Origin: Clostridiales bacterium
GTDB lineage: Bacteria; Bacillota; Clostridia; Caldicoprobacterales; UBA3941
Assembly: GCA_012518535.1 (NCBI GenBank)
Contig: JAAYRX010000220.1
Coordinates: 23,510-87,509 of the forward strand
Direction of reading: 5' to 3'
DNA length: 64,000 bases
In this document: positions 1 through 64,000 of the stretch, one piece after another
Layout: every line of letters begins with the position of its first letter
Numbering within the stretch: position 1 is the stretch's first letter
Notes under the pieces: generated by a model
Told to the model about the DNA's origin: nothing
The model's input: the letters and a program-made list of their open reading frames with translations, nothing else
Databases searched by the model: none
Made by a program: the position numbers and the translations under genes

Positions 1-947
1 AACAGTTAAGGGATCAACATCAAATCATCGAGAAAATAATTGAATACCGGCAGGTAATGAAGTTAAAATCTACCTATATAGATGGACTTTTAAGTGTGGT
101 TGATCCCCGGGACGGCCGAATCCATTCAAGCTTCAATCAAACTATAACTGCTACAGGCAGGATAAGCAGTACTGAACCGAACCTCCAAAATATTCCTGTG
201 CGTATGGAGATGGGTAGAAGGATAAGAAAGGTCTTCGTAGCCAGCGATGATGATCACGTCCTGTTGGATGCAGACTACTCACAGATAGAGCTGCGAGTAT
301 TGGCCCACATATCGAAGGATCCTACCTTTATCCATGCATTTGAAAACAATCAGGATATACATCGTCGAACCGCATCTGAGGTAATGGGCATAGCCTTGGA
401 GGAGGTAACACCGGAACAGCGCAATGATGCAAAGGCAGTGAATTTTGGTATAATCTATGGAATAAGTGATTTTGGTCTGGCGAGAAATTTAGGAATACCA
501 AGAAATAAAGCCCACTCGTATATAGAGAATTATCTAAAAAGGCATCCTGGTATAAAGGAGTATATGGATAGAGTAGTTGAGGAAGGGAAGGAACAGGGAT
601 ATATTAAAACTCTTATGGGAAGGAGACGAAATCTTCCCGAATTATCATCAAGAAATTTCAACACCCGATCCTTTGGTGAAAGGGTTGCCATGAATACTCC
701 TATCCAAGGGACGGCGGCTGATATTATCAAGAAAGCCATGAATGATGTTTATTATGAACTAAAGGCCCGGGGCCTCAGATCCAAGTTGGTACTTCAGGTA
801 CATGATGAGTTGATCGTTGATACCTATAAGCCTGAATTGGATGAGGTAAAGGAAATAATTAGGGACAAAATGGAAAATGCTATGAAGTTGTGTGTACCCT
901 TAGTTGTGGATATTGGGGTAGGATCCAGCTGGTATGACGCAAAATAA
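1..947 (+). CDS. polA: DNA polymerase I, C-terminal polymerase domain (5-prime end outside window)
   Basis: Frame open from base 3 (..EYRQVMKLKSTYIDGL). Family-A polymerase motifs DYSQIELRVLAH, KAVNFGIIYG and QVHDEL. Stop at 945-947. Confidence 0.95.
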   Translation, partial: QLRDQHQIIEKIIEYRQVMKLKSTYIDGLLSVVDPRDGRIHSSFNQTITATGRISSTEPNLQNIPVRMEMGRRIRKVFVASDDDHVLLDADYSQIELRVLAHISKDPTFIHAFENNQDIHRRTASEVMGIALEEVTPEQRNDAKAVNFGIIYGISDFGLARNLGIPRNKAHSYIENYLKRHPGIKEYMDRVVEEGKEQGYIKTLMGRRRNLPELSSRNFNTRSFGERVAMNTPIQGTAADIIKKAMNDVYYELKARGLRSKLVLQVHDELIVDTYKPELDEVKEIIRDKMENAMKLCVPLVVDIGVGSSWYDAK

Positions 948-1030
948 CCTTGATTCTCCTGCGAATATTTAATTATCAGGATACAAATATCAACCGGGAT
1001 GCATATAAGACAGCTGAATTGAGGGATATA

Positions 1031-1663
1031 ATGAGAATTATTGGATTGACAGGTGGAATTGCTGCCGGAAAGTCCCAGGTCTCTAGGATTTTGTCCGGAC
1101 TTGGAGCTATAATTATAGACGCTGACGCTATAGCCAGAGAAATTGTGGAAATAGGCACTGCGACTTGGGAAAAGATAAGGGATGAATTTGGCAAGGAGTA
1201 TTTACAGGCTGATGGGAGCCTGAACAGGAGAAAACTGGGGAAATTGGTGTTTTCAGATAAAAATGCTCTTAAAAAATTAAATGAGATTACTCATCCGGCC
1301 ATAAGAAAGTGTATAATGTGTAGGCTGGAAGAGTTGAAAACCCAGGATTATAAAGGGGTCGTAGTAGTGGATGCGGCTTTATTGCTTGATGTGGGATGGG
1401 ATGATTTGGTTGATGAAGTATGGGTGGTTGATGCACCCTTGAAAACGAGGCTATCCAGACTTATGGATCGGGACGGCTTATCCAGGGAAGAGGCATTAAA
1501 TCGTATTAACAGCCAAATGACACAAGAGAGAAAAAACGAAAAAGCGGATAGGATTATTAAGAATGAATTCAATATTGACCATCTCGAAAAACAGGTGGAG
1601 CTGGCTTGGGAACATACCTTAAGGGGAATATTGGGCTGTGAAGGGATAGCAGAATGGTCATGA
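1031..1663 (+). CDS. coaE: dephospho-CoA kinase
   Basis: P-loop GLTGGIAAGKS follows ATG 1031, with GAGGGA just upstream. The tracked TTG start at 950 only adds 27 non-conserved residues. Confidence 0.9.
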   Translation: MRIIGLTGGIAAGKSQVSRILSGLGAIIIDADAIAREIVEIGTATWEKIRDEFGKEYLQADGSLNRRKLGKLVFSDKNALKKLNEITHPAIRKCIMCRLEELKTQDYKGVVVVDAALLLDVGWDDLVDEVWVVDAPLKTRLSRLMDRDGLSREEALNRINSQMTQERKNEKADRIIKNEFNIDHLEKQVELAWEHTLRGILGCEGIAEWS

Positions 1664-2220
1664 GAAAAATTTTATTGTGGGTGATATTGCTATTATTCAT
1701 AGGGGTTATTTTTTTGTACTGGTTTTCAAAATCTCCAATAATACAAAGAAGAATCTATCCTCTAAGACATAAGGAGGAGATATTAGAGTTTTCCCGGCAA
1801 TATGATCTGGATCCTCATTTAATCATGGGTATCATATGGGTTGAGAGCAAGTTTATACCCGAGGCTACATCAAATAAAAATGCCAAGGGACTTATGCAAA
1901 TTGTTCCCAATACCGGTAAATGGATAGCAGATCAAATAGGTGTAGAAGAATACAAGGATGAAAGCCTCTATGATCCTGAAACCAATATTAGGTTCGGTTG
2001 CTGGTATTTTGCTTATTTGCTTGAATTCTTCGATGGAGATGAAGATCTGGCCTTAGCCTCCTATAACGGTGGGATGGGTAACGTAATGAAATGGCTTAAG
2101 GACAGTAGGTATAGCGATGACGGAAGGCATCTTAAGAGGATACCATTTAAGGAAACCAGCGATTATCTTGAAAGGGTAGAAAATGCTTATAAACAATATA
2201 AAAAACTATATAAAATTTGA
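1654..2220 (+). CDS. membrane-anchored lytic transglycosylase (SLT domain)
   Basis: N-terminal TM helix. SLT-type motifs VESKF..AKGLMQIVPNTG and ASYNGG. Overlaps the coaE stop. Confidence 0.8.
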   Translation: MVMRKILLWVILLLFIGVIFLYWFSKSPIIQRRIYPLRHKEEILEFSRQYDLDPHLIMGIIWVESKFIPEATSNKNAKGLMQIVPNTGKWIADQIGVEEYKDESLYDPETNIRFGCWYFAYLLEFFDGDEDLALASYNGGMGNVMKWLKDSRYSDDGRHLKRIPFKETSDYLERVENAYKQYKKLYKI

Positions 2221-2237
2221 TTGGAAGGAAATGCCCT

Positions 2238-3920
2238 ATGATGCGTAAAATTCTATACAGCTTGGCAATCTTTTTCTTGTTATTTGCTACTATGGGTTGT
2301 AGCATTTCGAATATACTGCCTTTACAGCAGGATGAAATTCAAGAGGATACCAAGGAAGAAACAGGGCTGATCCCAGAATCCACCTTACCTACAATGGGAG
2401 GACAATTAAGGATTCCTGTTGCACAACCTGATAGTATAGATCCTCTTCTTACCAAGTCCAGGGATTTTATCAATTTCTCGGGACTTATCTATGAAGGCCT
2501 GTTTTCCTACGATAAAGATCTTAATATAGCTCCCATGTTAGCCGAATCCTGGGAGGTAACCGATGGGGGGAAACTATGGCGATTTCATCTTCGCAAGGGA
2601 GTCAGTTGGCATCATGGAGGCGTTTTTACTGCAAAAGATGTTAAACATACCTTTGATATATTGTTAAGTCAGGTGCAAGATCTTGAGGGTGGAGAGGATG
2701 GATCAATTCATGCAAAGAGATTGTTTGAAGGTAGGAATATCGCTCGCATGGAGTTTGTCATCAATAACCCCCACGCAGTTGATTTGGTATTAAACGAGCC
2801 AGCAGGAATAGGTCTGTTGGAAGCTATGACTTTTCCTATACTACCTGCCGATGAGGAGTATGATTTTGACCTAATGGATATAGAATCACTCAATGGAACG
2901 GGCCCCTACAAGGTGGTTTCAGGTAACATGGAAGCAGGTGGACAAGTTAGGTTGGTGAGAAATGATGACTGGTGGGGATCGCCTAAACCTTACATTGACA
3001 GTATATTAGCTAAGGTTTATGAGGATAATGTGCAATCTGTAGAGGCTTTTAAGGGAGGCCAGGTAGATCTGGTGGATACCCATGTGATATATGGGAAAAC
3101 TCATGGGATGAGAGGTCGAGTACAATCATATCCCTATTTGACCCAATACTTCAACTATATCGGTATCAATCATAATTATCCGGGAATACTGGGTGACACA
3201 AATGTGAGACAAGCCATAGCCTATGCTATAGACAGGAAGGATATTATTCCCAGGGTTTATTCCGGAAATGCACAAGCGGTTGATGTCCCTATACCACCAG
3301 ATGCATGGTATTACAATTCGGACTTGAGGGTGTACGATTATCAACCACAAAAGGCGCGTCAGCTACTTAAGCAGGCAGGATTAGATTTCGATGTTATGGA
3401 TATCCCGGATACGGAGGATGAAGATGCTCAACATCCCACATTTACCATCAATGTCCATATGGACAATATCTTGCATAAGGAGACTGTAAATCTAATTGCA
3501 AAACAATTAGAGGAAGTTGGGATTGGTGTGAAAATCAGGCTATTGTCTTGGGATGAGTATGTTACCGCCCTTGAGGAAGGAGATTTTGAAGCTGTGTTCC
3601 TGGAATATTATTCCGACATAGCCACCGATCTAAAACCTTTCTTTTATTCAGGGGAGCTTCCCCGGGGATTTAACAATTATGCAGGATACCACAATGGAGA
3701 ATTGGATGATTTGTTGGATAGGATTGGCCAAATCGATGATCTATCGGAATTCAAGGATGTATACAAGCAAATACAGGAAATCCTGGTTGATGAACTACCA
3801 ATCATCAGCTTATATTATAGAACCTCATCTCTTATAACCAGCGAAAGGGTTCATGGTATAAGAGTTCCCAGAGAGCTCATGGTATTTAGGGAGATAAATG
3901 AATGGTATTTATCCCAATGA
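2238..3920 (+). CDS. ABC transporter substrate-binding lipoprotein, family 5 (peptide/nickel type)
   Basis: Signal peptide with lipobox LFATMGC. Length and sequence resemble OppA/DppA-type SBPs. GGAAGGAAA lies upstream of ATG 2238 (tracked TTG 2217 is less likely). Confidence 0.75.
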   Translation: MMRKILYSLAIFFLLFATMGCSISNILPLQQDEIQEDTKEETGLIPESTLPTMGGQLRIPVAQPDSIDPLLTKSRDFINFSGLIYEGLFSYDKDLNIAPMLAESWEVTDGGKLWRFHLRKGVSWHHGGVFTAKDVKHTFDILLSQVQDLEGGEDGSIHAKRLFEGRNIARMEFVINNPHAVDLVLNEPAGIGLLEAMTFPILPADEEYDFDLMDIESLNGTGPYKVVSGNMEAGGQVRLVRNDDWWGSPKPYIDSILAKVYEDNVQSVEAFKGGQVDLVDTHVIYGKTHGMRGRVQSYPYLTQYFNYIGINHNYPGILGDTNVRQAIAYAIDRKDIIPRVYSGNAQAVDVPIPPDAWYYNSDLRVYDYQPQKARQLLKQAGLDFDVMDIPDTEDEDAQHPTFTINVHMDNILHKETVNLIAKQLEEVGIGVKIRLLSWDEYVTALEEGDFEAVFLEYYSDIATDLKPFFYSGELPRGFNNYAGYHNGELDDLLDRIGQIDDLSEFKDVYKQIQEILVDELPIISLYYRTSSLITSERVHGIRVPRELMVFREINEWYLSQ

Positions 3921-3995
3921 TCGCTAGTGTTAAATAGGCAACAAGGAATTTGAATCAGCCATCAGGTTTATTCAGTATACAAGTGTTTTTCATTC

Positions 3996-4024
3996 TTGAC
4001 AGGAGTACAACTAGATATTATAAT
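3996..4024 (+). promoter_or_regulatory. sigma-70-type promoter for the tRNA-Leu gene
   Basis: TTGACA (3996-4001), 17-nt spacer, TATAAT (4019-4024), about 38 nt upstream of the tRNA 5-prime end. Confidence 0.55.
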
Positions 4025-4061
4025 GTTATTTGTTACTCCAATTTAGGTGTAACAAATATTT

Positions 4062-4148
4062 GCGGATGTGGCGGAACTGGCAGACGCGTACGGTTGAGGG
4101 CCGTATGATAATTATATCATGTGGGTTCGAGTCCCACCATCCGCACCA
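4062..4148 (+). tRNA. tRNA-Leu (anticodon GAG), type II with long variable arm, CCA encoded
   Basis: Hand-folded cloverleaf. Acceptor GCGGATG/CATCCGC; anticodon stem TACGG/CCGTA with loop TTGAGGG; variable arm TGATA..TATCA; T-arm GTGGG-TTCGAGT-CCCAC; ends in CCA. Confidence 0.9.
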
Positions 4149-4155
4149 TATATTA

Positions 4156-4186
4156 GGGAGAGGTTATTGTCACCTCTCTTTTTTAT
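4156..4186 (+). terminator. rho-independent terminator after the tRNA
   Basis: GAGAGGT / ACCTCTC stem with 7-nt loop, followed by TTTTTT. Confidence 0.7.
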
Positions 4187-4419
4187 TTAACCCAGACTAT
4201 ACTCTGCCATTTAATACCTGATAGGGTATTAGGAGAAAGACATCTTTATCTACTTAAACGAAGAGTGCATGTAAGAAAGATTTGGATTTAATCGTACCAT
4301 GCCATTAAGTGATAGTTATATAACAAATTATCTATAGTCAGCTGCAGGGAAAGGCAGAATATTATGAGTAGATTAGAATATTTTCTATAGGATAAGCTAT
4401 AGTAGACATCCTATTATGA

Positions 4420-4797
4420 AAAGGTGATATTATCGGAGACAAAGGAAATTTACTAAAGATAGGGATAATCGGCGCTGTTGCCGGCTTATGCAATGGACTG
4501 TTTGGATCTGGGGGAGGGATAATAGTAGTACCCTCAATGATCCATCTGTTAAAAGTGGAAGAACATGACGCACACGCAACCGCTATCGCTGTAATACTGC
4601 CTCTATCACTGGCCAGTATCCTTGTATACTTTAAGAACAACTATTTCGATTGGAATATTGTATGGAAAGTATGTGCAGGGAGCGTTATTGGAGCCGGTAT
4701 AGGGGCCCGGCTGTTATCCAAGATTCCTGTGGACATATTGGGCAGGGTATTTGCCGTTTTTATGATTATGGCAGGATTAAGGATGCTTCTCAGATGA
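4420..4797 (+). CDS. TSUP/TauE-SafE family membrane protein, half-size unit 1 (start codon unresolved)
   Basis: Frame is open from 4420 and encodes the family-typical IGIIGAVAGLCNGLFGSGGGIIVVPS helix. There is no in-frame ATG/GTG/TTG before ATG 4537. Stop TGA 4795-4797. Confidence 0.6.
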   Translation, partial: KGDIIGDKGNLLKIGIIGAVAGLCNGLFGSGGGIIVVPSMIHLLKVEEHDAHATAIAVILPLSLASILVYFKNNYFDWNIVWKVCAGSVIGAGIGARLLSKIPVDILGRVFAVFMIMAGLRMLLR

Positions 4798-5159
4798 TAT
4801 TGTTTCTGATAGGCTTGGCATCTGGGATAGTGAGTGGAATGGGCATGGGAGGGGGCACCATTCTGATTCCAGGCCTAATATTCCTGGCCGGAGTGCCACA
4901 ACATTTGGCTCAAAGTGTAAACCTCAGCGTCTTCTTCCCGGCTTCCATTTGTGCATTATGGATTCATACTAAAAATAAACATGTAAGATACAAGCTGGCA
5001 CTGAAAATAATTTTGGTTGGTGTGATTGGCTCTTTAATAGGCTCGATTATTGCAGTGTCTATGTCTACTCAAATCCTTCGAAAAATGTTTGGGATCTTTA
5101 TACTGGCAATGGGGATTTATGAGCTTTTCAGGAAGCCAAAAAGCAAAGGCAAGAAATAA
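4794..5159 (+). CDS. TSUP/TauE-SafE family membrane protein, half-size unit 2
   Basis: ATGA start/stop overlap with unit 1. Begins MILFLIGLASGIVSGMGMGGGTILIPGL, the same motif as unit 1. The tracked start at 4650 is an out-of-context extension. Confidence 0.75.
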   Translation: MILFLIGLASGIVSGMGMGGGTILIPGLIFLAGVPQHLAQSVNLSVFFPASICALWIHTKNKHVRYKLALKIILVGVIGSLIGSIIAVSMSTQILRKMFGIFILAMGIYELFRKPKSKGKK

Positions 5160-5293
5160 AAAACATTCACATATACATGGTTTCAGCTATAAAATATGTT
5201 GACCCAACACTATGCATAATAACCGATGATAAGAACATAAAAAACCATTACATTTTACAATAATTTATGTTATAATACATTTGTGTTAAAAAT

Positions 5294-5333
5294 CCGGCGG
5301 GGATTCATTGTGAATTCCTAGTCGGCTTTTTTC
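5294..5333 (+). terminator. terminator-like hairpin plus U-run in the TSUP-rnfC intergenic region
   Basis: CCGGC..GTCGG outer stem and GGATTCA/TGAATTCC inner stem (one bulge), followed by CTTTTTTC. It could terminate the TSUP genes or act in the rnf leader. Confidence 0.4.
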
Positions 5334-5549
5334 ATGTTAGGGAAGTGTTATTTATTTAACGAAAATCCCACAAATATAGATATTTATGGTAAAATATTAT
5401 TACCATGGTTTTACATCTACCATTGTCAAGTTTTCATTGAGTTAATCAACAATACACAAATACAGCCTGGTTTATTCATACCATGGAAGGGAAAGACTGG
5501 GCTGGTTATAAAATTGACAAAAGGGTTAGGTAAAGGAAGGTGTTTGTTA

Positions 5550-6881
5550 ATGGGGTTTAATTTATTATCATTTTTTAAGGGGGGAGTCCACCCTCCTGGC
5601 AATAAGCATTTTACAGAAGGTAAGCCTGTCGAGAAAGCAAAAGTACCAGCTCTAGTTTATATACCCCTTCAGCAGCATATCGGCGCTCCTTGTGAACCTA
5701 TAGTAAAGCCTGGTGACCGAGTAAAGATGGGTCAGGTGATTGGTCAGCAAAAAGGCCATGTTTGTGCTCCAATTCACTCCAGCGTCTCAGGTAAGGTTAA
5801 ATCCATTATTCCATTTGCAACTACACATGGTAACAAGGTACAGACCTTAGTTATTGAAAATGATGGATTGGACACCCCTGCAGAATCTATAATGGGACGT
5901 AATATAGATGAGGTATCGGCACAAGAGATTTTAGACATCGTTTTAGATGCAGGGATCGTTGGTTTGGGTAATGCCACATTTCCTACGCATGTCAAGTTGT
6001 CTCCGCCTGCTGATAAGGTTATTGAAGCTGTTATCCTCAACGGCTCCGAATGTGAACCCTATTTAACGGCAGACCATCGCTTAATGGTGGAGGAACCGGA
6101 TGCGGTTATAGGGGGATTGAAGCTCATAATGAAGGTATTAGGTGTAGAGACGGGTTATATTGGTATCGAGGACAACAAGCCGGATGCCATCGCAGCCATA
6201 AAGGATGCAATAGGGGAGGATCCTAACATATCCGTCAGGATTCTAAAAACCATGTATCCACAGGGCTGTGAACGGAAATTAATCGAAACCATAACGGGTA
6301 GGCAGGTACCCTCGGGCGGATTGCCAATGGATGTGGGCATCATAGTTAACAACGTGACTACAGCGGCACAGATATACAAGTCAGTAAGTACTGGAATGCC
6401 GCTAATAGAGAGAATAGTTACCATTACAGGTCGAGGGATTAACAGTCCAAAGAATCTACTGGTAAGGTTTGGTACCCTGGTAAGCGACGTAGTTGATGAT
6501 TGTGGGGGGCTATCCTGCGAGCCAGGCAAAGTAATAGTAGGTGGACCTATGATGGGAGAGACACAACACACCATGGATATACCGATTACCAAGGGTGTTT
6601 CCGGCATCATTTTTATGCCACAGGAGGAGGTTGGGGAAGAGGAGATACTGCCCTGCATACGATGTGCAAAATGTATCCAGGTCTGTCCCATCCGCCTGAT
6701 GCCGCTAAGTATAAGTGCTCATTCCCTAAAGGGTGAATATGACACCTGCGAAACTCTTCATGCATTGGACTGCGTTGAATGTGGCGCCTGCTCATATATC
6801 TGTCCATCCAAAAGACCCCTACAGGAATCCATCAAGTTGGCTAAGGAAGTGATTATTGATAGAAGAAGAAATGGAAATTAA
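5550..6881 (+). CDS. rnfC: Rnf electron-transport complex subunit C
   Basis: Begins MGFNLLSFFKGGVHPP, preceded by AAAGGAAGGTG. Two C-terminal 4Fe-4S motifs (CIRCAKCIQVCP, CVECGACSYICP). First gene of the rnfCDGEAB order. Confidence 0.9.
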   Translation: MGFNLLSFFKGGVHPPGNKHFTEGKPVEKAKVPALVYIPLQQHIGAPCEPIVKPGDRVKMGQVIGQQKGHVCAPIHSSVSGKVKSIIPFATTHGNKVQTLVIENDGLDTPAESIMGRNIDEVSAQEILDIVLDAGIVGLGNATFPTHVKLSPPADKVIEAVILNGSECEPYLTADHRLMVEEPDAVIGGLKLIMKVLGVETGYIGIEDNKPDAIAAIKDAIGEDPNISVRILKTMYPQGCERKLIETITGRQVPSGGLPMDVGIIVNNVTTAAQIYKSVSTGMPLIERIVTITGRGINSPKNLLVRFGTLVSDVVDDCGGLSCEPGKVIVGGPMMGETQHTMDIPITKGVSGIIFMPQEEVGEEEILPCIRCAKCIQVCPIRLMPLSISAHSLKGEYDTCETLHALDCVECGACSYICPSKRPLQESIKLAKEVIIDRRRNGN

Positions 6882-6986
6882 CAGGATGTACCACACGGGT
6901 ACACCTATAATTCAATTATAAGATTGTAGCTGGCTGGTTGTTTGTAGTTTTGTCTTATATATTGTGAGAGGTTTGGAGGGAAAGGA

Positions 6987-7952
6987 ATGGATAATACAAT
7001 AACAGTTTCTGCTTCTCCCCATATTAGATCCAAGGAATCGGTATCGCGGATAATGTTGGACGTAATACTGGCATTGATTCCCGCCGCGATTGCCGCAGTG
7101 ATCATTTTTGGATGGAGGGTATTATTAGTCATCGTAGTTTCCGTCATGGGCGCGGTAATCACCGAGGCTGTAATCCAAAAGTTAATGAAAAAGCCCATAA
7201 CTATTAAAGATTTAAGCGCAGTGGTAACAGGGATTCTATTGGCATACAATATGCCACCTACGGTTCCCCTATGGATAGTTTTGATTGGCTCAATAATAGC
7301 AATTGCTCTGGTTAAACAGGCTTTTGGTGGGTTGGGTCAGAACTTTATGAATCCTGCCTTGGCAGCTAGGGCTATCTTATTTGCAGCTTGGCCGGTGCAG
7401 ATGACAAATTGGCAAAGACCGATAATTGATGCCTTCAGCAATGCCACCAGCAGCGCAACCCCTCTTCCTATACTAAAGGATGGAGAGACATGGGCAAAAT
7501 TACCGCCTCTTTGGGACGTTTTCGTTGGGAAGATTGGAGGAAGTATTGGTGAGATATCCGCTTTGGCTCTATTGTTGGGAGCGGCTTATTTGCTCATTAG
7601 GGGTGTTATAAACTGGCGGATTCCCATAACTTATATTGCTACCGTTGGATTGTTGACTTGGATTTTTGGAACGGATGGTCTTTTCACAGGTCGGGGTCTA
7701 TACCATATTTTCTCAGGTGGACTTATTCTAGGTGCATTTTTTATGGCTACTGACTATCCCACGTCTCCGGTTACACCCCTTGGTCAGATTATTATGGGGA
7801 TAGGTTGTGGTATTGTAACGTCTATAATCCGATTGGTGGGCGGATACCCAGGTGGAGTATCTTATTCCATTCTTATTATGAATGTGGCAACACCTCTTAT
7901 AGAAAGGTATACAAGACCTCGAATATATGGGGAGGTGAAGAACAATGTCTGA
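6987..7952 (+). CDS. rnfD: Rnf complex subunit D (polytopic membrane, NqrB-like)
   Basis: GGAGGG RBS. Multi-TM protein with the RnfD-typical SASPHIRS start and the FFMATDYPTSP region. Confidence 0.9.
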   Translation: MDNTITVSASPHIRSKESVSRIMLDVILALIPAAIAAVIIFGWRVLLVIVVSVMGAVITEAVIQKLMKKPITIKDLSAVVTGILLAYNMPPTVPLWIVLIGSIIAIALVKQAFGGLGQNFMNPALAARAILFAAWPVQMTNWQRPIIDAFSNATSSATPLPILKDGETWAKLPPLWDVFVGKIGGSIGEISALALLLGAAYLLIRGVINWRIPITYIATVGLLTWIFGTDGLFTGRGLYHIFSGGLILGAFFMATDYPTSPVTPLGQIIMGIGCGIVTSIIRLVGGYPGGVSYSILIMNVATPLIERYTRPRIYGEVKNNV

Positions 7953-8772
7953 TATTATGAAAATAGGATTTAGACTCTTCGTAATAACGGCGATTGCTGC
8001 AATAGTTATGGGGCTTACCAATCTTGCTACAGAAGAACCCATAAGACTTCAACGAATCAAGGCGGAAAATAAAGCAAGACAGGTTGCTCTTCCCCAGGCG
8101 GAGGAGTTTGGACAATTGGATATAGAAGGAGGCTCCTGGGGAAACGAGGCTGTAGAAATAGTGGAAATATATACCGGCTTATCTGATGATAAGGTGGTGG
8201 GGTACGTTTTTAGAGTTAAGGCAATGGGTTATGTGGGAGATATGGATATCATCCTGGGTATTAATACAGACGATGAAATAGAGGCAGTTGAAATAGGTGA
8301 GCATAGTGAAACTCCCGGTTTGGGAGCAAAAGTTAAGGATAAGGCCTTCCTGGAGCAATTCCATGGGAAAGGGACAGAGGCTCAGCTTTCCGCTGTCAAG
8401 ACCTTAAACGAAGATGGAAGTGCAGATACCAGTGGCAGCTCCACCGTAGACGCGGAAGGTAGTGCTACGACCGATACTGAAAGCAGTGCAACAGTAGATA
8501 CAGAGGCTGGCGCAACTGCAGATACAGAGGCTGGCGCAACTGCAGATACAGAGGATAGTGCAACGACGGATACGGAAGGTAGTGCTACGACCGATACTGA
8601 AAGCAGTGCAACTGTGGATGGCAGTAGCAGTGCTACCGGGGGAGCTTCAGGAAGTGTACAGGAGATACAGGCAATATCGGGTGCTACTGTAACCTCGGGC
8701 GCTGTTACCAGGGCGATCAATCTGGCTCTGCAGTATTACAACGCAATTCTGATAAATGGAGGTGGGAACTAA
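7945..8772 (+). CDS. rnfG: Rnf complex subunit G (FMN-binding), with a repeat insertion
   Basis: N-terminal TM anchor, FMN_bind-type core (ETPGLG) and flavinylation motif SGATVTS near the C-terminus. It is 275 aa long because of an acidic Thr/Ser-rich insert. Confidence 0.85.
   Translation: MSDIMKIGFRLFVITAIAAIVMGLTNLATEEPIRLQRIKAENKARQVALPQAEEFGQLDIEGGSWGNEAVEIVEIYTGLSDDKVVGYVFRVKAMGYVGDMDIILGINTDDEIEAVEIGEHSETPGLGAKVKDKAFLEQFHGKGTEAQLSAVKTLNEDGSADTSGSSTVDAEGSATTDTESSATVDTEAGATADTEAGATADTEDSATTDTEGSATTDTESSATVDGSSSATGGASGSVQEIQAISGATVTSGAVTRAINLALQYYNAILINGGGN
8422..8640 (+). repeat. in-frame 24-nt (8-aa) tandem repeat inside rnfG
   Basis: Reiterated TDTE(G/S/A)(S/G)AT(T/V/A) units. ACAGAGGCTGGCGCAACTGCAGAT occurs twice in tandem. 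A longer block GAAGGTAGTGCTACGACCGATACTGAAAGCAGTGCAAC recurs at about 8455 and 8575. Confidence 0.85.
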
Positions 8773-9365
8773 TGAAGGCATCCAAAGCCATAATTAACGG
8801 CATAATAACCGAGAATCCAACCTTTAGATTGTTACTGGGAATGTGTCCTACTCTGGCTGTAACCACAGCAGCCATAAACGGGATAGGCATGGGACTGGCC
8901 ACCGCCTTTGTCCTTATAGCTTCCAACCTGGTAATATCCCTTTTGAAGGACTTTATACCATCCCAGGTCAGAATCCCGGCATATATAGTTGTGGCAGCAA
9001 CTTTTGTTACCATGACCGGTATGCTCATGGAAGCCTTTGTGCCTGCCCTATACGAGAGTCTTGGGATTTTTATTCCTCTGATCGTTGTTAATTGCATTAT
9101 ACTTGGCAGGGCCGAAGCATTCGCCTCAAAGAATTCACCATTAGTGGCTATAGCAGACGGCATAGGCATGGGGCTCGGATTCACCTTAGCCTTGACCCTC
9201 TTGGGGATAATAAGGGAGATTTTTGGCGCAGGGACTCTATTTGGCATGCAGATTATGCCACAGGCCTACAATCCGGCGGTTATTATGATCTTGCCTCCCG
9301 GAGCCTTCTTGACCTTGGGTTTATTGCTTGGGTTATTAAACAAACTAACTGCTAAAACCAAATAG
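8772..9365 (+). CDS. rnfE: Rnf complex subunit E
   Basis: 197-aa polytopic protein of the RnfA/RnfE family. Position in the operon. Start overlaps the rnfG stop. Confidence 0.85.
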
Positions 9366-9379
9366 GGGGTGGATTGGAC

Positions 9380-9967
9380 ATGGATTATGCAGGTAAATTG
9401 TTTTTAATATTGTTGAGTACAGTATTGGTTAATAATTTCGTTTTGTCTAGATTTTTGGGAATATGTCCTTTTCTTGGAGTATCAAAGAAGGTTTCGACAG
9501 CTATGGGCATGGGGGTAGCGGTAATATTTGTAATGGCACTGGCGTCACTATTTACCTATATAGTGCAATATGCGATATTGGAACCATTGCACCTTGAGTA
9601 TCTGCAGACCATTGCTTTTATACTGGTTATTGCTGCTTTAGTACAATTTGTAGAGATGGTCATTCAAAAAATGAGCCCGACCCTGTACCAGGCCCTTGGC
9701 GTTTACCTTCCCCTAATAACCACCAATTGTGCGGTCCTGGGGGTTGCTATAATAAACATTCGTGAGAATTATGATTTGCTTCAAACTTTGGTTAACGGGA
9801 CCGGTGCGGCACTGGGCTTTACCTTGGCCTTGGTCCTGATGGCGGGCATTAGGGAAAGATTGGAGTTATCGGATATACCCGAACCATTGAAGGGTTTTCC
9901 CATTACCTTGATAACAGCTGGACTGATGTCAGTAGCATTCTTAGGATTTCAAGGGCTTATAAATTAG
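9380..9967 (+). CDS. rnfA: Rnf complex subunit A
   Basis: Paralogous to the preceding RnfE-type protein. AGGGGG lies upstream of ATG 9380 (tracked TTG 9374 is possible). Confidence 0.85.
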
Positions 9968-9977
9968 GGGGGATATT

Positions 9978-10808
9978 ATGCTAATTGATATATTGATGCC
10001 TGTACTCAGCCTTGGGGGTATGAGTTTGCTATTTGGGGCAGGGCTGGCCTTTGCATCCCAAAAGTTCGCTATTGAAACTGATCCTAAGGAAGAACAGATT
10101 AAGAAAGCTTTACCGGGTATAAATTGCGGTGCATGCGGTTATCCCGGCTGTGATGGATTTGCTGCGGCTGTTGCGACAGGCCAGGCTCCTATAACCGGTT
10201 GTACGGTAGGTGGATCTGGTGTTGCCCATGATATTGGGTTGATTATGGGCTTGGAAGCGGAAGATGCCCAACGGAAAGTGGCCAAGGTTTTATGTGCCGG
10301 AGATTGCGATAGGGCGGCTAACAAATACCATTACGATGGAATAGAGGATTGTGTAGCAGCATCCATGTTGGCGGATGGGCCAAAAGAGTGCAGTTTTGGA
10401 TGCTTGGGACTTGGAACCTGTGTCAGGGCCTGTCCTTTCGATGCCATTTATATCGATAAGGAAATTGCCGTTGTGGATGAGGAGAAATGCACCGGTTGTG
10501 AGATATGTGTAGCAGCCTGCCCAAAAAATATAATTGAGATGATTCCCATTTCCAGTCAGGTTCAGGTGATGTGTAAATCGGAGGACAAGGGCAGAGATGT
10601 AAGAAAGTATTGTACGGTTGGGTGTATAGCATGTAAGATCTGTGAAAGAGCATGCCAATATGATGCAATTAAGGTAGAGAACAATATAGCACGGATTGAT
10701 TATGATAAATGTGTCAACTGCATGGTTTGCGCAGAAAAGTGTCCTACAAAATCAATTTACGCCGACTTTGAGAACAGGCGTCCAGAATTTGTAGGGATGA
10801 GCAATTGA
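9978..10808 (+). CDS. rnfB: Rnf complex subunit B (polyferredoxin)
   Basis: N-terminal TM helix, then the CGACGYPGC Fe-S motif, then several CxxCxxCxxxCP ferredoxin motifs. Confidence 0.9.
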   Translation: MLIDILMPVLSLGGMSLLFGAGLAFASQKFAIETDPKEEQIKKALPGINCGACGYPGCDGFAAAVATGQAPITGCTVGGSGVAHDIGLIMGLEAEDAQRKVAKVLCAGDCDRAANKYHYDGIEDCVAASMLADGPKECSFGCLGLGTCVRACPFDAIYIDKEIAVVDEEKCTGCEICVAACPKNIIEMIPISSQVQVMCKSEDKGRDVRKYCTVGCIACKICERACQYDAIKVENNIARIDYDKCVNCMVCAEKCPTKSIYADFENRRPEFVGMSN

Positions 10809-12133
10809 TCGCCCTGGACAAGTATCCGATTGGGGAGTATCACTATGCAAACAATGGCACATCAGAATCCCTGGATGGACCCTGGGGTACATTCTATTGG
10901 GCAGATGTTTTAGATGGCCTAATAAGCATGGTTGAAAGGTACGAAGGAAAAATACAGCTGGTCTATATGGATCCACCTTTTATGACAGGTTGTTTATACA
11001 GGTTTCGGCAAAAAATAGGTGAGAAGGGTTTGTTGGAGCATATTGCATACAGCGATAAATGGGGTGCGGGAAATAAACATTACCTGGATTTTATGAAAAA
11101 GGTATTTGAACATGTGTACAATCTCCTCACCCCGGATGGCTCTTTTTATCTGCATGTTGATTATAGGACATGTGCTTACTTAAAGATCATATTAGATAAG
11201 ATCTTTGGAGAAAAAAACTTCCTCAATGAAATAATCTGGCATTATCAAAGTGGGGGTAGGGCCAAAAGACATTTTAGTCGAAAACATGATAACATCCTTT
11301 TCTACCGAAAATCCCCAAAACATTATTTTAATATAGAAGCTGTGGGGAAAGAGCGTGGCACTAAAAAGCGCAACCATATGAAAATGCAGGTGGACAATAA
11401 TGGAAAAGTGTCTTGGACCATTAAATCAGGAGGAAGGGTATATAGATATTACCAGGATTCCAAGATATATCCCAGCGATGTTTGGACGGATATATCCCAC
11501 CTACATCAACGTGATCCGGAGCGATTGGGGTATGATACCCAAAAGCCCGAAGCCTTACTAGAAAGAATAATATTATCTTCCTCCAGGCCAGGAGATTTGG
11601 TCGCAGACTTTTTTGTAGGTTCGGGAACTACTTTATCTGTTGCAACGAAACTGGGACGGAAATGGGTAGGAATGGATTCGAGCCCGCATGCCATGCATGT
11701 CTGTAGAAAAAGGTTGTTGGGTTTAGATGTCAATAAAGATTTTGCTATTTACTACAAGGTAATAAGTAGGTCTACGAGTGAATCAGAGCTGGTAGCGGAG
11801 CGGCAGGAAAACCAACATTCGGAGAACAGGGACAACTTAAAGGGAGTGGACACCATAACAATAACGAATTACAAGCCTGCTAAAAAAACTCAAATTTCTG
11901 TCCTGGAAAATCCAGACCTGGATATAAAGGGTTTGGAATACATAGATTACTGGGCGGTTGGATATATCAAAGGAGATTTATTTTATCCGGTTGAATATGT
12001 ATGGAGAAGGGATGGGGAATCGGCAATTAAAAATACTGTTGCTTTGAATTGCTCGACGAATCAAGATCTGGTTGTTCATCTGGTGGATATTTTGGGTGAT
12101 CAGCATTTCTACAAGTGTACCCAGCTCCTGTGA
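10805..12133 (+). CDS. beta-class N6-adenine/N4-cytosine DNA methyltransferase, apparently orphan
   Basis: Catalytic VYMDPPF (motif IV) precedes the SAM-binding FFVGSGTT (motif I), which is the beta-class order. TTG start overlaps the rnfB TGA, with AGGGA 7 nt upstream. About 120-aa C-terminal extension. Confidence 0.75.
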   Translation: MIALDKYPIGEYHYANNGTSESLDGPWGTFYWADVLDGLISMVERYEGKIQLVYMDPPFMTGCLYRFRQKIGEKGLLEHIAYSDKWGAGNKHYLDFMKKVFEHVYNLLTPDGSFYLHVDYRTCAYLKIILDKIFGEKNFLNEIIWHYQSGGRAKRHFSRKHDNILFYRKSPKHYFNIEAVGKERGTKKRNHMKMQVDNNGKVSWTIKSGGRVYRYYQDSKIYPSDVWTDISHLHQRDPERLGYDTQKPEALLERIILSSSRPGDLVADFFVGSGTTLSVATKLGRKWVGMDSSPHAMHVCRKRLLGLDVNKDFAIYYKVISRSTSESELVAERQENQHSENRDNLKGVDTITITNYKPAKKTQISVLENPDLDIKGLEYIDYWAVGYIKGDLFYPVEYVWRRDGESAIKNTVALNCSTNQDLVVHLVDILGDQHFYKCTQLL

Positions 12134-12197
12134 TTAGCCTTGATATGCATTAATTATTTTTATGTGATGGGAACTAGCAAAATATACTGCAACAAAA

Positions 12198-12224
12198 GAG
12201 GGCTACAAAAAACATGTAGCCCTC
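12198..12224. terminator. hairpin between convergent genes
   Basis: GAGGGCTACA / TGTAGCCCTC 10-bp stem. The U-run is on the minus-strand side, so it mainly serves the aldo/keto reductase. Confidence 0.6.
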
Positions 12225-12242
12225 ATCTTGAATATGGTTAAA

Positions 12243-13172
12243 TTACGGTAACTCGTTTCCGGCAGCTCTATATATCGCGTACCATTCTTCCCTGCTAAGG
12301 TTAACTCCGGATGCTTTAGAAATATCCTTGAGCCGGTTAGGATTGGTGGTACCTACGATAGGCTGCATTTTGGCAGGATGCCTTAGAAGCCATGCTATTG
12401 CGATGGCCGTATTGGTTACTCCCTTGATTTGTGCTATTTCATCAATTTGGGCATTTAACTCGGGGAATTTATCGTTGTCCAGGAAAACACCCTCAAAGAA
12501 CCCATATTGGAAGGGAGACCAGGGTTGGATTGTGATGTCGTTTAAGCGGCAATAATCCAATATGCTACCATCCCTGCTTATGGATGGGTCAATTTTCATA
12601 TTGACATTTATACCGGCATCTATCATGCCCGTATGGGTGATGCTTAACTGAAGCTGGTTAATAATAATCTTGTGGTTTAAGTATTTCTGAAGAAGCTCAA
12701 TCTGCATAGGATTTTGATTGCTGACACCAAAGTATTTAACCTTGCCACTGTTATATAGTGCTGTAAAGGCCTCGGCTACTTCTTCGGGTTCAACCAGGGC
12801 ATCCGGGCGATGGAGCAGCAAGACATCGATATAATCAGTTTGCAAGCGTTTGAGACTACCGTCTACTGCTGATAGAATGTGCTCCTTTGAGAAATCGTAG
12901 AATCCCTTTCTAATTCCGCATTTGGTCTGGATAATAAATTGTTCCCGTATTCTCGGATTCATGCCGACGGCCTGGGCGAAGACTTCCTCGCACTTGCCTC
13001 CACCATATATATCTGCATGATCAAAAAAATCGATTCCCTCTTCCAACGCAGTATTGATCAGGTGTGCCGCCTCTTTAAGGGATAGACTGGAAATCCTCAT
13101 ACATCCCAAAGAGATCTCTGATGCCAGAATAGAACCATTACCGATATTTATTTTTTTCATAGGTGACACCAC
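12243..13172 (-). CDS. aldo/keto reductase family oxidoreductase
   Basis: AKR-type sequence (DHADIYGGG, LLLHRPD, GVSN). True start may be ATG 13160 (MKKINIG). Confidence 0.85.
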   Translation of the reverse strand: MVSPMKKINIGNGSILASEISLGCMRISSLSLKEAAHLINTALEEGIDFFDHADIYGGGKCEEVFAQAVGMNPRIREQFIIQTKCGIRKGFYDFSKEHILSAVDGSLKRLQTDYIDVLLLHRPDALVEPEEVAEAFTALYNSGKVKYFGVSNQNPMQIELLQKYLNHKIIINQLQLSITHTGMIDAGINVNMKIDPSISRDGSILDYCRLNDITIQPWSPFQYGFFEGVFLDNDKFPELNAQIDEIAQIKGVTNTAIAIAWLLRHPAKMQPIVGTTNPNRLKDISKASGVNLSREEWYAIYRAAGNELP

Positions 13173-13293
13173 TTCCTTCTATATATTTTATACTCCAACA
13201 GGGAGTATAGGAGACTCAATTACTACCCATCAAATCTTCAGCATTTAACTCAAAGAAAGGATGAAATTTCATACAAACCGGTTCCTAAGTTGA

Positions 13294-13779
13294 TTATAAA
13301 GAAGATAGCCAGTCCTTCATCGATCCTTTTGGGCTCAAGAAATGATACTCCACTATTTTACTGCCATCTTCTTCTGTTATGTCAGACCAGATTATCCAAT
13401 CCAAATCCGCAGAATAGTAAAAATCCAAAACTTGCCCGTTATCATATATAACCTGGATCAGATGGCTGCTATCAGTAATGGGACTAAAATTTTCTTCATC
13501 GTCGATGGTGAATCCTTTTGCCTTTTTTATAATATTATAGAACTCTTGTATACCAGCCTGCCCCGACTCACTTTCGTTGGTCAATGAGATCGTGGAATAC
13601 TCTAAACGATTATCGGTATTATAAATTACAATGTCCATGGCCATAATATCCTGATCCCTTAAATTTTTATCAGACAGTATATCAGAACCATTTATTCCGT
13701 TGGAACAGCCCAATAGACTGATCAATAATGTACAAACAATAACAAGTGGGATAATTTTCAATATATATATATCTTTCAA
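13294..13779 (-). CDS. hypothetical lipoprotein
   Basis: Signal peptide with lipobox LLGCS. No recognisable domain. Confidence 0.6.
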   Translation of the reverse strand: MKDIYILKIIPLVIVCTLLISLLGCSNGINGSDILSDKNLRDQDIMAMDIVIYNTDNRLEYSTISLTNESESGQAGIQEFYNIIKKAKGFTIDDEENFSPITDSSHLIQVIYDNGQVLDFYYSADLDWIIWSDITEEDGSKIVEYHFLSPKGSMKDWLSSL

Positions 13780-14103
13780 TTAAATTCACTCCTTACCTCC
13801 CTATTCTACCATAAGTATTAAAATATTTAAAATATGACTTTATATATGAGGCCTGTCGATGATAAAAGCACCATGATTGTATGATTGAAATTTCATTCCT
13901 ACTGATCAAAGGAAACCCTACCTCAGATAACCATAACCAAGGAACAACAGAATATAGGCAATAGTATTATTTGCTACTATATTTCAGAGGTCGTAATAAT
14001 TGGATAAAAACTTATTTCATAAGAATACTAGATTAGAAGGATTTTTACCAGGAAAGGAAGAAATAAATATGAATGGCGTGTATTTAAAGGAGGTAAGTGT
14101 AAA

Positions 14104-15384
14104 TTGAAGGATATTATTGTAAAGAATTTGGATAAGAACATAAACTTATATGTCATACCCGACAAGAAATTTAAAACAGTTTATATAAGCTATTGTTTCC
14201 ACAGGGATTTAGATGATAATTATACTTACAACGCTCTGGTGCCAGCCATCTTAAAGCGAGGGTGTGAGGGATATGAAGACCAAAAAAAGATAGGTACGTA
14301 TCTGGAAGAGCAGTACGGGGCACTATTTGATGTAGGAGTCCAGAAGAGGGGAGAGCGCCAGATATTAAGATTCACTATGGATTTAGTCAATGAAGATTTT
14401 GTGGGGAAGGATGGCCTATTGGCACAAGCCCTTTACTTTCTAAACAGGATCATCACCAAACCCGTTTTGGAAGGTTCTATGTTCAAAAGTGATTATGTAA
14501 ATCAGGAGAGGGAGAATCTAAAAAACAGGATTCTGGCTATGATCAATGACAAGATGCAATACAGTATGGAACGCTGTATTCAGGAGATGTGTCGGGGTGA
14601 GAAATACGCCAGGTATGTCTTGGGTAGTATCGACGACCTTGCCTCTTTGGATCCGGAAAAATTGTTTGATGTTTACAAGGATATAATAAAGACAAGCCCT
14701 CTGGATATCTTTATTGTTGGTGATGTGGACGCTGAAAAGGTTGCAACTCTTGTAAATAACAGCCTGGATCTCGAAAGATCACAAATTAAACTCATTCCTG
14801 AAACTATGATTAAGAAGATCGGATTAAAGCGAAGAGAAGTAGTAGAGAGAATGGATGTGTCCCAAGCGAAACTAAACATCGGCTTTAGGACCAATGTCTC
14901 GGTTAATCAGGATGAGTACTTTCCCTTGGTGCTTTATTCAGGAATTCTAGGTGGAGGCCCCCATTCAAAGCTATTTATAAATGTTCGTGAGAAGAGCAGC
15001 CTCGCTTATTACGCCTTTGCAAGGCTGGAAAAGCATAAAGGTCTGATGCTCATAGGTTCAGGTATAGATCCAAAGAATTACGAGCAAACATTAGATATTA
15101 TTATGGAACAGGTAGAAGATATAAAACATGGCAGGATAAGCGATACAGAATTTACTGCTTCTGTTAATGCAATAACTACCTCTTTAAGGGCTGCAAAAGA
15201 TGATCAGGGACAATTGGTGGATTATTATCTGGGGAACGCAGTAACCGAAGCCCGCTATACCTTGGAGGACTTTATAAGTGAGATACAGAAAGTAAAACCG
15301 GAAGACGTTGTTGATGTTTCTAGAAAGGTAAAGGTGGATACAGTCTATCTGTTAAGTCCGGAGGAAGGAGATGCTGGTCGATGA
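14104..15384 (+). CDS. M16 (pitrilysin) family protein, non-catalytic partner type (YmfF/YfmF-like)
   Basis: M16 fold-like sequence without an HxxEH motif. TTG start preceded by AAAGGAGG. Overlaps the next M16 gene. Confidence 0.7.
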   Translation: MKDIIVKNLDKNINLYVIPDKKFKTVYISYCFHRDLDDNYTYNALVPAILKRGCEGYEDQKKIGTYLEEQYGALFDVGVQKRGERQILRFTMDLVNEDFVGKDGLLAQALYFLNRIITKPVLEGSMFKSDYVNQERENLKNRILAMINDKMQYSMERCIQEMCRGEKYARYVLGSIDDLASLDPEKLFDVYKDIIKTSPLDIFIVGDVDAEKVATLVNNSLDLERSQIKLIPETMIKKIGLKRREVVERMDVSQAKLNIGFRTNVSVNQDEYFPLVLYSGILGGGPHSKLFINVREKSSLAYYAFARLEKHKGLMLIGSGIDPKNYEQTLDIIMEQVEDIKHGRISDTEFTASVNAITTSLRAAKDDQGQLVDYYLGNAVTEARYTLEDFISEIQKVKPEDVVDVSRKVKVDTVYLLSPEEGDAGR

Positions 15385-16673
15385 AGAAGGTTATGGAAAA
15401 TAAACTATTAAAAGAAAAGTTGATACACATGAGGCTCAGTTCTGGGCTTAATGTGTACGTATTGCTGAAACCTGGGTACAATCGTCAGTTTGCCATATAT
15501 GCAACCCGTTATGGTTCCAATGACAGCCAATTCACCCCCTTGGGGCAGAGGGAGCCCATTACCGTGCCTGATGGAATTGCACATTTTCTGGAGCATAAAC
15601 TCTTTGAAGAAGAGAAGGGTAATGTGTTTGAGGAGTATTCCAAGCTAGGAGCCCAACCCAATGCTTTTACGAATTTCAATATGACCGCTTATCATTTTAC
15701 ATCCACGGGAAACTTCTATGAATGTCTGGATGTGCTATTGGGTTTCGTGGGAAGACCCTACTTTACTGACGAGAATGTTGAAAAGGAAAAGGGGATAATT
15801 GCCCAGGAAATACGAATGTATGAAGACAATCCTTATTGGAGGGTGTATTTTAACCTGCTGAGAGGCTTGTATCACGAGTTCCCAGTTAGGAAGGATATCG
15901 CGGGTACTGTGGAATCGATATACAGGATTGACAAGGAAACCCTGTATGAATGCTATAGGACTTTCTACCATCCATCCAATATGGCTCTATTTATAGCCGG
16001 AGATGTAGATCCCGAAAAGATTTTCGACCAGGCTGAAAAAATTATTGTCAAGAGATCTGGCAAGAGTGAGGCCAGGGAGATCAAAAGAATTTTTCCGGAG
16101 GAAGCCAAGGGGGTTAACAAGGACAGGGTAGAAGAGAGATTAGCAGTTGCCAGGCCTATATTTGCCTTGGGTTTTAAGGATGAGGATTCAGTTCGAGACG
16201 GGGACAGGTTACTGGATAAGTTAATAGCCAATGATATCGTTCTGGACATGCTCATAGGAACCAGTTCGGATATGTATGATGAGCTATATGAGAAAGGCTT
16301 GATTGACTCTTCATTTAGCAGTTATTACACGGGTGAGAGGCATTATGGATACGCTATTATGACAGGGCATACGCAGGAACCGGAAAATGTGGCGGATTCC
16401 ATATTTAATGAGATAGTAAAGCGAAGGTCACAACCCTGGAAGCAGGAACATTTCAACAGAATAAAGAAGAAAAAAATAGGAGAATTTATTAGGCTGTTTA
16501 ATTCTCTGAATTCTGTAAGTATACAGTTTGTATCCATGATGTTTAGGGATATTCATCTATTGGATTATCTTGAAAGGTTGGAAGCCATAACCTATAATGA
16601 AGTATTAAAGGAATTCAACGAGATCTATAGAAAAGAGAACAGCTGTCTTTCCTCGATTGTACCACTTGCTTGA
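15381..16673 (+). CDS. M16 family zinc peptidase (YmfH/YfmH-like)
   Basis: Inverted zinc motif HFLEH near the N-terminus. ATGA overlap with the preceding paralog. Confidence 0.8.
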   Translation: MKKVMENKLLKEKLIHMRLSSGLNVYVLLKPGYNRQFAIYATRYGSNDSQFTPLGQREPITVPDGIAHFLEHKLFEEEKGNVFEEYSKLGAQPNAFTNFNMTAYHFTSTGNFYECLDVLLGFVGRPYFTDENVEKEKGIIAQEIRMYEDNPYWRVYFNLLRGLYHEFPVRKDIAGTVESIYRIDKETLYECYRTFYHPSNMALFIAGDVDPEKIFDQAEKIIVKRSGKSEAREIKRIFPEEAKGVNKDRVEERLAVARPIFALGFKDEDSVRDGDRLLDKLIANDIVLDMLIGTSSDMYDELYEKGLIDSSFSSYYTGERHYGYAIMTGHTQEPENVADSIFNEIVKRRSQPWKQEHFNRIKKKKIGEFIRLFNSLNSVSIQFVSMMFRDIHLLDYLERLEAITYNEVLKEFNEIYRKENSCLSSIVPLA

Positions 16674-16740
16674 TACCTTAGTGGTGAAATTGCTTAAGAC
16701 GTTTTATAAAACGAGTATCTTTACGGTAGGGGGAATATGA

Positions 16741-17595
16741 ATGAGTGGTGTTGCGTTTTATTTATTAGGAAGACCGATTTACTGGTATGGTATTATCATT
16801 GCTCTGGGGGTAATGGTAGGAATTTATTTAGCCATGAGATACGCAAAGGCCTTAGGATATGACGAGGAAATGGTAATAGATTTTTGCTTGCTGGCAATAC
16901 CCATGGGGATTGTAGGTGCTCGTCTGTACTATGTGATATTTTCATGGGAAGACTACAGTAAAAACCTCATAGATATTATCAAAATCTGGGAAGGAGGCCT
17001 GGCAATCTATGGGGTTGTTATCGGGGGATTGTTAAGCGCCTATATTTTCGCGCGGAGAAGAAAGATTGATTTTTGGGCACTTTGTGACATCGTTACTCCC
17101 AGCTTAATCCTGGGACAGGCCCTGGGCAGATGGGGCAATTTCTTTAATCAAGAAGCCTATGGATACGCTATAACCAACCCTGCCTGGCAATGGTTCCCTG
17201 CTGCAGTATTTATTAACGGGACAGGTCAGTGGCATATGGCAACTTTTTTCTATGAATCCATGTGGAATTTCCTGGTTTTCTTTTTTCTTTTGTTTTACAA
17301 GAAAAGAAGGAAGAATTCCGGGGAAATGATCTTACTGTACCTGATACTATATTCTTTGGGTCGGCTTTTTATCGAAGGATTAAGAACTGATAGTTTGTAT
17401 TGGGGACAGTTTAGGGTATCTCAGGTTCTAAGTGGGATACTTATTATAATAGGCATAGTACTGTTTGTCATGCGGAGGAAAAAGATGTCCGGCAGTGGGG
17501 AGGAAAATCAAGAAGAAAAACAAGTAGATGAGCAGGTAGAAGAACAAGTAGAAGAACAAGTAGAAGAACAAGTAGAAGAACAAGTAGAAGAATAA
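16741..17595 (+). CDS. lgt: prolipoprotein diacylglyceryl transferase
   Basis: Lgt signature GRWGNFFNQEAYG. Polytopic membrane protein. Acidic repeat tail. Confidence 0.9.
   Translation: MSGVAFYLLGRPIYWYGIIIALGVMVGIYLAMRYAKALGYDEEMVIDFCLLAIPMGIVGARLYYVIFSWEDYSKNLIDIIKIWEGGLAIYGVVIGGLLSAYIFARRRKIDFWALCDIVTPSLILGQALGRWGNFFNQEAYGYAITNPAWQWFPAAVFINGTGQWHMATFFYESMWNFLVFFFLLFYKKRRKNSGEMILLYLILYSLGRLFIEGLRTDSLYWGQFRVSQVLSGILIIIGIVLFVMRRKKMSGSGEENQEEKQVDEQVEEQVEEQVEEQVEEQVEE
17521..17592 (+). repeat. 12-nt tandem repeat encoding (EEQV)n at the lgt 3-prime end
   Basis: GAACAAGTAGAA reiterated about five times after a degenerate first copy. Translates VDEQVEEQVEEQVEEQVEEQVEE. Confidence 0.9.
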
Positions 17596-17596
17596 G

Positions 17597-17630
17597 AAGA
17601 AGAGGGTTAAACCCTCTTCTTTAGGTTTTG
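17597..17630 (+). terminator. rho-independent terminator of lgt
   Basis: AAGAAGAGGGT / ACCCTCTTCTT 11-bp stem with a 3-nt loop, followed by a T-rich tail. Confidence 0.75.
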
Positions 17631-17862
17631 GCTAAATTTAATTTAAATTCATTAAAAGATAATATTTGGGGAAAATAAAATTGGTAGGTATACCAAATAG
17701 TATAGGGAATTTAGTAGTGGTTCCTGGAGGGCAACATGAATAAGCACCTGGAAGAAATTCCTTTAATTAAATTTCCGGTTTTGGTTCATTATATGGGTAT
17801 ACCGATTATAGTGATACTGTTAGTCTGAATGAAACGCGACAAGAAGGAAAGGAGTATATAGA

Positions 17863-18249
17863 ATGGCTGATGACAATGTACGTAGAGATGATGATCGCCA
17901 GCATGAAGGCAGAGGCAGGGGATGGATGGGTATCATAATTAGATTCATAGTAGCCTCCATTGTATTAATGGTAACTGCGGCTGTTACTCCGGGATTTAGA
18001 TCAATGGGTTTCGGAACAGCATTGCTGGCTGCATTGATAATAGCAGCAATGGATTATGTAATCCAAAAGCTTTTCAAAATCGACGCATCGCCCTTTGGCA
18101 GGGGTCTATCAGGATTTATCCTGTCGGCGGTAATTATTTATTTAACCCAGTTTTTTGTACCGGGTATGGAAATAAATTTAATGGGAGCTATTATAGCTGC
18201 TCTGATTATTGGAGTAGTTGACGCCATAATTCCTGCCCATGTATTATGA
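17863..18249 (+). CDS. small 4-TM membrane protein resembling holin superfamily IV / DUF360 proteins
   Basis: IIRFIVASIVLMVTAAVTPGF .. GFILSAVIIYLTQFFVPGM pattern recalled from that family. Charged N-terminal extension. AAAGGAG RBS. Confidence 0.55.
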   Translation: MADDNVRRDDDRQHEGRGRGWMGIIIRFIVASIVLMVTAAVTPGFRSMGFGTALLAALIIAAMDYVIQKLFKIDASPFGRGLSGFILSAVIIYLTQFFVPGMEINLMGAIIAALIIGVVDAIIPAHVL

Positions 18250-18315
18250 CTTAATTCAGCAAGGAGAAACACCTTACACGGACAAACACCATTTGCAGTT
18301 TTCGTTTATAGGTTT

Positions 18316-18370
18316 AGGCGTGTTTTTAAGGGTACAATATAAATTCCCCTTATAACACGCCCTTTGTTTT
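18316..18370 (+). terminator. long hairpin terminator
   Basis: AGGCGTGTT / AACACGCCT outer stem with an inner AAGGG/CCCTT segment, followed by TTGTTTT. Confidence 0.55.
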
Positions 18371-18402
18371 GACACGGTTCATCAAGAGTGGTATCAGCTT
18401 GC

Positions 18403-18431
18403 TTGAAAAAAAGCAGGTGATACTGTATAAT
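18403..18431 (+). promoter_or_regulatory. sigma-70-type promoter with extended -10
   Basis: TTGAAA, 17-nt spacer ending in TG, TATAAT. Lies 42 nt upstream of ATG 18473. Confidence 0.5.
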
Positions 18432-18472
18432 GGGGTTGACAAAACCCTATTGTATGATAAAGAGGTGCAACC

Positions 18473-19084
18473 ATGACCATTGAATCATTTATGGTTAGAG
18501 ATGACGTCCAGGAGTTTATCAAGGAAATAAAAGCATATGACAGTATTCGCTTGGACGAAATACCTGAATATCGATTATTCATTTCCCAGATAGAGGAATT
18601 CTTTGATAAGAAACTGGGCAAGGACTCTGATGATGATGATGAACGTAAAACTATCTCTAAAACCATGATCCAGAACTATATTAAGGATGGGCTTATTATG
18701 CCTCCGGAAGGTAAATCCTATAATCGAAACCATATAATATTGCTAGCATTGATATATAATTTAAAACCCATACTCACAATCAGGGATATAAAGAAACTTC
18801 TGTTGCCAATCTTGGAAATAGCTGATGATGAGAGTCAATCAAACAAGATTGAGAGTATTTATAGTACATATTTTGCCATGAAGGAATCCTATTTAGACGA
18901 ATTTATTAATTTGATAGAACATGACCTAAAAATCATGGATGAAAAACTGGATGAGGAATATTGTGGGGAATGGGAAAAGCTTTCTAAAATACTGCTGGTT
19001 TTAATGTTAATAACCCAAGCAAATATACGGAAGAGATTAGCTGAGCGTATAATAGAATTGTACTTTAGCACTGAAGAGGACTAG
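18473..19084 (+). CDS. DUF1836-like protein
   Basis: TMIQNYIKDGLIMPPEGKSYNRNHIILLALIYNLK matches my memory of the DUF1836 core. AAAGAGGTG RBS. Confidence 0.55.
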   Translation: MTIESFMVRDDVQEFIKEIKAYDSIRLDEIPEYRLFISQIEEFFDKKLGKDSDDDDERKTISKTMIQNYIKDGLIMPPEGKSYNRNHIILLALIYNLKPILTIRDIKKLLLPILEIADDESQSNKIESIYSTYFAMKESYLDEFINLIEHDLKIMDEKLDEEYCGEWEKLSKILLVLMLITQANIRKRLAERIIELYFSTEED

Positions 19085-19156
19085 CCCCAATCTGGAGTGA
19101 CCGATTCTATTGCCTATTGATTAATTTTAGTTAAGCTGACTTAAAAAGAAGCATTG

Positions 19157-19181
19157 GGAGCCTGTTAAGGCTCCTTTTTTA
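19157..19181 (+). terminator. rho-independent terminator
   Basis: GGAGCC-TGTTAA-GGCTCC followed by TTTTTT. Confidence 0.8.
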
Positions 19182-19291
19182 GTAGGTTATATGGTATAAG
19201 TAATACCGTTTCCATATTGGGTGAAGATTGGATGAGCCAGTGGTGACGTTTGCCAAAACTGTTGAGTTTCAAATATAAAGTTTCATAAGCG

Positions 19292-19320
19292 TTGAAAAAC
19301 GGTTATAAATACTATATAAT
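19292..19320 (+). promoter_or_regulatory. sigma-70-type promoter
   Basis: TTGAAA, 17-nt spacer, TATAAT. About 70 nt upstream of ATG 19390. Confidence 0.5.
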
Positions 19321-19389
19321 AAAGTTAATATATCGGCGTGTTACATGGTTCAAAACTCTCAACAGTGATAAGTGCAAGGGGGAGGCTGG

Positions 19390-19716
19390 ATGAGAAAAAG
19401 GGGCTTAAGACCAAGGGGAGATGGTAGACAAAGGACTAAACAGCATAAGATGAATTATCTGCATGGACATCACATATATGTTACCGATCATGCGGTAACC
19501 CGATACCGACAGCGGATAAAGAGGATCAGTCGTCAAAATGCGAAACATTCGATTATCGAGAATGTAAAGAGAAGCAGGCTTATAGCCTTAACGAAATATG
19601 GGGGACGGGAGATAAGGGAAAATCGCGGTGTGATCTATGTGTGTGAGCTTCAGGGCAATTATCTATATGTAATAACAATTCTTAACGGTGAAGTTGACTT
19701 AAGGTTTGTAGTCTAG
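19390..19716 (+). CDS. hypothetical small basic protein
   Basis: GGGGGAGG lies upstream of ATG 19390. Arg/Lys-rich N-terminus, then HHIYVTDHAVTRYRQRIKR. No confident family assignment. Confidence 0.5.
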   Translation: MRKRGLRPRGDGRQRTKQHKMNYLHGHHIYVTDHAVTRYRQRIKRISRQNAKHSIIENVKRSRLIALTKYGGREIRENRGVIYVCELQGNYLYVITILNGEVDLRFVV

Positions 19717-19860
19717 AAATAGTGATATAGGGACAATGCAGGGTATAGACCTGACTTGTCTCTATTTAATATTGTCGTTTTATGAAAATCTATGGCAATA
19801 TCCTGGATTAGGTAGTATAATATTAGCAATACAGAAATTAATTTACTAGAGGCGATAATA

Positions 19861-21294
19861 GTGAGAAACTTAACAATGTTGACAGATCTTTACCAGTTGA
19901 CCATGATGTATGGATATGACATAGCAGAGAAATCCGATGAAGTCGTGGTCTTTGATCTATTTTTTAGGAGGAATTCAGGGGAGAGTGCATATGCTGTTGC
20001 GGCTGGATTGGAACAGGCAATAGAATATATAGAAAACCTGCATTTCTCTGATGATGATATAGCATATCTTCGAGATTTGGGGATGTTCAATGCAGATTTT
20101 CTTAGAAAACTGGAGAATATTAGTTTTACGGGAGATATCGATGCTATTCCAGAAGGTACTGTAGTATTCCCGAACGAGCCCCTTATCCGAGTCAGGGCGC
20201 CAATATTTGAAGCACAGCTAATAGAAACCGCTTTGCTAAATATTGTAAACCACCAGACCTTGATTGCTACTAAAGCCAGTCGAGTTGTTCAGGCTGCACA
20301 AGGCGACAGCGTATTGGAGTTTGGACTAAGAAGGGCACAGGGCCCGGACGCTGGAATATATGGGGCCAGAGCCGCCATAATCGGAGGCTGTGATGCCACC
20401 TCCAATGTTTTAGCAGGTAAGATGTTTGATATCCCTGTCCAAGGTACCCATGCCCATAGTTGGATAATGAGCTTTCCTACTGAACTGGATGCCTTTAGGG
20501 CATATGCACAAGCTTTTCCGAATAGCTGTCTGCTGTTGGTGGACACCTATGACACCCTGAGAAGCGGTGTACCTAACGCCATAACGGTGTTCAAAGAATT
20601 GCGAGCAAAAGGACATGAGCCAGTGGGCATTCGCCTGGATTCAGGGGATTTGGCTTATTTAAGCAAGAAAGCAAGAAAGATGCTCAATGAAGCAGGTTTT
20701 CCCAACGCAAAGGTAGTGGCCTCCAGTGACCTGGATGAAGATGTTATTTGGGATCTGAAAGCCCAGGGAGCAGCTGTTGATGTTTGGGGGGTTGGGACCG
20801 CAATGATAACCAGTAAAAATTGTCCTGCTTTGGGTGGAGTGTACAAGCTGGTGGCTGAGGAAGTAAATGGCGAACTGGTTCCGAAGATAAAAATCTCTGA
20901 GAATGCATTTAAGATAACTAATCCAGGGTATAAAAAGGTATTTCGCCTTTATGATAAAGAAACCCATAAGGCAATTGCTGACTTGATAACCTTGGATCAT
21001 GAAACCATAGATGAGACAAAGCCCTTAACTATTTTCGATCCTGTTGATACATGGAAACGGATGACCTTAACAAATTTCAAGGCCAGGCAGTTATTGGTAC
21101 CTATATACAGAAGAGGGAGACGGGTATATGAGTTACCATCCCTTATGGACATTCAGGAATATACAAAAAAAGAGATGAGCACCTTATGGGCAGAATATAA
21201 ACGATTGACAAAGCCCCATGTGTACAAAGTAGACCTATCCAATGAACTGTATAATCTGAAGAATCGACTTTTGAAAGAACATACCTTCAAATAG
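19861..21294 (+). CDS. pncB: nicotinate phosphoribosyltransferase
   Basis: N-terminal LTDLYQLTMMYGY and the GTHAHSW region are typical of NAPRTase. Start is GTG 19861 or ATG 19876. Confidence 0.9.
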   Translation: MRNLTMLTDLYQLTMMYGYDIAEKSDEVVVFDLFFRRNSGESAYAVAAGLEQAIEYIENLHFSDDDIAYLRDLGMFNADFLRKLENISFTGDIDAIPEGTVVFPNEPLIRVRAPIFEAQLIETALLNIVNHQTLIATKASRVVQAAQGDSVLEFGLRRAQGPDAGIYGARAAIIGGCDATSNVLAGKMFDIPVQGTHAHSWIMSFPTELDAFRAYAQAFPNSCLLLVDTYDTLRSGVPNAITVFKELRAKGHEPVGIRLDSGDLAYLSKKARKMLNEAGFPNAKVVASSDLDEDVIWDLKAQGAAVDVWGVGTAMITSKNCPALGGVYKLVAEEVNGELVPKIKISENAFKITNPGYKKVFRLYDKETHKAIADLITLDHETIDETKPLTIFDPVDTWKRMTLTNFKARQLLVPIYRRGRRVYELPSLMDIQEYTKKEMSTLWAEYKRLTKPHVYKVDLSNELYNLKNRLLKEHTFK

Positions 21295-21303
21295 TAGAGG
21301 CAG

Positions 21304-21342
21304 GGACCTCCCCACATAATTGAAAGTGGGGAGGTCCTTTTA
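21304..21342 (+). terminator. rho-independent terminator of pncB
   Basis: GGACCTCCCCA / TGGGGAGGTCC 11-bp stem followed by TTTT. Confidence 0.8.
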
Positions 21343-21423
21343 CTATCACCCTTAAGCAATATAGCACATATTATGTATACATATTTCATATAGCTGCGTT
21401 GCAAGAAAATGGGTGGTGATAAC

Positions 21424-22311
21424 ATGAGGTTTGGTCTGGCTCTATCAGGTGGTGGTATAAGAGGAGTTGCACACATAGGTGTGTTAAAGGCCTTAGAAGA
21501 AGAGGGCCTGGTACCGTCATGGATAGCCGGCACCAGTGCAGGTAGTATAGTTGCAGGTCTCTATGCTTATGGTTACTCAACTCAAGAACTAGTGAGAATA
21601 GCCGTAGATCTTCAGCCAAAATATATAGATCCTAATTTTACGGGTTTGGCTCTTGGGTTTGGACAATGGATTATGGGAATGGAGCCCTGTGTTGATGGTG
21701 TGGTCAAGGGCAAGGCCATAGAAAAGTATCTGAAAAAATTGACGGATAGTGCCAGGATGAGCGATATAAGAATGCCCCTGGCCATAACGGCAGTCGATAT
21801 CAACAAGGCTGATTCTGTAATTTTCCTCAACAAGCGGATAAATACTCCGGATGACGATGATACCGTATATATATACGACATGTTTCTCTATAAAGCAATT
21901 AGGGCCAGTATTGCAATTCCCGTGATTTTCAAACCCATTATATTAGGGGGAAAACGCTTGGTTGATGGGGGAGTAACCAATAATCTTCCTATTGATGTTC
22001 TCAAAAGGATGGGGGCAAAAAAGGTAATAGGTGTGGATTTAGGGTATAATGGTCAGATTAGGAGTGACGTTGACAATATAATTGAAATTGGTAGTCAGGC
22101 ATTGGATATCATGGCATATCAGATTACCTCCTTTAAAAGTCATGGTGCTGATTATATACTGAGGCCTGGAATCTATGATGTTGCGATCAGAGATTCGCGG
22201 AAACTAATGGAATGCATTGATAGGGGTTATAATAGCACCAAAGAGAATATAAAAATGATAAGAAAGGCAATTATTAGTAGTCCTTCGACATCACTATTCT
22301 ACAGAATCTAG
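21424..22311 (+). CDS. patatin-like phospholipase
   Basis: Oxyanion GGGIRG, nucleophile elbow GTSAGS and the Asp of the dyad in VDGG. Confidence 0.85.
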   Translation: MRFGLALSGGGIRGVAHIGVLKALEEEGLVPSWIAGTSAGSIVAGLYAYGYSTQELVRIAVDLQPKYIDPNFTGLALGFGQWIMGMEPCVDGVVKGKAIEKYLKKLTDSARMSDIRMPLAITAVDINKADSVIFLNKRINTPDDDDTVYIYDMFLYKAIRASIAIPVIFKPIILGGKRLVDGGVTNNLPIDVLKRMGAKKVIGVDLGYNGQIRSDVDNIIEIGSQALDIMAYQITSFKSHGADYILRPGIYDVAIRDSRKLMECIDRGYNSTKENIKMIRKAIISSPSTSLFYRI

Positions 22312-22414
22312 ACCTGTATAGATGATATATTATAAATGGATATATAATTACATTGTTAACCCCTATGTAGCAAAACAGGAAGAAGCCCATATTCCAGGAG
22401 GTGCTGGCTTACCG

Positions 22415-22909
22415 ATGAAAAAATTTAGTGTATCCTTGTTTGGATATTGCAAGAAACAGGTAAACGCATATTTGCTGAGTCTAAGGAAGGATTACGAAAA
22501 AGAGCTATCCAAAAGCAAGGATAGATTGTGGGAAGTGAATGCAGAGAACAGAGAATTGAAGGCTAAATTATTGGAATATCAGGAAAAGCTATCTAGATAC
22601 GGAGAACAGGAATTGTATATTTCGAAGGCCTTAGTAAAAGCCGAAGAAAGCGCCCAGGAAATATTAAAAGAAAGCTATAAAAAAATGGAGATTGAAAGGG
22701 TTAAAATTAATCAGGAGAAGGAGAAATGGAAGACCAGGGAAAAGGAAATCATTGAACAACTTCTGGATTTTCAAAATAAGGCCTATGACCTGATGGAATC
22801 CTTCCAATCAGAGATCAATTACCTGACATCTAAGGAATTGATCTTGACTGATAGTGAAGACAATGACAGCCAGACCAGAATAAGCAAAGACTTAATAAGT
22901 ATCGGTTAA
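22415..22909 (+). CDS. DivIVA-domain coiled-coil protein
   Basis: AGGAGGTG RBS. FSVSLFGYCKKQVNAYLLSL resembles the DivIVA N-terminal motif. The remainder is heptad-rich. Confidence 0.55.
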   Translation: MKKFSVSLFGYCKKQVNAYLLSLRKDYEKELSKSKDRLWEVNAENRELKAKLLEYQEKLSRYGEQELYISKALVKAEESAQEILKESYKKMEIERVKINQEKEKWKTREKEIIEQLLDFQNKAYDLMESFQSEINYLTSKELILTDSEDNDSQTRISKDLISIG

Positions 22910-23183
22910 ATATAAGTGTAAAAGTTAGAGCCCCACTAGAGCCCTGATAACAAAGATCGGGGTTCTATCTTTTTTAGTGAGTTTATCATGGCGGCAGGAA
23001 CTTACTCTATTAACCTGGATAAGCCCTTGGATTCTACATCTGCCTTGCAAATAACACAAAAAGTGATAAAATACTAATCATGATTTATTGGATTTAAGTG
23101 TTATCAAGAGAAGGAATACAAAGCAATATTATACCATAACTGTAGGTTCGTCGATAATTGCGTGAATTTTGGAGGAAAACTTA

Positions 23184-23780
23184 TTGGACAAAAGGACTAA
23201 TATTAAATTGCTGATAGATATATTCATGACCTTCTTTAAGATAGGATCGGTTACCTTTGGTGGAGGGTATGCTATGATACCTATAATTGAGAGGGAGGTT
23301 ATAACCAATAAAGGCTGGGTGAAAAATGAAGAGGAGATTATTGATGTATTTGCAGTTTCGGAATCAATACCAGGTGCCATTGCAATAAACTCATCTACCT
23401 TTGTAGGCTATAAGATAGCGGGGAAATATGGTGCAATAGCGGCTATGTTGGGTGTAGTACTACCTTCATTTATTATTATCACCCTTATTGCGGCCTTCTT
23501 CTCAAAATTCCAAGACAACGAGATCGTACAGGCTGCTTTTATGGGTATTCGATCCGCTGTGGTAGCCCTGATTCTAATGGCGGCTATAAAGGTTGCCAAA
23601 AAAGCGGTAAAGGATAAGCTTTCAACCATAATTACTCTAGTAACCATATTATTGATACTCATCTTAGACATACACGCTATTTTCACTGTAATAGGCGGAG
23701 CTCTGATAGGGCTGATCGTATACTTTGCTGCCCCACATAAATTAGAGGATATTCATGAGGAAGGGGGTAATGGTAATTGA
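23184..23780 (+). CDS. chromate transporter (CHR) family, short-chain unit 1
   Basis: FKIGSVTFGGGYAMIP motif. GGAGG lies 8 nt upstream of TTG 23184 (tracked TTG 23169 is also possible). Confidence 0.75.
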   Translation: MDKRTNIKLLIDIFMTFFKIGSVTFGGGYAMIPIIEREVITNKGWVKNEEEIIDVFAVSESIPGAIAINSSTFVGYKIAGKYGAIAAMLGVVLPSFIIITLIAAFFSKFQDNEIVQAAFMGIRSAVVALILMAAIKVAKKAVKDKLSTIITLVTILLILILDIHAIFTVIGGALIGLIVYFAAPHKLEDIHEEGGNGN

Positions 23781-24361
23781 TATATATAAAACTCCTCCTT
23801 ACCTTTCTGAAGATAGGATTATTTAGCTTTGGTGGTGGCTATGCCATGATTCCAATGATAGAAAAGGAAATAGAAGGTAATGGCTGGCTGAGTGCTTCTG
23901 AGTTTTTTGATATCGTGGCTATTGCTGAGATGACCCCCGGACCTATAGCTGTAAATTCGGCCACATTTGTAGGTTATAAGACTGCAGGTTTTTTGGGAGG
24001 GCTTACGGCTACTATAGGTGTAGTTATACCATCCCTGGTTCTTATACTCATAATATCCAGGTTCTTTTTTAAGTTCCAAAAACACCCGCTAAACACCGCA
24101 GTCTTTTATGGGGTGCGACCTGTTATAGCCGGACTTATTGCAACAGCGGCTATTTTTGTATCGGAAACCGCGATTTTTAAAGGAAAGCTTACTACCAACC
24201 TTATCCTGAAGCTGTTTAGACATCCACTGGATATTATTAACGTTGGCAGTATTTTTATTTTTGCTGTCTCCCTCATTGCTCTAAGGAGAACAAAGCTTCA
24301 TCCCATACTGGTCATCGCCTTGTCAGGTGCTTTGGGGATACTAATTTTTTATGTATTATAA
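23777..24361 (+). CDS. chromate transporter (CHR) family, short-chain unit 2
   Basis: LKIGLFSFGGGYAMIP motif. TTGA overlap with unit 1. A paired short CHR arrangement is known from Bacillus ywrA/ywrB. Confidence 0.75.
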   Translation: MIYIKLLLTFLKIGLFSFGGGYAMIPMIEKEIEGNGWLSASEFFDIVAIAEMTPGPIAVNSATFVGYKTAGFLGGLTATIGVVIPSLVLILIISRFFFKFQKHPLNTAVFYGVRPVIAGLIATAAIFVSETAIFKGKLTTNLILKLFRHPLDIINVGSIFIFAVSLIALRRTKLHPILVIALSGALGILIFYVL

Positions 24362-24445
24362 TACTTCAAAAATATCAAGACAAAAGTGAAGAGTACTAAA
24401 CGTGTATTAAAGAAATTATAAAGAATTATGTAAGGGCGGGATAAA

Positions 24446-25564
24446 ATGCCACCGGTGAGCCTTCTAATAAAACCTGCATCCAGTAATTGCAATTTGAGAT
24501 GTAAGTATTGTTTTTATCATTCTGTAGCCGAAAACAGGGATGTAAGATCCTATGGAATTATGGATCTGGAAACCCTGGAGAATTTGGTTGAGAAAACTTT
24601 GAATTTTTCCGATGTTACCTGTACTTTTGCTTTTCAGGGTGGAGAGCCTACCCTGGCAGGGCTGCACTTTTTTGAAAAGCTGGTAGAGTTTCAAAAAAAG
24701 TATAATAAAAAGGGCGTAAAGATCAATAATACCATACAGACCAACGGTATGGTTATAGACGAAAAGTGGGCTAAATACCTATCAGATAACGATTTTCTGG
24801 TAGGGTTGTCCTTAGATGGAACCAAGGATATACATGACATGAATAGAGTAGACCCCAGCAATAAGGGTACCTTTAATAAAGTGATGAGAACCGTTGACCT
24901 GTTCAACAAATATGAGGTGGAATATAATATTCTATTTGTGGTAAATTCTTCCGTAGCCAGACATGTAACCAAAATTTATAATTTTTTCAAGAGAAACGAT
25001 TTTAGATTTATACAGTTTATTCCCTGTCTGGATCCTATGGGAGAAAAACCGGGAAGGAATCCCTATTCTTTAACACCCCAAAGATTTACAGACTTCCTAA
25101 AGACCTTATTTGACGCCTGGTATACCGATATAAAAAAAGGGGATATGATAAGTATTAGGTATTTTGATAACCTGCTTGGTATGATAATGGGGTATCCGCC
25201 AGAGAATTGCGGTATGTCTGGAATATGCCAAGTCCAGTTTGTGGTGGAAGCCGATGGAGGAGTATATCCCTGTGATTTTTATGTTATCGATGAATGGTAT
25301 ATGGGGAATCTTAAAACACAAGAACTGGACGAACTACGGGAATCTGAAACTGCCAGAAAATTTGTTGAAGTCTCAAGATATATTGATCCTAAATGCAGGC
25401 AATGTAAGTGGATAAACCTATGCAGGGGTGGTTGCAGGAGAAACAGGGAACCTTTTGTTGATAAAAAGCCTGTTCTAAATTACTTTTGCTCTTCCTATAT
25501 GGACTTTTTTGAATATGTCACTCCCAGACTATACGAATTAGCTATGCTGTTTAACAAAAGATAA
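24446..25564 (+). CDS. anaerobic sulfatase-maturating-enzyme-type radical SAM/SPASM protein
   Basis: MPPVSLLIKPASSNCNLRCKYCFY (CxxxCxxC), FQGGEPTL and C-terminal Cys clusters (CRQCKWINLCRGGC). Closely resembles the Clostridium AnSME sequence as I recall it. Confidence 0.8.
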   Translation: MPPVSLLIKPASSNCNLRCKYCFYHSVAENRDVRSYGIMDLETLENLVEKTLNFSDVTCTFAFQGGEPTLAGLHFFEKLVEFQKKYNKKGVKINNTIQTNGMVIDEKWAKYLSDNDFLVGLSLDGTKDIHDMNRVDPSNKGTFNKVMRTVDLFNKYEVEYNILFVVNSSVARHVTKIYNFFKRNDFRFIQFIPCLDPMGEKPGRNPYSLTPQRFTDFLKTLFDAWYTDIKKGDMISIRYFDNLLGMIMGYPPENCGMSGICQVQFVVEADGGVYPCDFYVIDEWYMGNLKTQELDELRESETARKFVEVSRYIDPKCRQCKWINLCRGGCRRNREPFVDKKPVLNYFCSSYMDFFEYVTPRLYELAMLFNKR

Positions 25565-25579
25565 TATGGAGAGAAGGCA

Positions 25580-25738
25580 GTGGATAAAATAGCTCAGGCA
25601 ATAAAGAAAATAGGACGAATATTATTGAACTATATCAAGCTGTTTCTAATTCCCTTTGTGTTTGTATTTATGATATTGGCCTTGTTGGTAAAGGGTATAA
25701 AAGTCCTTGCTAAGAAAATAATCCTAAATAGAGAATAG
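25580..25738 (+). CDS. possible 52-aa membrane peptide (not in ORF track)
   Basis: GTG start 3 nt after GGAGAGAAGG. Translates VDKIAQAIKKIGRILLNYIKLFLIPFVFVFMILALLVKGIKVLAKKIILNRE, with one TM helix. A terminator follows directly. Confidence 0.35.
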   Translation: MDKIAQAIKKIGRILLNYIKLFLIPFVFVFMILALLVKGIKVLAKKIILNRE

Positions 25739-25775
25739 ATAGGTAGGGTAGGCGATTTCGTCTACCTATTTTATT
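25739..25775 (+). terminator. rho-independent terminator
   Basis: ATAGGTAG / CTACCTAT stem followed by TTTTATT. Confidence 0.6.
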
Positions 25776-25796
25776 CTGTAGCACATAAGGCATAAT

Positions 25797-25839
25797 GTAA
25801 AAAGAGAAGAGTGGCTGTTATTCTACCAACTCTTCTCTT
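25797..25839 (-). terminator. rho-independent terminator of groEL
   Basis: AAGAGAAGAGT / ACTCTTCTCTT 11-bp stem. The U-run on the minus strand is the AAAAA at 25797-25801. Confidence 0.75.
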
Positions 25840-25886
25840 AAATACATGCATATTAGTTTTGCCGGTGTCTAATAAGAGGGTGTGTT

Positions 25887-27826
<1,940 letters not shown>

Positions 27827-27865
27827 TTATTACCCTCCTCTTTATGTAATTTATCTTAAAGATTG

Positions 27866-27892
27866 TTAGCACTCTTCATGGGTGAGTGCTAA
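27866..27892 (-). promoter_or_regulatory. CIRCE operator (HrcA binding site) of groESL
   Basis: Perfect TTAGCACTC-N9-GAGTGCTAA inverted repeat, 43 nt upstream of the groES start. Confidence 0.92.
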
Positions 27893-28207
27893 TCCAATTT
27901 ATAGTTTATAAAAAAGAGCATAGGTTGGCAAATGCTGTATTTAACGTATACTCGTGGTATTTGAGTAAAATGGGACACTATATTAAAATATCTCATGAAT
28001 ACTCTGAAAATCATCCGGATACAGCATAGCGTTATTTAGATTTCCGAGATCAGAACATGCTATTGACAAGGTTTCCAGATCCTGTTAGAATAATTGTCGC
28101 ATAAAAAATATAATAATCAACAGTTGGCAGTATAACAGAGGCGCAATCCACGATTGTTAATCCTATACAACACCAAAAGCCAACATGACATATAAAGAGG
28201 TAATAGC

Positions 28208-29863
28208 ATGCATAAAGTAATACGGGATTTTGGATCTAAGAAGGGTAAGGCGTTAATATACTTTTTACCCTTGGCTATATTGGTGTTTCTGGCTGCAACA
28301 TTCCCCTTAAATAAGGTGCATAGAAACATTACTTTAGAAGCAGGGGCGGATACCCCGGAGTTCTCTCATTTTATTAAAGATGAGGAAACCGAGGGGGAGA
28401 TCATTACAGATTTATCGAAAATTAACATGTCTGAACCGGGAAATTACAGGATTAAAATAAAAATTGGTGCGCTGTCATTCCACTCCAAGTTAAGAATACA
28501 GGATACCATTCCCCCAACAGGCAGGATATCGGATCTGGATATACCTTTCGGTAAGACCGTTGAAGCGAAGGATTTTGTTACGGAGATATCAGATGTTACA
28601 CAAGTCACTGTTTCCTTTCTGGAAGAGCCAGATTTTGACTCTATAGGTGAGCAGGATGTAAGTATAGTTTTAGAGGATGCCGGTAAGAACAAGACCGTAT
28701 ATACAGCCAAGCTATATATAGGTAAGGTGTATAGAACGGTGAATGTAGAGTTGGGTACAGAGAAATTGGATATCAGGGATTTCCTCATGGATGACATCTT
28801 CGAGGGCGATTTTATAACCGATGTCTCTGTCATCAATCTAAAGGAACCTGGAACCCACGCTATTTCTATAGAAGTAGATGGGGATGTATATTCATCACAA
28901 TTAGAAATCGTTGATACAACCCCTCCAAAGGCTAAAGTAGTAAACCAATTCATATGGGCCAATGAAAAAATATCTCCTGATGCCTTTGTTAAGGATATAT
29001 TGGATTATAGCGATGTAAGAGTTATTTTTGGAGAAGAACCCGATTTTAGCCTGGCAGGAATGCATAAGATTTCCATAATTTTGGAAGATACGAGCAGAAA
29101 CAGAACTGAGATGGCCGCATACCTGACAATCAGGGAGGATACCGAGCCACCAGTTATAGAAGGCCTTGAGGATATGACCATTTATGCGGGCGAAAGGGTT
29201 TCCTACAGAAAGAATGTAAGGGTTACGGATAATAGGGATGCCGATGTTGAATTAATTATTGATAGCAGTAAAGTGAATTTAAAAAAGACAGGGAAATATG
29301 AGGTAACCTATGTTGCGACCGATACTGTCGGCAATACTACTACAGAAACAATAACAATCACCGTATTGAATAAGCCATGGGACTATGTGGATCCTGAGGA
29401 ATTGGATAAACTGGCCGACAGCGTTTTGGATAGCATTATTAAGGATGAAATGTCAGACAAGGAGAAACTCAAAGCTATTTTTCAATGGACTAAGAGACGA
29501 ATTTCATATACTGGTAGTAGATATAAGGAAAATTGGATGTGGGCTGCTGTTCAAGGTATAAAAAAAGGGTCTGGGGATTGTTTTACCTATTATGGGACTG
29601 CCAGAGCTTTGTTAACAAGAGCTGGCTTTGAGAATTTATGTATTACACGTATTGATAAAACCCATTACTGGAACTTAGTAAAATACAACGGGAATTGGTA
29701 TCATTTTGACACATGTCCCCATAACAGCAAATACCCATTTGATGGGTTTCTGCGAACGGATGCGGAAGTGGCAGAATACTCTAGAAAAAGAAAAGATAAG
29801 AGGGGCTATTATAATTTTAACAAAAACCAATATCCTGCAACACCGGATGAGCCCTTAGAATAG
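28208..29863 (+). CDS. TM-anchored protein with Ig-like repeats and a C-terminal transglutaminase-like core (paralog 1)
   Basis: N-terminal TM helix. Two similar modules bounded by DTIPPTG / DTTPPKA / DTEPPVI. DUF5011-like Ig domain (VTDNRD..VATDTVGN). Cys-His-Asp core GSGDCFTYY .. HYWN .. HFDT. Confidence 0.7.
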   Translation: MHKVIRDFGSKKGKALIYFLPLAILVFLAATFPLNKVHRNITLEAGADTPEFSHFIKDEETEGEIITDLSKINMSEPGNYRIKIKIGALSFHSKLRIQDTIPPTGRISDLDIPFGKTVEAKDFVTEISDVTQVTVSFLEEPDFDSIGEQDVSIVLEDAGKNKTVYTAKLYIGKVYRTVNVELGTEKLDIRDFLMDDIFEGDFITDVSVINLKEPGTHAISIEVDGDVYSSQLEIVDTTPPKAKVVNQFIWANEKISPDAFVKDILDYSDVRVIFGEEPDFSLAGMHKISIILEDTSRNRTEMAAYLTIREDTEPPVIEGLEDMTIYAGERVSYRKNVRVTDNRDADVELIIDSSKVNLKKTGKYEVTYVATDTVGNTTTETITITVLNKPWDYVDPEELDKLADSVLDSIIKDEMSDKEKLKAIFQWTKRRISYTGSRYKENWMWAAVQGIKKGSGDCFTYYGTARALLTRAGFENLCITRIDKTHYWNLVKYNGNWYHFDTCPHNSKYPFDGFLRTDAEVAEYSRKRKDKRGYYNFNKNQYPATPDEPLE

Positions 29864-29995
29864 ATATATCACAGAAACAAGTGAAAAGTTGAAGTATCAT
29901 AGAACATGGATTATTAGGATTTCAGCTTAATCATTGAATAGTGTATTATATAACTTCCTTAAGGAAGTTGAATTTGCAATATTGGGGGACTTAAT

Positions 29996-30445
29996 TTGGA
30001 TAAGTGGGACAAAAGGTTTATGGAAATGGTAAAGGTCATAGCTGGATGGTCCAGTTGTTATCAGCATAATAGAAAGATTGGCGCCATCATAGTAAAAAAC
30101 AAAAGGATATTAACGACGGGATACAATGGAGCACCTTCAGGTTATCCCAGTTGTGTAGAGCGGCAGGAATGCATAAGAAGGATAAGAAATATCCCATCAG
30201 GAACTAAACATGAATACTGTTACGCCATCCATGCTGAACAGAATGCTATCGTCCAGGCCGCGAAATTGGGGGTATCTATAGATGGAGCTACCCTGTACTG
30301 CACTCATCAACCTTGTGTAATCTGTGCAAAATTAATAGTAAACAGTGGTATTATTCGAGTGGTATACGAAGAACCATACCCCGATAGCCTGGCTACAGAA
30401 ATATTGGAGGCTGTCGGGGTTAGTCTTGAAAGGTATATTGAATAA
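29996..30445 (+). CDS. comEB: dCMP deaminase (ComEB-type)
   Basis: Zinc motifs HAEQNAI and PCVICAKLI. TTG start with GGGGGA upstream. Confidence 0.85.
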   Translation: MDKWDKRFMEMVKVIAGWSSCYQHNRKIGAIIVKNKRILTTGYNGAPSGYPSCVERQECIRRIRNIPSGTKHEYCYAIHAEQNAIVQAAKLGVSIDGATLYCTHQPCVICAKLIVNSGIIRVVYEEPYPDSLATEILEAVGVSLERYIE

Positions 30446-30463
30446 GCAGGACAGGTTATGATC

Positions 30464-31246
30464 CTATACATCATCTTTGGAAGGATCAGGCGGTTCCATA
30501 TATTGACCTGATAATGTTTGAAGAGTTCTAGGCAGCGCATCTCTGGAATTACCCCATGGCTTGTCCTGGTTTCGATAATCGAATTTTTGTGTATACCATA
30601 ATAGATCGGCTTCTAATTGATCCAAGGTCTTTGTTTGGATGGGCAGAATAGAATCGATCCATCTATCAAACAGTTTAGCGGAAAGGGTTTCGTTTGCTAT
30701 TTTCATAATCAATGCAAAATGATGAAGGCAGAATCCTTTTGATTTTTTCAAGGTCTCGCTGAATTTGTTGTCCTTTTGCCAAAGATAAAGAATTGTATAC
30801 GCATATCTGTTTAATAGGTTTTCCAACCTATCGCATATCATACAGCTATGATGATGGTCGTTTAGCCATTCCAGCAGGGTACTTAGAGGGCTGCCCGATC
30901 CACCACCTTTTCCTGTCAGTTTAGACTTTAAACTAGAAAGAAGCCCTTTTTTTTCTCTCTTTAAGTCTTGGGTAAGCCTTTGAAATTCACCGATTGTTTC
31001 TTTTAGATGTGTGTGAGTGATTAAGGCAAGACCCAGGCGATTTTTTTCGCCATAGAGCTGCATAAAGTGATTACCGCAAAAGCCTATTCTATTCACATCA
31101 ATTCTGGTGCTAGGCTCCATAACTGATCCGCCAAGGAAAAAATCCACATATTTCTTTTCGGAATTATACTCTAATACGCATAAGGGGCATTGATCTTGTT
31201 GGCTATAGGCATCCCATACAGGAATGGTATCTATATGATACTTCAT
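30464..31246 (-). CDS. hypothetical Cys/His-rich protein with an internal duplication (possibly DUF6062-like)
   Basis: Two units, CPLC..FCGNHF and CMICD..FCLHHF. AGGGAGG lies 6 nt upstream of the second ATG (MKYHIDTIP). Confidence 0.55.
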   Translation of the reverse strand: MKYHIDTIPVWDAYSQQDQCPLCVLEYNSEKKYVDFFLGGSVMEPSTRIDVNRIGFCGNHFMQLYGEKNRLGLALITHTHLKETIGEFQRLTQDLKREKKGLLSSLKSKLTGKGGGSGSPLSTLLEWLNDHHHSCMICDRLENLLNRYAYTILYLWQKDNKFSETLKKSKGFCLHHFALIMKIANETLSAKLFDRWIDSILPIQTKTLDQLEADLLWYTQKFDYRNQDKPWGNSRDALPRTLQTLSGQYMEPPDPSKDDV

Positions 31247-31366
31247 TGTCATCCTCCCTGATTTTATACTAAACGCATTGTATCATAAATCAAAAGATAC
31301 CGCCATAAATATAAAACAACGAGCAAGATATAAACAAAGATATTTGTGGGAGGGGAGGATTTGGAC

Positions 31367-32284
31367 ATGCGATATTCGCGGATAAGAAGGGCGAGAAATC
31401 AAAAGCGTTATGCTATTGTTCTCTTGATTGCATTTTTACTTCTGGGAGGAATCTATTTTCTTATGGCTGGTACCATAGGAAAGGCTATCAGCAATATAAT
31501 AACTCCTATTTTAAAACCCAAAGTGGGTTCGCAACAGGATGAGCAAGGCGGGGACACTGCAAATGAGATTGGTTTGGAGGGAGAGGGCACAGAGCTTAGC
31601 CTTCCTCAGGAAGAAAAGCAGGGTAGCCAAGGTCCTCGCATAACTGAAACAATAAAGATAGAAGCAAAGAGTTTTTTTGGAATACAGTTGGGTGCCTTCA
31701 ATAATAGGGAAAATGCCCTGTCCATTGCCAATGAGCTCAAGAAGAAGGGTGCAGCGGGGTATGTACTGGAAGATCAGTTTTCCAGGGTTTTGGCTATTAT
31801 ATTCCAGTCACAAGAAGATACCAGGGCGGTCATGGAACAGCTTAAGGCACAAGCAGTTGAATCTCAAGTGTATGAACTCAAATGCCCCGGAGTAGATATG
31901 GAGATAACTGCTTCAAGTGAAAAAGTGAAGGGCATTGAATCTTCATACCAAATGGTAATGGAGAATTTCGGATTAATAGAATCTATTATAAAGGACCTGG
32001 ATAGGGATAAGATCACTTTGGAGATAGCAATAGAAAATTTAAAGGATATGAGGGATGAGATAAGGATAAAAACAGATCAACTGCAAGCGTATTCGACAGA
32101 TGAAGAGGGGAGTCCGGTTTTATCAGGTTTGAGGAATTTCCTTTCTACACAGGTTGAAAATTTAGATGATATACTACTGGGAAACATATCGGATAGAGTA
32201 GAAATTTCCTCCAAGATAAAGTATACTTATATAGACATGGCAGTTAAGTACAAAAAGTATATGGAAGAAATTGCTAATGGATAG
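31367..32284 (+). CDS. SPOR-domain membrane protein
   Basis: N-terminal TM helix. SPOR-like FFGIQLGAFNNRENALSIANELKKKGAAGYV. GGAGGGGAGGA lies upstream of ATG 31367. Confidence 0.65.
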   Translation: MRYSRIRRARNQKRYAIVLLIAFLLLGGIYFLMAGTIGKAISNIITPILKPKVGSQQDEQGGDTANEIGLEGEGTELSLPQEEKQGSQGPRITETIKIEAKSFFGIQLGAFNNRENALSIANELKKKGAAGYVLEDQFSRVLAIIFQSQEDTRAVMEQLKAQAVESQVYELKCPGVDMEITASSEKVKGIESSYQMVMENFGLIESIIKDLDRDKITLEIAIENLKDMRDEIRIKTDQLQAYSTDEEGSPVLSGLRNFLSTQVENLDDILLGNISDRVEISSKIKYTYIDMAVKYKKYMEEIANG

Positions 32285-32297
32285 GGAGAGATAGTAT

Positions 32298-32645
32298 TTG
32301 AAGATATCAACTATAAAGGACCTGCTTGAGGCAGAGTTAATTGTAGGGGAAGAATTTCTGGACCACGAAGTAGTATCTGCATGCGGGTCTGATTTGATGA
32401 GCGATGTATTGACTTTTGTGAAAGAGCAAACAGTCTTATTAACCGGACTCAATAATCCCCAAGTGATACGCACTGCTGAGATGCTGGATGTTTCTTGCAT
32501 CGTATTTGTAAGGGGGAAAAAACCTGCTCAGGATATTATAAAGATGGCACTGGAGCGTGATATAGTGTTATTGTCCACCGATAACACTTTGTTTGAGGCG
32601 TGCGGTAAACTCTATGAAGGCGGACTCAGAGGAGACATGAGATGA
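32298..32645 (+). CDS. DRTGG-domain protein (115 aa)
   Basis: Small protein with the ..DLMSDVL..LLTGL..PQVIRTAE.. pattern. Paralogous to 34554-34898. TTG start with GGGAGAG upstream. Confidence 0.6.
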   Translation: MKISTIKDLLEAELIVGEEFLDHEVVSACGSDLMSDVLTFVKEQTVLLTGLNNPQVIRTAEMLDVSCIVFVRGKKPAQDIIKMALERDIVLLSTDNTLFEACGKLYEGGLRGDMR

Positions 32646-33082
32646 CTGTGGAATCAAATGCAGGTGTCGGCATGGTCCACAGCTATCAAATCGAGGCAGG
32701 TAATTTTACCAAGGCCGGTGAAGCGGCCAGCAGTATCAAGAGGATTTTAAGGCAATTAGGTGTTGATGCCAATGTAATTAGACGGGTGTCCATTGCCGCA
32801 TATGAAGCAGAAATGAATATGGTTATTCACTCAATCGGTGGGACAATTCAAGTGGCAATAAGCCCGCAAGTCATTGTGTTCAAGGCCATAGACGAGGGAC
32901 CGGGTATAGAGGATGTAAACTTAGCTATGGAAGAAGGATTTTCGACAGCCAAAGATTGGGCTAGAGAATTAGGGTTTGGGGCCGGAATGGGGTTACCTAA
33001 CATAAAAAGATGTTCCGATGATTTTCGCATCCAATCTGAGGTGGGGCAAGGCACCTATTTAGAAGCTAGATTTTTATTATAG
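32642..33082 (+). CDS. GHKL ATPase of the anti-sigma-factor Ser/Thr-kinase type (RsbW/SpoIIAB-like)
   Basis: N-box AAYEAEMNMVIHS, G1 DEGPGIED and G2 GFGAGMGLPN. 146 aa. ATGA-type overlap with the upstream gene. Confidence 0.7.
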   Translation: MTVESNAGVGMVHSYQIEAGNFTKAGEAASSIKRILRQLGVDANVIRRVSIAAYEAEMNMVIHSIGGTIQVAISPQVIVFKAIDEGPGIEDVNLAMEEGFSTAKDWARELGFGAGMGLPNIKRCSDDFRIQSEVGQGTYLEARFLL

Positions 33083-33211
33083 GCATCCCGATCCAGTCAT
33101 TGGCTTGGAGTGCCATAGCAATATACTTAACCTATTTCCAAAAAAATTGGGACAACAAGCAGCCAATTATACATAAAAAGACCTATCTATGTAAAGAGGA
33201 AGGTGATCTAT

Positions 33212-34564
33212 ATGCAGGGGTACTACCATTCCGTAACCTTGGATGAAGACAAGTGCATGGGATGTACCAATTGCATTAAGAGATGCCCCACAGAGGCCAT
33301 TCGGGTAAGGGATGGCAAGGCATATATAATTGCAGAACGCTGTATAGATTGCGGCGAATGTATTAGGATATGCCCATATCATGCAAAAATCGCAGTTACC
33401 GATCCCTTAGATGCGATAGATGATTATAGGTATAAGATAGCTCTACCGGCACCAACTTTATATGGTCAGTTTGAAAACCTAACCAGTATAGACAGTGTTT
33501 TAAATGGACTCAGACTATTAGGATTCGATGATGTTTTTGAAGTCGCCAGGGGAGCTGATTTCGCTACTGAATATACAAAGTACCAGATTAAGCATACTAA
33601 TCCCAAGCGACCTATTATTTCCTCATCCTGCCCAGCCGTAGTGAGATTGATACAAGTCAGGTTTCCTGAACTGATATCAAATCTCGCCGATGTTCAATCA
33701 CCCATGGAGATTGCTGCTCAAATCGCTAAGGATGAATTTAGTAGGAAACATGGAGTGGATATAGAAGAGATAGGTGCTTTTTTTATAACGCCCTGTGCGG
33801 CGAAAGCTACCAGCATTAGGAACCCGTTGGGCACTGAGGAGTCCAGCGTCGACGGAGCTATATCCATCTTGGATATATTTGGTCCTCTGTCATTGGTAAT
33901 GAACAAGGATGATAATCCATGTACGACTATCGGCCTCCGAAAGTCCACCCTTAAGGGTGTGGGATGGGCAAATTCAGGTGGTGAAGGAACTTCACTGGAC
34001 ATAGCCAGCTATTTGGCTGTGGACGGTATTCCCAACGTAATAAAGGTTTTGGAAGAGATTGAAAATGGCAAGCTATCGGATTTGGACTTTTTCGAAGGTC
34101 TGGCCTGTGTAGGTGGATGCGTTGGTGGGCCACTGGTTTTTGAAAATAATTATGTTGCACAGAATAGGTTGAGGAAGCTTATTAGTAAGATTGAAGACTC
34201 TGAACCTATTGATCGCAAAGAATTTAATATGGCTTTGGAGAAGTACGACTGGAAGTTTAATAAGGAGATATTGCCAAAGCCTATCATGAGATTAGATGAT
34301 GATATTTCATCTGCCATAAAGAAGATGGAGGAATTGGAAAGGATATATGCCGATCTTCCCGGGTTGGATTGCGGCTCTTGCGGCTCACCCAGCTGCAGGG
34401 CTTTGGCGGAGGATATAGTAAGGGGATATACTACCGAATTTGATTGTATAATTAAGCTTAGGGAGAAGATAAGAAACCTGGCACGAGAATTCGGCGAGTT
34501 ATCAGACAATCTACCTACAGGAATGGATAGAAGTGACACAGGAGGATTAAAGCATGAGGATTAG
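33212..34564 (+). CDS. [FeFe]-hydrogenase-like sensory protein (HydS-like, no PAS domain)
   Basis: Two ferredoxin motifs (CMGCTNCIKRCP, CIDCGECIRICP). Degenerate H-cluster motifs SSSCPAV, TPCAAKAT and ACVGGCVGGP. C-terminal CGSCGSPSC motif. Confidence 0.75.
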   Translation: MQGYYHSVTLDEDKCMGCTNCIKRCPTEAIRVRDGKAYIIAERCIDCGECIRICPYHAKIAVTDPLDAIDDYRYKIALPAPTLYGQFENLTSIDSVLNGLRLLGFDDVFEVARGADFATEYTKYQIKHTNPKRPIISSSCPAVVRLIQVRFPELISNLADVQSPMEIAAQIAKDEFSRKHGVDIEEIGAFFITPCAAKATSIRNPLGTEESSVDGAISILDIFGPLSLVMNKDDNPCTTIGLRKSTLKGVGWANSGGEGTSLDIASYLAVDGIPNVIKVLEEIENGKLSDLDFFEGLACVGGCVGGPLVFENNYVAQNRLRKLISKIEDSEPIDRKEFNMALEKYDWKFNKEILPKPIMRLDDDISSAIKKMEELERIYADLPGLDCGSCGSPSCRALAEDIVRGYTTEFDCIIKLREKIRNLAREFGELSDNLPTGMDRSDTGGLKHED

Positions 34565-34898
34565 TGATATAATTAGTAAGATACCGCACACCATTTTAGC
34601 AGGAGAAGAATTCTTAAATAGGGAGATCAAATCCGGATATTGCTGTGACCTACTGAGCCGGGTAATGGCCCATGGTCCAAGGAATGGGATATGGATAACC
34701 GTCCAAACCCATGTTAATATTATCGCAATTGCTACCTTACTTGAAATTTCTTGTATTATAATTCCCGAGGATATCAAGGTAGATCCCAATACCATAGAAA
34801 AAGCCAACGAAGAGGAGGTCGTAGTCATCTCTTCACCTTTGACGGCTTTTGAATTGGCAGGATTGCTATATGAAATGGGAGTGGGCTATCAGCAATGA
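34554..34898 (+). CDS. DRTGG-domain protein (114 aa)
   Basis: Paralog of 32298-32645 (..CCDLLSRVM.., ..IIAIATLLE..). Overlaps the sensor gene by 11 nt. Confidence 0.6.
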   Translation: MRISDIISKIPHTILAGEEFLNREIKSGYCCDLLSRVMAHGPRNGIWITVQTHVNIIAIATLLEISCIIIPEDIKVDPNTIEKANEEEVVVISSPLTAFELAGLLYEMGVGYQQ

Positions 34899-35596
34899 GG
34901 ATAGCAGTCGACCTACACATACATTCGGCTCTTTCGCCCTGTGCTGATGATGATATGACCCCTAACAATATAGTAAATATGGCAATACTAAAGAAACTGG
35001 ATGTCATATCCATTACTGACCATAACAGCTGTGACAATGTGGAGGCAGTAATAAAGGCAGCGGACTCCAGATTGATTGTTGTGCCGGGCATGGAAGTACA
35101 GACCAGGGAGGAAGTTCATCTTTTATGCTATTTCAGCTGGCTGGACAAGCTTATGGACTTTGAGGAGGTAATCAATAATAAATTGCCAAATATATCAAAC
35201 GTCCCCAAGATATTTGGCAACCAATTAATAATTGATGATGAGGATAAGGTTGTTGGTGTAAGGGATGAAATGTTGATATCATCAACGGACTTATCAATAG
35301 ATCAAATAATAGAGGAAGTTTGGAGCAGGAATGGTGTGGTAATTCCTGCCCATGTTGATAGACCATCTTACAGTGTCATCTCCCAGTTAGGTTTTATACC
35401 CCATACTCTGGAGGATGGAATGGTGGAAATAAGCGATTATAAGAATGAGCTACTCCGCCAGTACCCTTCCCATAAACTTTTATATTCATCAGATGCCCAT
35501 GAACTAGGGCAGATACTGGAACGAGTTAGTTTTCTAACTGTATGGGATTTATCTGTTTCAGGCATTCTCAAAGCCTTAAGAAACCCCTCAAAATAA
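34895..35596 (+). CDS. PHP-domain phosphoesterase
   Basis: Metal-binding motifs DLHIHS, ITDHNS, PAHVDRP and SSDAH. ATGA overlap with the upstream gene. Confidence 0.75.
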   Translation: MRIAVDLHIHSALSPCADDDMTPNNIVNMAILKKLDVISITDHNSCDNVEAVIKAADSRLIVVPGMEVQTREEVHLLCYFSWLDKLMDFEEVINNKLPNISNVPKIFGNQLIIDDEDKVVGVRDEMLISSTDLSIDQIIEEVWSRNGVVIPAHVDRPSYSVISQLGFIPHTLEDGMVEISDYKNELLRQYPSHKLLYSSDAHELGQILERVSFLTVWDLSVSGILKALRNPSK

Positions 35597-35806
35597 AGCA
35601 TTTATGGATCATTTTTAAATACCATTCTCATATTAGAAATAAAAAAATTGATAATTAAATAACAAAAAGATTCTGAATATTTTATCATTTAATTGTGTTA
35701 GCGGGCACTTCACTGGAATTATAAAGGCATAAAATGCAGATATAAAGCTGAATTTGCCGAAATATGCATGTCAATAAAAATATCTTAAAAATATTTCGTT
35801 AAATAT

Positions 35807-35834
35807 ATGACAAATATAAAAAATGTGTTAGAAT
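35807..35834 (+). promoter_or_regulatory. candidate promoter of the hydrogenase structural operon
   Basis: ATGACA, 16-nt spacer, TG-n-TAGAAT (extended -10). About 130 nt upstream of ATG 35962. The AT-rich context makes this tentative. Confidence 0.35.
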
Positions 35835-35961
35835 GTCCTTGTATTTTTATTTGAATAGAAAAATACGGCATGTCGTAAAAAGCTAACTCTTATTAGGGAT
35901 AGTTTTTAAGGCTTGTCGACAGTAACGATTTTATAGCTATTATATTGGAGGAGGGGACAAA

Positions 35962-36447
35962 ATGTCAGCCATAGATTTAGAGAATCAGGAGAAATTTCAA
36001 CAGCTTCAAAAGGTCATTGACGAATGGAAGGATAAGGAAGGTCCACTTATGCCAGTGCTTCATAGCGCACAGGAGATTTTCGGATGCCTATCCCTGGATG
36101 TACAGAAGTATATATCCAAAGAAATGGATATACCCGTTAGTGATATATATGGGGTTGCGACTTTTTACTCCCAGTTTACATTAAAGCCTAAGGGCAAGTA
36201 TAGAGTTGGAGTATGTATGGGTACAGCATGCTATGTAAAAGGGTCCCAGGCTATATTGGATGAACTTAAAAAGGTATTGGACTTAAAAGAGGGAGAAACC
36301 TCCGAGGATGGACTATTCACCCTGGATGCTACCAGGTGTTTGGGAGCATGTGGTCTGGCCCCCATAATGATGATTAACGATGATGTTTATGGTAGGCTAA
36401 AACCTGAAGATATAAAAGGTATAATAGACAAATACAGGGATAAATAG
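35962..36447 (+). CDS. hydC: NuoE-like [2Fe-2S] subunit of NAD(P)-linked [FeFe]-hydrogenase
   Basis: Thioredoxin-like 2Fe-2S Cys pattern (VCMGTACYVKG .. CLGACGLAP). GGAGGAGGGG RBS. Confidence 0.85.
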   Translation: MSAIDLENQEKFQQLQKVIDEWKDKEGPLMPVLHSAQEIFGCLSLDVQKYISKEMDIPVSDIYGVATFYSQFTLKPKGKYRVGVCMGTACYVKGSQAILDELKKVLDLKEGETSEDGLFTLDATRCLGACGLAPIMMINDDVYGRLKPEDIKGIIDKYRDK

Positions 36448-36449
36448 TT

Positions 36450-37001
36450 ATGCAGGATTTATCGCTGCACATTTTGGATCTTATACAAAATTCTATAGCG
36501 GCGGATGCGAGCCATATTGAACTGACAATATACGAGGATAAGGATAAGAATTGGCTTATCGTCGACATAGAGGACAATGGAAAAGGAATGGATGAAACAG
36601 CTATGAGAAGAGCAACCGATCCATTCTACACTACCCGCTCTACCCGTAAAGTAGGGCTGGGACTGCCACTGTTTACAGCAATGGCACAAAGGTGTGGAGG
36701 TGATGTAGTCCTCGAATCGATTAAGGGAAAAGGAACCAGGATAAAATCCGGATTCCAGCTAAACCACATAGACCGACCGCCTTTTGGGAATCTGGAGGAT
36801 ACCATTACAACCTTGATTCTGTGCAATCCAAAAATAGAGTTCGTATATATCCATAAAGTCAATAACGATGAATTCAAGCTAGACACTAGGGATATCCGGC
36901 AAGTTATAGGGGATATTCCCATCGAACATCCCGAAATAATTAATTGGATTAAATCTTATATAAAGGATGGGCTCAAAGAAATAAATGGAGGTGTCCAATA
37001 G
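36450..37001 (+). CDS. GHKL (histidine-kinase-like) ATPase domain protein embedded in the hydrogenase operon
   Basis: N-box ILDLIQNSIAADA, G1 IEDNGKGMDE and G2 KVGLGLPL. No sensor, DHp or TM region. Confidence 0.7.
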   Translation: MQDLSLHILDLIQNSIAADASHIELTIYEDKDKNWLIVDIEDNGKGMDETAMRRATDPFYTTRSTRKVGLGLPLFTAMAQRCGGDVVLESIKGKGTRIKSGFQLNHIDRPPFGNLEDTITTLILCNPKIEFVYIHKVNNDEFKLDTRDIRQVIGDIPIEHPEIINWIKSYIKDGLKEINGGVQ

Positions 37002-37375
37002 TGAAGACCTTAAAAGAATTGGAAGAGATAAGACAAAGAACGCTGGAATCTGTAAATCTAAGAAAGGACAGAACAGGTGCCAGAGTGGTTGTTGGTATGG
37101 CTACCTGCGGTATAGCTGCTGGTGCGAGACCTATACTCATGACTTTTCTTGAAGAGATTAAAAATAGAAGCCTCAATGATGTAACAGTTACTCAGACCGG
37201 ATGCATTGGTGTTTGCCGTTTAGAGCCAATGGTAGAAGTCTATTTACCCGGTAAGGATAAGGTAACATATGTCAAGATGACACCTGAAAAGGTTAAGAGG
37301 ATAGTAGCTGAACATTTAGTGAATAACCAGGTAGTTCAAGAATTTACAATAGGGGCAACAGAAAAGAATGATTAA
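37001..37375 (+). CDS. thioredoxin-like [2Fe-2S] ferredoxin subunit
   Basis: MATCGIAAGA .. QTGCIGVCRLEP pattern. GTG start overlaps the preceding stop, with GGAGGTG upstream. Confidence 0.75.
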   Translation: MKTLKELEEIRQRTLESVNLRKDRTGARVVVGMATCGIAAGARPILMTFLEEIKNRSLNDVTVTQTGCIGVCRLEPMVEVYLPGKDKVTYVKMTPEKVKRIVAEHLVNNQVVQEFTIGATEKND

Positions 37376-37396
37376 TCGGTAAGGAGGCTTAATAAT

Positions 37397-39193
37397 ATGG
37401 AACTTTATCGTTCTCATGTTTTGGTCTGTGGGGGAACAGGATGCCATTCATCGGGATCAGGAGACCTGATAGATCATTTTAACAGGGATTTAAAGAAGTA
37501 TGGAATAGAGAAAGAAGTAAAGGTGGTTCAGACCGGTTGTTTTGGGTTGTGTGAGGTTGGACCGATTGTCATAGTCTACCCTGAAGGCGCATTCTATAGC
37601 AGGGTCAAGGACGAAGATGTAACCGAGATTGTTTCGGAACACCTTGTTAAAGGGCGTATAGTTAAGCATCTGCTATATCACGACAGTGTAGACGTGGATC
37701 ACGAAATCAGATCTCTGGACGAAGTACCCTTCTATCAAAAACAGATGAGGGTAGCCCTGCGAAATTGCGGTGTTATAAACCCAGAGAATATCGATGAATA
37801 TATTGCCTTTGATGGATATATGGCTTTGGGAAAGGTCTTAACGGAAATGACTCCGGAAGACGTTATAGCCCTCTTAAAAGAATCTGGACTTAGGGGTCGG
37901 GGTGGAGCAGGCTTCCCCGCTGGGTTGAAGTGGGAATTTACCTACAAAGCTAAAGGAGATAAAAAGTTTGTAGCCTGTAATGCTGACGAGGGTGATCCTG
38001 GAGCATTTATGGATCGCAGCATCTTAGAGGGTGATCCCCATTCGGTTATAGAAGCTATGACCATTGCAGGATACACCGTAGGTGCCGATCAAGGATACAT
38101 CTACGTCAGAGCTGAGTATCCCATTGCCGTGGAGAGACTTACCAAAGCTATAGCACAAGCTCGAGAATACGGTCTCTTAGGTAAAAATATACTGGGCACG
38201 GATTTTAGCTTTGATCTGGAACTAAGACTTGGTGCGGGGGCCTTCGTTTGTGGAGAAGAGACTGCACTTCTGGCTTCAATTGAAGGAGACCGTGGAGAAC
38301 CCAGACCAAGACCGCCTTTCCCAGCGGTAAAGGGTCTGTTTGGTAAGCCAACCCTGCTAAACAATGTTGAGACTTACGCAAATATACCTCAAATTATTTT
38401 AAAGGGTTCCGACTGGTTCCAAGGCATTGGTACCGAAAGGAGTAAAGGTACCAAGGTATTTGCATTGGGTGGAAAGATTAATAACACGGGATTAGTTGAG
38501 GTCCCCATGGGGACGACACTTAGGGAGATCATATATGAGATCGGTGGAGGAATCCCCGAAGGAAGGACATTTAAAGCTGCGCAAACCGGCGGCCCCTCAG
38601 GTGGATGTATCCCTGCGGAGCATCTCGACACACCTATCGATTATGATTCCCTTAGTTCAATAGGCTCTATGATGGGCTCGGGCGGTTTGATTGTTATGGA
38701 TGAAGACAATTGTATGGTAGATATCGCTCGCTTTTTCCTGGAGTTTACCGTTGAGGAATCCTGTGGAAAATGTCCTCCATGTCGTATAGGGACGAAGAGG
38801 ATGCTGGACCTCTTAAATAAAATTGCCGAAGGTAAAGGTGAAGAAGGGGATCTGGAGAAGCTGGAGGAATTAGGCGAAGGTATAAAAATAGCTTCCCTGT
38901 GCGGTCTTGGACAATCCGCACCCAATCCCGTGCTGAGCACAATTAAGTACTTCAGGGATGAATACGAGGAACATATAAGGGATAAGAAATGCAGGGCAGG
39001 AGTATGTCAGGCACTGCTTCAATATATCATTATCGAGGACAAATGCAGAAGCTGTGGTCTTTGCGCAAGGGTCTGTCCCGTCAACGCTATTTCCGGCCAG
39101 AAGAAGCAGCCCTATGTTATAGACCAGGATCCCTGCATTAAATGTGGGGCTTGCATGGAGAAATGTCCTTTTGATGCCATTGTTAAAAGATAA
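37397..39193 (+). CDS. hydB: NuoF-like flavoprotein subunit of [FeFe]-hydrogenase
   Basis: N-terminal 2Fe-2S (VCGGTGCHSSG). FMN/NADH site GRGGAGFPAGLKW. ESCGKCPPCR cluster. Two C-terminal ferredoxin motifs. Confidence 0.9.
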   Translation: MELYRSHVLVCGGTGCHSSGSGDLIDHFNRDLKKYGIEKEVKVVQTGCFGLCEVGPIVIVYPEGAFYSRVKDEDVTEIVSEHLVKGRIVKHLLYHDSVDVDHEIRSLDEVPFYQKQMRVALRNCGVINPENIDEYIAFDGYMALGKVLTEMTPEDVIALLKESGLRGRGGAGFPAGLKWEFTYKAKGDKKFVACNADEGDPGAFMDRSILEGDPHSVIEAMTIAGYTVGADQGYIYVRAEYPIAVERLTKAIAQAREYGLLGKNILGTDFSFDLELRLGAGAFVCGEETALLASIEGDRGEPRPRPPFPAVKGLFGKPTLLNNVETYANIPQIILKGSDWFQGIGTERSKGTKVFALGGKINNTGLVEVPMGTTLREIIYEIGGGIPEGRTFKAAQTGGPSGGCIPAEHLDTPIDYDSLSSIGSMMGSGGLIVMDEDNCMVDIARFFLEFTVEESCGKCPPCRIGTKRMLDLLNKIAEGKGEEGDLEKLEELGEGIKIASLCGLGQSAPNPVLSTIKYFRDEYEEHIRDKKCRAGVCQALLQYIIIEDKCRSCGLCARVCPVNAISGQKKQPYVIDQDPCIKCGACMEKCPFDAIVKR

Positions 39194-39219
39194 CCTGGAA
39201 CTTTAAAAGGAGTGAAGAT

Positions 39220-40959
39220 ATGGATATGATTAAGGTAAAAATAGATGGCATAGAAGTGGAAGTACCTGCCGGGACTACAGCCTTGGAAGCCGCCAGGAAA
39301 GCAGATATTGATATACCCACTTTATGTTATCTTAAGGATATAAATGAAATCGGTGCGTGTCGTATGTGTTTGGTAGAGGTAGAAGGTGCTAGAAGCCTTC
39401 AGGCGTCTTGTGTTTTCCCGGTCACAGACGGAATGAACATCAAGACAAATACTCCCAAGGTCAGGGCTGCCAGGAAACTCAGTCTTGAGCTTATACTATC
39501 AAATCACGACAGGAAATGCCTGACCTGTGTAAGAAGCCAGGATTGTGAATTGCAGGATTTGTCGAAAAGACTAGGAGTTGATGATATCCGCTTCGATGGA
39601 GAAAGGCATGACAAGCCGGTGGATTCTTTCTCACCCTCCATCGTCAGAGACCCAAACAAATGCATTTTATGTAGGCGTTGTGTGTCCGTATGTAGAAATG
39701 TACAGGGAATTGGCGTGATTGGTGCAACTGAGAGAGGTTTTGACACCATGGTTGAACCGGTTTTCAACATGAGTATAAATGATGTCCCCTGTATAAACTG
39801 TGGACAGTGTATCATAGCCTGTCCGGTAGGTGCCCTAAGGGAAAAAGATGAGATTGAAAAGGTATGGGATGCTCTGAATAATCCCAATCTCCATGTAGTT
39901 GTACAAACTGCACCTGCTGTCCGTGTTGCTCTGGGAGAAGAGTTTGGCATGGAAATGGGTACCAGGGTAACTGGTAAGATGGTTGCAGCCCTTAGACGTC
40001 TGGGATTTGATCGAGTATTTGATACGGATTTTGCCGCGGATCTTACCATAATGGAAGAGGGTCACGAGCTGTTGGATAGGCTCCAGGGAGGAGGCAAACT
40101 ACCCATGATCACCTCCTGTAGCCCCGGTTGGATAAAGTACTGCGAGCACTATTATCCTGAATTCCTGGACAATTTGTCCACATGCAAATCTCCTCATGAG
40201 ATGATGGGAGCTGTTATTAAGTCCTATTATGCAGAGAAGAATGGTTGGGATCCGGCTGATGTTTTTGTGGTATCCATAATGCCTTGTACCGCAAAGAAAT
40301 TTGAGGCACAACGTCCAGAACTAAGCGCTGTAGGCCATCCCGATGTTGATGTGGTGCTTACCACCAGAGAACTTGCAAGGATGATCAAGGAAGCGGGTAT
40401 GGATCTAACGAAGCTACCGGATGAAGGGTTTGATCCCGCCCTAGGAGATTCTACAGGAGCAGGCGTCATTTTCGGTGCAACCGGTGGTGTTATGGAGGCT
40501 GCCCTTCGTACCGTACATGAGGTTGTTACTGGTGAACCCATAGATAACGTAGAAGTTCACGCAGTCCGTGGAATTGAAGGAGTAAAGGAAGCTGAAGTTC
40601 AGCTGGGTGACCTAACCATAAGAGCAGCTATAGCACACGGAACTGCTAATGCCAAAGCCTTATTGGAGCAGATAAAATCAGGTGAAAAGGAATACCATTT
40701 CATTGAAATAATGGGTTGTCCGGGTGGATGTGTAACAGGTGGGGGTCAGCCCATAGTGAAGGCAAAGACCTATATGGAATTGGACCCCAGGGTAGTGAGG
40801 GCTAAAGCGATTTATGAAGAGGACAGGGATCTGCCTATTAGAAAATCCCATGAGAACCCATCGGTTAAAAAATTGTACGATGAGTATTTGGGCGAACCCA
40901 ACAGTAAGAAGGCACACGATCTACTTCATACTCATTATACCAAGAGAAGTGTATACTAA
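39220..40959 (+). CDS. hydA: [FeFe]-hydrogenase catalytic subunit (multimeric, bifurcating-type architecture)
   Basis: N-terminal 2Fe-2S, a His-ligated cluster region and two ferredoxin motifs. H-cluster motifs TSCSPGW, MPCTAKKFE and EIMGCPGGCVTGGGQP. Confidence 0.9.
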   Translation: MDMIKVKIDGIEVEVPAGTTALEAARKADIDIPTLCYLKDINEIGACRMCLVEVEGARSLQASCVFPVTDGMNIKTNTPKVRAARKLSLELILSNHDRKCLTCVRSQDCELQDLSKRLGVDDIRFDGERHDKPVDSFSPSIVRDPNKCILCRRCVSVCRNVQGIGVIGATERGFDTMVEPVFNMSINDVPCINCGQCIIACPVGALREKDEIEKVWDALNNPNLHVVVQTAPAVRVALGEEFGMEMGTRVTGKMVAALRRLGFDRVFDTDFAADLTIMEEGHELLDRLQGGGKLPMITSCSPGWIKYCEHYYPEFLDNLSTCKSPHEMMGAVIKSYYAEKNGWDPADVFVVSIMPCTAKKFEAQRPELSAVGHPDVDVVLTTRELARMIKEAGMDLTKLPDEGFDPALGDSTGAGVIFGATGGVMEAALRTVHEVVTGEPIDNVEVHAVRGIEGVKEAEVQLGDLTIRAAIAHGTANAKALLEQIKSGEKEYHFIEIMGCPGGCVTGGGQPIVKAKTYMELDPRVVRAKAIYEEDRDLPIRKSHENPSVKKLYDEYLGEPNSKKAHDLLHTHYTKRSVY

Positions 40960-40983
40960 GGGATTTTGTACCCTTAAAGAATT

Positions 40984-41019
40984 CGGCATAGTCGTGAATA
41001 GCGGCTATGCCGTTTTTTC
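40984..41019 (+). terminator. rho-independent terminator of the hydrogenase operon
   Basis: CGGCATAG / CTATGCCG stem followed by TTTTTT. Confidence 0.8.
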
Positions 41020-41215
41020 GTCCATTTTCTGAAAATCTATTGCTCCGATGCAATTATAAATGATTTGAATCCGCTGGGTTCGAAGACCCTCTACCTTTTC
41101 AGCCTTATCAACGATTATCTTCTCGATGAAGTCACGAATTAATTTCAGCACTTAACTCTGTATTTTCCGTGTACTTGCGTACAATTTTGAGAAAACGAAA
41201 GCAGCAAAACGGCTG
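41005..41215 (-). pseudogene. C-terminal fragment of a large serine recombinase (DUF4368-like tail), truncated and frameshifted
   Basis: The minus strand reads RFLKIVRKYTENTELSAE, then after a 1-nt frame change LIRDFIEKIIVDKAEKVEGLRTQRIQIIYNCIGAIDF. No upstream catalytic domain is present. Confidence 0.55.
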
Positions 41216-41299
41216 TTTCTGTGCTCTTATCTTTTTTTCATCGCCGTATCTGTAGTTTTTTTCTTCCCACCGTCTGTATTCTGGACGGCTGGGATCATC

Positions 41300-42184
41300 G
41301 TGGGTTCGTTTCTGGCTGGAGGCTGCGTAGCAGCCTGGGCATTTTATTTGAAAAGCGACACGCCGAAAAACGAGCGGATCAAAACGGTCGCGGATATGCT
41401 GATCTTATCCAATATCCTCATGATACTCTGCAATATGGCGGCCATTCATTTATCACCACAAGCAGTACTGGCATTGGCCATGCTTATGCTGCTGGGTGCT
41501 TTCGTGTTAGCCCTGAAGCTTCCGGAAGAGGATAACACTGTTTCCTCAACCCCCTCCGAAAAGAGTGAGAATACCGTAGGCATTGCGAGACTTCTGGTTT
41601 TTTTGTGCCTATTTATTGTCATTATCACCATTAACTCCGGACTCATGTATCAGGTGGTGAATCCCGCATTTATGCATCTTGAAGGATTAGCAGGCTGGTA
41701 TTGGGCTGTTCCTTATATCGTCGCGCTTTTTGTTATGAGAAACCTGCCCCGTCGAATAAACCACGCTTATATTCTCTATGTCGCCACCGCACTGCTGCTT
41801 TTCACCTGGCTCTTTATTATAACGGTCTATCGTGGAAAATATGACGCCGAGTTTGTACTGGACGGTAAAGGTGTCGTCTGCCGGACGCAGGCAAAACAGG
41901 CGAAAAAGAACAAGGTTATCAACGCCCTGACGGTAGTGCTGGGTGGGTTATCCGGCAATCAGGCTGCTGCCGGCGCTGGGATGCTGGCGCAGTCGCGGCA
42001 GGAAGTTACTCTCCGATGGAACCGTGTTGAAAGGGTTAAGTATAGACCTAAAAGCCGCACCATCCTTTTGCGGGGCGGCTGGACGGAGCAGATTGCGCTG
42101 TTCTGCACTGAAAATAATTATGAACAGGTCGAAGCTTTTGTGGGCCGGAATATACCGTTCCCTGAGAATGGAAGAGACAGATGA
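41300..42184 (+). CDS. hypothetical multi-pass membrane protein, probably 5-prime truncated or chimeric
   Basis: Frame is open from 41156 with no ATG; GTG 41300 is the first candidate start. The N-terminal two-thirds has hydrophobic helices and the C-terminal third is soluble-looking. GC-rich codons. Confidence 0.35.
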   Translation: MGSFLAGGCVAAWAFYLKSDTPKNERIKTVADMLILSNILMILCNMAAIHLSPQAVLALAMLMLLGAFVLALKLPEEDNTVSSTPSEKSENTVGIARLLVFLCLFIVIITINSGLMYQVVNPAFMHLEGLAGWYWAVPYIVALFVMRNLPRRINHAYILYVATALLLFTWLFIITVYRGKYDAEFVLDGKGVVCRTQAKQAKKNKVINALTVVLGGLSGNQAAAGAGMLAQSRQEVTLRWNRVERVKYRPKSRTILLRGGWTEQIALFCTENNYEQVEAFVGRNIPFPENGRDR

Positions 42185-42602
42185 AAAGAAAGCTCTTGCC
42201 ACGGGTTTTAATTTCACTACTGGGCGTCGCTCTGATTGTGTGGGCTGCCGGAAGCCTTGTACTCGGTCTTTTCGGTGAGCCTGCCACTGCTGTCGTGACC
42301 CATATCCGGCGCGAAGGCGGTGATCGTGCTGAGACAGTGCAATTAGGTATCCTTACAACATCAGTTACGCTTTCAGCCTGCCCGACGGGACGAAAATAGA
42401 CGGATTCACAAAGAAAATAGGTGGGGCGGTTTATATGAAAGCGGACGGAAGCGATAAAATCGCCGTGCAATATTTTAAGGCCATACCCCAAATAAACGCG
42501 CCGGCTGAAGACACGTCCTTTTCATTAAAACAGCCTGCTTTGATGGTGACAGGAGTTTTCTTAATTGTTCTGATAAACCGAAAGCAGAAAGATTCGAAAT
42601 GA
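42181..42602 (+). pseudogene. DUF3592-like membrane protein gene with a frameshift
   Basis: Frame 1 gives MKRKLLPRVLISLLGVALIVW..THIRREGGDRAET and stops at 42399. The adjacent frame continues RYPYNISYAFSLPDGTKIDGF..ALMVTGVFLIVLI to TGA 42600-42602. Confidence 0.5.
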
Positions 42603-42740
42603 AAGCTATGGCGGTAACTTTATAAGTACACTCAAACATCTTTGTGTGAAAATTTCCGGCGTTCCTGAATAAATCTTTGTACTCAACCTATTATTTATTT
42701 GGGATTATACATTTCGACAATCGTAAGTCAAAATATAAAA

Positions 42741-42790
42741 AGAAGACCAGCCGTGCCAGGCAATACGCTTGAATACGGCTGGTTCTTTTG
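42741..42790. terminator. GC-rich hairpin with T-runs on both strands
   Basis: ACCAGCCGT / ACGGCTGGT 9-bp core stem (42746-42754 / 42775-42783), followed by TCTTTT. A-rich on the 5-prime side. Confidence 0.6.
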
Positions 42791-42902
42791 CGCTTTATGC
42801 TGCCATACAAGTTTTTCATATATCCCTGTGTGACCGCCCGTAAAGGGATTCTTTTTCCCTTAGATAAGAAAAGAAGTAAGGGATCGGCTTTTGCATATTT
42901 GG

Positions 42903-42931
42903 TTGACTTTAACAAGCGATAAAATTATAAT
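42903..42931 (+). promoter_or_regulatory. near-consensus sigma-70 promoter of parE/parC
   Basis: TTGACT, 17-nt spacer, TATAAT. 52 nt upstream of ATG 42983. Confidence 0.6.
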
Positions 42932-42982
42932 GAAAATGGAGACGAATAGGAACATACGTTCATAAAGCTTGGAGGTTTACTG

Positions 42983-44947
42983 ATGGAAAAAGCTTATGGT
43001 GCCAATGATATAGAGGTATTAAAGGGTTTGGATGCGGTTAGGATGCGTCCTGGAATGTATATAGGAACAACCGGACCCAGGGGACTTCACCACCTTCTAT
43101 GGGAGATAGTAGACAATGGTATAGACGAAGCTGCCAACGGCTATGCGACCAGGATAGAGGTAACTCTATTGGAAGATGGCAGTATAATGGTAGAGGATAA
43201 CGGCCGGGGGATACCAGTGGATATTAATGAAGCCCTTAAACTCCCTGGAGTTGAAGTTGTCTTTACTCAACTTCATGCGGGAGGAAAGTTTAACAATGAA
43301 AATTATAGTTATTCCGGAGGACTTCATGGGGTAGGAGCCGCCGTGGTAAATGCGCTGTCCAGGTGGCTGGAGGTGGAGATAAGAAGAGATGGTAAGATAT
43401 ACAGACAACGTTATGAGAGCCTGTATGACAAAAAAACTGATAAGATATTGGCTGGGGTTCCAACAACACCTCTAAATGAGGTGGGGAATACCAATGAAAC
43501 TGGGACTTTGATAAGATTTTTGCCGGATGACAGGATTTTTGATGGTATCAGATTCAACGCCGAGACCATAGCTAAACGTCTCCGTGAACTAGCCTTTCTA
43601 AACAGGGGACTGGAAATAGTTTTAGTTGATCAAAGAACAGATGAAGATGGCAATGTTATTCCAAAGAGAGTTTTTTTATATGATGGCGGATTAACGGACT
43701 TTGTCGAATACATAAACGAGAATAAAACTGCCATACATCCAGAAGTAATATTCTTGGAAGGGGAAAAGGACGGCATCTATACACAGATTGCCATACAATA
43801 TACGGACTCTTATACGGAGAGCATCTTTTCCTATGTAAATAATATACCCACCAGCGAGGGAGGTACCCATGAGACAGGGTTTAAAACGGCCATAACTAAG
43901 GTTTTAAACGATTATGCCCGAAAATTTGGCTACTTGAAGGAAAGGGATAATAATCTGAATGGTGAGGATTTTCGCGAGGGAATGACCGCTTTAATCTCTG
44001 TAAAAATGCGTAATATACAATTTGAAGGACAGACCAAAACCAAGCTTGGAAACTCTGAAGCTCGTACTGCGTTGGAGGCCATTACCACGGAGCAGTTGAT
44101 ACACTTTATTGAAAATACCACCCACGAACACATCATCAGGCTAATCATAGAAAAGGCCATCAAGGCCGCCAAGGTTAGGGAGGCTGCCCGAAAGGCGCGG
44201 GAGATCACGCGGAAGAAAAACAGCTTGGAAGGGGCTCCACTGGTAGGTAAATTAGCCAGTTGTACGGACAAGGATGCTTCCACAAACGAACTGTTCATAG
44301 TAGAAGGTGATTCTGCCGGAGGATCTGCAAAACAGGGTAGGGATAGGCGGTTTCAGGCCATTTTACCTTTACGGGGTAAGCCCTTGAATGTGGAGAGAAA
44401 ACGTTTGGATCAAGTATTGGCAAATGAAGAGTTCCGTACTATTATTTCTGCCTTGGGTACGGGGATCGATGAGGACTTTAATATTAAAAATCTAAAGTAC
44501 CACAAGATTATTATCCTTTCAGATGCAGATCAGGATGGTGCGCATATCCGTGCCATACTTCTTACTTTCTTTTTCAGATACATGAAAGAATTGATAAATG
44601 AGGGTCATGTATATATCGGGCTTTCGCCCCTTTACAAGATAACCAAGGGAAAGACCGTGGAGTATGCCTATAGCGATATGGAACTAAAGGAAAAGATTAA
44701 AAAGGTGGGCAAAGGATATACAGTTCAAAGATATAAGGGTCTGGGAGAGATGAATCCGGATCAGCTGTGGGAAACTACTATGAACCCCCGGAACCGATCC
44801 ATTATACAGGTTAGTATAGATGACGCAGCCCAGGCGGACAAGCTGGTTACCATTCTCATGGGGGACAAGGTAGATCCAAGGCGACAGTACATCAGTACTT
44901 ATGCTAACTTCAACAAAACAGATATTTTTCAGGAGATGGGGGTATAA
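42983..44947 (+). CDS. parE: type IIA topoisomerase ATPase subunit (ParE-type; GyrB not excluded)
   Basis: GHKL and Toprim motifs (LHHLLWEIVDNGIDEA, EGDSAGG, PLRGK, SDADQDGAHI). 654 aa. Not next to dnaA/dnaN/recF. Confidence 0.8.
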   Translation: MEKAYGANDIEVLKGLDAVRMRPGMYIGTTGPRGLHHLLWEIVDNGIDEAANGYATRIEVTLLEDGSIMVEDNGRGIPVDINEALKLPGVEVVFTQLHAGGKFNNENYSYSGGLHGVGAAVVNALSRWLEVEIRRDGKIYRQRYESLYDKKTDKILAGVPTTPLNEVGNTNETGTLIRFLPDDRIFDGIRFNAETIAKRLRELAFLNRGLEIVLVDQRTDEDGNVIPKRVFLYDGGLTDFVEYINENKTAIHPEVIFLEGEKDGIYTQIAIQYTDSYTESIFSYVNNIPTSEGGTHETGFKTAITKVLNDYARKFGYLKERDNNLNGEDFREGMTALISVKMRNIQFEGQTKTKLGNSEARTALEAITTEQLIHFIENTTHEHIIRLIIEKAIKAAKVREAARKAREITRKKNSLEGAPLVGKLASCTDKDASTNELFIVEGDSAGGSAKQGRDRRFQAILPLRGKPLNVERKRLDQVLANEEFRTIISALGTGIDEDFNIKNLKYHKIIILSDADQDGAHIRAILLTFFFRYMKELINEGHVYIGLSPLYKITKGKTVEYAYSDMELKEKIKKVGKGYTVQRYKGLGEMNPDQLWETTMNPRNRSIIQVSIDDAAQADKLVTILMGDKVDPRRQYISTYANFNKTDIFQEMGV

Positions 44948-44950
44948 ACT

Positions 44951-47419
44951 GTGGCTAAGAGCAAAAAAAACAAGGATGAATATGTGCAAAACAAGGATCT
45001 GGTAATACAGAAGCCTCTGGAAGAGGTTATGCATGAATCCATAATGCCTTACGCTGAATATATTATCTTGGAAAGGGCACTCCCAAGGGTTGAAGACGGG
45101 CTAAAACCTGTACAGAGAAGGATCTTGTATACCATGCACGAATTGGGAGTAACGCCGGAGAAGCCCCATAGAAAATCTGCCAGGATCGTAGGAGATGCCC
45201 TTGGAAAGTACCATCCCCACGGTGATACCTCGGTGTATGATGCCATGGTAAGAATGGCTCAGGATTTTGTTATGAGGGCTCCCCTAATCGATGGACATGG
45301 CAACTTTGGTTCTATGGACGGGGATTCGGCGGCTGCCATGCGTTATACCGAAGTAAGGATGACCCCCTTGGCCACTGAACTGTTGAAGGATATAGGTAAG
45401 GATACAATAGATTTTAGTTTGAATTTTGATGATACCTTAAAAGAACCCGATGTTTTGCCTGGGCGATTTCCTAATCTGCTGGTCAATGGAGCATCCGGTA
45501 TAGCCATAGGCCTTGCTACAAACATTCCTCCCCATAACCTGGCCGAGGTTATTGATGGTGCTATTTTCCAAATGGAAAATCCTGATGTTACCCTGAATGA
45601 ACTAATGCGTATTATTAAGGGACCGGATTTTCCTACAGGCGGGATTATAATAGGACAGGAAGAGATTATTAAGGCATATGAGACAGGTAGGGGGAAGATA
45701 ATAGTAAGGGCGAAGGTGGATATCGAGAATGCTGCTGGCGGGAAGAAGCTACTGGTAATAAAGGAACTCCCATATCAAGTAAATAAGGCTACCTTACTGG
45801 AGAGAATCCTTAAGCTCAGTGAAGAAAGAAAAGGGGTCCTTACCGGAATTGCAGATATCAGGGATGAATCAGACCGCAATGGGGTTCGAGCTGTCATTGA
45901 AGTAAGGAAAGATGGAGACGCCGAAAAAATACTAAACTACTTATACAAGTATACAGATCTGCAGGTTACCTTTGGTGCCAATATGGTTGCAATAGCCGAT
46001 GGCAGGCCTCAACAGCTAGGGCTAAAGGAGATTCTTGATCATTATATACAACACCAAAAAGATGTGGTTACCAGAAGAACCAGATATGACCTGGACAAGG
46101 CCAAGGCCAGGGAACATATTCTTGAAGGTCTAATTGTAGCTGTTCATAATATTGATAGAGTAATTGCTATTATAAGGGGCTCGAAAACTCCTGTCGCTGC
46201 AAGAAAAAACCTAATGGCAGAGTTTGAGTTAACGGAGATTCAAGCCCAGGCCATTCTTGATATGCGCCTACAGAGACTGACAAACCTCGAGATAATTTCA
46301 TTGGAAAGTGAGTATAAGGAAATTAAGAGGACCATTAAAAGGCTTGAGTCGATATTGGCATCAGAGAAGCTACTTATTGGATTAATAAAGAAGGAACTGA
46401 ATCAAATCAAGGAAAAATACTCAAGCTCAAGAAGAACCAGCATAGTTAAGGACGATGCAGAAGCGGAGATAAGAACCGAAGATTTGATCCATGTGGAAGA
46501 ATGCATAGTTACCTTAACAAGAAACCAGGACATAAAAAGGGTGCCGCAGAAATCTTTCAACCTATCCAGTAAGGATGTAGGGGTGGTAGAGACCCGTGAG
46601 ATGGATTTTATTGAGTTTTTAATCGATTCCAAGACGGACCACAAAATACTACTACTGACGGATCAAGGCAATTGCTATAGCTTGGACGCTTTGGAGATAC
46701 CGGAAGCAAAGTGGCGGGATAAAGGGGTGCAATTGGTAAATCTTATCAAAGGTTTTGATAGAAATGAAAGAATTGTAGCAATTTTTTCAGTAAAGGAATT
46801 TGCGGAAGATCTTTTTATTCAGTTCTATACGAGTAAAGGTCAAGTAAAGAAGACTAGTTTGGCTGAGTACAGTACCCGCAGGAGCAAGATTCAGGCCTGT
46901 GGTCTGAACCATGGAGATTCTTGTATTGGAGCTGAGTTAATATCCCAGAATAAGGCAACTATGATAGTTACGGCAGAAGGAATGAGTATAAGATTCAACG
47001 GTAGCGAAATAAATCCCATGGGGCGAACGGCAAAAGGAGTGAGAGCTATCCAGCTCAAGGGCGATGATAGGGTAATATTTGGCAGTCAGATAGAGGAGGA
47101 CGGTAATTTAATTGTTGTAACGGATAGGGGTATTGGGAAACGGACTTCTATAGCGGACTATCAAATTCAGGGTAGGGGAGGTATCGGATTTAGAACCCTG
47201 ACCTTTTACAAAAATAGGGCTAACGGCAGGTATATTTTAGGAGCCTTTTATGCAAAAACACCTTACGAAATCATCCTCCAACAAGCCGACGGTACCATAA
47301 CCCGTCTTAATACCAACGACTTACCCCTTGGAGCAAGAGATGGTAGGGGCAGTACCATAATTGCAGTCTCTGATGATAATGCAGTAGAGTACGTCTACAG
47401 AAACTACAATGACCAATAG
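44951..47419 (+). CDS. parC: type IIA topoisomerase DNA-cleavage subunit (ParC-type)
   Basis: Catalytic Tyr in [10 protein letters not shown]. No QRRGGKG-type GyrA box where the C-terminal domain begins (reads [25 protein letters not shown]). Confidence 0.75.
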
Positions 47420-47492
47420 TCTTGTATTTACAAATTGGAACCGGATGCTGCGAAGATTCGTTTGATATCTTGGTCAGTTAATCTATAATACC

Positions 47493-47521
47493 AAAAATCC
47501 CTCGTTACGGGGGATTTTTTT
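47493..47521 (+). terminator. rho-independent terminator of parC
   Basis: AAAAATCCC / GGGATTTTT stem running into a T-run. Confidence 0.75.
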
Positions 47522-47657
47522 ATCCGGAGTTTTGCCGCAAATCATTTAACTACCTGGTAATAAACCATTTATGATTAGTCATAAGAACACCAACAAACAA
47601 ATAAGTATTAGGGAGGATTGATATTTGTCTGTAAGCAAGAATGGAGGTAATGCAAGG

Positions 47658-48431
47658 ATGCGTATTATATATATATCGAAGAAGAGAACAGCTAAGATAC
47701 TATTGATATTCTGCCTGGTCTTGGTTTCCGTCGCCTACTCAATAAACTTTAGGGACAAAGCTATAACCGTCTTCCTAAATATCAAAAGGGAATTGCCAAT
47801 TTATTGTGTAGAACGGGATGACAAAAAAATATCTATTTCCTTTGATGCAGCCTGGGGGACCGAGTATACCGATGAATTGCTTGAAATACTAGAGAAAAGG
47901 AATATTAAGTGTACATTTTTCCTCGTCGGATTTTGGATAGATGCTCATCCTGATAAGGTCCAACTTATAGCACAAAAGGGTCATGAAATTGGCAACCATT
48001 CAACTAACCATCCCCATATGAGCAACCTGGGTAAAGATCAAATTATTAAGGAAATAGAAACCACTCAAAAAAAGATTGATGAGTTGGCTGGTGACCGAGC
48101 CGTTAAGCTATTAAGACCTCCATATGGGGATTACAATAATTTGCTTATAAGTACTTGTCGGGAGATGGGATTCTACCCCATACAATGGGATGTGGACTCT
48201 CTGGATTGGAAGGAATTGGGTGCAGACCATATGTACAGACAGGTTACAACCAAGGTAAAACCGGGATCTATTGTTCTTTTTCACAATAATGCCAAGTATA
48301 CAGCTACCGCCTTACCATCCATACTGGACAAATTACTTGACGAGGGGTATGAATTTGTCCCAATATCCGAACTTATATATAAGGACAGCTATGACATAGA
48401 CCATACGGGAATGCAAAAGAAAAAGGACTAA
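47658..48431 (+). CDS. polysaccharide deacetylase (NodB family, PdaB-like)
   Basis: TM/signal helix. NodB motifs SFDAAWG, GNHSTNHPH and LLRPPYG. GGAGG lies 10 nt upstream of ATG 47658. Confidence 0.8.
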   Translation: MRIIYISKKRTAKILLIFCLVLVSVAYSINFRDKAITVFLNIKRELPIYCVERDDKKISISFDAAWGTEYTDELLEILEKRNIKCTFFLVGFWIDAHPDKVQLIAQKGHEIGNHSTNHPHMSNLGKDQIIKEIETTQKKIDELAGDRAVKLLRPPYGDYNNLLISTCREMGFYPIQWDVDSLDWKELGADHMYRQVTTKVKPGSIVLFHNNAKYTATALPSILDKLLDEGYEFVPISELIYKDSYDIDHTGMQKKKD

Positions 48432-48649
48432 AAAGTCATATTGAATTCCTCTTATGAATAGGAATTAGAGTAATGATGCATAAGGAGCTATCAATCATAT
48501 CAAGCGTATAGAGCAATTGGAATATTATGGACAATACTATAAACTAAATGGGTATTAAGGGCATGCAGAACAAATCAGATGCAGATGAAAATTATGCTGT
48601 CTCGTGTCCGGTATATATAGGTACAAGGGAGAAAGGATGGATAGAATTG

Positions 48650-49300
48650 ATGACAGAAAATATAGCGGATAACAATAAGGTGGTAATTGTGGGCAAAGTA
48701 AACGGTCCCATGAAATATAGCCATGAGATATTTGGAGAAAATTTTTTTCAGTTTGACTTATCCGTGCCTCGTCTCAGTGATTATGCTGACCTATTACCCG
48801 TCACTGTCTCAGAGCGATTACTTGGAGAAATTGAACTGGTGGAGGGAATGGAAATAACCATTGAAGGTCAGCTTAGATCCTATAATAAATACATAGGCGG
48901 GCACAATAGGCTAATCCTGACGGTGTTTGCCCGGGAGCTGCTTTTTGTGGATGAGGGGACAAAGAACCCAAACCAGATCTATCTGAATGGATTTATATGC
49001 AAGAAGCCAGTCTACAGAGTGACACCCCTTAAAAGGGAGATAACCGATATTCTACTGGCTGTTAATAGGGCATATGGGAAATCTGATTATATCCCTACAA
49101 TAGCATGGGGCAGAAATGCACGGTTTTCGCAACACTTAAATGTGGGGGATAACATAAGAATATGGGGCAGAATCCAGAGCCGAACCTACCAAAAAAAACT
49201 ACCAAAGGGTGAAGTAATTGAGAAGGTAGCGTATGAGGTATCTATCTCGAAGATGGAAGTAATAAAAAACATAATTGATACACAAACCTTGGAGACCTGA
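48650..49300 (+). CDS. SSB-like protein with two tandem OB-fold-like halves
   Basis: Internal duplication: half 1 is VVIVGKVNGPMKYSHE..ITIEGQLRSYNK and half 2 is IYLNGFICKKPVYRVT..IRIWGRIQSRTYQK. Confidence 0.45.
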   Translation: MTENIADNNKVVIVGKVNGPMKYSHEIFGENFFQFDLSVPRLSDYADLLPVTVSERLLGEIELVEGMEITIEGQLRSYNKYIGGHNRLILTVFARELLFVDEGTKNPNQIYLNGFICKKPVYRVTPLKREITDILLAVNRAYGKSDYIPTIAWGRNARFSQHLNVGDNIRIWGRIQSRTYQKKLPKGEVIEKVAYEVSISKMEVIKNIIDTQTLET

Positions 49301-49317
49301 GCAGTGCTCAGGTTTTA
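49294..49317 (+). terminator. rho-independent terminator
   Basis: ACCTGAG-CAGTG-CTCAGGT followed by TTTTA. The stem includes the stop codon. Confidence 0.7.
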
Positions 49318-49433
49318 TATTGTAGATTACAGTTTGGTATGTTAAAATGGTAGTATAATGAAGGATTTGAACCCACAGTTTGTATGAAATGGTGCCAATA
49401 TGCGATTAAATCGGTTATCAAAGGAGGATTATT

Positions 49434-49730
49434 ATGGAATACGAATCAAAGCTACGGAATCAACAGGTTGATGAGCTTTTTTCCGCTATTTTGAAGCTTG
49501 AGACCCTTGAGGAATGTTATCGCTTTTTCGAAGATATATGTACCATAAATGAGATAAAATCCTTGGCCCAAAGGTTGGAGGTCGCTAAAATGCTCAGGAC
49601 GAAGAAAACCTACCAGGACATAGCCGATGAAACAGGTGCCAGTACAGCTACCATAAGCAGGGTCAACAGGTCGTTGACTTATGGTGCCGGTGGGTATAGG
49701 ATCATATTGGACAGGCTATTGGACAAATAA
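49434..49730 (+). CDS. yerC: TrpR-like YerC/YecD family protein
   Basis: 98 aa. TYQDIADETGASTATISRVNRSL helix-turn-helix. Its position upstream of pcrA-ligA matches Bacillus synteny. Confidence 0.8.
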   Translation: MEYESKLRNQQVDELFSAILKLETLEECYRFFEDICTINEIKSLAQRLEVAKMLRTKKTYQDIADETGASTATISRVNRSLTYGAGGYRIILDRLLDK

Positions 49731-49733
49731 TTC

Positions 49734-49756
49734 GACACCCTTAAGGGTGTCTTTTA
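49734..49756 (+). terminator. short hairpin terminator or attenuator
   Basis: GACACCC-TTAA-GGGTGTC followed by TTTTAG. Confidence 0.6.
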
Positions 49757-49817
49757 GCTAGGGGAATTTTCTCACGAGCAGATATATTCGCAAATTTCAC
49801 TGGGAGTTGAGGCAACT

Positions 49818-52079
49818 ATGGAACTAAGGAAGTTATTGAACCCACAACAGAGACAAGCTGTGCTCCATACAGAAGGCCCCCTTCTGGTACTCGCAGGGGC
49901 GGGATCCGGAAAAACCCGGGTTCTTACATATAGGGTTGCACATTTGGTAGAAGACCTGGGGGTCAGCCCCGAGAATATCTTGGCAATTACCTTTACAAAC
50001 AAGGCCGCCAGGGAGATGAAGGAGAGGATCCATAACCTGATAGGAGAAAAGAGTCATGATATCTGGATAAGCACCTTTCATTCCACCTGTGTCAGGATAC
50101 TCAGAAGAGAAATTGATAAGATAGGCTTTACAAGGAATTTCGTCATTTATGATGCAGAGGATCAGCTGGCACTCATAAGGGATTGTATAAAAGAACTGGA
50201 CTTAAGTGAAAAGTATTATAACGCCAAGGATATGCGCTCTAAGATTGGTCAGCTTAAAGACCAGATAATAAGTCCTGGTGAATATAAAAGCGAGTCAAGA
50301 GGTCAGTTCCGGGAAGAAAGAATCGCTGATTTATATGAACTGTACCAGAATAGGCTCACAAAGAACAATGCTCTTGATTTTGACGATCTGATAAACAGGA
50401 CCTTGGAACTTTTCTATCTAAGACCTGATGTACTGGATTACTATTCATTCAGATTTCAATATATTCATGTGGACGAATATCAGGATACCAACCACGCTCA
50501 ATATATGTTGGTCAAGCTGTTATCGGCGAAACATCAAAATCTATGTGTCGTAGGTGATGATGACCAATCCATATATGGATGGAGAGGAGCAGATATAAGG
50601 AATATTTTGGATTTTGAAAGAGATTTTCCCAATGCCAGAGTGATTAAACTGGAAGAAAACTACAGGTCAACCCAAATGATCCTGGATGCCGCCAACAGCA
50701 TCATACTAAACAACAGCGGCCGGAAAGAAAAAAGGCTGTGGACTCAAAAAAACCGTGGTGAGAAAATAGCCGTATACAAGCTGGCGGATGAACATCGGGA
50801 AGCGGATATGATCTGTCAGCATATCCATGGACATATAGTTAAAGATGATAAATCCCCTGGGGATTTTGCTATTCTCTATAGGACCAATGCTCAATCTCGG
50901 GTTATTGAGGACGCCCTTATGAGATATGGTATTCCCTATCGCATGTACGGAGGTTTACGGTTTTATGATAGGAAGGAGATAAAGGATATCATAGCCTATC
51001 TAAGGGTGGTTGCAAACCCAGCAGACGATATTAGCATAAAAAGAATTATTAATGTTCCAAGGCGGGGCATAGGTAGTGTTACTTTGGGTAATTTGGAGGA
51101 AATATCTATAAGGGAAGATGAAAGCATTTTTAGTGTTATTCTGGATTTGGATGACTATGATGAAATTACCACCAGAATAAGGAAAAAGATTAAGGCATTT
51201 GGAGATGTAATATCAAACCTTATAGCAATGAAAGAGATTATGCCTTTAACAGAATTTATTGAAGCCTTATTGGATTACACGGGTTATGAAAAAGCCCTAA
51301 AGGAAGAAAGGACACTGGAAGCGGAATCCAGGCTGGAAAATATCAAGGAATTTATATCTGCGGCCAGAGATTTTCAGAGGGATAATGAGGGTGCCGGACT
51401 AGTGGAGTTTCTAGAGAATCTTGCCCTGGTGACTGATCTGGATAGTATGGGAGAAGGCCAACCTGCGGTTAGTATGATGACCATGCACTCGGCTAAGGGC
51501 TTGGAATTTCCGATAGTTTTTATTGCAGGTATGGAGGAATACCTGTTTCCACATTCCAGATCTATGGATTCGGAACAGGAGATGGAGGAGGAAAGGCGGT
51601 TATGCTATGTTGGCATAACCAGGGCTAAAGAGCGGCTTTATTTGTCCTTTGCGGCTCAACGCAATATATTTGGAAGCTATAATCGTAATGCTCCATCACG
51701 GTTTTTAAACGAGATAACCCAGGATTTAATCGAGTATACCGACCAATCCCCGGGAGAAATGTGGAACACATATTGCAACAAAGACGAGGGCAATATCGTC
51801 AAAGGACATATGGGACACGGGTGGAATAGATCAGGGTCAGGGGCTATGGAGGTCCTACAGACTCCTTTAAAATCATCGGGGAACAACAGGGATAACAAAA
51901 GTGGTAACAGGATTATCCGGGATTTTACTCTGGGCCAAAAAATCATACATAAGAAATTTGGTAAAGGTACGATCGTAGCTATGAGTGGAAGTGGAGATGA
52001 TCAGGAGCTGAAGATTGCATTTGAGCAGGGTGGAATAAGAAGCTTTATGGCAGCATATGCCCCGTTAAAGAAACTGTAG
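49818..52079 (+). CDS. pcrA: ATP-dependent DNA helicase PcrA (UvrD family)
   Basis: Walker A AGAGSGKT, motif II VDEYQDTN and TMHSAKGLEF. 753 aa. Confidence 0.93.
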   Translation: MELRKLLNPQQRQAVLHTEGPLLVLAGAGSGKTRVLTYRVAHLVEDLGVSPENILAITFTNKAAREMKERIHNLIGEKSHDIWISTFHSTCVRILRREIDKIGFTRNFVIYDAEDQLALIRDCIKELDLSEKYYNAKDMRSKIGQLKDQIISPGEYKSESRGQFREERIADLYELYQNRLTKNNALDFDDLINRTLELFYLRPDVLDYYSFRFQYIHVDEYQDTNHAQYMLVKLLSAKHQNLCVVGDDDQSIYGWRGADIRNILDFERDFPNARVIKLEENYRSTQMILDAANSIILNNSGRKEKRLWTQKNRGEKIAVYKLADEHREADMICQHIHGHIVKDDKSPGDFAILYRTNAQSRVIEDALMRYGIPYRMYGGLRFYDRKEIKDIIAYLRVVANPADDISIKRIINVPRRGIGSVTLGNLEEISIREDESIFSVILDLDDYDEITTRIRKKIKAFGDVISNLIAMKEIMPLTEFIEALLDYTGYEKALKEERTLEAESRLENIKEFISAARDFQRDNEGAGLVEFLENLALVTDLDSMGEGQPAVSMMTMHSAKGLEFPIVFIAGMEEYLFPHSRSMDSEQEMEEERRLCYVGITRAKERLYLSFAAQRNIFGSYNRNAPSRFLNEITQDLIEYTDQSPGEMWNTYCNKDEGNIVKGHMGHGWNRSGSGAMEVLQTPLKSSGNNRDNKSGNRIIRDFTLGQKIIHKKFGKGTIVAMSGSGDDQELKIAFEQGGIRSFMAAYAPLKKL

Positions 52080-54101
<2,022 letters not shown>

Positions 54102-54225
54102 TTGGTTTATAATGGTAATATGTGTCCCTGCTATTTATTAACATAGTGTAAACATGGCAAAACATCTTGCATTTATATAATAGTTTTAGTAGAATGTTAA
54201 CAGTTAAGACAAGGGGTATCAGAAC

Positions 54226-55848
54226 ATGCGTATAGGCAGCAGAAGGATTAGTAAGAGATTTTTTATAATTGTATTTGTTGTTATACTATTGATTGCAACC
54301 AGGATCTATGCTTCAAATAAGGTTTATCGAAGCGTGACATTGGAGGCAGGGATAGATGCCACCGATTTATCCCATTTTATTAAGGGCGATAATGTAGAAG
54401 GCACTTTTGTAACGGACATGTCAACCGTTGATACATCTAAACCCGGTCAATACAAGATAAAAATACGCATCGGGAGAAGGGTATACACGTCAACTCTCAG
54501 TATAGTGGACACCATCCCTCCAACCGCTGAGGTGTTAGATCAACAAATACCCTTTGGAAAGACACTAGAGGCAAGTTCCTTTGTAAAGGATGTAGTTGAT
54601 GCAACAGCGGTAGAGATTAGTTATTATGAGAAACCCGATTTCGAATTTATAGGGGTTCAGGATGTTATTATAATACTAAAAGACGCAGGAGATAATGAGT
54701 ATCAGCTTACAGCCAAGCTTTCTATTGGGATGGTACATGAACTGGTGGAAGTTGGGGTAGGTACTGAATCGCTGGATATTGGGCTGTTTTTTATGGATGA
54801 AGATTTTACCGGAGACTTTGTTACCGATATTTCCGCCATAGACATGAACTATCCGGGTGAGTATGATATTGCAATAAATTGTAACGGAAGGGAATTCACA
54901 TCGAGACTGCAAATAATTGATAATATACCACCTAAGGCTGATATAATACAGCAAGAAATATGGCTTGGTGAAGAACTGGATGCTGACAACTTTGTTGAGA
55001 ACATTGAAGATCACTCGGAAGTGACAGTTTCCTATAAAGAAAGACCCGATTTCAATAATGTAGGTTCTCAGGAAGTATCCATTTTATTGATGGATGCCAG
55101 TGGAAACCAGACAGAGCTGAAAGCACCTCTTATAATATTGGAGGATACAGAACCGCCGGTAATCAAAGGGGACAACGAAAAACTGGTTTATATAGGAGAA
55201 AAGGTGTCATACAGAAAACATGTCACCGTCACCGATAATAGGGATGAAGACGTGGATCTGGATATAGATAGCAGTGCAGTAAATCTTAAGAGGCCTGGTA
55301 GTTATCCGGTAATATACAAGGCAACGGATTCCTCAGGCAATATCTCAACAAAAACTATTAACTTCATAGTAAAGGAAAAACCCAAAAATTATGTAAGTGC
55401 AGATGAAGTTAATGTTTTAGCGGACCAAATTTTGGCAAAAATAATTAACGAGGGTATGTCACAAAAGCAAAAGGCAAGGGCAATATATGATTGGACTAGA
55501 GCCCATATTAAATATGTTAATGACTATGATAACAATACGGATTGGGTAAGGGCTGCCTACGATGGAATAAAGAATGCCAAAGGAGATTGTTACGCCTATT
55601 TCGGAACTGCTAAGGCACTTTTAACCAGAGCGGGAATAGAGAATTTGGATATCGTTAAAAAGGGCGGTGGGCATTATTGGAGCATGGTCAATCTGGGGAA
55701 CGGTTGGTATCATTTCGATACGACGCCTAGAAGAACCGGTGGAGAATTCTTTATGTTAACTGATGCCCAGCTGGAAGCGTATTCGAGAAAGAACAAGAAC
55801 AGTCATGTATGGGATAAAAGCAAATATCCTACTACCCCGGAAGAATAG
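54226..55848 (+). CDS. TM-anchored Ig-like / transglutaminase-like protein (paralog 2)
   Basis: Collinear with 28208-29863: VTLEAGIDATDLSHFIK.., DTIPPTA / DNIPPKA / DTEPPVI boundaries, and a GDCYAYF .. HYWS .. HFDT core. Confidence 0.7.
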   Translation: MRIGSRRISKRFFIIVFVVILLIATRIYASNKVYRSVTLEAGIDATDLSHFIKGDNVEGTFVTDMSTVDTSKPGQYKIKIRIGRRVYTSTLSIVDTIPPTAEVLDQQIPFGKTLEASSFVKDVVDATAVEISYYEKPDFEFIGVQDVIIILKDAGDNEYQLTAKLSIGMVHELVEVGVGTESLDIGLFFMDEDFTGDFVTDISAIDMNYPGEYDIAINCNGREFTSRLQIIDNIPPKADIIQQEIWLGEELDADNFVENIEDHSEVTVSYKERPDFNNVGSQEVSILLMDASGNQTELKAPLIILEDTEPPVIKGDNEKLVYIGEKVSYRKHVTVTDNRDEDVDLDIDSSAVNLKRPGSYPVIYKATDSSGNISTKTINFIVKEKPKNYVSADEVNVLADQILAKIINEGMSQKQKARAIYDWTRAHIKYVNDYDNNTDWVRAAYDGIKNAKGDCYAYFGTAKALLTRAGIENLDIVKKGGGHYWSMVNLGNGWYHFDTTPRRTGGEFFMLTDAQLEAYSRKNKNSHVWDKSKYPTTPEE

Positions 55849-55883
55849 CTATGTAATTCGTGACGAAGAGGGATGATCAAGGG

Positions 55884-56606
55884 ATGAGATTAGGGGTTAT
55901 TGGTGGGTTAGGGCCTATGGCAACGGCGTATTTTATTGAACTCATAGTTAATATGACAGATGCACAAAACGACCAGGACCACCTGGATATGATAGTATTC
56001 AATTGCCCTTCTATACCCGACAGAACAAAATATATATTGGGTGAAAGTAAGGAAAGTCCTGTCAAAGCCATGGCGTTAATAGGAAAACGGCTGGCGGAGC
56101 TGGGAGCAGATCATATTTCTATTCCGTGTATAACAGCACATTATTTTTATAATGATCTAGTAAGGCTTATAGACGTTCCCATTCTAGATGCTGTGACTGA
56201 AACAGCGAATCATTTAAAGGAGCAGGGCGTTAAAAAAGTGGGCATTCTTGCCACTGATGGGACTTTAGCCGGCGGTCTGTTTCAGGACAGGTTATCCTCT
56301 GTCGGAATTGATCACATCATTCCCTCCAGCTATGCACAAAGGGGAGTGATGAAGATCATTTATGATGATATCAAGGCAGGTCGCCCTGCCAATATAGAAC
56401 TTTTTGGCAAAATCACAAGGGAATTGCGAGACAGCGGTGCAGAAGCAATAATTCTGGGTTGTACTGAATTATCACTAATAAAAAGGGACTTTTCTATAGG
56501 TGCAGGCTATATAGATGTGATGGAGGTACTGGCCAAGGCATCTATTCTTAGCTGTAATAGGTTACTAAAAAAGCAATATTACAGTTTGATTTCAAATAGA
56601 GGGTGA
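55884..56606 (+). CDS. Asp/Glu/hydantoin-family (cofactor-independent, two-thiol) amino-acid racemase
   Basis: MRLGVIGGLGPMAT start. Catalytic Cys motifs IPCITAH and LGCTEL. GTG 55860 is an alternative start. A 4-nt gap separates it from the next gene. Confidence 0.8.
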   Translation: MRLGVIGGLGPMATAYFIELIVNMTDAQNDQDHLDMIVFNCPSIPDRTKYILGESKESPVKAMALIGKRLAELGADHISIPCITAHYFYNDLVRLIDVPILDAVTETANHLKEQGVKKVGILATDGTLAGGLFQDRLSSVGIDHIIPSSYAQRGVMKIIYDDIKAGRPANIELFGKITRELRDSGAEAIILGCTELSLIKRDFSIGAGYIDVMEVLAKASILSCNRLLKKQYYSLISNRG

Positions 56607-56610
56607 AGAC

Positions 56611-58137
56611 ATGCAAAATAATATACTGGAATACTTGGATTATACTGTAAAGAGGGTTCCCGAAAAGATCGCCTATTCCAATGGTGAAACCGGAATAAGT
56701 TTTCGTGAGGTTTATGATCAGGCAAGGGCCATAGGTACTTTTTTGAATCGTCAAGGCGTCTACAAAGAACCTGTGGTTGTGTTTATGAATAGGCATCCCA
56801 AAGCCATCGTGGCTTTTTATGGGGTGGTCTATGCCGGCAACTTTTATGTACCAATTGATGAGGAGATGCCCCGTTTCCGTATTGAGCTTATAATGGAGAA
56901 TCTAAACCCCAGGGCTATAATCTGTGATGAGACCACAAAAGACATCGTAGAAACCTTTCAATATGATGGGGAGATATATCTCTATGACGATATTGTCAAA
57001 ACCCCTATAGACGAGGATGTTATTGATAGGATCCGACAAGCCTCAATAGATACAGATCCTATATATGTAGTATTTACATCAGGTTCGACGGGAATACCAA
57101 AGGGGGTAGTAGCTTGTCATCGCTCCGTGATAGACTATATTGAGCACTTATCCGAGGTTTTGGAATTTAATGAGGATACAGTCTTTGGGAATCAAACTCC
57201 TTTGTATTTTGATGCTTGCCTGAAGGAGCTGTACCCTACCCTGAAGTTTGGTTCAACTGCCTATATCATACCCAAAAACCTGTTTATGTTCCCCATTAGA
57301 CTTGTTGAATTCTTGAATGAACACAGGATTAACACCATATGCTGGGTGGTTTCTGCTCTGACAATGATATCGGCTTTTGGTGTGCTGGACGAGACGGTTC
57401 CAGAGCATCTTCATACTGTTGCCTTTGGCAGCGAGGTCTTTCCAATGAAGCAGTTTAATCTTTGGAGAAAGGCCTTACCCAATGCCAAATTTGTAAATCT
57501 TTACGGGCCTACGGAAGCTACGGGTATGAGCTGTTATTATATAGTGGATCGAGATTTTGGTGATGATGAGGTCCTGCCCATAGGTAGACCCTTTAGGAAC
57601 ACCGATATCATATTACTGGACGAAAACAATCGGATTCCAGCCAAGGGTGAAGTAGGGGAGATATGTATAAGGGGTACATCCCTAACCATGGGATATTATA
57701 ACGATCCGGAAAGGACCAGGGAGGTATTTGTACAGAATCCGTTAAACAATGCTTATCCTGAACTCATATACCGGACAGGGGATCTAGGCAGGTATAACGA
57801 TAGAGGAGAATTGATGTTTATATCACGTATAGATCATCAGATTAAACATATGGGTCATCGCATCGAATTGGGGGAAATCGAATATAACGTGAATTTGATA
57901 GAAGGTATTAAGAGTGCCTGCTGTATTTATCGGGAAGAAACCGAGAAGATAGAACTTTATTATGTTGGTGACATAGATTCAAAGGATTTAGCCATTGCTT
58001 TGAAAAAAAGGCTTCCTAGGTATATGGTTCCGAACATTTTAAGGGCCTTGGATGAGATGCCTTTAACCGCCAACAAGAAGATAGATCGGGTTTTCTTAAA
58101 AGAACATTATGCTAAGAATAAAAGGGGGACCAAATAA
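56611..58137 (+). CDS. stand-alone amino-acid adenylation enzyme (DltA-like carrier-protein ligase)
   Basis: ANL/A-domain cores VVFTSGSTGIPKGV, LYGPTEAT, YRTGDLG, GHRIELGEIE and PLTANKKIDR. FDAC retains the alpha-amino-binding Asp. Confidence 0.85.
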   Translation: MQNNILEYLDYTVKRVPEKIAYSNGETGISFREVYDQARAIGTFLNRQGVYKEPVVVFMNRHPKAIVAFYGVVYAGNFYVPIDEEMPRFRIELIMENLNPRAIICDETTKDIVETFQYDGEIYLYDDIVKTPIDEDVIDRIRQASIDTDPIYVVFTSGSTGIPKGVVACHRSVIDYIEHLSEVLEFNEDTVFGNQTPLYFDACLKELYPTLKFGSTAYIIPKNLFMFPIRLVEFLNEHRINTICWVVSALTMISAFGVLDETVPEHLHTVAFGSEVFPMKQFNLWRKALPNAKFVNLYGPTEATGMSCYYIVDRDFGDDEVLPIGRPFRNTDIILLDENNRIPAKGEVGEICIRGTSLTMGYYNDPERTREVFVQNPLNNAYPELIYRTGDLGRYNDRGELMFISRIDHQIKHMGHRIELGEIEYNVNLIEGIKSACCIYREETEKIELYYVGDIDSKDLAIALKKRLPRYMVPNILRALDEMPLTANKKIDRVFLKEHYAKNKRGTK

Positions 58138-58138
58138 A

Positions 58139-58363
58139 ATGGAAGAATTATTAGAGATTTTAGAGGAAATGCATCCCGATGTGGATTTTACAACTTGTGA
58201 TACTTTAATTGATAGCAACATATTAGATTCATTTGATATAATTGCTTTGATATCAGAGATCAAGTTGGAATTTGGAGTTACGATACCACCGGACGAAATA
58301 ATACCGGAAAACTTTAATTCCGCCAAGGCAATGTATGAACTAATTGAGCGTCTATCGGACTAG
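58139..58363 (+). CDS. small carrier protein (DltC/ACP-like)
   Basis: 74 aa from ATG 58139 (GGGGGA upstream). Phosphopantetheine-site-like ILDSFDIIAL. Confidence 0.75.
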   Translation: MEELLEILEEMHPDVDFTTCDTLIDSNILDSFDIIALISEIKLEFGVTIPPDEIIPENFNSAKAMYELIERLSD

Positions 58364-58381
58364 AATTAACAGGGGGATAAT

Positions 58382-59974
58382 ATGCTGTTTGCATCTTATG
58401 GTTTTATAGCTTTTATATCAATTTTATTCATAGTATATTACCTTATTCCCAAGAAACATCAGTGGAAGTTGCTTCTATTTGCCAGCTATGTTTTTTATTT
58501 GTTTGCCGGTCCTAAATATATACTTTATATTGTATTTACAACCGTTTCCACCTATATAATCAGCTTAAGGATTGATAAGCTGAATCAAACCCAGGCCCAG
58601 TACTTGGCCAAGCATAAGAAGGACCTCTCGAGGGCTGATAAAAGGGAATATAGGGATATGATGAAATATAGGATGCGGAGATGGCTGGTTGCATGTCTGC
58701 TACTAAACTTCGGGATATTGGCGGTAGTGAAATACTCTAACTTCGCCATAGCTAACTTAAACGCTATATCCCGAGCCTTCGGGGGGCAAGGCCAGTTATC
58801 CTTTTTAAATATAGCCCTTCCAATGGGTATTTCTTTCTACACCTTTCAGACTATGGGCTATATTATAGATGTATTTAGGGGCAAGTATTCACCGGAGAAG
58901 AATATTTTCAAACTTGCTTTGTTTGTATCCTTCTTCCCTCAACTTGTACAAGGGCCAATAAGTAGATTTGATGACCTGTCCAAAACACTCTTCAAAGAGC
59001 ATAGCTTTGAACATAGGAGTTTCAGTTTTGGCATTCAGAGGATAATGTGGGGATACTTTAAGAAGCTGGTTATAGCGGATCGCATTCTGGTCGCTGTCAA
59101 TACCATAATACGGGATCCGGAGATGTACCAGGGGGCTTTTGCTTTGGTGGGGATGCTTTTTTATGCATTTCAACTCTATGCTGATTTCACGGGTGGTATT
59201 GATATTACCATAGGTATAGCCCAGGTATTAGGTATAGAGGTCCAGGAGAACTTTAACAGACCTTATTTTTCAAAATCCATAGCGGAGTATTGGAGAAGAT
59301 GGCATATTACTTTGGGTACATGGTTTAAGGATTATTTATTTTACCCCATATCTGTCAGTAAGCCTATGATGAGGGTGTTCAAGTTTACCAGGGAACGCTT
59401 TGGCGGCGCAATAGGTAGGCGTATACCGGTATATATATCCACTATTACCGTCTGGTTTGTAACCGGCATATGGCATGGCTCCAGTTGGAACTTTATAGCC
59501 TGGGGTCTGGCAAATTGCGTGGTAATTATTATATCCCAGGAACTAGAACCCTTTTATGCATGGTTCCATAGTAAGTTTAATGTCAGGAATGCCTTTGGCT
59601 TTCGTTTGTTCCAAGTGGTACGTACTGTACTTCTCATGAGCTCTATAAGAATGTTTGATTGCTATAGGGATGTACCTACCACTTTTAGAATGTTCGGTTC
59701 CATGTTTACGGTCTTCAATTACCGTGAGTTGTTTGGGGGAGTGCTTTTAGATCTTGGGCTCAACATGGCAGATTATTGCATACTCCTTATAGGACTTATT
59801 CTGCTCCTTGGCGTAAGCCTTGCTCAGAGAAAGGGTAGTGTAAGATCAAGGCTCGCCCAAGAGCCTGAACCGCTTCGTTATGCAGTATATTCCTTTATGT
59901 TCATTATGATTCTTATTTTTGGAGCCTATGGTGTGGGTTATGATTCCAGCCAGTTTATATACAATCAGTTCTAG
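58382..59974 (+). CDS. MBOAT family membrane O-acyltransferase (DltB/AlgI-like)
   Basis: Polytopic. WRRWHITLGTWFKDYLFYP and the conserved-His region GIWHGSSWNF. Confidence 0.85.
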   Translation: MLFASYGFIAFISILFIVYYLIPKKHQWKLLLFASYVFYLFAGPKYILYIVFTTVSTYIISLRIDKLNQTQAQYLAKHKKDLSRADKREYRDMMKYRMRRWLVACLLLNFGILAVVKYSNFAIANLNAISRAFGGQGQLSFLNIALPMGISFYTFQTMGYIIDVFRGKYSPEKNIFKLALFVSFFPQLVQGPISRFDDLSKTLFKEHSFEHRSFSFGIQRIMWGYFKKLVIADRILVAVNTIIRDPEMYQGAFALVGMLFYAFQLYADFTGGIDITIGIAQVLGIEVQENFNRPYFSKSIAEYWRRWHITLGTWFKDYLFYPISVSKPMMRVFKFTRERFGGAIGRRIPVYISTITVWFVTGIWHGSSWNFIAWGLANCVVIIISQELEPFYAWFHSKFNVRNAFGFRLFQVVRTVLLMSSIRMFDCYRDVPTTFRMFGSMFTVFNYRELFGGVLLDLGLNMADYCILLIGLILLLGVSLAQRKGSVRSRLAQEPEPLRYAVYSFMFIMILIFGAYGVGYDSSQFIYNQF

Positions 59975-59983
59975 GAGGGTGTT

Positions 59984-61057
59984 ATGAATAAAAAAAGGAT
60001 AGGACTAAAAATTGCGACAATTTGTTTTTTATTTATAACATTATGGTTTTTACAAAAGTTGATGGTGCCTAAATATGTCACCGCCATAGTCGAAGGCTCC
60101 TTAATTGAAGAGTATTATCATGAGGAGACAGATCATGATGTGGTTTTTATTGGGGATTGTGAGGTTTACGAGAACATTTCGCCCATCACCTTATGGGAGA
60201 AATATGGAATTACCAGCTTTATTCGTGGGGGTGCTCAACAGCTTATATGGCAATCATACTATCTGTTAGAGGAGACATTAAAGTATGAGAAGCCAAAAGT
60301 GGTCGTATTCAATGTTCTGGCTATGAAATATGATGAGCCTCAGAAGGAAGCCTATAATCGCCTAAATCTGGATGGAATGAAGCTTTCTATGGAAAAAATA
60401 AAAGCTATAAAGGCTTCGATGATGGATGATGAGAATTTGATTGAGTATATATTTCCATTACTCAGGTATCATTCCAGATGGAGTGAGCTGACAAGCGAGG
60501 ATTTCAAATACCTTTTCAAGAAGGACAAGATTTCCCATAATGGATACTACATGAGGGTGGATGTTGAACCCGTGAAATCAATTCCTAAAGGGAGAAAACT
60601 CTCAAGCTACCAGTTCGGCGAAAGATCATATTATTATTTAGACCGCATGGTAGAGCTATGTAAAGATAACGATATAGATTTGGTACTGATGAAAGCTCCT
60701 AGCATATATCCCTATTGGTATGATGAATGGGATGAGCAAATGCGGGAGTATGCCAATAAACATGACCTGATGTATATAAACTTCCTTGATCTGATCGATG
60801 AGGTAGGTATTGATTTCAATGTAGATACCTATGATGCCGGTCTCCACCTGAACTTATCTGGGGCAGAGAAGTTGGCAGTATATTTCGGCGATATTTTAAG
60901 GAAAACTTATGGTTTGGAAGATAGAAGAGGGGACGAGGAACTAAAAAAAGTATGGGATGAAAAGGTAGAATTCTATTATAGTATGAAGGAACAGCAATTG
61001 AGGGAGCTCGAGGAATACGGCTATCTCAAGAGCTTGGGCGTAGAGAAACGGGAATAG
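59984..61057 (+). CDS. TM-anchored extracytoplasmic SGNH/DltD-like protein (tentative)
   Basis: N-terminal TM helix. Block-I-like VVFIGDCEV and block-V-like DAGLHLNLSG. Sits in the position occupied by DltD/AlgJ-type partners. Confidence 0.5.
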   Translation: MNKKRIGLKIATICFLFITLWFLQKLMVPKYVTAIVEGSLIEEYYHEETDHDVVFIGDCEVYENISPITLWEKYGITSFIRGGAQQLIWQSYYLLEETLKYEKPKVVVFNVLAMKYDEPQKEAYNRLNLDGMKLSMEKIKAIKASMMDDENLIEYIFPLLRYHSRWSELTSEDFKYLFKKDKISHNGYYMRVDVEPVKSIPKGRKLSSYQFGERSYYYLDRMVELCKDNDIDLVLMKAPSIYPYWYDEWDEQMREYANKHDLMYINFLDLIDEVGIDFNVDTYDAGLHLNLSGAEKLAVYFGDILRKTYGLEDRRGDEELKKVWDEKVEFYYSMKEQQLRELEEYGYLKSLGVEKRE

Positions 61058-61136
61058 GTCCAGGTTATAACCGAGATACGATTAAGCATGACGATCATGT
61101 GGTATTGAACTATGGAATTTAAGGGAGAGAATAGAG

Positions 61137-61724
61137 ATGAAAAGGATACTTATATTATCATTGGCCTTACTCTTATTACTTGCTGCTTGTAGTAAGGGCG
61201 GAAACACAGCCGGGGATGTTACTGGAGACATGCCTGTTGATGGCAATAAAGATAATTCACAGGATGTTCAAGAGGGTCAGAATCCAGACAATAACCAGGA
61301 AAATCAGGAAGTTAATGAAGAAAAAGGATATGAATTTGTATTTGATGGCGTAACCATAGCGATGCATTCCAAAATGGAACTCATCCTTGAGAAATTGGGT
61401 GAGCCCATGGAGTACTTTGAAGCAGAAAGTTGTGCTTTACCCGGTATGGAGAAAATTTATAGCTATAGTGGTTTTGAAATACTCACCTATGAGAAAGAGG
61501 GAGTTGACCATGTATTGTCAGTGGTGATTCTGGACGATAGCGTTTCAACCAAAGAAGGAGTCTACCTATATTCCAATCTTAATAGTTTGATAGAAATCTA
61601 TGGTGATGATTATACTAAAGAACTCAACACCTATAAATACGAATCAGGTCAATCTCAATTGGTATTTTTGGTAGAGGACGAAGAGGTAACGTCCATTGAG
61701 TATTTAGCGAATATGGAAAAATAA
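61137..61724 (+). CDS. hypothetical lipoprotein
   Basis: Lipobox LLAACS, an acidic Asn/Gln-rich linker and an unassigned C-terminal domain. Confidence 0.6.
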   Translation: MKRILILSLALLLLLAACSKGGNTAGDVTGDMPVDGNKDNSQDVQEGQNPDNNQENQEVNEEKGYEFVFDGVTIAMHSKMELILEKLGEPMEYFEAESCALPGMEKIYSYSGFEILTYEKEGVDHVLSVVILDDSVSTKEGVYLYSNLNSLIEIYGDDYTKELNTYKYESGQSQLVFLVEDEEVTSIEYLANMEK

Positions 61725-61757
61725 GTTATAGGTATGTCCCTTAATGACTATAAGAGT

Positions 61758-61789
61758 AACCCCTATCTATGGAAAAGGGGTTTTTTTTT
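61758..61789 (+). terminator. rho-independent terminator of the Dlt-like cluster
   Basis: AACCCCT / AGGGGTT stem followed by a T9 run. Confidence 0.8.
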
Positions 61790-61906
61790 GGTTAAACTTG
61801 ATTTTTCCGACAAAATGTGCTTTAATTATGTAAAGTGCTTTACAATTCTATAAAGAAAATTTCATAGAATTGTAATAGTAGATAAATATTAAAAGGGGGT
61901 GAAGAT

Positions 61907-64000
61907 GTGTCAAGGAGAATGACAACAAGGGTATTTATTTTCAGTTTGATAACCTTGATATTCTTAGGGCAAGTTCTGTTACCAAACAATCAACTAAATG
62001 CCGCATCCTCTACTATTACTCAAACCTTGCGTCAGGGCAGTAGGGGCGGCCAGGTGAAGATCCTACAGGAAAAGCTGAATTCCCTAGGGTTTAATGCAGG
62101 TAAAGTGGACGGATCCTTTGGACCAAAAACAAGGGCCGCGGTACTTGCATTTCAGAAAGCTCACGGTTTGGCAAGAGATGGAGTAGTAGGTCCCGCAACA
62201 AGGGCAAAGCTAAATTCAATTACACAGGCTGAACCTAAGCAAAAAGATACAAAACCAGGGGTGCAAAATTCGGACTCATCACGCGGAAACAGTTTACCAA
62301 AAGTTACAACAACCCTAAGACGAGGCAGTAAGGGGACCCAGGTAAAGTATTTACAGCAGAAACTTAACGCGCTAGGTTTCAATGTTGGGAAGGTGGACGG
62401 ATCCTTTGGTTCAAAGACCCTGGCAGGGGTTCGTGCCTTTCAAAAGGCCAACGGTCTTGCCGTAGATGGGGTAGTAGGTCCTGCCACGAGGGCAAAGCTT
62501 AATTCAATTACACCAACTAAGCCTAAGCAGGAAGATCCAAAACCTGAAGACCCAAAGCCTGAAGATCCGAAGCCGGAGACTCCACCTAAAAATGAAATAC
62601 CGCCCGTTACCCAGACTCTAAGACGAGGCAGTAAGGGGACCCAGGTAAAGTATTTACAGCAGAAACTTAACGCATTAGGTTTCAATGTTGGGAAGGTGGA
62701 CGGCTCCTTTGGTTCAAAGACCCTGGCAGGGGTTCGAGCCTTTCAAAAGGCTAAAGGTCTTGCCGTGGATGGGGTAGTAGGTCCGGCCACAAGGGCAAAG
62801 CTTAATTCAATTACAACAACTAAACCTAAGCAGGAAGACCCAAAAGCCGAAGATCCGAAGCCTAAAGATCCAAAGCCGGAGACTCCACCCAAAAATGAAA
62901 TACCGCCCGTTACCCAGACTCTGAGACGAGGCAGTAAGGGGACCCAGGTAAAGTACCTGCAGCAGAAACTCAATGCACTAGGCTTTAACGTAGGAGAGGT
63001 GGACGGCTCCTTTGGTTCAAAGACCCTGGCAGGGGTTCGTGCCTTTCAAAAGGCCAACGGTCTTGCCGTAGATGGGGTAGTGGGTCCTGCCACGAGGGCA
63101 AAGCTTAATTCAATTACACCAACTAAGCCTAAGCAGGAAGATCCAAAACCTGAAGACCCAAAGCCCGAAGATCCGAAGCCTAAAGATCCAAAGCCCGAAG
63201 ATCCAAAGCCCGAAGATCCAAAGCCGGAGACTCCACCCAAAAATGAAATACCACCTGTTACTCAGACCCTACGTAAGGGAGATAAGGGTACCCAGGTGAA
63301 GTACTTACAGGAAAAGCTGAATTACTTGGGATTTGATGTGGGTGAAGTAGATGGTTCCTTTGGCTCAAAAACATTAGCCGGTGTCCTTGCTTTTCAAGGG
63401 GCTTATGGTTTGGACAGAGATGGAGTAGTAGGTCCGGCCACAAGGGCAAAGCTCAACTCTGCAACGCCGGATACGTTACCGAAAGAACCTGAATATAAAG
63501 AATTTATGCCGGCTAAAGGTCAACTTTCGGGTAAAACTATAATTCTGGATCCCGGCCACGGTGGTGCCGATTCTGGAGCGGCTTGGAACGGTAACCTGGA
63601 AAAGAATTTTAATCTTGATATGGCCTTGAGGCTCAAACGTATGTTGGAGCATGCCGGTGCTAAGGTCCTTATGACCAGAACAAAAGATGAATACTCATAT
63701 CTCTACTATAGGTCAGCTTTTGTCAATAAATACATAGTAGATCTGGAAATAAAGGATCAGGAAGCTCAAAAGAAGGCATTGACAGATGAAATGGATGACA
63801 AGACCGCTGAATCCCTAGCTAAGGGCAAAGAGTTGGATGCTAAGAAAGATGAGTTTATTATCATCCAAAATAGAATTAGCCAGCTCCAACTGGAGATACA
63901 GGCCAAAGAGGCCGACCTTGCAGGTGCCGAGGCCAATTTAGGACAGCTAAATGATGAATTAGATGTCTTGATTTCACAGATGAACGATATGGGCTATGAC
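61907..64000 (+). CDS. N-acetylmuramoyl-L-alanine amidase (Amidase_3) with five PG_binding_1 repeats; 3-prime end outside window
   Basis: Absent from the ORF track because it has no stop in the window. GTG 61907 lies 7 nt after GGGGG. Signal peptide. Five LRxGSxGxxVKxLQxKLNxLGF..DGxFGxKT..AVxxFQ units. Amidase start ILDPGHGGADSGA. Confidence 0.85.
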   Translation, partial: MSRRMTTRVFIFSLITLIFLGQVLLPNNQLNAASSTITQTLRQGSRGGQVKILQEKLNSLGFNAGKVDGSFGPKTRAAVLAFQKAHGLARDGVVGPATRAKLNSITQAEPKQKDTKPGVQNSDSSRGNSLPKVTTTLRRGSKGTQVKYLQQKLNALGFNVGKVDGSFGSKTLAGVRAFQKANGLAVDGVVGPATRAKLNSITPTKPKQEDPKPEDPKPEDPKPETPPKNEIPPVTQTLRRGSKGTQVKYLQQKLNALGFNVGKVDGSFGSKTLAGVRAFQKAKGLAVDGVVGPATRAKLNSITTTKPKQEDPKAEDPKPKDPKPETPPKNEIPPVTQTLRRGSKGTQVKYLQQKLNALGFNVGEVDGSFGSKTLAGVRAFQKANGLAVDGVVGPATRAKLNSITPTKPKQEDPKPEDPKPEDPKPKDPKPEDPKPEDPKPETPPKNEIPPVTQTLRKGDKGTQVKYLQEKLNYLGFDVGEVDGSFGSKTLAGVLAFQGAYGLDRDGVVGPATRAKLNSATPDTLPKEPEYKEFMPAKGQLSGKTIILDPGHGGADSGAAWNGNLEKNFNLDMALRLKRMLEHAGAKVLMTRTKDEYSYLYYRSAFVNKYIVDLEIKDQEAQKKALTDEMDDKTAESLAKGKELDAKKDEFIIIQNRISQLQLEIQAKEADLAGAEANLGQLNDELDVLISQMNDMGYD
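62318..63226 (+). repeat. three tandem ~303-nt near-identical coding repeats (PG-binding domain plus Pro-rich linker)
   Basis: AGACGAGGCAGTAAGGGGACCCAGGTAAAGTA recurs at 62318, 62621 and 62924. By eye roughly nine of ten positions are identical between units. Flanking copies 1 and 5 are more diverged. Confidence 0.85.
63137..63226 (+). repeat. 15-nt tandem repeat encoding (EDPKP)n linker
   Basis: Six consecutive GAAGATCCAAAGCCC-like units here, versus three in the equivalent linkers at about 62537 and 62840. Confidence 0.85.

What the first reader, a model, noticed from the sequence alone, without database searches (positions are those of the whole stretch)
32298..35596. Five-gene putative H2/redox-sensing phospho-switch directly upstream of the hydrogenase operon
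Seen in sequence:
- Five tightly packed, partly overlapping genes (overlaps at 32642, 34554 and 34895).
- They encode a DRTGG protein, an RsbW/SpoIIAB-type GHKL kinase, a hydrogenase-like protein, a second DRTGG protein and a PHP phosphoesterase.
- The hydrogenase-like protein has degenerate H-cluster motifs.
- The locus has no STAS protein, sigma factor, response regulator or DNA-binding domain.

Established: sensory [FeFe] hydrogenases (HydS, hfs-type loci) are described. To my knowledge the signalling route through these small accessory proteins is not biochemically defined.

Inference: a partner-switching-like circuit. The DRTGG proteins would replace STAS as kinase substrates, and the PHP enzyme would act as the eraser. 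The circuit would tune hydrogenase expression or activity to H2 or redox state.
Basis: partly seen in the sequence, partly recalled or inferred. Interest (0 to 1): 0.62.

Follow-up and report, generated by a model that had tools for sequence, protein, structure and literature searches.

The report
Hydrogen-sensor hydrogenase signalling gene cassette
This is a widely conserved five-gene cassette built around a sensor-type (group D) [FeFe] hydrogenase, with a SpoIIAB-like protein kinase, a PHP phosphoesterase and two small DRTGG proteins, sitting in front of an NADH/ferredoxin hydrogenase operon; the sensor is already described, but how it signals is an open question, and these neighbours are the obvious testable candidates.

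Summary
Five same-strand genes at 32298-35596, with three start/stop overlaps, encode DRTGG, a SpoIIAB/RsbW-like GHKL kinase, a hydrogenase-like protein, a second DRTGG paralog and a PHP phosphoesterase. An electron-bifurcating HydABC-type operon follows after a 366-bp gap.

The hydrogenase-like protein is a group D (M2e) putative sensor like TamHydS, not hfs/group C: it has no PAS domain and carries the C-terminal Cx2Cx4Cx16C motif. All four H-cluster cysteines are kept; only second-sphere residues are changed.

The cassette is complete in 55 of 66 species with enough flank. 27 of 41 complete cassettes directly precede a hyd operon.

The partner-switch reading is only partly supported:
- **For:** the kinase ATP boxes and PHP metal ligands are invariant, and both DRTGG paralogs share an invariant Asp32-x-x-Ser35.
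- **Against:**
  - DRTGG is not STAS-like.
  - It occurs naturally fused to the kinase (common), to the HydS C-terminus (where group C has PAS) and to PHP, which suggests a docking or transmitter domain.
  - Ser35 persists where no kinase is adjacent.
  - PHP's nearest structural relatives are nucleic-acid or nucleotide phosphoesterases.
  - No output domain is linked. The hyd promoter often carries a Rex operator instead.

Verdict: an ordinary member of a known but mechanistically unsolved locus type.

The parts
32298..32645 (+). DRTGG1, 115 aa (TTG start, RBS GGGAGAG). Small DRTGG-domain protein, the partner of the kinase.
   Evidence: PF07085 29.7 bits. Best PDB relative is AF_1212 2IOJ. 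Invariant D32, S35, D36, T49, G50, T59, R72, K74 across 73 homologs. Fused to the kinase in L052, L057 and at least 120 protein clusters.
32642..33082 (+). SpoIIAB/RsbW-type GHKL Ser/Thr kinase-like protein, 146 aa.
   Evidence: PF13581 and PF02518. SpoIIAB 1TIL E 3e-4. N-box E55/N59/H63, G1 D84xGPG88, lid G99xSTA103 and G2 G111FGAGMGL are all 96-100% conserved in 76 homologs. The homologous domain in the fusion model matches SpoIIAB with TM 0.81-0.84 and RsbW with TM 0.85.
33212..34564 (+). Group D (M2e) putative sensory [FeFe] hydrogenase, 'HydS'. 450 aa from ATG 33212; the ORF opens at GTG 33203.
   Evidence: Fe_hyd_lg_C, 2x[4Fe-4S] and PF04060 FeS. No PAS. C390x2C393x4C398x16C415 is invariant. 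Below the NCBIfam group A and B cut-offs. S142 aligns to the relay Cys and C143 to the ligand Cys. Matches the TamHydS description in PMC8163306.
34554..34898 (+). DRTGG2, 114 aa. Paralog of DRTGG1, the partner of HydS and PHP.
   Evidence: 33% identical to DRTGG1, E 1e-18. Invariant D32, L34, S35, W47, T49, N55 in 68 homologs. Co-occurs with PHP: 63 both, 9 neither. Fused to the HydS C-terminus in P0384, P0430 and P0502, and to PHP in P0417.
34895..35596 (+). PHP-domain metal-dependent phosphoesterase, 233 aa.
   Evidence: PF02811. H8, H10, D42, H43, E67, E72, H75, H153, D200, H202 and the S14-P15-C16 motif are invariant in 66 homologs. AF2 pLDDT 95. Nearest folds are EndoQ 5ZB8 (TMq 0.72), RNase AM and pAp phosphatase 2YB1.
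35597..35961 (.). AT-rich intergenic region with the hyd operon promoter. Contains a Rex-like site at 35648-35665 (TTGATAATTAAATAACAA, 2 mismatches) and the best + strand promoter-like site at 35807-35834 (ATGACA-16-TAGAAT with TG).
   Evidence: The equivalent gaps of 16 of 42 related loci hold a Rex-type operator, against 0.73 expected.
35962..36447 (+). NuoE/HydC-like [2Fe-2S] subunit of the bifurcating hydrogenase.
   Evidence: PF01257 179 bits.
36450..37001 (+). GHKL2: an orphan histidine-kinase-type ATP-binding (CA) domain with an ~80-aa C-terminal extension and no DHp/HisKA. A possible further component of the same system.
   Evidence: PF02518 58.8 bits. WalK CA domain 3SL2 E 1e-8. Present in all 27 hyd operons that directly follow a cassette, and absent from the other hyd operons in L010, L028 and L030.
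37001..37375 (+). Small thioredoxin-like [2Fe-2S] ferredoxin (HydD-like).
   Evidence: PF01257 27 bits; NF041612.
37397..39193 (+). NuoF/HydB-like FMN/NADH subunit.
   Evidence: PF01512, PF10589; TIGR01959 503 bits.
39220..40959 (+). Catalytic group A [FeFe] hydrogenase HydA of an electron-bifurcating HydABC-type enzyme.
   Evidence: NF040763 947 bits, above the 765 cut-off. Best PDB hit is HydA1 7Q4V, 832 bits.
40984..41012 (+). Intrinsic terminator-like hairpin ending the hyd operon.
   Evidence: 12-bp stem, 7 GC pairs, T-run.

Best explanation
The five genes are the standard accessory cassette of a group D (M2e) 'HydS' putative H2-sensing [FeFe] hydrogenase. Here it sits in front of an electron-bifurcating HydABC operon that has its own promoter, probably Rex-controlled.

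**Shown.**
- The sensor keeps an H-cluster site but lacks the proton-relay Cys and the two framing Met residues. It has the C-terminal [4Fe-4S] motif and no PAS domain.
- Gene 2 is a SpoIIAB/RsbW-class Ser/Thr kinase with an intact ATP site.
- Gene 5 is a PHP phosphoesterase with an intact metal site.
- Genes 1 and 4 are paralogous DRTGG proteins.
- The order is conserved across Clostridia and beyond.
- Natural fusions join DRTGG1 to the kinase, DRTGG2 to the HydS C-terminus, and DRTGG2 to PHP.

**Inferred.**
- The DRTGG domains are docking or transmitter modules. DRTGG2 takes the place that PAS holds in group C sensors and brings in the PHP enzyme. DRTGG1 brings in the kinase.
- An H2-dependent conformational change in HydS shifts the balance between kinase and phosphoesterase on a shared phospho-site.
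- The best candidate site is the invariant Ser35 at a helix N-terminus of the DRTGG paralogs.
- No DNA-binding protein is linked. The output is therefore probably post-translational (on HydABC, or on the orphan kinase-type ATP-binding protein inside the hyd operon), or it runs through an unlinked regulator.
For: - **Sensor class:** domain and motif data match the published TamHydS description (PMC8163306). That enzyme is slow, CO-tolerant and encoded upstream of a bifurcating hydrogenase.
- **Conservation:** the cassette is complete in 55 of 66 species. 27 of 41 complete cassettes are followed by NuoE-GHKL2-Fd-NuoF-HydA. 0 of 9 reduced cassettes are (Fisher p about 3e-4).
- **Kinase:** the N, G1, lid and G2 boxes and the N-box Glu are invariant. 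The fold is closest to SpoIIAB and RsbW.
- **PHP:** all metal ligands are invariant, and the model is confident.
- **DRTGG paralogs:** they share an invariant D32xxS35 and T49. Ser35 lies at the start of helix 34-39, after strand 27-30, in the least confident stretch of the DRTGG domain model.
- **Fusions:** DRTGG1-kinase in at least 120 clusters of two clades. HydS-DRTGG2 in three 50%-identity representatives. DRTGG2-PHP in P0417 and three small clusters.
- **Co-occurrence:** DRTGG2 and PHP are present or absent together (63 both, 9 neither).
- **Adaptor slot:** in L055 a CheW adaptor occupies the DRTGG1 position.
- **Group C parallel:** those sensors pair with Ser/Thr kinases and phosphatases (PMC5707799, PMC5037454).
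Against: - No biochemical evidence exists for any interaction or phosphorylation.
- The model tool gave no coordinates. The position of Ser35 relative to the kinase ATP site could not be examined.
- PHP's nearest structural relatives act on nucleic acids or nucleotides. No CpsB/YwqE-type protein phosphatase appears in the top 50.
- Ser35 and the other motif residues are kept in the Anaerosolibacter loci, which have DRTGG1-HydS but no adjacent kinase or PHP.
- KIN-HydS pairs exist without any DRTGG gene nearby (L070, L078).
- The HydS-DRTGG2 and DRTGG2-PHP fusions are few. Because the genes overlap, some could be frameshift artefacts.
- No output is identified.
- 14 of 41 complete cassettes are not followed by a complete hyd operon.
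Confidence: 0.45

Rival explanations
1. Strict partner-switch. The two DRTGG proteins are free STAS-like antagonists. The kinase phosphorylates them and PHP dephosphorylates them. Their phosphorylation state decides which partner the kinase sequesters, and that sets hydrogenase expression or activity.
For: - The kinase is of SpoIIAB/RsbW class with an intact catalytic apparatus.
- Both DRTGG paralogs have an invariant Ser35 at a helix N-terminus, the same local setting that I recall for the phospho-Ser of SpoIIAA (the SpoIIAA comparison is from memory).
- A kinase and a phosphoesterase share one tightly coupled operon.
Against: - The DRTGG fold matches AF1212, the CBS-PPase DRTGG domain and the HPrK N-terminal domain. 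It does not match STAS.
- DRTGG1 is very often covalently fused to the kinase, and DRTGG2 to HydS or PHP. That is unexpected for freely exchanging antagonists.
- No sequestered output such as a sigma factor is encoded nearby in 80 loci.
- Ser35 is kept where no kinase is adjacent.
- PHP is not close to known protein phosphatases.
Confidence: 0.2
2. Small-molecule route. The DRTGG domains bind a phosphorylated or nucleotide ligand at the conserved pocket formed by the loops after three consecutive strands (D32/S35, T49/G50, R72/K74). PHP hydrolyses that ligand. The GHKL protein is an ATP-dependent binding switch rather than a protein kinase.
For: - The conserved residues cluster just after strands 27-30, 45-49 and 67-70. 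From general knowledge, that is typical of ligand sites in Rossmann-like domains.
- DRTGG occurs in the nucleotide-regulated CBS-PPase (3L31 and 3L2B hits).
- PHP's nearest relatives are nucleotide or nucleic-acid phosphoesterases: EndoQ, RNase AM and the AMP-bound 2YB1.
- The motif is kept in kinase-less loci.
Against: - No enzyme that would make such a ligand is in the cassette.
- DRTGG2 lacks the basic R72/K74 pair.
- The kinase keeps the N-box Glu expected of an active Ser kinase.
- As I recall, nucleotides in CBS-PPase bind the CBS domains, not the DRTGG domain.
Confidence: 0.13
3. Not a signalling device. HydS is a low-activity hydrogenase or electron-transfer module, and the four small proteins are assembly, protection or accessory subunits of the neighbouring HydABC enzyme.
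For: - Close physical linkage to hyd operons in two thirds of complete cassettes.
- HydS keeps a complete H-cluster site and the N-terminal electron-transfer clusters.
- The five genes carry no output domain.
Against: - A third of complete cassettes, and all reduced ones, are far from any hyd operon.
- Solved HydABC complexes that match this HydA (7Q4V and 8A6T) are described as HydA, HydB and HydC. As far as I know they contain no such subunits.
- Kinase and phosphoesterase active sites are under strict conservation.
- TamHydS has sensor-like kinetics (PMC8163306).
Confidence: 0.08
4. The PHP gene is an EndoQ-like DNA-repair nuclease that merely sits beside the sensor genes.
For: The best structural match is Endonuclease Q (5ZB8 and 7K30, TMq 0.72, 20-22% identity). 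Some sources name its homologs 'PHP family Zn ribbon phosphoesterase'.
Against: - It is 233 aa against about 400 aa for EndoQ and covers only the PHP core.
- It scores 15 bits against TIGR00375, whose cut-off is 326.
- It is translationally coupled to DRTGG2.
- It is present or absent together with DRTGG2.
- It is occasionally fused to DRTGG2.
Confidence: 0.03

Closest known systems
Group D (M2e) putative sensory [FeFe] hydrogenase, TamHydS of Thermoanaerobacter mathranii (PMC8163306, PMC13104023); loci Cthe_0335, Cphy_3798, TTE0887, Athe_1292, Csac_1857 and Teth39_1463 (PMC3561251)
   Same: - Same domain plan: 2x[4Fe-4S], H-domain and C-terminal Cx2Cx4Cx16C, with no PAS.
- Same active-site substitutions: the relay Cys is lost, M353 is replaced by a hydroxyl residue, and M497 by Leu.
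- Same position upstream of a trimeric bifurcating group A hydrogenase and next to a kinase-like ATPase.
   Different: - A different organism: an uncultured Clostridia bacterium from anaerobic digesters, with 50-67% identity to the relatives fetched from genome assemblies (L001-L080).
- Thr rather than Ser at the M353 position.
- The papers I could search do not discuss the two DRTGG genes or the PHP gene.
- The TamHydS paper mentions an AraC regulator next to its gene. None is present here, and none recurs in the 80 loci.
Group C (M2f) sensory [FeFe] hydrogenases: TmHydS, Ruminococcus albus HydS, HfsB of the hfs operon (PMC5707799, PMC11837493, PMC5037454)
   Same: - A sensor-type H-domain with N-terminal clusters and the same C-terminal four-Cys cluster.
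- Encoded near catalytic hydrogenases and near Ser/Thr kinase or phosphatase genes.
- Genetic evidence for a regulatory role exists for hfsB.
   Different: - Group C carries a fused PAS domain and is linked to PP2C-type Ser phosphatases, histidine kinases or MCPs.
- Here PAS is absent. A DRTGG protein follows the sensor, and is fused to it in some lineages.
- The phosphoesterase is of the PHP type.
SpoIIAB-SpoIIAA-SpoIIE and RsbW-RsbV-RsbU partner-switching modules
   Same: The kinase has the same fold and catalytic motifs as SpoIIAB and RsbW. An antagonistic kinase and phosphoesterase are encoded together with small alpha/beta proteins that carry an invariant Ser.
   Different: - No STAS protein, no PP2C phosphatase and no sigma factor.
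- The small proteins are DRTGG domains and are often fused to the kinase.
- The NCBIfam SpoIIAB model scores 48 bits against a cut-off of 135.
Regulatory [NiFe] hydrogenase system HoxBC-HoxJ-HoxA of Ralstonia eutropha (as summarised in PMC5707799)
   Same: The logic is the same: a catalytically poor hydrogenase senses H2 and controls a kinase that governs hydrogenase genes.
   Different: - The proteins are unrelated: a [NiFe] sensor, a PAS-histidine kinase and a response regulator with DNA-binding output.
- Here no histidine phosphotransfer domain, receiver or DNA-binding output is present.
HPr kinase/phosphorylase
   Same: Both DRTGG proteins give weak hits to the HPrK N-terminal domain family (PF02603, E about 1e-3), and 1KO7 appears among the fold matches. 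HPrK is a precedent for a DRTGG-like domain fused N-terminally to a Ser kinase.
   Different: The HPrK catalytic domain is a P-loop kinase, not GHKL. As far as I know, the function of its N-terminal domain is itself unknown.
Endonuclease Q / COG1379 PHP phosphoesterases, RNase AM, pAp phosphatase
   Same: The PHP core fold and metal-ligand set are shared, and these are the best structural matches.
   Different: The protein here is much shorter than EndoQ. It fails the TIGR00375 cut-off and is genetically tied to DRTGG2 and HydS.

Membership tests
Group D (M2e) [FeFe] hydrogenase (TamHydS type) | H-domain with the four H-cluster-binding cysteines. | tested here: met
   C143, C198, C302 and C306 are 100% conserved in 81 homologs. 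C143 aligns to the ligand Cys of the TSCCP motif.
Group D (M2e) [FeFe] hydrogenase (TamHydS type) | [quoted passage not shown] | tested here: met
   Fer4 hits at residues 12-61. C390-x2-C393-x4-C398-x16-C415 is invariant. PF04060 43.7 bits.
Group D (M2e) [FeFe] hydrogenase (TamHydS type) | No PAS domain (this distinguishes it from group C/M2f). | tested here: met
   No PAS family among the Pfam hits at E <= 0.01.
Group D (M2e) [FeFe] hydrogenase (TamHydS type) | Proton-relay Cys (C299) absent; M353 replaced by a hydroxyl residue; M497 replaced by Leu. | tested here: met
   SSSCPA / FFITPCAAK / EGLACVGGCVGGP. TamHydS has Ser and Leu at the two Met positions (PMC8163306).
Group D (M2e) [FeFe] hydrogenase (TamHydS type) | Encoded upstream of a trimeric bifurcating group A hydrogenase. 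| tested here: met
   NuoE-GHKL2-Fd-NuoF-HydA starts 366 bp downstream. The same holds in 27 of 41 complete cassettes.
Group D (M2e) [FeFe] hydrogenase (TamHydS type) | Low turnover, CO tolerance and an H2-induced conformational change (sensor behaviour). | not testable with these tools
   Needs the purified, maturated enzyme.
Catalytic group A or group B [FeFe] hydrogenase | Score above the NCBIfam cut-off for group A (TIGR02512, 406) or group B1 (TIGR04105, 450). | tested here: not met
   123 and 157 bits respectively.
Group C / hfs-type sensory hydrogenase locus | A PAS domain fused after the C-terminal cluster, with a PP2C-type Ser phosphatase or histidine kinase neighbour. | tested here: not met
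   No PAS and no PP2C in the locus. hfs composition is taken from PMC11837493.
SpoIIAB/RsbW-type anti-sigma Ser/Thr kinase | GHKL N, G1 and G2 boxes, an ATP lid, and the N-box Glu. | tested here: met
   E55, N59, H63, D84xGPG, G99xSTA and G111FGAGMGL are 96-100% conserved.
SpoIIAB/RsbW-type anti-sigma Ser/Thr kinase | Fold closest to SpoIIAB or RsbW rather than to histidine-kinase CA domains. | tested here: met
   Tested on the homologous kinase domain of fusion P0121. SpoIIAB TM 0.81-0.84; RsbW 0.85. Histidine kinases rank lower.
SpoIIAB/RsbW-type anti-sigma Ser/Thr kinase | Equivalog-level sequence membership (TIGR01925 cut-off 135). | tested here: not met
   48.2 bits. A relative, not an ortholog.
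SpoIIAB/RsbW-type anti-sigma Ser/Thr kinase | Phosphorylates a Ser of a partner protein and binds a sigma factor. | not testable with these tools
   No sigma factor gene lies in the locus. Activity needs biochemistry.
Partner-switching system | STAS-domain antagonist. | tested here: not met
   No STAS hit in any locus gene. The DRTGG fold does not match STAS in the top 50.
Partner-switching system | PP2C (SpoIIE/RsbU-type) phosphatase. | tested here: not met
   The only phosphoesterase is of the PHP type.
DRTGG domain (PF07085) | Score above the Pfam gathering threshold of 25.2. | tested here: met
   DRTGG1 scores 29.7 bits. DRTGG2 scores 23.5 bits, below the cut-off, but is a 33%-identical paralog, and fused homologs reach 29 bits.
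PHP phosphoesterase (PF02811) | Score above the gathering threshold, and a complete His/Asp/Glu metal-ligand set. | tested here: met
   30.1 bits against 26.4. H8, H10, H43, E67, H75, H153, D200 and H202 are invariant.
PHP-fold phosphoprotein phosphatase (CpsB/YwqE type) | Sequence or structural proximity to CpsB/YwqE. | tested here: not met
Endonuclease Q / TIGR00375 | Family cut-off of 326.6 bits and the additional C-terminal domains. | tested here: not met
   15.4 bits. 233 aa against about 400 aa.
Electron-bifurcating HydABC hydrogenase (downstream operon) | A group A HydA above the NF040763 cut-off, together with NuoE- and NuoF-like subunits. | tested here: met
   947 bits against 765. 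NuoE scores 179 bits and NuoF 503 bits. Best PDB hit is 7Q4V HydA1.
Rex regulon member (hyd operon) | A TTGTKAANNNNTTMACAA operator in the promoter region. | tested here: inconclusive
   The window site at 35648-35665 has 2 mismatches and is not significant on its own. However, 16 of 42 orthologous gaps carry a site, against 0.73 expected.

The most novel reading that the evidence does not exclude
DRTGG domains are a so far unrecognised signal-transmission module. In group D H2 sensors they replace PAS. DRTGG2 docks on, or is fused to, the HydS C-terminal cluster domain and carries the PHP enzyme. DRTGG1 carries a SpoIIAB-like kinase. The two paralogs pair, and phosphorylation of their invariant Ser35 forms a new kind of partner switch. 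Its output is post-translational control of the bifurcating hydrogenase, possibly through the orphan kinase-type ATP-binding protein encoded inside the hyd operon, rather than transcription.
Probability: 0.2. Interest if true: 0.75.

Novelty: new member of a known kind. Interest (0 to 1): 0.5.

Why it matters
H2 partial pressure steers the fermentation balance of Clostridia and their syntrophic partners. It matters in digesters, in the gut and rumen, and in biofuel strains.

Group D [FeFe] hydrogenases are thought to be the H2 sensors of many of these organisms. They lack the PAS domain that suggested a signalling route for group C. A 2026 study states that identifying their interaction partners is the critical next step (PMC13104023).

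The comparative data gathered here name those candidate partners concretely: DRTGG2 and PHP on the sensor side, and DRTGG1 and the kinase on the other. They also name a candidate phospho-site (Ser35) and provide natural fusion proteins that could be expressed as ready-made complexes. The question therefore becomes directly testable.

The locus in this window is itself an ordinary member of a very common cassette.

Tried and rejected
- **Rex as the explanation for the window.** The motif count over the whole window is not above chance (21 against 16.4). Only the cross-species test of the PHP-NuoE gaps was significant. Upstream of the cassette itself, sites are rare (4 of 70).
- **A linked output gene.** Clustering all unlabelled ORFs of 80 loci found no recurrent transcription factor. 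It found only antisense shadow ORFs and the ComEB/DUF6062/SPOR context shared by close relatives. The genes that follow cassettes without a hyd operon are unrelated: EF-G, ValRS, amylase, nitrilase and others.
- **Domain geometry from a natural fusion.** I folded a DRTGG1-kinase fusion to see where Ser35 sits relative to the ATP site. The tool returns no coordinates or PAE, so only pLDDT 86.9, pTM 0.72 and secondary structure were usable.
- **DRTGG2-PHP fusions.** They exist but are rare (3 of the 120 clusters listed, each with 1-3 member sequences). I do not lean on them.
- **Literature.**
  - Searches for DRTGG plus hydrogenase, and for locus tags of the accessory genes, found nothing relevant.
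  - Zheng et al. 2014 is not held.
  - My recollection that hfsC/hfsD are a kinase/phosphatase pair was wrong. I corrected it from PMC11837493.
- **HydA motif.** I suspected that TSCSPGW in HydA was an anomaly. It is universal in these operons and is present in the solved HydA1 7Q4V.

Full report
**Observation**

- 32298-32645, 115 aa
- 32642-33082, 146 aa
- 33203-34564, 453 aa
- 34554-34898, 114 aa
- 34895-35596, 233 aa

All three overlaps are visible in the sequence, and each has a Shine-Dalgarno motif upstream:
- ATGA at 32642-32645
- 11 nt at 34554-34564
- ATGA at 34895-34898

The hydrogenase-like gene more probably starts at ATG 33212. That codon lies nine bases after AAGAGGAAGG, and independent public gene calls of the identical locus give 450 aa.

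Profile searches confirm the domain list:
- Gene 1: DRTGG.
- Gene 2: HATPase_c_2, with SpoIIAB as the best NCBIfam hit.
- Gene 3: Fe_hyd_lg_C with two N-terminal 4Fe-4S motifs and a C-terminal PF04060 FeS motif.
- Gene 4: a weaker DRTGG hit.
- Gene 5: PHP.

DRTGG2 falls just below the Pfam cut-off. It is nevertheless a gapless 33%-identical paralog of DRTGG1.

After a 366-bp AT-rich gap comes NuoE, a second GHKL protein, a small 2Fe-2S ferredoxin, NuoF and HydA. HydA scores 947 bits on the NADH-dependent group A model, and its best solved relative is the bifurcating HydA1 7Q4V. A strong terminator follows at 40984-41012.

None of the neighbouring genes tested has a STAS, sigma, receiver or DNA-binding domain. 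These include a dCMP deaminase, a DUF6062 protein, a SPOR protein and a membrane-like ORF.

**What the hydrogenase-like protein is**

It is not 'degenerate' in the sense of having lost the H-cluster. The four cluster-binding cysteines are invariant in 81 homologs. The changes are in the second sphere:
- the proton-relay Cys is Ser142 (aligned);
- M353 is Thr196;
- M497 is Leu300.

The C-terminus carries an invariant Cx2Cx4Cx16C motif, and there is no PAS domain. This is the published definition of the M2e / group D subclass, whose one characterised member is TamHydS. That enzyme is slow, CO-tolerant and encoded upstream of a bifurcating hydrogenase (PMC8163306).

The locus is therefore not hfs-type. 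The hfs operon holds a PAS-bearing group C sensor, a Ser phosphatase homolog and a catalytic hydrogenase (PMC11837493).

Earlier comparative work already listed M2e genes upstream of trimeric hydrogenases and near protein kinases in C. thermocellum, C. phytofermentans, Caldicellulosiruptor and Thermoanaerobacter (PMC3561251). A 2024 survey still calls group D functionally undefined (PMC11216029). A 2026 study concludes that the C-terminal cluster is not reduced by H2 and that finding the interaction partners is critical (PMC13104023).

Searches for papers linking DRTGG to hydrogenases, or naming the accessory genes by locus tag, found nothing relevant.

**Conservation**

The family is very large: 8000 hits at E <= 1e-20, the search's candidate limit, with one architecture among the 120 listed. 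A scan of one genome per species returned 80 loci. They are mostly Clostridia, plus Thermoanaerobacterium, Tepidanaerobacter, Christensenella, Anaerosolibacter and three spirochaetes. I searched their ORFs with the window's ten proteins.

Among the 66 loci with enough flank on both sides:

| Composition | Loci |
|---|---|
| Complete five-gene cassette, same order | 55 |
| DRTGG1-kinase-HydS | 4 |
| Kinase-HydS | 3 |
| DRTGG1-HydS | 2 |
| Lacking only PHP | 2 |

- DRTGG2 and PHP are present or absent together (63 both, 9 neither).
- Of 41 complete cassettes with at least 7.5 kb downstream, 27 are directly followed by NuoE-GHKL2-Fd-NuoF-HydA.
- None of the 9 reduced cassettes is followed by a hyd operon (Fisher p about 3e-4).
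- Where no hyd operon follows, the next genes are unrelated: EF-G, ValRS, amylase and others.
- No transcription factor or other gene family recurs near the cassette.

**State of the catalytic sites**

Across 76 kinase homologs, the following are 96-100% conserved:
- the N-box (E55, N59, H63);
- G1 (D84xGPG);
- the lid (G99xSTA);
- G2 (G111FGAGMGL).

The nearest solved sequences are SpoIIAB. In a confident model of a homologous fusion protein, the kinase domain superposes best on SpoIIAB (TM 0.81-0.84) and RsbW (0.85), ahead of histidine-kinase CA domains.

Across 66 PHP homologs, all expected metal ligands and an S-P-C motif are invariant. Both enzymes therefore look active.

**The DRTGG proteins**

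Both paralogs share an invariant Asp32-x-x-Ser35 and Thr49. DRTGG1 additionally has T59, R72 and K74. In the model, Ser35 opens helix 34-39 after strand 27-30. Thr49 ends strand 45-49, and R72/K74 follow strand 67-70. The conserved residues thus line one edge of the sheet. That could be a phospho-acceptor site or a phosphate or ligand pocket. The motif is not conserved in the archaeal DRTGG protein AF_1212.

By fold, the domain matches AF1212, the DRTGG domain of CBS-pyrophosphatase and the N-terminal domain of HPr kinase. It does not match STAS.

**Natural fusions**

This is the most informative new evidence.
- DRTGG1 and the kinase form one polypeptide in L052 and L057.
- The same fusion is seen in at least 120 protein clusters from two clades.
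- One of those clades is distant. Its locus still reads fusion-HydS-DRTGG2-PHP-GHKL2-NuoE-Fd-NuoF-HydA.
- A search of 1.84 billion representatives with DRTGG2 found 1226 relatives.
  - Three of them are HydS-DRTGG2 fusions. The DRTGG domain follows the C-terminal cluster, exactly where group C sensors carry PAS.
  - One is a DRTGG2-PHP fusion. All keep the D-L-L-S and W-x-T motifs.
- In L055, a CheW adaptor protein sits in the DRTGG1 position of a CheW-kinase-HydS triad.

These data argue that the DRTGG domains are docking or transmitter modules. They tie the kinase on one side, and HydS and PHP on the other, into one assembly.

**Points against the simple writer/substrate/eraser picture**

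- The Anaerosolibacter loci have DRTGG1-HydS with no adjacent kinase or PHP, yet keep D32, S35, T49 and K74.
- Spirochaete loci have kinase-HydS with no DRTGG gene nearby.
- The PHP model (pLDDT 95) is closest to Endonuclease Q, RNase AM, a pAp phosphatase and polymerase PHP domains. No CpsB/YwqE-type protein phosphatase appears in the top 50.
- No output is encoded.
- The hyd operon has its own promoter region, and a Rex-type operator recurs there.
  - It is found in 16 of 42 orthologous gaps, against 0.73 expected. Three of those sites are perfect palindromes.
  - The window's own candidate site, at 35648-35665, has two mismatches.
  - Such sites are rare upstream of the cassette itself (4 of 70).

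Transcriptional control of hyd is thus at least partly explained by a different, known regulator. The cassette's output may be post-translational.

**Most likely mechanism**

I consider it most likely (0.45) that this is an H2/redox-responsive phospho-signalling assembly. HydS is the input. DRTGG2 is the PAS-equivalent transmitter that also recruits PHP. DRTGG1 recruits the kinase. The shared phospho-site is still to be identified, and Ser35 of the DRTGG paralogs is the best candidate.

| Alternative | Confidence |
|---|---|
| Ligand- or nucleotide-based route | 0.13 |
| Non-signalling accessory role | 0.08 |
| Unrelated EndoQ-like nuclease | 0.03 |

None of the interactions or activities has been shown. 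The structure tool gave no coordinates, so the geometry could not be examined.

**Novelty and verdict**

The locus is a typical member of a very common and already catalogued locus type: group D HydS upstream of a bifurcating hydrogenase, next to a kinase. I therefore class it as a new member of a known kind.

Its value is that the signalling route of group D sensors is an explicitly open question. The conserved partners, the candidate phospho-site and the natural fusions make that question directly testable. Interest 0.5.

Noticed in passing
window 36450-37001: A second stand-alone GHKL protein sits inside the hyd operon. It is a histidine-kinase-type CA domain (WalK CA 3SL2, E 1e-8) with an ~80-aa conserved C-terminal extension (D108, P111, G113, T146, W166) and no DHp/HisKA domain. 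It is present in all 27 hyd operons that directly follow a cassette. It is absent from the other NuoE-NuoF-HydA operons seen in L010, L028 and L030. Its function is unknown, and it may belong to the same signalling system.
   Followed up: partly
window 35648-35665 and 35796-35813; L010, L028, L032 and other PHP-NuoE gaps: Rex-type operators (TTGTKAANNNNTTMACAA) occur in the promoter gap of the hyd operon in 16 of 42 related loci, against 0.73 expected. Three are perfect palindromes. The window's own sites have 2-3 mismatches, and one overlaps the -35 of the best promoter-like site at 35807-35834.
   Followed up: yes
window 39220-40959 (HydA residues ~301-307): The catalytic HydA reads TSCSPGW where the textbook L1 motif is TSCCPxW. 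The same is true in 35 of 36 HydA genes of these operons and in the solved bifurcating HydA1 7Q4V. It is a clade trait, not a defect. The sensor keeps the other Cys of the pair (SSSCPA).
   Followed up: partly
L055 8062-10311: A variant triad, CheW-kinase-HydS, has no DRTGG or PHP genes and is not part of a chemotaxis operon. The upstream genes are an unrelated two-component pair and a Sir2 gene.
   Followed up: partly
L019 11659-14799 and L025 7951-11034: In two Bacillota MAGs the complete cassette is followed, after 11-54 nt, by a ~1040-aa 7TM-GAF-GGDEF-EAL protein instead of a hyd operon. Only the L019 copy was scanned against Pfam; the L025 assignment rests on matching size and position. 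This hints at a cyclic-di-GMP output in some lineages.
   Followed up: no
L081 4685-7004: In the distant clade with the fused DRTGG-kinase, HdrC/HdrB/HdrA-like genes (Fer4_8, CCG, Pyr_redox) lie immediately upstream and overlap the fusion gene. GHKL2 precedes NuoE there.
   Followed up: no
window 29996-32284: The upstream context is a dCMP deaminase (+), a DUF6062 protein (-) and a SPOR-domain protein (+) whose stop is 13 bp before DRTGG1. The same context is shared by 8-9 related loci. No promoter is evident between the SPOR gene and DRTGG1, so the cassette may be read through from it or from a promoter inside it (promoter-like sites at 32146-32175 and 32199-32227).
   Followed up: partly
window 33203 vs 33212: The mechanical ORF for the sensor opens at GTG 33203. 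The RBS spacing and public gene calls (450 aa) favour ATG 33212.
   Followed up: yes
window 32564-32588: A terminator-like hairpin (10-bp stem, only 3 GC pairs, weak T tail) lies inside the DRTGG1 coding sequence. It is probably a chance match.
   Followed up: no
window 41300-42184: A 294-aa ORF after the hyd terminator has only sub-threshold membrane-protein hits (MFS, 7tm_3). It overlaps several alternative-frame ORFs in a region of higher GC. It remains unannotated.
   Followed up: no
L053 3370-5088 (- strand): A second, divergent hydrogenase-like gene (123 bits to the sensor) with a NuoE-like neighbour lies upstream of the cassette on the opposite strand. Its class was not determined.
   Followed up: no

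Follow-up and report, generated by a model that had tools for sequence, protein, structure and literature searches.

Genes and signals of the cluster

Six intact, co-directional ORFs occupy positions 55884-61724 on the + strand of the window (the whole 64,000-nucleotide stretch of DNA that was analyzed), at the coordinates first read and with the gaps of 1 to 79 nt given in the first-pass annotation (4, 1, 18, 9, and 79 nt from the racemase gene to the lipoprotein gene). The racemase does contain PCITAH and GCTEL, and the carrier protein DSFD, as that annotation states, and its family assignments were upheld by profile matches to Asp_Glu_race, AMP-binding, PP-binding, and MBOAT. The size of the proposed six-gene unit needed correction: the transglutaminase-like gene upstream, previously listed as an envelope-related neighbor, is co-conserved with the other six and is a member of a seven-gene module. 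The second flanking gene, encoding a peptidoglycan-binding amidase, does lie downstream yet is not co-conserved. The features are as follows.

54154..54181, + strand: candidate sigma-70-like promoter (ATGGCA-16-TATAAT, consensus match 10/12), 5' of the transglutaminase-like gene
54226-55848, + strand: membrane-anchored extracytoplasmic transglutaminase-core protein with Ig-like domains, first gene of the module
55884-56606, + strand: PLP-independent two-thiol aspartate-type racemase (Cys82 in PCITAH, Cys193 in GCTEL, Arg47, Lys164)
56611-58137, + strand: stand-alone amino-acid adenylation enzyme (specificity code DAKCAGLGMK)
58139-58363, + strand: 74-aa aminoacyl carrier protein (predicted phosphopantetheine site Ser31 in LDSFDI)
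58382-59974, + strand: PatA/AlgI-type MBOAT of 530 aa (DltB-like core, His308, His365)
59954..59971, + strand: C-terminal hexapeptide FIYNQF of the MBOAT (an FXYXXF acyl shuttle, with Tyr527 predicted to accept the acyl group)
59984-61057, + strand: N-terminally membrane-anchored SGNH-fold putative transferase (predicted catalytic pair Cys59-His288)
60158..60160, + strand: codon of Cys59 at the nucleophile position (translation FIGDCEV; GDC replaces GDS or GSS)
61137-61724, + strand: lipoprotein (lipobox LLAAC, disordered acidic linker, tandem alpha/beta BLIP/DUF4309-like domain)
61758..61789, + strand: intrinsic terminator (7-bp G+C-rich stem, 11-nt loop, T9)

The sigma-70-like candidate was the sole strong match in a consensus scan of the 124-nt gap between ligA and the transglutaminase-like gene, which is weak evidence for a promoter. 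The strong terminator reported after the last gene was confirmed by both sequence and folding energy, as the hairpin (AACCCCU...AGGGGUU) is followed by U9 and the 56-nt stretch containing it (61745-61800) folds at -16.5 kcal/mol (z = -2.85). A consensus scanner missed this terminator because its loop exceeds 8 nt.

Conservation of the cluster and its sister clade

Relatives of the adenylation enzyme were identified in at least 593 species-level genomes. The order transglutaminase-like protein, racemase, adenylation enzyme, carrier protein, MBOAT, SGNH protein, and lipoprotein was kept in the majority of the 80 loci examined, which came from other genomes and span Lachnospiraceae, Oscillospiraceae, Clostridiaceae, Tissierellaceae, Paenibacillus, and Erysipelotrichaceae; this recurrence places the arrangement far beyond chance. 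Co-occurrence of racemase, adenylation enzyme, and MBOAT was among the checks proposed in the first-pass annotation. In 72 of the 80 loci the transglutaminase-like gene was present, where it immediately precedes the racemase or adenylation gene. Co-conservation of the racemase with the adenylation enzyme was likewise evident, as the two genes adjoin in 69 of 80 loci, with the racemase directly upstream and either a 4-nt spacing (the value in the window) or an overlap. The racemase gene did not adjoin the adenylation gene in 11 loci: 8 of the 80 had none in the locus, with the adenylation code unchanged, and three Paenibacillus loci carried only distant paralogues 1 to 3.6 kb upstream. Outside the seven genes, no co-conserved gene was found, every other family being present in at most 8 of 80 loci, and no gene of an acceptor pathway (teichoic acid or polysaccharide) was co-conserved with the module among them.

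A sister clade (loci L086 and L083) shares four core genes at 38 to 55% identity, encoding the adenylation enzyme, the carrier protein, an MBOAT ending in FVYMNF, and an SGNH protein, the last with a Ser nucleophile. It differs from the seven-gene module in lacking the transglutaminase-like gene and the lipoprotein, and in place of the racemase it carries a glutamate-2,3-aminomutase-like radical SAM gene (611 bits for the glutamate-2,3 type versus 441 for the lysine type). Both clades thus have an in-cluster enzyme predicted to make a nonproteinogenic acidic amino acid, and both have a basic residue in the adenylation pocket, although in the sister clade this is Arg278 in place of Lys239. As the aminomutase pairs with Arg278, supply enzyme and basic pocket residue co-vary, which supports a link between the supply enzyme and the specificity of the adenylation domain.

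Properties of the encoded proteins

The racemase matched Pfam Asp_Glu_race at 139.9 bits, TIGR00035 (asp_race) at 220.6 bits (cut-off, 93), and the solved aspartate racemase AspR of P. horikoshii (1JFL) at 183 bits (E = 6e-53), while YgeA and MurI gave only about 32 to 36 bits (36 bits for the MurI model). Both cysteines and the equivalents of AspR R48 and K164 are conserved in its family. Set against MurI and YgeA, two of the families named for a phylogeny in the first-pass annotation, the enzyme is an aspartate-type racemase by its TIGR00035 and 1JFL scores. It also scored above the cut-off of the CuyB cysteate racemase model (202.6 against 190 bits), so that the amino acid could also be D-cysteate or a different acidic C3/C4 compound; CuyB belongs to the aspartate racemase family (PMC11193023).

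The adenylation enzyme matched TIGR01733 at 331.5 bits (cut-off, 317.4), and its 274 bits on the DltA equivalog model fell far below the cut-off of 559.85. Its specificity code was read off by comparison with 1AMU and 3E7W, and conservation at the code positions, including Lys239, reaches 95% or more among 76 family members. The proposed comparison with DltA (DLMTMCTVAK) revealed only the universal D235 and K517 in common; all eight variable positions are unlike DltA, with Gly replacing the Cys of position 301. The DAK..G pattern and Lys239 are common to the surfactin Glu code DAKDLGVV, with D, A, K, and G matched, whereas only D and G are matched in the Asp code DLTKVGHI, and the code is nearer to the NRPS Glu code than to the NRPS Asp code. 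In JGI the enzyme is labeled 'D-alanine--poly(phosphoribitol) ligase subunit 1.' The carrier protein scored 23.2 bits with Pfam PP-binding (cut-off, 20.8) and 27.9 bits with the DltC equivalog (cut-off, 68), and xDSFDI was present in 74 of 79 carrier homologues.

The MBOAT matched its Pfam family at 55.7 bits and the DltB structures 6BUG and 8JEM with E values of about 4e-25, the WHG His being aligned, while its 134 bits with the DltB equivalog remained below the cut-off of 375. Its C-terminal part carries additional hydrophobic segments and closes with a fused acyl-shuttle motif; F-I-Y-x-x-F ends 74 of 75 MBOATs of the family. FXYXXF is a Tyr acyl shuttle, established experimentally for DltX and PatA, and PatA-type MBOATs have the same extra segments and FXYXXF end as this long MBOAT (PMC12148441). 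The catalytic core resembles that of DltB, but the protein is of the PatA type.

The SGNH-like assignment, for which Pfam gave a weak match (E = 0.004), was confirmed at the level of fold by an AlphaFold (AF2) model (pLDDT 75.7, pTM 0.79), which in Foldseek matched GDSL hydrolases, TesA (TM 0.71), DltD, and PatB. Its SGNH blocks are GDC, G82, N110, and DxGLH. GDCEV occurs in 64 of 67 family members, and among 121 superfamily representatives the Cys59 column holds Cys in 30; in 90 it holds Ser, the nucleophile of the more distant relatives, and His288 is kept in 113. The position three residues before His288, that of the TesA catalytic Asp, is variable, so that catalytic competence can only be presumed; Asp284, four residues before, is nearly invariant. 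Ser-type SGNH relatives with an MBOAT only were seen inside polysaccharide clusters.

The transglutaminase-like protein scored 35.3 bits with Pfam Transglut_core (cut-off, 23) and 41.6 bits with Bact_surface_Ig-like, and its family keeps GDC..Y, H.W, and GWYH.D (Cys-His-Asp). The lipoprotein domain (residues 62 to 195; AF2 pLDDT about 97) had weak fold matches to 4IFA, 4YGT, 3D4E, and 2QZB, and an SCA motif (S98, C99, A100) is invariant in its family. Fusions of the SGNH protein were found with the lipoprotein domain (P0302, P0303, P0309, P0311, and P0315) and with the transglutaminase-like domain (P0304 and P0355, the latter keeping Ser).

Known systems, proposed pathway, and alternatives

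The cluster is not a canonical dlt operon: the DltA, DltB, and DltC equivalog scores are all far below cut-off. The module nevertheless resembles the Dlt pathway (DltX-DltA-DltB-DltC-DltD) in its stand-alone adenylation enzyme with a small carrier protein, its MBOAT built around the catalytic His core of DltB, its membrane-anchored SGNH-fold transferase, the Tyr acyl-shuttle hexapeptide, and, by prediction, a nonproteinogenic D-amino acid cargo. It differs in adding an in-operon Asp-type racemase, a transglutaminase-like enzyme, and a BLIP-like lipoprotein, in lacking the DltX microprotein (FXYXXF is instead fused to a longer MBOAT), in its unrelated adenylation code, and in having Cys rather than Ser at the SGNH nucleophile position. 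Partnering of the MBOAT with an extracytoplasmic SGNH protein recalls O-acetylation by PatA/PatB and likewise by AlgI/AlgJ/AlgX and WssH/WssI, but systems of that type use acetyl-CoA as donor and no carrier protein (PMC12148441), whereas the module is predicted to supply an aminoacyl thioester through its adenylation enzyme and carrier. Similarly, an Asp-type PLP-independent racemase gene lies beside a predicted envelope D-Asp consumer, as in RacD/Asl. That pair, an aspartate racemase and a D-aspartate ligase, reportedly serves peptidoglycan cross-bridges in Lactococcus and Enterococcus. Asl is a cytoplasmic ATP-grasp ligase that acts on UDP-MurNAc-pentapeptide through the beta-carboxyl of D-Asp, whereas the adenylation/carrier/MBOAT export route would activate the alpha-carboxyl. 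AlmEFG, which modifies Vibrio cholerae lipid A with glycine by means of the cytoplasmic-face acyltransferase AlmG, is a further case of a DltA-like and DltC-like pair repurposed from D-Ala to another amino acid, but unlike the module it has no MBOAT, SGNH protein, or racemase.

From family membership and pocket residues, the two-thiol racemase would convert L-Asp to D-Asp in the cytoplasm, and the adenylation enzyme, with its conserved Lys239, would activate the acidic amino acid at the alpha-carboxyl and attach it through a thioester to carrier residue Ser31. By homology to DltB/DltX and PatA, the MBOAT would take the aminoacyl group off the carrier via its conserved His365 and pass it to Tyr527 of its own FIYNQF at the outer face of the membrane. 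Outside, the group may move to Cys59 of the SGNH protein, as a thioester instead of the usual serine ester, and from there to an envelope acceptor. One extracytoplasmic complex would unite the SGNH protein with the Cys-His-Asp enzyme of transglutaminase type and the BLIP-like lipoprotein; these two likely act in the last transfer step, in editing or hydrolysis, or in binding the acceptor.

The same machinery could carry something other than D-Asp (D-Glu, D-cysteate, a beta-substituted Asp, or L-Asp), the racemase being broad or having another acidic substrate. This is the best placed of the alternatives, though unlikely; it is favored by the CuyB score, the adenylation code closer to Glu than to Asp, and the unchanged code in the 8 loci without a racemase, but the racemase gave 36 bits on the MurI model against 183 on the solved aspartate racemase, and no cysteate-forming enzyme was found among the co-conserved genes of the module. 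MurI already makes D-Glu in essentially all bacteria, so a dedicated D-Glu racemase would be unnecessary, which counts against that cargo. A divergent dlt paralogue D-alanylating some polymer, with the racemase an unrelated passenger, is very improbable: the JGI label, DltA, DltB, and DltC as the nearest named NCBIfam families, and DltD among the fold matches of the SGNH protein have to be set against equivalog scores far below cut-off (274/560, 134/375, and 28/68), the eight code positions unlike DltA (including Gly for Cys301), racemase and adenylation genes that adjoin, 4 nt apart or overlapping, in 69 of 80 loci, and a fused FXYXXF that DltB does not have.

The Cys-type SGNH protein and the co-conserved transglutaminase-like enzyme also make an amide linkage or a nonpolymer acceptor possible. 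That the SGNH thioester and the transglutaminase-like enzyme make an amide with a protein, an amino sugar, or an amine of peptidoglycan, or that a lipid is aminoacylated, instead of a glycopolymer ester being formed, is rather doubtful overall. The clade-specific Ser-to-Cys swap, the co-conserved and at times fused Cys-His-Asp enzyme, and a Ser-SGNH sister clade with neither transglutaminase nor lipoprotein argue for it, and peptidoglycan or another universal acceptor is favored because taxa whose wall polymers differ share no co-conserved teichoic-acid or polysaccharide gene. This reading is, however, purely inferential; O-acyl transfer can also run through thioester intermediates, and the SGNH-transglutaminase fusion P0355 has Ser. 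Many proteins with a transglutaminase fold are simple hydrolases, so the module enzyme could be an esterase analogous to DltE.

The non-alanine D-aminoacylation of the envelope proposed in the first-pass annotation is thus partly supported, with an acidic D-amino acid, most likely D-aspartate, as the cargo suggested by the sequences. The seven-gene cluster, on which literature searches found no publication, is undescribed and is conserved across many Firmicutes, including common gut bacteria. On balance we lean toward its being a self-contained envelope-aminoacylation module, a hybrid of Dlt and PatA/PatB that would deliver D-Asp via carrier protein, MBOAT, and Cys-type SGNH protein.

Gene content and boundaries of the cluster

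Six intact open reading frames (ORFs) lie on the plus strand between positions 55884 and 61724 of the window, separated by intergenic gaps of 4, 1, 18, 9, and 79 nt. Their family matches and the signal that follows them are as follows.

Family matches of the six plus-strand genes at 55884-61724, in order, and the terminator behind them
Racemase: Asp/Glu racemase, TIGR00035; 220.6 (cut-off, 93)
Adenylation (A) enzyme: amino acid adenylation, TIGR01733; 331.5 (cut-off, 317.4)
Carrier protein: PP-binding; 23.2 (cut-off, 20.8)
MBOAT: MBOAT (Pfam/NCBIfam); 55.7 (cut-off, 27)
SGNH-like protein: weak GDSL match; E = 0.004
Lipoprotein: no Pfam/NCBIfam family
61758-61789, intrinsic terminator: hairpin AACCCCU..AGGGGUU, then T9

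Direct folding of the 56-nt stretch that contains the terminator (61745 to 61800) gave -16.5 kcal/mol (z = -2.85); the promoter/terminator scanner overlooked this real terminator because its loop is long. The first-pass annotation had described six co-directional genes with gaps of 1 to 79 nt, the racemase motifs PCITAH and GCTEL, the DSFD motif of the carrier, and a terminator at the cluster end, and all of these were recovered. Its cluster was nevertheless one gene short, as the transglutaminase-like gene, which had been called a flank, is kept in 72 of 80 loci retrieved from other genomes and is commoner there than the racemase. The module thus comprises seven plus-strand genes (54226 to 61724). 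The claim of envelope-related flanks holds for the gene downstream, but the transglutaminase-like gene is part of the module, and the downstream PG-binding amidase was ruled out as a member because it was not co-conserved in ORF clustering of the 80 loci. The product of this downstream gene (61907 to 64000, running past the window end) combines a signal peptide with five PG_binding_1-like repeats and an amidase_3-like domain (IILDPGHGGADSG). Between the repeats lie (EDPKP)n linkers that differ in length; the nearly identical DNA of the repeats gives rise to spurious minus-strand ORFs.

Homolog alignment and independent gene calling favored the ATG at 55884 as the racemase start (240 aa), with a GTG extension possible at 55860 (248 aa). 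For the carrier ORF, an alternative upstream ATG at 58109 overlaps the A gene, and homologs begin at 58139. The housekeeping genes upstream (49818 to 54101) encode a pcrA-like helicase (753 aa) and the NAD-dependent DNA ligase LigA (667 aa). GC skew is positive nearly throughout the window, consistent with leading-strand gene orientation. Searches of the 64-kb window with Rfam and ARAGORN found no leader that might point to the substrate, such as a riboswitch or T-box; the lone match was a tRNA-Leu(GAG) at 4062 to 4148, far upstream of the module.

Conservation and distribution of the module

A profile of close homologs of the A enzyme was scanned over one genome per species, and at least 593 stretches were found to encode a relative of this enzyme. 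Eighty loci (63 to 94% identity) were fetched, and gene order was determined by tblastn with the window proteins. In most of them the order was transglutaminase-like protein, racemase, A enzyme, carrier protein, MBOAT, SGNH-like protein, and lipoprotein. In 69 of the 80 loci, the racemase gene immediately precedes the gene for the A enzyme. Eight loci lack the racemase, and three Paenibacillus loci have only distant racemase paralogs, 1 to 3.6 kb upstream. When every ORF of the 80 loci was clustered all against all, no additional co-conserved family was found in more than eight loci; the module is therefore self-contained, without a hint of an acceptor pathway. A natural-product NRPS fragment was ruled out, as no condensation domain, thioesterase domain, or further module was co-conserved in the 80 loci.

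Hosts of the module include Lachnospiraceae (Agathobacter, Blautia, Dorea, Mediterraneibacter, and Acetatifactor), Oscillospiraceae, Clostridiaceae, Tissierellaceae, Erysipelotrichaceae, and Paenibacillus. The closest genome among the 80 loci is a Caldicoprobacterales metagenome-assembled genome (L067; 94%). In the complete Anaerocolumna sedimenticola genome (CP048000.1, 1016850 to 1024493), the same seven genes are found, with the stop codon of the transglutaminase-like gene overlapping the racemase start. Other candidate cultured hosts are Paenibacillus lupini, P. glycanilyticus, and Cuneatibacter NSJ-177. Some Lachnospiraceae and Oscillospiraceae loci (L053, L079, L080, and L076) have a split or rearranged module; in split loci, the transglutaminase-like, racemase, A, and lipoprotein genes form one block, and those for the carrier, MBOAT, and SGNH-like protein lie 4 to 7 kb upstream. 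Two MBOAT-SGNH sets are present in L079, and a second MBOAT (36% identical) is located 2 kb downstream in L046. The Paenibacillus loci L016:6413-8901, L023:7471-8950, and L027 have no adjacent racemase; just upstream are two divergent Asp/Glu-racemase paralogs (37 to 40% identical) on opposite strands, with a response-regulator gene between them in L016. The transglutaminase-like protein of these three loci is short (about 322 aa) and lacks Ig-like domains.

Racemase, adenylation pocket, and predicted cargo

The racemase aligned over its full length with the Pyrococcus horikoshii aspartate racemase 1JFL (E = 6e-53), compared with about 36 bits against YgeA and about 32 bits against MurI. Residues Cys82, Cys193, Arg47, and Lys164 align to 1JFL and are at least 95% conserved in the family; in 1JFL and 2DX7, Arg48 and Lys164 bind the side-chain carboxylate. 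The two Cys residues, the Arg and Lys, and the TIGR00035 score (220.6 versus 93) are the features of a PLP-independent aspartate racemase. The model for the cysteate racemase CuyB was also just passed (202.6 versus 190). As CuyB itself belongs to the aspartate racemase family (PMC11193023), the amino acid is safely described as acidic and Asp-like.

Reference sequences of GrsA-PheA (1AMU) and Bacillus subtilis DltA (3E7W) were checked against the PDB and aligned with the A family. The ten-residue code of the window A family is DAKCAGLGMK and that of DltA is DLMTMCTVAK, with only the universal Asp235 and Lys517 in common; position 301 is Gly in the window enzyme versus Cys in the DltA code. At each code position, conservation reaches at least 95% across 76 A-family members, including those from loci without a racemase. 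A first MAFFT code, with a gap after position 329 (...LMS), was set aside for a gap-free realignment (...LGM); the alignment is ambiguous here, and the gap-free code was chosen because its register agrees with Val301 of DltA, which lines the substrate pocket. The surfactin Glu code is DAKDLGVV, and the Asp code is DLTKVGHI (PMC10548584). Ala236-Lys239 and Gly301 of the window code match the surfactin Glu-code pattern. In work by Eppelmann et al. from 2002, Lys239 of the Glu domain reportedly contacts the side-chain carboxylate, and K239Q is said to switch the domain to Gln.

An SGNH profile was searched over 1.84 billion representatives, and genomic contexts were then inspected, which identified a sister clade. 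Its cluster (L086:4623-10294; also L083:1-3248) encodes an A enzyme, a 75-aa carrier, a 531-aa MBOAT, an SGNH-like protein, and a radical-SAM aminomutase, with neither a transglutaminase-like protein nor a lipoprotein. The aminomutase best matches glutamate 2,3-aminomutase (611 bits, below the cut-off of 650) versus 441 for the lysine enzyme, and the A enzyme of the cluster has the code DAIRIGIGVK, in which position 278 is Arg. The MBOAT ends in FVYMNF, and the SGNH-like protein is of the Ser type (FIGSSTV). This gene content suggests a cluster for envelope beta-glutamylation, for which no description was found in the literature. In both clades, an enzyme for a nonproteinogenic acidic amino acid (D-Asp or beta-Glu) occurs together with a basic side chain in the A pocket, and this co-variation of supply enzyme and pocket is the strongest computational support for the first-pass idea that the racemase feeds the pathway.

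The proposal of the first-pass annotation is supported in part: a cargo other than alanine, most likely an acidic D-amino acid, is well supported by the Asp-type racemase, the sister-clade co-variation, and the comparison with DltA, whose code the A enzyme does not resemble, and an ester on a teichoic acid or polysaccharide would be one candidate product. We consider an acidic, non-alanine cargo probable; D-Asp specifically is put forward tentatively, at a little under an even chance.

Proposed acyl transfer and relation to Dlt and PatA/PatB

The MBOAT aligned with DltB over the catalytic core (6BUG and 8JEM; E of about 4e-25), including the WHG His365, and both RWH (His308) and WHG are conserved. 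At 530 aa, it carries extra C-terminal hydrophobic segments and terminates in FIYNQF; 74 of 75 homologs carry F-I-Y-x-x-F. The catalytic His with a C-terminal FXYXXF, and an adjoining extracytoplasmic SGNH partner (next to the MBOAT in at least 64 of the 80 loci), are the features of the PatA type. FXYXXF is an acyl-shuttle motif whose Tyr is acylated in DltX and PatA; MBOATs with the fused motif are typically non-Dlt and use an acyl-CoA donor without a carrier protein (PMC12148441).

The model of the SGNH-like protein (pLDDT, 75.7; pTM, 0.79) has an N-terminal helix (residues 3 to 27) followed by an SGNH fold matching GDSL hydrolases, TesA (TM score, 0.71), DltD, and PatB. Block I reads G-D-C, with Cys59 after strand 1, where helix 1 begins. 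An alignment of 121 full-length superfamily representatives has Cys in this column for the 30 closest and Ser for the other 90, with Gly57 kept in 120 and His288 in 113, which identifies Cys59 as the nucleophile position and the Ser-to-Cys swap as clade specific. The Asp three residues before His288 is not conserved, and Asp284, four before, is. The hhalign comparison of the SGNH family with Escherichia coli TesA, a weak C-terminal match (probability, 0.65%), served solely for placing His288, and the family profile had no relevant match among PDB sequences.

In the transglutaminase-like protein, an N-terminal anchor and Ig-like domains accompany a conserved Cys-His-Asp core; the protein matches PF01841 (35.3 bits versus 23) with GDC..Y, H.W, and GWYH.D conserved, has no sequence relative in the PDB, and may act as a hydrolase or a transferase. 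The C-terminal domain of the lipoprotein was modeled as a tandem helix-plus-sheet repeat (pLDDT of about 97) with an invariant SCA motif, weakly resembling DUF4309/YjgB, BLIP-like, and YfeY proteins. Natural fusions join SGNH(Cys) to the lipoprotein domain (proteins P0302, P0303, P0309, P0311, and P0315) and SGNH to an Ig/transglutaminase region (P0304 and P0355), and both partners probably belong to the same machine. A further fusion lies at L088:1231-2994; P0355 retains Ser (GDSDV), and the other fusions have GDCE.

The module resembles Dlt in its donor logic; A enzyme and carrier are encoded between racemase and MBOAT and are both co-conserved. However, the A enzyme missed the DltA equivalog TIGR01734 (274 versus 559.85), the MBOAT missed the DltB equivalog TIGR04091 (134 versus 375), and the carrier missed the DltC equivalog NF003464 (27.9 versus 68), passing only generic PP-binding. 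DltB is a short MBOAT (about 400 aa) without a shuttle motif, which is supplied by the separate DltX microprotein; here the motif is fused to the longer MBOAT in nearly all homologs, so that no separate DltX small ORF is needed. The DltD fold is shared (6PFX and 3BMA; E of about 3e-4 to 7e-4), with a Ser nucleophile there and Cys here. PatA/PatB has the same MBOAT architecture, but its donor is an acyl-CoA without a carrier. The module failed every canonical test of Dlt membership and is neither Dlt nor PatA/PatB; the joint presence of a carrier protein and a fused motif makes it a hybrid of the two architectures. Full-text literature searches found no published description of the seven-gene cluster; the Lipocone preprint, an AT3 review, and a C. 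beijerinckii transcriptome had no bearing on it. Public annotations read "AMP-binding protein," "D-alanine--poly(phosphoribitol) ligase," "SGNH/GDSL hydrolase family protein," or "hypothetical protein."

Our proposed mechanism builds on the gene content and gene order, the conservation, and the motifs, folds, and fusions that were observed. From homology to steps known from experiment, the A enzyme would adenylate the cargo and load Ser31 of the carrier, the MBOAT would transfer the acyl group to its own Tyr527, and the SGNH nucleophile would take it up. That the cargo is D-Asp and that Cys59 carries a thioester we only infer, as we do the acceptor and the parts played by the transglutaminase-like enzyme and lipoprotein. 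We slightly favor this mechanism as a whole. The module is intact across lineages with different wall polymers and has no polymer-synthesis gene alongside, so that peptidoglycan or another universal acceptor is no less plausible than teichoic acid. With a thiol nucleophile and a transglutaminase-fold partner, the linkage may be an amide. An extracytoplasmic thiol relay from carrier thioester to MBOAT Tyr ester, SGNH Cys thioester, and possibly the transglutaminase Cys, placing alpha-linked D-Asp in amide linkage on a universal acceptor, for example a stem-peptide amine of peptidoglycan or a de-N-acetylated sugar, seems unlikely; if true, it would be a new extracellular way of wall editing, and the sister beta-glutamate system would point to acidic aminoacylation pathways as a broader family in Clostridia.

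D-Alanylation by Dlt serves Gram-positive bacteria in tuning envelope charge, antimicrobial peptide resistance, and host interaction. Our analysis suggests that many Firmicutes, including abundant gut genera and Paenibacillus, decorate the envelope otherwise, with an acidic, zwitterionic D-amino acid. The module contradicts the rule that fused-motif MBOATs use acyl-CoA and no carrier protein, offers an SGNH transferase (a predicted activity) in which Ser is naturally replaced by Cys, and links envelope acylation with a transglutaminase-fold enzyme and a BLIP-like domain. If confirmed, these findings would assign a role to genes that number in the thousands and are at present labeled "AMP-binding," "SGNH hydrolase," or "hypothetical lipoprotein."
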